From Candidatus Woesearchaeota archaeon (GTDB lineage: Archaea; Nanobdellota; Nanobdellia; Nanobdellales; Nanobdellaceae), in assembly GCA_964468425.1 (NCBI GenBank), contig CAYXSZ010000082.1, positions 1 through 12,542 of the forward strand: a DNA stretch of 12,542 nt, in the 5' to 3' direction. How positions within the stretch are numbered: position 1 is the stretch's first letter; every line of letters begins with the position of its first letter. Position numbers and translations under genes: made by a program. Shown here piece after piece: positions 1 through 12,542 of this stretch. The notes under the pieces are model-generated. The model was given only the letters and a program-made list of their open reading frames with translations, was not told the DNA's origin and searched no databases.

Positions 1-2
1 AT

Positions 3-179
3 ACAGATTTCGACGAAATTTTGTTTTATCCCGTAGAGTTTTTAGTTATCAACAATCCTGTTAAAGTTGCGGATGTTTTGGTTTTAGATCCAAATAGAAT
101 AAAAGAAGTTTATGAGGAGGAAAAAGAGTCTTTTAAACTTAGGGAAGCAATCCTTCAGAAAAAGAAATTACAGCTCTAA
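3..179 (+). CDS. 3' end of an unidentified CDS entering from the left edge (58 codons, family not recognised)
   Basis: Frame +3 is open from the window edge to TAA at 177-179 (TDFDEILFYPVEFLVINNPVKVADVLVLDPNRIKEVYEEEKESFKLREAILQKKKLQL*). It is absent from the supplied track because it has no in-window start. Its K/E-rich composition matches the neighbouring genes. It overlaps the 3' end of the convergent HEPN ORF by 41 nt, so one of the two ends could be wrong. Confidence 0.3.
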   Translation, partial: TDFDEILFYPVEFLVINNPVKVADVLVLDPNRIKEVYEEEKESFKLREAILQKKKLQL

Positions 180-543
180 TAACTTCTTCGTTATCTTTTA
201 TTCTTTTTAGTTGATTGTATAGTGCTTTTTTGTAATCTTTTAATTCGTAATAAGAATGAGCTAATGTATCTCTGAATCTTATTATTTTAATTATTTCTTG
301 GTTGTTTGTTACTTCTTTTACCATTTCCTCGATCGAAGAAGGCTTTCCAAACTTTATAATATAATACCTCTTGATGATTTTCCTGAGGAGTTCTCCAACT
401 TTCAGTCCTATGCTGTAAAAAACTTCTGCTACTTCCCAATTTGACAAGTCCTCTTCGGAATACTTTCCAAGAAGATAACTTACTTTTTCGAGCAGAGACT
501 TCAGTTCGTTGAGTTCTCTCTGAAATTTTATCAAATAATCCAT
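139..543 (-). CDS. HEPN-domain protein, DUF86/HepT-like (putative RNase/toxin-type fold)
   Basis: 134 aa, the typical DUF86 size. It has an R-x4-H motif, RDTLAH (residues 91-96, nt 256-273), within FRDTLAHSYY, which resembles the DUF86 consensus RNxxxHxY. An upstream IG..GE helix (SIGLKVGELL) resembles the DUF86 IGEA segment. The ATG shares one nucleotide with the serS stop (TAATG at 541-545). Confidence 0.6.
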   Translation of the reverse strand: MDYLIKFQRELNELKSLLEKVSYLLGKYSEEDLSNWEVAEVFYSIGLKVGELLRKIIKRYYIIKFGKPSSIEEMVKEVTNNQEIIKIIRFRDTLAHSYYELKDYKKALYNQLKRIKDNEEVIRAVISFSEGLLP

Positions 544-2138
544 TACTTATTGATGATCTTTTCTATATCTGTGTAACTTCTCAAAACTCTTGGAACCACG
601 ATTAAATTGTTTTTTGCATCATAGTAGTTCTCTAAAATGCAGCAAAGTGTCCTTTGTTGTGCGACAAGCGTGCAATTTAATGTGTGCACATATTCTAATT
701 TCCCTTCTTTTGTTCTGTATCTTATATTTGATCTTCTTGATTGCCAATCCGTTACGTTGCTTCCTGAAACCAGTTCTCTATATTTTCCTTGTCCAGGGAA
801 CCAACCCTCAACATCGTATTGCTTATAATTTCTTTTTCCCATATCTCCAGAGGCTATTATGACTGTCCTATAAGGTAGATTTAATCTTTCCATAAACTCT
901 TCAGCATTTCTGACAATTTCTTGATGGTATTTTTCGCTATCCTTTGGTTCACAAAATATATACTGCTCGACTTTGTGGAACTGATGTACTCTAAAAATAC
1001 CTTTAGTATCTTTTCCATGAGCCCCAGCTTCTCTTCTAAAGCAAGGACTCCAACCTACATATTTTTTAGGTAGTGTATTTACCTCAAATATATCGTTAAA
1101 ATGCAATGCTGTTAAAGGATGCTCAGCTGTTCCTATTAAGTACAAATCGCCCTTTTCTAATTTATACATCATGTCTTCAAAGTCATCTAATGTTATAATT
1201 CCATTTAGAATTTCTCCTTTAAGCATATATGGAGGAATGCATGGGAAGTATCCTCTTTGCATTAAGAACTTTATTCCCTCGATAGCCAATCCAAGATCCA
1301 TTAAAGTTAGCAAACCTTTTTCAAAGTAGAATCTCGATCCAGCAACTTCTCCCGCTTTGTCAGTGTCAGCCAAATCGAATTCCTTGACTAAATCATAATG
1401 GTGTTTTGGTTCCCACTCTATTAAAACATAAGGCACGATCTTATCTTTGTTTAATTCGTCAAAGTCTAAAACTTCATTGAAGTTAATTTCTCGAAAGTCT
1501 TCATCCCCTTTTAATGATTCATAAACAATCTTTAATTTTTCTAAATCTTTTACATATTTTTGATAACTATCTGTGAAAAACTCCCTAAGCTCTACTATTT
1601 TAAATCCATATTTTTCGGTTTGTTCTTTGAAGGAATTTAAATGTCCTTTCCATACTCTCGGTATACCCCAAAATCTAATTGGAACGTTGTATGAATCATC
1701 TGGACCAATGGGTACTTCTTCGTCAACGAAATTGGGAAACTTCCAAAGCGTATCCACGAGTTCTTGGGTTACTTTTTTGAATTCTTGCTCAAGCTCGCTT
1801 ATTCGTCGTTTAATCTCGAAAATCTTTTCTCTAAGGAGTTTTTCTCCATCCTCATTTAAATACTTCTCAGGTTCTGAAAGGAACGAACTTAAGCGGTTTA
1901 AAGCGTCTTCCTTGGAAATTTTCCCGGAGGAGTAGGATTTAATAATTCCAACAGCTTTTGAAAGTTTATTTAGATTAGATCTAAGAGAGTCGAGTTCTTT
2001 TTGAATGGATCTTCGTTTTTCATCAAGTTCGAGCGCACGATCTACTAGTTTTTCTCCCACTTCCATAAAACGCTTTCTAAAAGCTTCTTTAAACTTCTCG
2101 GGATCCTTTCGAAGCAAACTAACATCTACAGGGAACAT
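543..2138 (-). CDS. serS: seryl-tRNA synthetase (class II, bacterial/archaeal-common type, with extra insertions)
   Basis: The N-terminal coiled-coil arm (LDEKRRSIQKELDSLRSNLNKLSK) is present. Class II core motifs are GSRFYFEKG, IGTAEHPL, SPCFRREAG..GKDTKGIFRVHQFHKVE, SGSNVTDWQSRR and TLNCT..AQQRTL.CILENY. ATG start. At 531 aa it is longer than the usual ~420-460 aa. Confidence 0.93.
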   Translation of the reverse strand: MFPVDVSLLRKDPEKFKEAFRKRFMEVGEKLVDRALELDEKRRSIQKELDSLRSNLNKLSKAVGIIKSYSSGKISKEDALNRLSSFLSEPEKYLNEDGEKLLREKIFEIKRRISELEQEFKKVTQELVDTLWKFPNFVDEEVPIGPDDSYNVPIRFWGIPRVWKGHLNSFKEQTEKYGFKIVELREFFTDSYQKYVKDLEKLKIVYESLKGDEDFREINFNEVLDFDELNKDKIVPYVLIEWEPKHHYDLVKEFDLADTDKAGEVAGSRFYFEKGLLTLMDLGLAIEGIKFLMQRGYFPCIPPYMLKGEILNGIITLDDFEDMMYKLEKGDLYLIGTAEHPLTALHFNDIFEVNTLPKKYVGWSPCFRREAGAHGKDTKGIFRVHQFHKVEQYIFCEPKDSEKYHQEIVRNAEEFMERLNLPYRTVIIASGDMGKRNYKQYDVEGWFPGQGKYRELVSGSNVTDWQSRRSNIRYRTKEGKLEYVHTLNCTLVAQQRTLCCILENYYDAKNNLIVVPRVLRSYTDIEKIINK

Positions 2139-2153
2139 TTAAATATAGTTTGC

Positions 2154-2166
2154 TTAAAAATTTAAA
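2154..2166 (-). promoter_or_regulatory. TATA-like box for serS (internal promoter in the 30-nt Hef-serS gap)
   Basis: The minus strand reads AATTTAAATTTTTAAGCAAACTATATTTAA-ATG. The TTTAAATTTTTAA tract lies at -28..-16 from the serS ATG. No Shine-Dalgarno sequence is visible, which is consistent with a leaderless or near-leaderless transcript. Confidence 0.4.
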
Positions 2167-2168
2167 TT

Positions 2169-4394
2169 CTATTTGTATTCTTCCTCGAAAACTTTCTTTA
2201 TTCGATCGGCTTTCGCCTCTCCAACTATGTTTGCGAGCTCTACCTTCGATGCGGTGAAAACTCCTTTAAGACTTCTAAATCGTTCTAGGAGCTTCTTAGC
2301 GAGGGATTCTCCAATTCCCGGAATCTGTTTAAGGATTTCTAGTTTTACTTCGTTGAGATTCTTTGGCTTTGAGGCAAGAGAGATTAATTGTGGAGCTGTT
2401 CCATTCTTTGCGAGGAGATATAAATAGTTAGCAGTGTCGATGAAGTTGCTGGTTCTTATTATAGGAATTTTGTACTTTAGAAGAATTGAAAGGAGTATAG
2501 ATCTTATGTAATTTGGATTTACTCCTGCTTCAGACAGCAAATCTTCCTCTCCCTCGAGAATTAAAATCGAATTGAACTTGCTTAACTTTTGAAGTTGCTC
2601 GAAGAGCCTGTTATCCATTAAAGAGCTAATAAAATCGATTATAGTTTTCCTCTCGATCACCAGATCTCCGATCAAGTAGTCTCCAACATCTAGCTTTTCT
2701 AACTTGACGACCACGCCCATTTCTGCGAGTGCTTGAACCAAACCCGAATCCTTTTCACGGTAATCTGCAACTATCACAGGAACCGTTTTCTTTTGCAAGA
2801 ATTCGATAGATTCTTTTTTATCTTCAGGAGAAGTCCTCTTTTTTTCAGTTAAAAACTTTGTTATAGGTCCAACTTCTCCAAAATGCTTAGATGGTTCCTT
2901 GACAGGTATTTCCGAATCGTGCGCCATCGTGAGCTTTATATGTTTTTTAATGTTCTTTACGAATTTTAACATTTTTCGTTCTTTGTTGATCGCAACCCAA
3001 AAGAAAGTTTCATCTCTCGTTTTCCTCGTTACGAGAATTATAACTTTTCCTATTTCCGTTCTACCAGTTCTTCCCCTTCTTTGAATGTACCTTATTTCCG
3101 AAGGGACTGGTTCGTAAAATATCACTAAATCTACTTTAGGGATGTCTATTCCTTCCTCTCCAACGGAAGTTGAGATTAAAACGTTGAACTTTCCTTCAGA
3201 AAATTCAGATAAAATTCTAATTTGATCTTCGCGCTTCATTTCTTTTTTCCCAGTAAACTTTTCGCAAGCTATACCATTTTTCTCTAGGAATTCTTTAATA
3301 CGATCAACCGTCTTTCGGATCTGTGCGAATACGATTATCTTTTTATCTTTATTCTCTTTTATTATCTCTATTAGCTTTTCAAGCTTTGGATGCTCTCTGC
3401 CTTCGAGGACTAATTTGTTTGCAAGATATCTAGCTTTTTTAACTCGAATATCGTTCAATACACTCTTTAAAGCTTGAGACCTGGAGAGAGTAGCCCTCTC
3501 ATCGAGTTCCTTAAAGTACTCAACGAATGTATATAGAGTTTGCGTTTCTAATAACTCTAGAGCATGTTCCAACTTTATAATTTCTCCTAGAACTTGTATA
3601 GCGATTGAATATTTTTGATCTTTTGTAGTTGCAAACTTTTTTCTGAGATCTTTCATCAGTTCGAGCAACTCTTTCTTTCCATAGGCTTTAGAATAACCAA
3701 GCTCCTTTAACTTCTCCCAGCGAAGCTCCAAGGCTTTATCGAGCAGTTTTTTAATTTCTAAAAGGTCATCTGAAAGCAGAATTTCGATTTTTTCGATATA
3801 AACTTTTTGAATGTATTTATATGTATCTCTTTCGTGTCCCGTTCGTATTTCTATGTCTTCTATTGCTAGGTTCTCTACAATTTCTTGAATTCTTTCAATT
3901 CTCCATCCTGGGGAAGCAGTTAGCCCTATTATTCTTGGATTTTTTGATTGCTCAACGAATTTTTTTGCAATGAAAACATAGGCGTATTTTCCAACAGCTT
4001 TATGCGCCTCGTCAAAAATTATTGTAGACGCGTCGTAGAAGCTAACTCTCCCTTCGATAAGATCGTTTTGGAGAGTCTGCGGAGTGACAAAAACGATTTG
4101 AGCTGCCTTATACATAGTCTCCCTTTTTTCTGGTTTAATGTCTCCGACTATTGCTACACACTTGGATCGAAACTCGGGGAATAATTTTATGAAATTTCGA
4201 TAATGCTGTAGAACTAGGGGCTTCGTTGGTGCAAGAAAAAAGATTTTCTGGTTTTTATATTGTTCGACTCGATTAATTATTAGTGCAAATGCGATGTACG
4301 TCTTTCCAGTTCCTGTTGGAAGGATGACTAAAGTATTTCTTTTTAAGCAAGTTTTAAGAATGTTTAATTGATATTCTCTGAGATGCAATGCCAT
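2169..4394 (-). CDS. hef: Hef: SF2 DEAH helicase fused to an XPF/Mus81-type nuclease and a C-terminal (HhH)2 domain
   Basis: Helicase motifs: Walker A LPTGTGKT, motif II FDEAH, motif III LTASPG, motif VI QRRGRTGR. Nuclease domain: VADYRE...DVGDYLIGDLVIERKTIIDF (the GDxn-ERKxxxD signature). Tail: IPGIGESLAKKLLERF...ANIVGEAKADRI (tandem HhH). 741 aa, ATG start. Confidence 0.9.
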   Translation of the reverse strand: MALHLREYQLNILKTCLKRNTLVILPTGTGKTYIAFALIINRVEQYKNQKIFFLAPTKPLVLQHYRNFIKLFPEFRSKCVAIVGDIKPEKRETMYKAAQIVFVTPQTLQNDLIEGRVSFYDASTIIFDEAHKAVGKYAYVFIAKKFVEQSKNPRIIGLTASPGWRIERIQEIVENLAIEDIEIRTGHERDTYKYIQKVYIEKIEILLSDDLLEIKKLLDKALELRWEKLKELGYSKAYGKKELLELMKDLRKKFATTKDQKYSIAIQVLGEIIKLEHALELLETQTLYTFVEYFKELDERATLSRSQALKSVLNDIRVKKARYLANKLVLEGREHPKLEKLIEIIKENKDKKIIVFAQIRKTVDRIKEFLEKNGIACEKFTGKKEMKREDQIRILSEFSEGKFNVLISTSVGEEGIDIPKVDLVIFYEPVPSEIRYIQRRGRTGRTEIGKVIILVTRKTRDETFFWVAINKERKMLKFVKNIKKHIKLTMAHDSEIPVKEPSKHFGEVGPITKFLTEKKRTSPEDKKESIEFLQKKTVPVIVADYREKDSGLVQALAEMGVVVKLEKLDVGDYLIGDLVIERKTIIDFISSLMDNRLFEQLQKLSKFNSILILEGEEDLLSEAGVNPNYIRSILLSILLKYKIPIIRTSNFIDTANYLYLLAKNGTAPQLISLASKPKNLNEVKLEILKQIPGIGESLAKKLLERFRSLKGVFTASKVELANIVGEAKADRIKKVFEEEYK

Positions 4395-4964
4395 TTATAT
4401 TTTAGGACTCAAATTCTTTTTTACTTTCTCGAAGGCATTTCGAGAGAAAGTTTCCTTATACTCTTTCATTAATTTCGTTAAATGTTCCCGATCTAGACTC
4501 AAAAGCTTTGAAACAGCTTTATCTCTTAACAAAAATTGCGCGAACTGCGTCAAATTTGATGGCTTTTTTGTTTCCTTCGCGCGTTCCCAATCCAATAAAA
4601 CAACTCTTCTTCCTGAAAGTATTACGTGCTTGTACGGTCTGTGCATCTCTTCTTTTTGAATTTTCATCGAGTCTAATAGAAAACAAATGTCCAAAACTTT
4701 GTTTATAGTATAAAGTAGTTCTTTTGTTTCTCCTTTTTTGATAATATCCTTTAAAGACTGTCCTTTTACGTATTTCATTTCTATTTCCAGATTTTTAGGA
4801 TCGAAGGAAATTAACTTAGGAACAAAAAGAAAATTTCTTAATTTTGATAAAAAGTGAACTTCCTTTTCGAAATTCTTACTTAGATTGGGTTTAAACTTCT
4901 TTAGGATTGTTCCTCTGCTTGTTAGAAAAACAAATGAATGTTTTCCTCTAGCGATTAGCTTCAT
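4395..4964 (-). CDS. small atypical protein-kinase-like protein (Bud32/RIO superfamily-like, possibly COG2112-type)
   Basis: 189 aa with a kinase-fold order of elements. These are an N-terminal loop LIARGKHSFVF, a lysine segment ILKKFK, a helix E..FLSKL, a hinge-like EMKYVKGQSL, a catalytic-loop position EEMHRPYKHVIL, and LLDWERA in place of DFG. The canonical HxDLxxxN is absent. The stop abuts the Hef ATG with 0 nt spacing (TAA|ATG). Confidence 0.5.
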   Translation of the reverse strand: MKLIARGKHSFVFLTSRGTILKKFKPNLSKNFEKEVHFLSKLRNFLFVPKLISFDPKNLEIEMKYVKGQSLKDIIKKGETKELLYTINKVLDICFLLDSMKIQKEEMHRPYKHVILSGRRVVLLDWERAKETKKPSNLTQFAQFLLRDKAVSKLLSLDREHLTKLMKEYKETFSRNAFEKVKKNLSPKI

Positions 4965-5613
4965 TTATAGGGCAAACGGCGTAGCACCTTTCTTTTTCAC
5001 AGATCGAAATGATATAGTCTATTGCATATCGGTTCCCGAGTATTTTCCCATCCGGAAGTACGCAAAAGCTATATATTCCGTTAATATAGATTGGTTTTCC
5101 TTTTTCTTGCTTACAAAGATTTTCTTCGAAATTTTTTCCCATAAAATATCCATTTTTATCTTGTATAGACGCGGGATATCCTTCCATGACATATGTCTTA
5201 TTTTTAGTGAATGCCACAACAAGGGGAACACCAAAATCCCACGAAATGTTGTGCTTCCTTAAACAAGACATCATGTTTACGGAGTCCATAGTTTTTACAA
5301 TTTTAACAGGAGTGTTTACTGTTTCAAGATAGGATAAAAGATGGTGGCAGTGAGGACACGTTGGAGAGTAAACTACGTAAATAACTGAAGCGTTTGCGTA
5401 AGACTTATTAGTGGTTGTGGATTCGTTGTAACCAATGTGACTTTGAGAGGAAATGTGGATTCCGGTCAAATTATTATTTGCATTTTGTAGAGCGCTCGCT
5501 GAAATAACGCCAGAACTTGGTAAGTTCGTTTTTTTGGAGCTGCTCGTCACATTAAGCGCAATTGGAAGAGCAAGGAATGCTAGGAGTATGGCTCCGATAA
5601 TTTCTCGCTTCAT
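4948..5613 (-). CDS. secreted or membrane-anchored thioredoxin-fold thiol:disulfide oxidoreductase (CPHC active site) with a Cys-rich C-terminal extension
   Basis: It has an N-terminal hydrophobic signal/anchor (IIGAILLAFLALPIAL) and an S/T/N-rich linker. The Trx-fold core has SPTCPHCHH and a downstream GVPLVV (cis-Pro loop position). The C-terminal ~80 aa carry 5 further Cys. The ATG overlaps the CcdA stop (ATGA). Confidence 0.7.
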   Translation of the reverse strand: MKREIIGAILLAFLALPIALNVTSSSKKTNLPSSGVISASALQNANNNLTGIHISSQSHIGYNESTTTNKSYANASVIYVVYSPTCPHCHHLLSYLETVNTPVKIVKTMDSVNMMSCLRKHNISWDFGVPLVVAFTKNKTYVMEGYPASIQDKNGYFMGKNFEENLCKQEKGKPIYINGIYSFCVLPDGKILGNRYAIDYIISICEKERCYAVCPINEANR

Positions 5614-6269
5614 ACCATAAAGAAAACAGAAAGCAATAATAACCCTGCGATTAGGTGTAGTTCTTTAATATGCTTCTCTCTCCACTCCATTATCTTCTCT
5701 GGTTTGGTTCCGAAGTAGACTAAGAGCGTGATTATAATCATTGGTAAGACGAACCAAATATTGTAATAAAGAATCCAAAGCAATCCTATCGCAAATGGAA
5801 GCTTCTTTATCAATCCAAGCATGATTACATAAGGACCAGATGAACAAGGAAGTAATAAGATAGAACAAAGCACAGCAGCTGGCAGGGCTACTAGTGGATT
5901 GTCCACGGAAGACAAAACCTTTTGAGCGATTGGTCTTAGCTTCATTGGCATTTCTATAGAAACCATTCCCGGTTTATACCTAAAGTAAGCCAGAATTTCC
6001 AGCCCGGCTAGTATTAGTAGTAATCCCTTCAAAATTATTCTGAGTATAGAGTCTATTCCCAACATATAAAGGATTTGGAGAATTCCGAGTCCGTAGAGAG
6101 TGTACATCAAATAAATGGTTGCTGAGAAAATGAGACCTCCGATCAGAACGGATTGTCGTCCCTTGGTAGCGAGCAAACTAGCTAGTAGCAAAACTTGCAC
6201 AGCAAGGGTACACGGATTAATAGAATCTACGAGAGCCAGCGAGGTTACATAGTATACATCCAGAGTCAT
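5610..6269 (-). CDS. ccdA: CcdA/DsbD-family transmembrane thiol-disulfide electron transporter
   Basis: 219 aa, a polytopic hydrophobic protein. It has the two family-typical membrane-embedded cysteines in Pro-Cys context: DSINPCTL (TM1) and LLLPCSSGPY (mid-protein). It is immediately upstream of, and overlapping, an exported CxxC protein. Confidence 0.75.
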   Translation of the reverse strand: MTLDVYYVTSLALVDSINPCTLAVQVLLLASLLATKGRQSVLIGGLIFSATIYLMYTLYGLGILQILYMLGIDSILRIILKGLLLILAGLEILAYFRYKPGMVSIEMPMKLRPIAQKVLSSVDNPLVALPAAVLCSILLLPCSSGPYVIMLGLIKKLPFAIGLLWILYYNIWFVLPMIIITLLVYFGTKPEKIMEWREKHIKELHLIAGLLLLSVFFMV

Positions 6270-6284
6270 TGTAGAGATTCATCA

Positions 6285-6295
6285 ATAAAATTTAA
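6285..6295 (-). promoter_or_regulatory. TATA-like box for the ccdA-led gene string
   Basis: The minus strand reads AAGCTTAAATTTTATTGATGAATCTCTACA-ATG. TTAAATTTTAT lies at -26..-16 from the ATG, and no SD is visible. Confidence 0.4.
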
Positions 6296-6307
6296 GCTTG
6301 TTTTGTA

Positions 6308-6326
6308 ACTTGCAAGTATTTGCAAA
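6308..6326. promoter_or_regulatory. two adjacent palindromes sharing a TTGCAA core (candidate transcription-factor site)
   Basis: ACTTGCAAGT (6308-6317) is a perfect 10-bp palindrome and TTTGCAAA (6319-6326) a perfect 8-bp palindrome. The TTGCAA cores at 6310-6315 and 6320-6325 are 10 bp apart. They lie just upstream of the TATA-like box of the ccdA string and 2 nt from the methyltransferase stop. Confidence 0.3.
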
Positions 6327-6327
6327 C

Positions 6328-7371
6328 CTACGTTTTCCGTATTTTTGCTACATAAAAACCTTCCGAATCGTTGTCCCATGGCCAAATTCGAAGCGTCTTT
6401 TTGATGTCGTCGTAAAACTTCTCCTTGTTCCACTCTACAAAAGGTTCTGAGCGATTTAGACCGGGGAGCTTCACTTTCTCAACTTTAGCGTTTTCTCTTT
6501 TTTCTAGTAGAAAGTTAACTACCGCTTCGTTTTCTTCGGGTTCGACGGAGCACGTGGAGTAAACTAACACTCCTCCCGGTTTAACGCTGTCAAAAGCGGA
6601 GAGAATTAAAGATTTTTGCAGTTTCGAGAGTCTTTTAATGGTTTTTGGATTCCATATTTCTAAGGTTTTGTAAGATTTACGAATAGCGCCCGTTCCCGAG
6701 CAAGGAGCGTCGAGTAAAACTCGATCGAAAGTATCTTTAAACTTTCCAAAGAACGTTCCATCGTGTTTAGTTACAATTGCGTTTATAACTCCCTGTCTCT
6801 GCAAGTTTTCCGCTAACGCCGAAATTCTTTGGAGATCGATGTCGTTAGCAATTACGCAACCTTTATTTTCCATGTGCATCGCGATTTGCGTCGTTTTTGA
6901 ACCGGGAGCGGCACACATATCTAGAATAAGCTCTCCCGGTTGAGGATCTAAAACTATGGGAGGAATCATCGAAGCAACTTCTTGCGAGTAGTAGTACCCA
7001 AGTTGAAACTCGATAGTATTTCCTATATCGCGCCTTTCAGGGTGTTCTAACCAGAATCCGTATTTGTAGAAAGGAACTCTTTTAATTCTCCACCCTTGGG
7101 CTTGTAAGCGATTTAACACATCCGAAGCGGTTACTTCCAATTCAAAAGGATACTGTTTTAATTTATAGCAGTTATCGACTTCTATCTCTTCCAAGTTGAG
7201 TTTTTTCAGACTTTCTGGAATATCGTCTTTAACTTTCAATGTATTTATACGAATAGATTTAGTTAGAGGTTTCAGCGACCACTCTATGAATTTTTCATAA
7301 TCGTCTCCAAGCATCTTTCGATAGTGGAGTTCAAAAGATCGCTTTATTTGTATTTCCACAGTTAGATTCAA
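6328..7371 (-). CDS. NOL1/NOP2/Sun-family RNA (cytosine-C5)-methyltransferase (tRNA/rRNA m5C)
   Basis: SAM motif I is DMCAAPGSKT. The two catalytic Cys motifs are DAPCSGTG and YSTCSVEPEENE. The N-terminal region contains RINTLK. The track start at 7371 is TTG. GTG at 7357-7359 (codon 5) or ATG at codon 20 are alternatives, and promoter geometry favours the GTG (see findings). Confidence 0.85.
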   Translation of the reverse strand: MNLTVEIQIKRSFELHYRKMLGDDYEKFIEWSLKPLTKSIRINTLKVKDDIPESLKKLNLEEIEVDNCYKLKQYPFELEVTASDVLNRLQAQGWRIKRVPFYKYGFWLEHPERRDIGNTIEFQLGYYYSQEVASMIPPIVLDPQPGELILDMCAAPGSKTTQIAMHMENKGCVIANDIDLQRISALAENLQRQGVINAIVTKHDGTFFGKFKDTFDRVLLDAPCSGTGAIRKSYKTLEIWNPKTIKRLSKLQKSLILSAFDSVKPGGVLVYSTCSVEPEENEAVVNFLLEKRENAKVEKVKLPGLNRSEPFVEWNKEKFYDDIKKTLRIWPWDNDSEGFYVAKIRKT

Positions 7372-7380
7372 AAGGGAAAA

Positions 7381-7392
7381 CTAAAAATTAAG
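7381..7392. promoter_or_regulatory. A/T-rich TATA-like element, possibly serving both the sRNA (+) and the methyltransferase (-)
   Basis: CTAAAAATTAAG is centred near 7387. That is about 26 nt from 7413 (just 5' of the perfect C box at 7415) and about 27 nt from the GTG at 7359 on the other strand. Confidence 0.35.
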
Positions 7393-7437
7393 ATGATGAG
7401 GCTCGTTACGGCAGATGATGAGGTTACCCATCACAGA
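7391..7437 (+). repeat. 22-nt tandem duplication of the C-box/guide/D' module
   Basis: AGATGATGAGG occurs at 7391-7401 and again at 7413-7423. In each copy, 10 diverged nt (CTCGTTACGG versus TTACCCATCA) follow the shared GG, completing the two 12-nt guides, and CAGA comes next (7412-7415 and 7434-7437). Confidence 0.6.
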
Positions 7438-7464
7438 AAATGAAGAGTGCCGAGTTCCCTGATT
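7413..7464 (+). ncRNA. C/D box sRNA (2'-O-methylation guide), canonical archaeal architecture
   Basis: C box ATGATGA (7415-7421), 12-nt guide GGTTACCCATCA (7422-7433), D' CAGA (7434-7437), AAA spacer, C' TGAAGA (7441-7446), 12-nt guide GTGCCGAGTTCC (7447-7458), D box CTGA (7459-7462). The 12-nt guides and the 3-nt D'-C' spacer fit the archaeal norm. It lies in a 91-nt intergenic gap and ends at the uS11 stop codon. Confidence 0.7.
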
Positions 7465-7870
7465 AGACTCTTCTTCCTCTCTTTCCTCCCTTTCTTCTAC
7501 AACCGTCGTGAGGAACGGGTGTTACGTCCTCGATTACTCCAACTTTTAAACCAGAAGTGATAAGAGTCTTTATCGCAAATTGGGCTGAGGGAGTAACTAC
7601 CCAAGGACCATTGTGTCCTCCAGGAGCCCTAACTCGTATGTGTACTGCGTTTATTCCCCTTTCTAATGCCTTTTGAGCTGCAAGCTTGGCTGCGAGAATA
7701 GCTGCTGTAGGAGTTCCCTCTAATCTATCCGCAGAAACAACCATCCCGCCAGATCCTACTGCAATGGTTTCGGAACCCGTTATATCTGTAATATGAACGA
7801 TCGTGTTGTTCTTTGAGGAGTAAATCCAAGCTATCCCCCAGCGAAGTTTTTCCTTCTTCTCCTCAGCCAT
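7463..7870 (-). CDS. rps11: 30S ribosomal protein uS11 (S11)
   Basis: 135 aa. [30 protein letters not shown], and a basic C-terminal tail [12 protein letters not shown] are typical of archaeal S11. ATG start. Confidence 0.95.
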
Positions 7871-7887
7871 TTATCTTTATTTCAGGT

Positions 7888-7900
7888 ACATTTTTAAGCC
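7888..7900. promoter_or_regulatory. single A/T-rich TATA-like element midway in the 48-bp uS11/eL31 divergent gap
   Basis: ACATTTTTAAGCC. The core TTTTTAA (7891-7897, centre 7894) is 24 nt from the uS11 ATG (7870) and 25 nt from the eL31 ATG (7919). Neither side has an SD. Confidence 0.35.
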
Positions 7901-7918
7901 TTAACTACTCACACTTAA

Positions 7919-8281
7919 ATGGAAGAAGCTAAGCAAGAAACCCAAGTTCAAGAATCTAAGGCTCAATCAGAAACTACTCAAGAAGCTAAAGATAAAGAAA
8001 TAAGAGCAGATGCACAGGAAACCAAGAAACTACCCGAAACCAAGGTTCTCACGCTGAACTTGAGAAGGTATATTCTCAACGCTTCAAGATTTAAAAGGGC
8101 TAAGAAAGCCATAAAGTCACTTAAACAATTAGTTCTTAGACACTCCAAAGCAAAAGAAGTTAAAATCTCTGCTAGATTGAATCAATACATTTGGGCTCGA
8201 GGGATCAAGAAGCCTCCTGCAAAAGTAACTGTCAAAATTATTAAAAAAGAGGATACTGCTTATGTCGACCTAGCTAGCTAG
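7919..8281 (+). CDS. rpl31e: 50S ribosomal protein eL31 (L31e) with an N-terminal low-complexity extension
   Basis: The C-terminal ~80 aa (VLTLNLRR...RFKRAKKAIKSLKQLVLRH...EVKISARLNQYIWARGIKKPPAKVTVKI) match the L31e pattern. The first ~40 aa are E/Q/T/K-rich, and there is no alternative ATG in frame. Confidence 0.85.
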   Translation: MEEAKQETQVQESKAQSETTQEAKDKEIRADAQETKKLPETKVLTLNLRRYILNASRFKRAKKAIKSLKQLVLRHSKAKEVKISARLNQYIWARGIKKPPAKVTVKIIKKEDTAYVDLAS

Positions 8282-8287
8282 CATTTT

Positions 8288-9580
8288 ATGAATCCTTTTG
8301 TCCAGAAACTTATAGATTTTGTCGTAGGTCAGGTAAACCCTTATAAGATCCTTAAAAGAAAAGTTAAAATCAATGGAGATTTCTTGATTGTAAATAATCA
8401 GCGTATCGAGCTTTCTGGAGACATTTACGTTATCTCTGTTGGGAAAGCAGCGTGTTCTATGGGAAGAGCTGTAGAAGATTTACTAGGAGAGAAGATAAAG
8501 GAAGGTATTGCTGTAACTAAATACGGTTATGCTCAGGAGCTCAAAAAACTGAATATCGTAGAAGCTGGTCATCCTTACCCAGATGAGAATTCAATAGAAG
8601 CTGGAAAATTGGGATTAGAATTAGTTAAAAGGGCTAAATCAAATGATACTATCATATTTTTAATATCTGGAGGTGCTTCCTCCCTGTTTGAAGTTCCAGA
8701 GGAAGGCATTTCTCCCGAAGATTTGAGGAAAGCTTATACTCTTCTCGTTAACTCTGGAATGAACATCTCCGAAATAAACACAATAAGAAAACACATTTCA
8801 AAGATAAAGGGTGGAAAAATACTCAAATATACAAGAGCTAAAATTATTTCTTTAATAATTTCAGACGTTGTTGGAAACGATCTATCGACAATAGCCTCTG
8901 GGTTAACGTATAAAGACCCAACAACTTTTAAAGATGCGTACGAGCTTCTAACAGCTAAAGATCTTTGGAAAAAGCTTCCAGATTCTGTGAAAAAAGTCAT
9001 TTTAAGGGGATTGGAAGACAATTCATTAGAGACATTAAAAGAAATTCCTGAAAACGTTCACAACTTCTTGATAGCCGATAACGACAGTTTGCTACTTGAA
9101 CTAAAGAAGTTCGTAGAGAGTTTCGGAGTAAGAGCGGAAATAATCACAAGTTATGTGACGGGAGAGGCTAGAGAATTCGGAAAGTTTGTCTCTTCAATTG
9201 TAAAAGAAATTAAAACTAAGAATAGACCATTTTCTCCACCAGTAGCCTTGATCTTCGGAGGAGAAACCTATGTAACGGTTACTTCGAGAACTGGAAAGGG
9301 AGGTCCAAATCAAGAAATAATTCTCTCTATGATAAATGAATTAAAAGATTTTGAAAATGTTCTAGCCTTGGCATTGGATACGGATGGAACGGATGGTCCG
9401 ACAGACGCAGCTGGAGCGTATTTCGATGAAAATATTTTAAGATCTGCAAGAAACAAGGACATTCGCCAGTATCTAATTAAAAATAGCGCTTACGACATTT
9501 TAAAAGACATAAATGCCCTGATTTTCACTGGACCGACGTATTCTAATTTAAATTCTATATGTGTAGTAATTCTAATGTAG
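8288..9580 (+). CDS. gck: MOFRL-family glycerate 2-kinase (class II glycerate kinase / TtuD-like)
   Basis: Family motifs in order: VGKAACSMGRA, GHPYPDENS, LISGGASSL, INTIRKHISKIKGG, IISDVVGNDLSTIASG, GGETYVTV..GKGGPNQE, DTDGTDGPTDAAGA. It starts 6 nt after the eL31 stop. Confidence 0.85.
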   Translation: MNPFVQKLIDFVVGQVNPYKILKRKVKINGDFLIVNNQRIELSGDIYVISVGKAACSMGRAVEDLLGEKIKEGIAVTKYGYAQELKKLNIVEAGHPYPDENSIEAGKLGLELVKRAKSNDTIIFLISGGASSLFEVPEEGISPEDLRKAYTLLVNSGMNISEINTIRKHISKIKGGKILKYTRAKIISLIISDVVGNDLSTIASGLTYKDPTTFKDAYELLTAKDLWKKLPDSVKKVILRGLEDNSLETLKEIPENVHNFLIADNDSLLLELKKFVESFGVRAEIITSYVTGEAREFGKFVSSIVKEIKTKNRPFSPPVALIFGGETYVTVTSRTGKGGPNQEIILSMINELKDFENVLALALDTDGTDGPTDAAGAYFDENILRSARNKDIRQYLIKNSAYDILKDINALIFTGPTYSNLNSICVVILM

Positions 9581-9635
9581 CCCGGACAACTCTTCCGTGT
9601 CATCGATCAACGGAAACCCTCGTCCGGGCTATGTA
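9574..9635 (-). ncRNA. GC-rich stem-loop: candidate single-hairpin H/ACA-like sRNA (minus strand), or alternatively a 3'-end/terminator hairpin shared by the convergent genes
   Basis: The outer stem is GCCCGGAC (9580-9587) paired with GTCCGGGC (9622-9629). The internal loop is 5 x 6 nt. The inner stem is TTCCGT (9593-9598) paired with ACGGAA (9610-9615), closed by an 11-nt loop. The 50-nt core is 31/50 G+C in an AT-rich background. Read on the minus strand, ACA (complement of 9576-9578) lies 14 nt 3' of the upper stem and the loop UGAUCGAUGAC has two GA steps. Confidence 0.4.
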
Positions 9636-9654
9636 TTTTATAAACTTAATGCTT

Positions 9655-10185
9655 TTAAGCGTAAATTCCCTTGAGAAAAGAAATTATTTCTTTTTTAAGC
9701 TCGTCAGAGTGTATGAATAACTTTTTAGCAGATTCCTTTGGAGGATCTCCCGCACGAACTTTCCCCCAAGTTTTTTTGAGCCAAGAGGGTTTTATTTTGA
9801 ACACAGAACTAAGAATTTTCTCTCCCGTGGTTGTTATTTGAGGTTCTCCTGGCTCGTGGATTTCGTGTTCAGTTTTAATCTCTATTTCGAGCGAACCTTG
9901 CTGGGTTTGCGGATTCCATCCATCGACTCTGATTGTTAAGGTTAAAAACCAGTTGATTTTTAGCGTATCCTCGTCGTAAAAGTTCTGGGTAGCCTTCCAT
10001 TGAATCTCAATAAAATAAGAGCCGTCTGCAGCGATTCTATGATAATAATATACTTCGTAATAATCTTCTCCAGGAATTCCTTCCCAGTCATTGTTTTTCA
10101 AGAGATCGTGAAGAAACTCGTATAACTTTTTTAGATCAAACTTACCCTTAAACTTAACTTTAGACTTGTAGATCTGCTCAGCCAT
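9655..10185 (-). CDS. hypothetical protein, paralog B of a tandem pair (family not recognised)
   Basis: 176 aa, ATG start sharing one nt with the upstream stop (TAATG). It shares spaced motifs with the upstream ORF: VKF at residues 10-12, LYxxLxDLL, DGSxxIxIxW, I.V.G, and KVRA at 142-145. Confidence 0.7.
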   Translation of the reverse strand: MAEQIYKSKVKFKGKFDLKKLYEFLHDLLKNNDWEGIPGEDYYEVYYYHRIAADGSYFIEIQWKATQNFYDEDTLKINWFLTLTIRVDGWNPQTQQGSLEIEIKTEHEIHEPGEPQITTTGEKILSSVFKIKPSWLKKTWGKVRAGDPPKESAKKLFIHSDELKKEIISFLKGIYA

Positions 10186-10676
10186 TAGATTTTGAAGGAC
10201 GCTGTTAGATCTTTTAACATACCCAAGAATTCCTCGCCAATCGCTCTCACTTTCTTTTTGTGCTCCTTTATTTCGCCACTTACTATGTATTTCTCGTAAA
10301 GAGCTCTTAAAAATATGTTAAACGGTTTATCTCCAAAGAACTTTTCGTAATCGACTTCTAACTCTGCATTTAATTCTACAGAAAACTCGTCTACGTGGTG
10401 CATTTCCCTCCCGTTCACGTTTACGGGTTTTAATCCAGAAACTTCGATCCCGAAGTTATAAATATACTTACAATAATCTGTTACTTTCTTTTCGCACTCC
10501 CATTCGAGCTTTATGTCCCTCGACCCATCCTCCTTTACCTTTTCTTCGTGCTTCTTTTCAAGAAAATCAAATCCTTTGGCATCCCAAAAGTCTTTTATAG
10601 CTTGATAAATAGTTTCGAATTCGAGTAAACCAGAATAAACAAATTTTACACCATCCAAGATTTTGTCTTTCGGCAT
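10185..10676 (-). CDS. hypothetical protein, paralog A of a tandem pair (family not recognised)
   Basis: 163 aa, ATG start, with a TATA-like box at -21..-32. Its motifs VKF (10-12), IYxxIxDFW, DGSRDIKLEW, IEVSG and KVRA (142-145) match the downstream ORF at the same spacing. Confidence 0.7.
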   Translation of the reverse strand: MPKDKILDGVKFVYSGLLEFETIYQAIKDFWDAKGFDFLEKKHEEKVKEDGSRDIKLEWECEKKVTDYCKYIYNFGIEVSGLKPVNVNGREMHHVDEFSVELNAELEVDYEKFFGDKPFNIFLRALYEKYIVSGEIKEHKKKVRAIGEEFLGMLKDLTASFKI

Positions 10677-10710
10677 TAAATTTAAAGGAGTGTTCCTACT
10701 TAAAAGTTAA
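10677..10710. promoter_or_regulatory. 34-bp divergent promoter region with two interdigitated TATA-like boxes
   Basis: TAAATTTAAAGG (10677-10688) is at -34..-23 of the Toprim ATG. On the other strand, ACTTTTAAGTAG (complement of 10697-10708) is at -21..-32 of the paralog-A ATG. Each box abuts the other gene's start codon. Confidence 0.4.
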
Positions 10711-11082
10711 ATGAAGAAACTTCGCTTCATAAAGTACCTGCAGCTTTACTCCGAGAAAAACTTGATCGTTGTGGAGGGTAAAAAAGATAAAGAACCCCTC
10801 CAAGAACTCAATATAAAGAACGTTTATGCTATTCACGAAATTTCGAGAATAGATACTTCTTATTTTAAGGAAGTTCTCATTTTAACCGATAGAGATCGAA
10901 AGGGTAAAAAAATTTACAAATATTTGTACCATTACTTCACATCCGAGGGTTTGGTAATTAATGAAAAGCTCAGAGAGGAGTTCTTTAAGGTATTTGGAGT
11001 TGTTCGAGTAGAAGAAATTAGGAAAAAGCTGGACTTTGTGAGGAATTACTTATGGTATGAAGAGCTTACGCGAGTTTGTTGA
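10711..11082 (+). CDS. small stand-alone Toprim-domain protein (UPF0292 / RNase M5-like small primase-like family)
   Basis: 123 aa. The conserved Toprim glutamate is in IVVEGKKDKEPL and the DxD motif is in ILTDRDRKGKKI. Size and layout are typical of small archaeal Toprim proteins. Confidence 0.7.
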   Translation: MKKLRFIKYLQLYSEKNLIVVEGKKDKEPLQELNIKNVYAIHEISRIDTSYFKEVLILTDRDRKGKKIYKYLYHYFTSEGLVINEKLREEFFKVFGVVRVEEIRKKLDFVRNYLWYEELTRVC

Positions 11083-11704
11083 TTACCTAAAAGCTCAGGG
11101 ATTTTCTGAAGGAATTCTCGAAGCTTTCTCGAAGATCGATAGAAAGTTCTTCGTTCCCGAAGAATATAAAGATTTAGCTTACGAAGACACAGTAATTCCG
11201 TTAAAAGATGGAGTTACGATTTCTCAACCAACCGTTTTAGCGCATATGCTAGACGCTCTTGAAGTAGAATCGGGATTAAAAGTTCTAGAGATAGGAACAG
11301 GATCTGGATACTCTACAGCTCTTTTATCTTATTTAGTTGGAGAAAAAGGAAGCGTGGTTTCTGTTGAAATAGACAGAGATTCGTACGAGTACGCCCGAGA
11401 AAAAATCTCAAAGCTGATAGAGGAAAAAGTTATTCCAAATAACGTAAAGCTCGTTTTAGGGGATGGGTCTCTCGGATATCCAAGGGAAGCGCCGTATGAT
11501 CGAATAATAGCGCATGCTGCCTGTTCGGAGATTCCAAATCCATGGATTTGGCAGTTAAGAGACAACGGAATAATTGTAGCTCCGGTTGGCGTTGCGTGGA
11601 GCCAAAAACTTACTAAGCTAAGAAAAAAACACGGAAAGCTTGAAAAAACATTTATTCTCGATGTAGTATTCGTTCCACTTCGAGGAAAGTTCGGAGAGCT
11701 ATGA
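11057..11704 (+). CDS. pcm: protein-L-isoaspartate(D-aspartate) O-methyltransferase
   Basis: 215 aa. Pre-region TISQPTVLAHML, SAM motif I VLEIGTGSGY, then VVSVE, GDG..GYP..APYDRI, and a C-terminal VFVPL. The ATG at 11057 overlaps the Toprim 3' end by 26 nt. Confidence 0.9.
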   Translation: MKSLREFVDYLKAQGFSEGILEAFSKIDRKFFVPEEYKDLAYEDTVIPLKDGVTISQPTVLAHMLDALEVESGLKVLEIGTGSGYSTALLSYLVGEKGSVVSVEIDRDSYEYAREKISKLIEEKVIPNNVKLVLGDGSLGYPREAPYDRIIAHAACSEIPNPWIWQLRDNGIIVAPVGVAWSQKLTKLRKKHGKLEKTFILDVVFVPLRGKFGEL

Positions 11705-12542
11705 AATTTGATAATATCTTAAGATATACTCTTTATTGAGGTAATACATGCTAATGATTTTAGATAAGCTGTTGTAATCGCTAATTCCCATTTGATAAAG
11801 CTTCCACAGTAGCTTTCTGCGGAGATCCCACTCCCTCCAAAGTTCCTCGATTGGAATTCCGTACTCCTTTGAAATTTTTTCAAAAACTATTGAAACCGAG
11901 TTCATTTCGAAGCCATGTTGAAAAGGATTCCACCGAAAGATCCAATTATATTCTTTGTAGCTCTTTATTTCATCTACTTCTTTCAAACGGCGAATGTTTT
12001 TACCCATTTCAACGTCGTGCTGCATTATAGCTACGATGTCTAGAAGTTCCAGAAGAACTTTTGGAAGGTCTATTGGATGAGTTGTAAGCCTTTCTACGAG
12101 TGCCTTGACTGAGGTAGCGTGCATGGTCGTCAAAGCAGCGTGACCTGAAGCCATTCCCTGGAACATTACATATGCTTCTTGCCCTCTAACCTCTCCGACG
12201 ATGATATAATCTGGATTTTGCCTAAAAGACTCTTTTAGCAGTAAAAACATATCTATCTCTCTTTCCTTGTCTTGAGAGTACCTTACGATGGCTGGGATCC
12301 AGTTTTCATGATAAAGTTGAATTTCCCTCGTGTCTTCGATTGAAACAATTCTAGAGGCGGGAGGAATGAACATTGCGATGGCGTTGAGCAAAGTCGTCTT
12401 TCCAGAGGCAGTTCCACCGATTATTATGATATTTCTCTTATATTGGATCGCCAACCAAAAAAATGCAAGAATTTCCGGGGTTATTGTTCGAAGGCGAATG
12501 AGATCTATCGGAGTCCATGGGATTTCCCTAAACTTTCTTATA
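11699..12542 (-). CDS. type II/IV secretion-family ATPase of the archaeal FlaI(ArlI)/PilB type, 5'-truncated by the window edge
   Basis: Walker A GGTASGKTTLLNA, Asp-box region SIEDTREI, Walker B/arginine region IIVGEVRGQEA, His box ALTTMHA, and a FlaI-type C-terminal helical tail. The track start at 12454 is a TTG. The frame stays open upstream to the edge (IRKFREIPWTPIDLIRLRTITPEILAFFW-LAIQYK...), and that sequence is typical of the region before Walker A, so the gene continues beyond 12542. Confidence 0.85.
   Translation of the reverse strand, partial: IRKFREIPWTPIDLIRLRTITPEILAFFWLAIQYKRNIIIIGGTASGKTTLLNAIAMFIPPASRIVSIEDTREIQLYHENWIPAIVRYSQDKEREIDMFLLLKESFRQNPDYIIVGEVRGQEAYVMFQGMASGHAALTTMHATSVKALVERLTTHPIDLPKVLLELLDIVAIMQHDVEMGKNIRRLKEVDEIKSYKEYNWIFRWNPFQHGFEMNSVSIVFEKISKEYGIPIEELWREWDLRRKLLWKLYQMGISDYNSLSKIISMYYLNKEYILRYYQIS

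Follow-up and report, generated by a model that had tools for sequence, protein, structure and literature searches.

The accepted view of archaeal box C/D sRNPs is a strictly bipartite one: the Nop5 dimer, together with spacers of 12 nt, fixes two guides per RNA. A small RNA locus in a marine hydrothermal-vent member of the Nanoarchaeota departs from this plan and is best introduced through the systems it most resembles. Closest at hand are the 26 dual-guide sRNAs of Nanoarchaeum equitans (Randau 2012, PMC3491384), which share with it the box consensus, the 12-nt spacers, a D'-C' linker of 3-4 nt, the lack of a terminal stem, an AT-rich leader and a gene position beside an RNA methyltransferase gene. 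None of these 26 sRNAs, as seen by RNA-seq, has three guides (PMC3491384), whereas the present locus combines three guides with three C-type boxes in a single unit of about 70 nt, compared with 52-61 nt in N. equitans, and its D'1 and C2 boxes overlap by one base. Permuted and circular sRNAs have also been described (PMC3491384), and N. equitans is reported to have fibrillarin and Nop56; no gene for either protein lies in the window, by which we mean the whole 12,542-nt stretch of DNA that was analyzed. A limited literature search returned no three-guide archaeal C/D sRNA.

The composite and transposed C/D sRNAs of Pyrobaculum (Lui et al. 2018, PMC6009581) offer a second comparison. There, guide modules are exchanged between related sRNAs, much as a common D guide is found here with differing D' guides. 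The Pyrobaculum RNAs keep two guides, however, whereas here both D' modules coexist in tandem, in a form that is apparently ancestral and is conserved. Clustered and dicistronic archaeal sRNA genes and tRNA-sRNA fusions (Tripp et al. 2017, as related in PMC7994747) likewise put more than one guide unit into a transcription unit. As that account describes them, dicistronic clusters are complete sRNAs lying side by side and split by processing, each with its own C, D', C' and D boxes; module 1 of the present locus, on the other hand, has a C and a D' box only, without a C'/D half of its own. Finally, the tandem-spacer logic is that of TIGR-Tas arrays, in which spacers flanked by box C/D motifs are bound by a dimer of a Nop-domain protein (Faure et al. 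2025, PMC12045711). This resemblance is formal only: there are three units rather than a long regular array, there is no Tas gene, no Nop-domain match was found among the 10 ORFs scanned, and the expected target is RNA and the expected activity methylation.

At gathering score, no Rfam family matches the window. Under permissive settings, snoPyro_CD (RF00095) aligns at 19.1 bits and sR1 (RF01152) at 16.7 bits, each against a gathering score of 45; the weak C/D alignments as a group, sR35 (RF01123) included, reach 15-19 bits against 45-60 and cover 7410-7465 and 7389-7439. The window sRNA thus shares a weak box alignment with these Pyrococcus families and is not a member of any of them.

Read from the sequence, the plus strand from 7393 to 7462 follows the order C-12 nt-D', C-12 nt-D', AAA, C'-12 nt-D. 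Box C1 (ATGATGA, 7393-7399) is followed by guide 1 (GGCTCGTTACGG, 7400-7411) and box D'1 (CAGA, 7412-7415), the final A of which is shared with box C2 ((A)TGATGA, 7415/7416-7421), so that A7415 belongs both to D'1 and to the 7-nt form of C2. Guide 2 (GGTTACCCATCA, 7422-7433), box D'2 (CAGA, 7434-7437), the linker AAA (7438-7440), which would form the loop of the internal K-loop, box C' (TGAAGA, 7441-7446), guide 3, the D guide (GTGCCGAGTTCC, 7447-7458), and box D (CTGA, 7459-7462) then complete the unit. From C2 onward this is a canonical archaeal C/D sRNA, with a 5' box C (RUGAUGA), a 3' box D (CUGA) and an internal D'/C' pair joined by a short K-loop linker (CAGA-AAA-TGAAGA, 7434-7446). In place of one C/D and one C'/D' pair serving two guides, however, there is an extra C-guide-D' module at 7393-7415; because this module is conserved in a relative (contig L036, below), we class the locus as a variant of the archaeal box C/D sRNA and not as a standard member.

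The locus had been proposed in a sequence-only reading as a plus-strand C/D box sRNA preceded by a duplicated module. On re-reading of the plus strand, the sequence that it gave for 7391-7464 and its box coordinates proved exact, and the identification as an archaeal C/D box sRNA is well supported by the boxes, the 12-nt spacings and the orthologues in four other lineages. Its 22-nt tandem repeat holds up less well. There is an 11-nt repeat, AGATGATGAGG, at 7391 and 7413, but the 12-mers of guides 1 and 2 match at only 4 of 12 positions, where 3 are expected by chance, so that little more than box C, GG and CAGA makes up the "repeat". Two copies of the unit RTGATGA-N12-CWGA lie in the 12.5-kb window, back to back at this locus, against an expectation of 0.02 per shuffled window (0 of 200 shuffles reached two matches), and a regular expression for the canonical two-guide sRNA has the 7393-7462 site as its single match in the window.

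Single-strand folding gave no structure beyond that of shuffled controls, as is usual for nanoarchaeal sRNAs. Two other assignments were tried and rejected: C1-guide 1-D'1/C2-guide 2-D'2 as the "core" sRNA would have a zero-length D'-C' linker, which cannot form a K-loop, and the boxes on the minus strand are too poor for an sRNA there.

The window also carries genes for an RsmB-like methyltransferase, uS11, L31e, Hef and SerRS. The sRNA lies between the first two. Upstream, and divergent from it, is the gene for the methyltransferase, an RNA m5C enzyme of the RsmB/NOL1/NOP2 family (6328-7359, minus strand; Pfam PF01189 and PF17125). Its start is most likely GTG 7359 rather than ATG 7314 or TTG 7371, since in an N-terminal alignment of homologues conserved residues (..IK.SFE.HY..) reach upstream of ATG 7314; this start would set the intergenic gap at 7360-7462. 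Downstream, and convergent with the sRNA, is the gene for ribosomal protein uS11 (7463-7870, minus strand; Pfam PF00411), whose stop codon, TTA on the plus strand (7463-7465), abuts box D. A look-up of the uS11 protein returned five hydrothermal-vent metagenome contigs with an identical protein and locus, which are uninformative for comparison, and for the 347-aa methyltransferase ORF a look-up of the exact protein returned no match. In a search of genome contigs, the methyltransferase was 59-63% identical to those of Nanopusillus, Nanobdella, Nanobsidianus, strain YN1 and Nanoarchaeum equitans; the terrestrial Nanopusillus, Nanobdella and N. equitans loci found by this search lack the sRNA. 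Most of them hold a different, sense-strand sRNA in its place.

More useful comparisons came from contigs fetched via methyltransferase homologues found in a protein search, which yielded the orthologous intergenic region in four further lineages. The loci of methyltransferases P0002, P0006, P0008, P0009, P0012 and P0013 have other upstream neighbors and no sRNA at the equivalent place. The window itself reads ATGATGA-GGCTCGTTACGG-CAGA/TGATGA-GGTTACCCATCA-CAGA-AAA-TGAAGA-GTGCCGAGTTCC-CTGA. Contig L036 also has three modules, GTGATGA-GGCTCGTTACGG-CAGA/TGATGA-TGTTACCCATCT-CGGA-AAAA-TGAAGA-GTGCCGAGTTGA-CTGA, and the remaining lineages have two. Guides 1 and 3 only are present in L030/L031 (ATGATGA-AGCTCGTTACGA-CGGA-TCGTAAGGA-TGAAGA-ATGCCGAGTTAA-CTGA), and guides 2 and 3 only in two lineages, L023-25 (ATGATGA-TGTTACCCATCT-CTGA-TTAA-TGAAGA-ATGCCGAGTTAG-CTGA) and, of the same type, L034/35 (ATGATGA-AGTTACCCATCT-CGGA-TTAA-TGAAGA-GTGCCGAGTTAG-CTGA). 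The sequence-only reading had called for just such a count of modules in related genomes and had staked its claim on conservation of the boxes, which are indeed preserved in all four lineages. In all five lineages the sRNA is antisense to the methyltransferase gene, with its first C box 27-33 nt from the methyltransferase start. The distance between that box and the methyltransferase gene is alike in two-module and three-module loci.

What has changed among these five sRNAs, and what has not, is informative. The spacers are exactly 12 nt for all three guides in the window and L036 and for both guides in the two-guide relatives. Boxes C' and D are unchanged in 5/5 lineages, while the D' box preceding C' is C[T/G]GA in the relatives and the linker after it runs to 4-9 nt (AAAA, TTAA or TCGTAAGGA). 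The core of guide 3, TGCCGAGTT, is invariant in 5/5 lineages, that of guide 2, GTTACCCATC, is invariant in L036, L023-25 and L034/35, and that of guide 1, GCTCGTTACG, is invariant across the lineages that carry it. Where the sRNAs differ, it is at a terminal base of a guide, at the R of box C, at the second base of D' or in the linker. Guides are thus kept among relatives while flanks and linkers drift, as a working C/D guide RNA would lead one to expect and promoter-spacer DNA would not.

This conservation stands against a background in which neutral sites are saturated. The methyltransferases of the relatives are 71-74% identical in amino acid sequence to that of the window, and their four-fold degenerate sites show 31-42% identity between lineages, with 42% for the window against L036. 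Module 1, by comparison, is identical at 21 of 22 positions between the window and L036, the CAGATGATGA junction included: guide 1 is the same at 12/12 positions, the D'1/C2 junction GGCAGATGATGA is identical, and the single difference is the R of C1. By our calculation, 21 identities in 22 at p = 0.42 per site have a probability of about 2e-7. The comparative data thus show strong purifying selection on all boxes and on the cores of all three guides, and no argument that module 1 is part of an RNA is stronger than its conservation. The notion that box-like motifs have clustered by chance in AT-rich intergenic DNA, with no RNA gene, could appeal to the lack of an Rfam family at gathering score; it is effectively refuted by the two unit matches against 0.02 expected and by box-preserving orthologues in four other lineages despite saturation at neutral sites.

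A neighbor-joining tree of the methyltransferases places P0007 (three modules), P0004 (guides 1 and 3) and P0003/P0005 (guides 2 and 3), which are about 80-82% identical to one another, in one clade, and the window together with P0002 in its sister clade. The deepest split among the sRNA-carrying lineages therefore separates the window from L036. Since three modules are found on both sides of that split, the three-module state is most parsimoniously, and so probably, ancestral, and two independent deletions, each of exactly one 22-nt module, would most parsimoniously have given rise to the two-guide relatives. The D' box retained in L030 is CGGA, the form that D'2 takes in its relatives, which is what a deletion of D'1, C2 and guide 2 would leave. 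The history so reconstructed rests on a simple distance tree of one protein.

The sequence-only reading had also offered the locus as a recent module duplication with a diverged spacer, a snapshot of how new methylation guides arise. The comparison with relatives refutes this, for module 1 is 21/22 identical in L036 despite 42% four-fold identity, and guide 1 corresponds to the regular D' guide that the two-guide orthologue has in L030/L031 (AGCTCGTTACGA, 10/12 identical), just as guide 2 is the regular D' guide of two other lineages. Guide 1, on this evidence, is not a diverged copy of guide 2. The change seen across these loci appears instead to be the cassette-wise loss of modules, not the birth of a guide.

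Taken on balance, we think it probable that 7393-7462 on the plus strand is a three-guide sRNA gene, in its ancestral form, giving a transcript of ~72 nt with two mutually exclusive folds. In this proposal, the three 12-nt guides would be carried by two tandem C-guide-D' modules (guides 1 and 2) followed by one common C'-guide-D half (guide 3), and the RNA would be bound by L7Ae, Nop5 and fibrillarin and take up one or the other of two canonical folds. Two folds are proposed because D'1 and C2 overlap, which leaves no K-loop between them. In fold A, a C2/D K-turn and a D'2/C' K-loop would make guides 2 and 3 active, with module 1 as a 5' tail that is possibly trimmed or bypassed by an internal start. 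In fold B, a C1/D K-turn and a D'1/C' K-loop would make guides 1 and 3 active, with C2-guide 2-D'2 looped out (7416-7440). Each fold would keep the 12-nt spacing on both of its active guides. Fold A would correspond to the architecture of L023-25 and L034/35, and fold B to that of L030, with the loop reduced to 9 nt. The two-fold model is a matter of purely structural reasoning. We advance more tentatively, as a conjecture with rather less than even prospects, a bistable three-guide RNA in which the overlapping modules compete for the single C'/D half to form two alternative RNPs, and in which 22-nt cassettes are gained and lost.

The three guides might instead act together, or only after processing, either in a higher-order, di-sRNP-like particle whose boxes pair across two copies of the RNA or by a cut at D'1/C2 that yields a 23-nt C-guide-D mini-RNA and a normal sRNA. 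The front modules are, after all, both kept in two lineages, where the junction between them is invariant, and TIGR systems do process array-like tandem box-spacer-box units into short guides (PMC12045711). We consider joint use rather unlikely, however: no Nop-domain or Tas gene adjoins the locus, and the clean loss of one module per relative fits an alternative use of modules 1 and 2. From the structure of archaeal sRNPs, moreover, a C-12 nt-D hairpin cannot hold a guide that must be extended between two K-motifs.

A further alternative turns on where transcription starts. An AT-rich element, CTAAAAATTAAG, read from the sequence at 7381-7392 without assignment to a strand, is a candidate TATA, whether of the divergent methyltransferase mRNA, of a short sRNA isoform starting at about 7408-7411, or of both. 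Were it to drive an ordinary two-guide sRNA (~7410-7465) from its AT-rich box at 7381-7388, module 1 would lie between TATA and start and would go untranscribed. The geometry is good. TAAAAA (7382-7387) follows GAAAAC in a BRE/TATA-like GAAAAC-TAAAAA (7376-7387), 20-23 nt before G7410/G7411, in agreement with the box A of N. equitans sRNAs at -26 to -21, as read from published upstream sequences. L036 has a similar element, AAAACTAAAAT, with AAAAC-TAAAAT exactly 20 nt before AGATGATGA; the sub-threshold Rfam alignments begin at 7410-7411; the 22-nt module length is close to a TATA-to-start distance; and 26 nt upstream of C1 the window has no good TATA (TTCAAA).

Against this, an untranscribed spacer should have diverged as the four-fold sites have (42%), which the 21/22 identity of module 1 between the window and L036 contradicts, and in L030 guide 1 sits within C and D' boxes at 12-nt spacing and must be transcribed to supply the C box. 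The AT-rich box has, moreover, another plausible role. It lies 22-33 nt upstream of the methyltransferase start at 7359, on the other strand, and might serve a leaderless methyltransferase mRNA as its TATA. In L030, the equivalent TAAAAATAAAA stands directly before the only C box and so cannot be the TATA of that sRNA. An ordinary two-guide sRNA thus strikes us as unlikely. The three-guide RNA, which the sequence-only reading had set beside duplication as its other interpretation, is favored by the conservation of module 1, although the element at 7381-7392 leaves room for a short isoform, and long and short isoforms may exist side by side.

Module 1 might also be transcribed but removed, as a 5' leader and a decaying remnant, with only guides 2 and 3 functional. 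In N. equitans, processing of longer transcripts gives rise to most of the sRNAs (PMC3491384), and lineages with guides 2 and 3 only do exist; a remnant would have decayed, however, whereas only the R of C1 differs in module 1 between the window and L036, and we regard this as improbable.

Which nucleotides a three-guide RNA would direct to methylation was approached with E. coli rRNA as a stand-in for that of the organism itself, and none of the matches of the guides to E. coli rRNA is better than those of shuffled guides. Guide 3 matches 23S 1666-1677 (GGAACUAGGCAA) at 10/12 positions, and this stretch is probably its target, with the C equivalent to E. coli 23S 1670 (AAC*UCGGCA) as the likely N+5 site. 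N. equitans sRNA21 has a predicted methylation in the same stretch, AAAUCmGGCAAAUUG (23S-1790; PMC3491384), directed by its D' guide. The earlier assignment of guide 3 to GGAACUCGGCA in LSU domain IV is consistent with this match, and the stretch is shared with sRNA21; on E. coli alone the match does not rise above those of shuffled guides.

For guide 1, which the sequence-only reading had linked to short conserved segments of both SSU and LSU rRNA, the likeness is there in both subunits but is not significant on E. coli: 10/12 positions match 16S 1097-1108 (CCGCAACGAGCG), and 23S 1914-1925, in the 3' half of helix 69, offers 8 Watson-Crick and 2 G-U pairs. The predicted site is the A in GU-A*-ACGAGC, which may lie in helix 69, within its 3' half (E. 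coli A1918), or near 16S 1101. We lean toward helix 69, where guide 1 would fit fully if the stem were GGCUCG/CGAGCC (GGCUCG-UAACUGUAA-CGAGCC); the 16S alternative would read CCGUAACGAGCG. The D guide of N. equitans sRNA22 (GAGAGTTACAAA), GTTAC plus a complement of the stem, targets the 3' half of helix 69 at CUGUmAACUCUCUUA (PMC3491384) and resembles guide 1. The methylated positions predicted here lie 1-2 nt away from those in N. equitans.

Guide 2 reaches at most 9/12 on E. coli rRNA, with no convincing site, and has no homologue in N. equitans; its putative N+5 nucleotide would be the G in GAU-G*-GGUAAC. Neither guide 1 nor guide 2 has a homologue in the supplements of Dennis 2015 and Randau 2012, where only analogues occur. 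The predicted target strings are CGUAACGAGC for guide 1, together with GAUGGGUAAC and AACUCGGCA, and a full-text literature search for target strings returned no relevant paper. Complementarity to tRNA, the other kind of target that the sequence-only reading had in mind, did not materialize: no guide has a site in ~60 nanoarchaeal tRNA genes. Neither the window nor the fetched loci hold complementary sites other than the antisense strands of the sRNA genes themselves, no rRNA gene was found in ~225 kb of fetched nanoarchaeal loci, and archaeal 16S-type strings, scanned for in IMG/VR, matched only sequences other than rRNA. A metagenome pattern with the targets of guides 3 and 1 spaced 5-35 nt apart gave one match, in bacterial coding contig L028 and not in rRNA; about 0.4 chance matches are expected, and this one is judged to be chance.

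A selected three-guide RNA with an overlapping D'/C junction challenges the bipartite picture. The locus would make a simple test system for how the choice of K-turn sets guide use, with the two-guide descendants as natural controls, and it documents gain and loss of guide modules, cassette by cassette, as a mechanism of guide turnover. It also suggests that automated sRNA finders that assume two guides miss extra ones. If the bistable reading is true, the locus would represent a minimal, array-like stage of C/D RNA organization and let the remodeling of archaeal guide repertoires be seen directly.

At the 3' end of the unit, a polypyrimidine tract on the plus strand at 7466-7498, downstream of box D, is a possible terminator, pyrimidine or T stretches having been described as terminators of nanoarchaeal small RNAs (Randau 2012, PMC3491384). 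The same tract is the antisense of the Arg/Gly/Lys-rich C-terminus of uS11.

Guides 1 and 3 of the window's sRNA are partially complementary to one another (7400-7413 vs 7447-7456), pairing GGCUCG with CGAGUU and CGGCA with UGCCG, and these pairings occur in the predicted folds of both the window RNA and that of L036, a related locus carrying a like three-module sRNA. In L030, a relative with a guide 1+3 sRNA, one sees a perfect 6-bp hairpin, TTACGA-CGGA-TCGTAA (1005-1030, minus strand), to which the D' box, the linker and the guide's 3' half all contribute. The hairpin is also present in the predicted minimum-free-energy fold, and its formation would sequester D' together with part of the guide.

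The start of the divergent methyltransferase gene differs between gene calls (window 7312-7371), with metagenome calls placing it at ATG 7314 and the ORF list at TTG 7371; N-terminal homology supports GTG 7359 as the probable start. Immediately upstream of the same methyltransferase in terrestrial Nanopusillus, Nanobdella and YN1 (L007-L017, L019, L020) lies a distinct C/D sRNA, here on the sense strand (for example, L009 2914-2962, plus strand), the box D of which overlaps, in the sequence CTGATG, the methyltransferase start codon. The D' guide of this sRNA, AGCATTACGCTT, is similar to that of N. equitans sRNA9, the target of which is 23S-2028, just past helix 69; in several genomes its D guide consists only of A/T (AAATATATTTTT). 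A further two-guide C/D pattern match, ATGATGA-GTATGGTTTT-CAGA-TCTT-TGATGA-TCATAAAATGG-CTGA, is found in L032 (13191-13236, plus strand), with spacers of 10 and 11 nt; it falls within a pyruvate:ferredoxin oxidoreductase gene and may be a chance occurrence.

On the other side of the sRNA, uS11 stands isolated and divergent from L31e (window 7463-8281), outside its usual S13-S4-S11-RpoD cluster, an arrangement common to the window, L001-L005 and L030. Only in the guide 2+3 lineages does an extra small hydrophobic ORF of 55-58 aa intervene between uS11 and the sRNA (L023 9645-9821; L025 1781-1957; L034 1177-1344); the DNA of this region is present in L024 without a called gene. Upstream of uS11 in L024 is a 118-nt tRNA-Met (CAT) gene (4544-4661), found also in L023 (8688-8805), L025 (824-941) and L034 (208-325), which was detected by Rfam and missed by ARAGORN. 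Its intron of ~45 nt contains the C-box-like motifs GATGAGG and GATGATT; the gene calls to mind N. equitans, where the tRNA-Met intron is C/D-like.

Elsewhere in the window, three successive minus-strand ORFs of 189, 221 and 219 aa (4395-6269) gave no Pfam match and have conserved counterparts in L002 and L003, both of them related contigs. The seryl-tRNA synthetase (543-2138) is unusually long at 531 aa, comprises Seryl_tRNA_N and a class II core, and may be the rare methanogen-type enzyme.

Follow-up and report, generated by a model that had tools for sequence, protein, structure and literature searches.

The HadA/HadB hot-dog dehydratase subunits form a paralogous heterodimer encoded by overlapping genes. 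Helix-grip proteins of the SRPBCC/Bet v 1-like kind (START, PYR/PYL, AHSA1, Ups1/PRELI, polyketide cyclases) combine, within ~160 aa, an N-terminal strand and helix, a seven-stranded antiparallel sheet and a long C-terminal helix. Here we compare with them a pair of small overlapping genes, A and B, from DPANN archaea, whose genomes are minimal and leave much of their retained content unannotated. The orthologs in Nanopusillus acidilobi, Nps_02880 and Nps_02885, matched to A and B by synteny, are listed as ‘Uncharacterized protein’ without an arCOG and are placed between ‘Ribonuclease M5 (contains TOPRIM domain)’ and L32E (PMC4935971, Supplementary Data 1), and those in Nst1, Nst1_305 and Nst1_304, have neither an arCOG nor a best hit in any organism (PMC3655853, supplement).

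The pair was analysed in the window, by which we mean the whole 12,542-nucleotide stretch of DNA. An earlier note, made from the sequence of the window, had claimed two open reading frames (ORFs) of 163 and 176 aa, overlapping at TAATG and separated by 34 bp from a Toprim gene, and all three claims hold, with the gap running up to the Toprim ATG at 10711. The features are as follows.

10185–10676, minus strand: gene A, an ORF of 163 aa; type-1 (short, conservative) member
9655–10185, minus strand: gene B, an ORF of 176 aa; type-2 (long, divergent) member
10183–10187, minus strand: TAATG stop/start overlap of A and B in the window sequence, predicted translational coupling
10677–10710, unstranded: divergent intergenic region of 34 bp with two TATA-like boxes
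10711–11082, plus strand: small stand-alone Toprim protein of 123 aa, RNase M5-like (arCOG01486 type), with a PF01751 match

The A/B gene pair and its surroundings in the window

The plus strand reads CATTA at 10183–10187 and the coding strand therefore TAATG, so that the stop codon of A and the start codon of B have one A in common. No Shine-Dalgarno-like purine run was read upstream of the B start. Gene A keeps the family motif KPFNIFLRALYEKYI, while gene B carries an aromatic loop insertion (WEGIPGEDYYEVYYY) and a second, low-confidence insertion at about residues 111–140. By Kyte-Doolittle analysis neither protein has a hydrophobic segment, the highest 19-mer scoring 0.79 in A and 0.40 in B, and both lack a signal peptide and a membrane segment, in agreement with the earlier claim. 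A and B are real genes: their length, start and sequence are conserved across deep divergence, their fold predictions are confident, and their overlap is conserved. Gene A has 15 orthologs at 45–99% identity, and the gene B family, recovered with a profile, has 18 members.

The intergenic region contains two TATA-like hexamers, TTTTAA before A (−30 to −23 relative to its start) and TTTAAA before Toprim (−30 to −25 relative to its start). From their placement ~27 nt before each start we infer that they would fit back-to-back archaeal leaderless promoters; the region is AT-rich in all loci, and the spacer between Toprim and A measures 34–79 bp across loci. The Toprim protein matches PF01751 with 33.1 bits (cut-off 23.1) and aligns with the RNase M5 (TIGR00334) and PRK04017 models, below the curated NCBIfam cut-off of each (26.4 vs 110.65 and 44.8 vs 193, respectively). 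Its ortholog Nps_02875 is annotated as ‘Ribonuclease M5 (contains TOPRIM domain)’, arCOG01486 (PMC4935971, Supplementary Data 1). Further along, the Toprim gene and the gene for PCM (protein-L-isoaspartate methyltransferase) overlap by 26 nt in different frames (11057–11082).

Two other features of the window were recorded in passing. A GC-rich 60-nt hairpin (9575–9634) lies between B and a convergent glycerate-kinase gene, with an inner stem and an outer one of 13 bp that takes in the stop codon of glycerate kinase; its folding energy is −28.6 kcal/mol (z=−5.9 vs shuffles), and a U-rich stretch follows it on the plus strand. It has no Rfam or tRNA match and is absent from all fetched loci; a terminator and a small RNA are possible identities. 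Across the window as a whole, Rfam and tRNA scans likewise returned nothing relevant. At 4948–6269 two genes overlap; one product is secreted, thioredoxin-like and bears a CPHC motif (221 aa), the other is a multi-pass membrane protein (219 aa), and from their sequences they look like a disulfide-handling pair.

A family of two ancient subfamilies

Compared directly, A and B show a weak similarity that is nonetheless not random (BLASTP alignment of 89 residues with 21% identity, E=3e-4; hhalign of the A family against the B family, E=3e-4 and E=7e-5). The decisive evidence for their homology is transitive: an HMM of distant relatives, built from 51 family members with the A and B sequences left out, matches both over their full length (E=3.2e-36 for A and 1.5e-19 for B), and profile-profile comparison of A and B with these relatives gives hhalign probabilities of 98.8–99.9%. 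A and B are thus paralogs, as the earlier note had proposed. The motifs that it had listed are present (VKF at residues 10–12 in both, [IL]Yxx[IL]xD[FL][WL] and DGSxxIx[LI]xW), and the string KVRA does occur at residues 142–145 of both proteins; the two KVRA strings fall in non-equivalent alignment columns, however, because B has a ~14-residue insertion upstream, and we rejected KVRA as a shared motif and regard it as a coincidence. Only Y24, E40 and W59 (A numbering) are common to A, B and the wider family, and R124 aligns with a basic residue (K in B). These positions look structural, judging from the alignment, and no catalytic constellation is apparent among the residues conserved in A, B and the wider family. 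Polar residues invariant in A-type proteins alone (H43, E45, D50, N103 and D109) may leave room for some activity.

A search with a combined profile recovered 755 clusters (50% identity) at E<=1e-3. All family matches listed are single-domain proteins of 128–228 aa, and the family appears to consist of cytoplasmic proteins, typically of ~165–210 aa. Where source labels are present they read Nanopusillaceae, Nanoarchaeia or Woesearchaeota, plus one ‘Patescibacteria’ MAG label; the contig so labelled shares a 467-aa neighbour with the Woesearchaeota loci. By every taxonomic label but one, the family belongs to Nanoarchaeota or Woesearchaeota-type (DPANN) archaea. No N. equitans homolog appears in the 2013 BLAST table (PMC3655853) or in our profile scans, and the family is therefore not universal in Nanoarchaeota.

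None of the databases compared describes this family. Pfam gave no meaningful match for A, B or any of 60 diverse family members (0/60), NCBIfam and PHROGs none for A or B, PADLOC none for A, B or the Toprim protein, and PDB sequences none for A or B, profiles included. Together with the lack of an arCOG for the N. acidilobi and Nst1 orthologs, these searches agree with the earlier remark that no known family was recognised in the proteins. A phage or viral origin was rejected on the lack of a PHROG match for A or B and on insignificant BFVD matches, and a defence system built with a Toprim nuclease on the lack of a PADLOC match. In the N. acidilobi proteome, Nps_02880 and Nps_02885 were undetected (PMC4935971), which is weak negative evidence since the abundance ranks there extend only to ~195; a search for peptides of the A and B orthologs in the N. 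acidilobi supplements found nothing. A cryo-ET and proteomics paper (PMC11329633) concerns a different DPANN organism, Microcaldota ARM-1.

Within the family, two subfamilies can be told apart. Type 1 is short (~160–172 aa) and has the motif PFxKFLRGLYEKYII; type 2 is long (~186–228 aa), its helix 1 being followed by a W/Y-rich insertion, and many of its members have a C-terminal tail. When HMMs of the two were built without Nanopusillaceae sequences, all seven A-type proteins preferred the type-1 model (115–133 bits vs 58–69 with type 2) and all seven B-type proteins the type-2 model (27–83 bits vs 0–54 with type 1). For the window proteins the scores were 132.9 bits (type 1) vs 69.4 (type 2) for A, and 53.7 bits (type 2) vs 42.6 (type 1) for B. 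Profile comparison agrees (hhalign of A with type 1, E=4e-37; of B with type 2, E=1.4e-23), in a rough NJ tree the B clade neighbours the long subfamily, and the two types are themselves related (hhalign probability 100%, E=2e-39). A is thus a type-1 and B a type-2 protein, members of two old subfamilies, and the pair is not the product of a recent local duplication: recent tandem duplication was rejected, since HMM scores, hhalign and the NJ tree favour ancient type-1/type-2 paralogy. The earlier description of B as a downstream copy with acquired insertions does not survive this comparison, the two subfamilies being ancient and occurring also at separate loci in Woesearchaeota-type contigs. 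The extra length of B is largely a type-2 trait, not a set of newly gained insertions.

Conservation of the pair and contexts of its relatives

A GTDB-wide scan and contig look-ups yielded 27 Nanopusillaceae-type loci, not all of them distinct, since some repeat the same sequence; among the genomes represented are Nanobdella aerobiophila MJ1, Nanopusillus acidilobi 7A, Nanobsidianus stetteri and strain YN1. Wherever both ends are visible, A is followed by B with an overlapping stop and start (27/27 loci, that is, 26 plus the window), and the overlap in all related pair loci is ATGA (4 nt) or TGATG (1 nt). The coupled pair is thus kept well outside this genome, which answers the earlier question about its conservation. 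It also stays intact where both flanks have been rearranged: its neighbours are glycerate kinase and Toprim-PCM in the window, it follows PCM in L011, and a divergent nanoarchaeal lineage (L007, 5525–7100, and L008) has A, B and rpL6 in a single co-directional operon with 4-nt overlaps between successive genes. Tandem pairs of family members occur in five other lineages (L030, with a 2-bp gap; L094; L098; L126, with an 8-nt overlap; L121-123); they arose independently, and they are consistent with like subunits working together as an oligomer. In Woesearchaeota-type contigs, types 1 and 2 stand at different loci, and evidence for their co-operation is therefore confined to Nanopusillaceae.

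The Toprim gene is a looser associate. It lies divergently upstream of A and adjacent to it in 20 of 28 loci, is absent in seven (L001/2/3/19/27 and L007/8) and is fragmented in one, L011, where the stretch between PCM and A (4617–4966) holds three ORFs of 30–32 aa that resemble the window Toprim. The broken gene is either a pseudogene or the result of MAG assembly errors; A and B are intact beside it. No Toprim gene adjoins the single-copy relatives at any of ~90 loci. A gene that is missing or broken at pair loci and never found beside single-copy relatives points to lineage-specific synteny and no obligatory module. Inherited synteny and a common divergent promoter region make the Toprim gene a neighbour that the pair can dispense with, and the earlier suggestion that it may form a module with A and B is not supported. 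The link to pcm, raised as a question in the earlier note, is seen in the window and L011 only, as is the adjacency of Toprim and PCM.

The contexts of the relatives show no coherent functional theme, with at most a weak signal in recurring membrane proteins. In a Woesearchaeota-type clade of 86 loci, the type-1 gene is preceded by one for a protein with CBS and zinc-ribbon domains (43/66 loci), with a thermosome gene further upstream, and is followed by one for a conserved single-pass membrane protein of ~460 aa (30/61 loci). Type-2 genes directly follow ydjM (PF04307, membrane hydrolase) in L034-37 and L120, which represent two lineages, and one tandem family pair precedes SepF and ZPR1.

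L028, 676–2073: ~460-aa protein directly downstream of a type-1 gene
L031, 5532–6929: ~460-aa protein directly downstream of a type-1 gene
L032, 5540–6922: ~460-aa protein directly downstream of a type-1 gene
L033, 854–2224: ~460-aa protein directly downstream of a type-1 gene
L124, 6700–8103: ~460-aa protein directly downstream of a type-1 gene
L034, 5274–6615: YdjM directly upstream of a type-2 gene
L120, 319–1557: YdjM directly upstream of a type-2 gene
L001, 12117–12492: YdjM ~5 kb from the A/B pair

The ~460-aa protein carries a signal peptide and ~290 aa on the outside, crosses the membrane by one helix near residue 305, and has ~140 aa of cytoplasmic domain that are conserved and include the motif SYIVYSK; it has no Pfam match. 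In Nanopusillaceae, YdjM lies ~5 kb from the A/B pair, and SepF and ZPR1 show a similar near/far pattern (L121 vs L001); the pattern of all three may be a remnant of ancestral synteny. L034 also contains a run of five small unannotated co-directional genes (10233–12615; 145, 145, 159, 144 or 161, and 188 aa), which matched neither Pfam nor the A/B family HMM.

Predicted fold, candidate functions and comparison with known systems

AlphaFold (AF2) models of A and B (pLDDT 90 and 85.7) have a common beta-alpha-beta4-alpha3 topology of one strand, one helix, four long strands and three helices, and so contain the beta-alpha-beta4 core that had been suggested from the sequence. In the A model the strands span residues 3–18, 37–47, 53–64, 69–87 and 90–108, and the helices 20–33, 111–114, 118–130 and 133–159. 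The predicted architecture of both proteins is a two-layer alpha/beta domain with a long, twisted, five-stranded antiparallel sheet, whose hydrophobic face would be covered by one N-terminal and three C-terminal helices. The strand sequences, in which hydrophobic residues alternate with E/K, suggest the same two-layer architecture, with the outer face of the sheet charged and solvent-exposed. Foldseek searches of the PDB gave nothing below E=1e-3 for A and a single match for B, 2il5 (AHSA1-like SRPBCC, E=8.5e-4). Matches to either model have TM scores of 0.15–0.34 and rmsd values of 7–24 A, and the top 50 of both are mostly sub-threshold helix-grip (SRPBCC) proteins. Viral structures in BFVD gave no significant match.

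Our proposal, to which we give about an even chance, is that A and B are the two subunits, made in equal amounts, of a binding or scaffold protein without enzymatic activity. The two genes form one operon in Nanopusillaceae, probably transcribed as a leaderless mRNA from the TATA-like box ~27 nt upstream of A, and B would probably be translated by termination-reinitiation at TAATG, which would yield roughly equal amounts of the two proteins. The products would assemble into a hetero-oligomer, a step suggested by gene arrangement alone, namely the repeated tandem arrangement in other lineages and the strict coupling of A to B; in it, A would keep the ancestral conserved helix motif and B would be the diverged partner, the assembly acting as a non-enzymatic binding or scaffold module.

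The same arrangement would also arise if A and B acted independently and formed no complex, their overlap reflecting compaction in genomes of ~0.6 Mb. Many unrelated genes in these loci overlap by 4 nt (B/L32e and L32e/L6 of L012-L026 are examples), the overlap of Toprim with PCM can be counted on the same side, and the two types are unlinked in Woesearchaeota-type contigs. We nevertheless think independent action fairly unlikely, as the adjacency and order of A and B are invariant in 27/27 loci despite rearrangement on both sides, and tandem family pairs have been kept independently in five other lineages. The neighbours raise another possibility, that A and B are accessory subunits of the RNase M5-like Toprim protein and/or of the PriS-PriL primase, in a replication or rRNA-processing module. 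The Toprim-A-B block shares its divergent 34–79 bp promoter region in 20/28 loci and stays together in the window though both flanks have changed; the usual gene order is RpoE-primase-Toprim-A-B-L32e-L6; and A, B and rpL6 overlap in one operon in L007. Against this, A and B persist where Toprim is missing (L001/2/3/19/27, L007/8) or broken (L011), neither Toprim nor primase lies next to the single-copy relatives at any of ~90 loci, the 2013 table (PMC3655853) gives an N. equitans best hit for Toprim and none for A or B, and all the synteny comes from one family-level clade and may represent inherited gene order only, which together make an accessory role improbable. Two related ideas were dropped: a GINS-like replication factor, GINS being a known primase neighbour, for want of Pfam or Foldseek support and because its secondary-structure order is wrong, and a ribosomal protein, as the L6/L32e neighbours and the A-B-L6 operon of L007 might suggest, since A is acidic (pI 5.4; family median 6.2).

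The structural matches invite a further reading, in which A and B are a helix-grip-like (SRPBCC/START/Bet v 1-type) or Cyt-toxin-like heterodimer that binds lipids or other hydrophobic ligands and handles host-derived lipids or membranes. The top-50 matches are mostly PYL receptors, Bet v 1, CERT START, Ups1/PRELID1, Aster, polyketide cyclases and 2il5, B matches Cyt1Aa and volvatoxin A2 with probabilities of 0.96–1.0, and the size and element order of A and B are reminiscent of helix-grip and Cyt folds. Membrane proteins are often neighbours in other lineages (the 460-aa protein at +1 in 30/61 loci; YdjM upstream in L034-37 and L120), and Nanoarchaeota are not known to synthesise lipids, which we count in favour of lipid binding. 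The matches are poor, however (TM 0.15–0.34, rmsd 7–24 A, only one below E=1e-3); 60 family members gave no match to the SRPBCC or Cyt models of Pfam; the predicted structure has five long strands where the helix-grip sheet has seven; A has no Cyt toxin in its top 50; and neither protein has a signal peptide or membrane segment. Membership in the Bet v 1 family itself was rejected, the hhalign probability of the family against Bet v 1 being 0.1%. On this balance lipid binding, too, is decidedly unlikely. We hold it very improbable that the Nanopusillaceae pair is a DPANN-specific two-subunit protein, of a fold with no solved relative, that carries hydrophobic cargo (e.g. host-derived lipids) in a helix-grip-like cleft; if true, the pair would be a dedicated cytoplasmic lipid-handling factor for lipid-auxotrophic symbionts.

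The family is now delimited: it comprises 755 clusters (50% identity), and Pfam, NCBIfam and the PDB all lack it. A and B offer a clonable target of two small soluble proteins, and Nanobdella aerobiophila and Nanopusillus acidilobi are culturable hosts. Should A and B form a complex that has a new fold or binds a ligand, this would add to the understanding of how these symbionts work; failing that, A and B would be one more conserved hypothetical family, better delimited.

Set beside the described systems, the likeness to arCOG01486, PRK04017 and RNase M5-like proteins belongs to the Toprim neighbour and not to the A/B pair. The SRPBCC/Bet v 1-like proteins resemble A and B in size and in their N-terminal strand and helix, antiparallel sheet and long C-terminal helix, but they differ in having seven strands where A and B would have five very long ones and three C-terminal helices, their TM scores to A and B are 0.15–0.30 with no sequence-profile relationship, and neither A nor B reaches a superposition on the SRPBCC fold at TM ~0.5 or more. 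Cyt1Aa and volvatoxin A2 have a single alpha/beta domain with long strands under helices, and they match B with a Foldseek probability of 0.96–1.0, although with E only 2e-3 to 1e-2 and TM 0.30–0.34; Cyt toxins do not appear among the top-50 Foldseek matches of A. They are also three-layered, whereas the strand faces of A and B suggest helices on one side only, and A and B lack a secretion signal. Hot-dog thioesterases match A with a Foldseek probability of 0.13–0.20 and TM below 0.2, and A and B have no catalytic motifs. With HadA/HadB, the pair has in common adjacent coupled paralogs, one conservative and one degenerate copy, and a beta-alpha-beta4 core, and the likeness is an analogy of organisation only.
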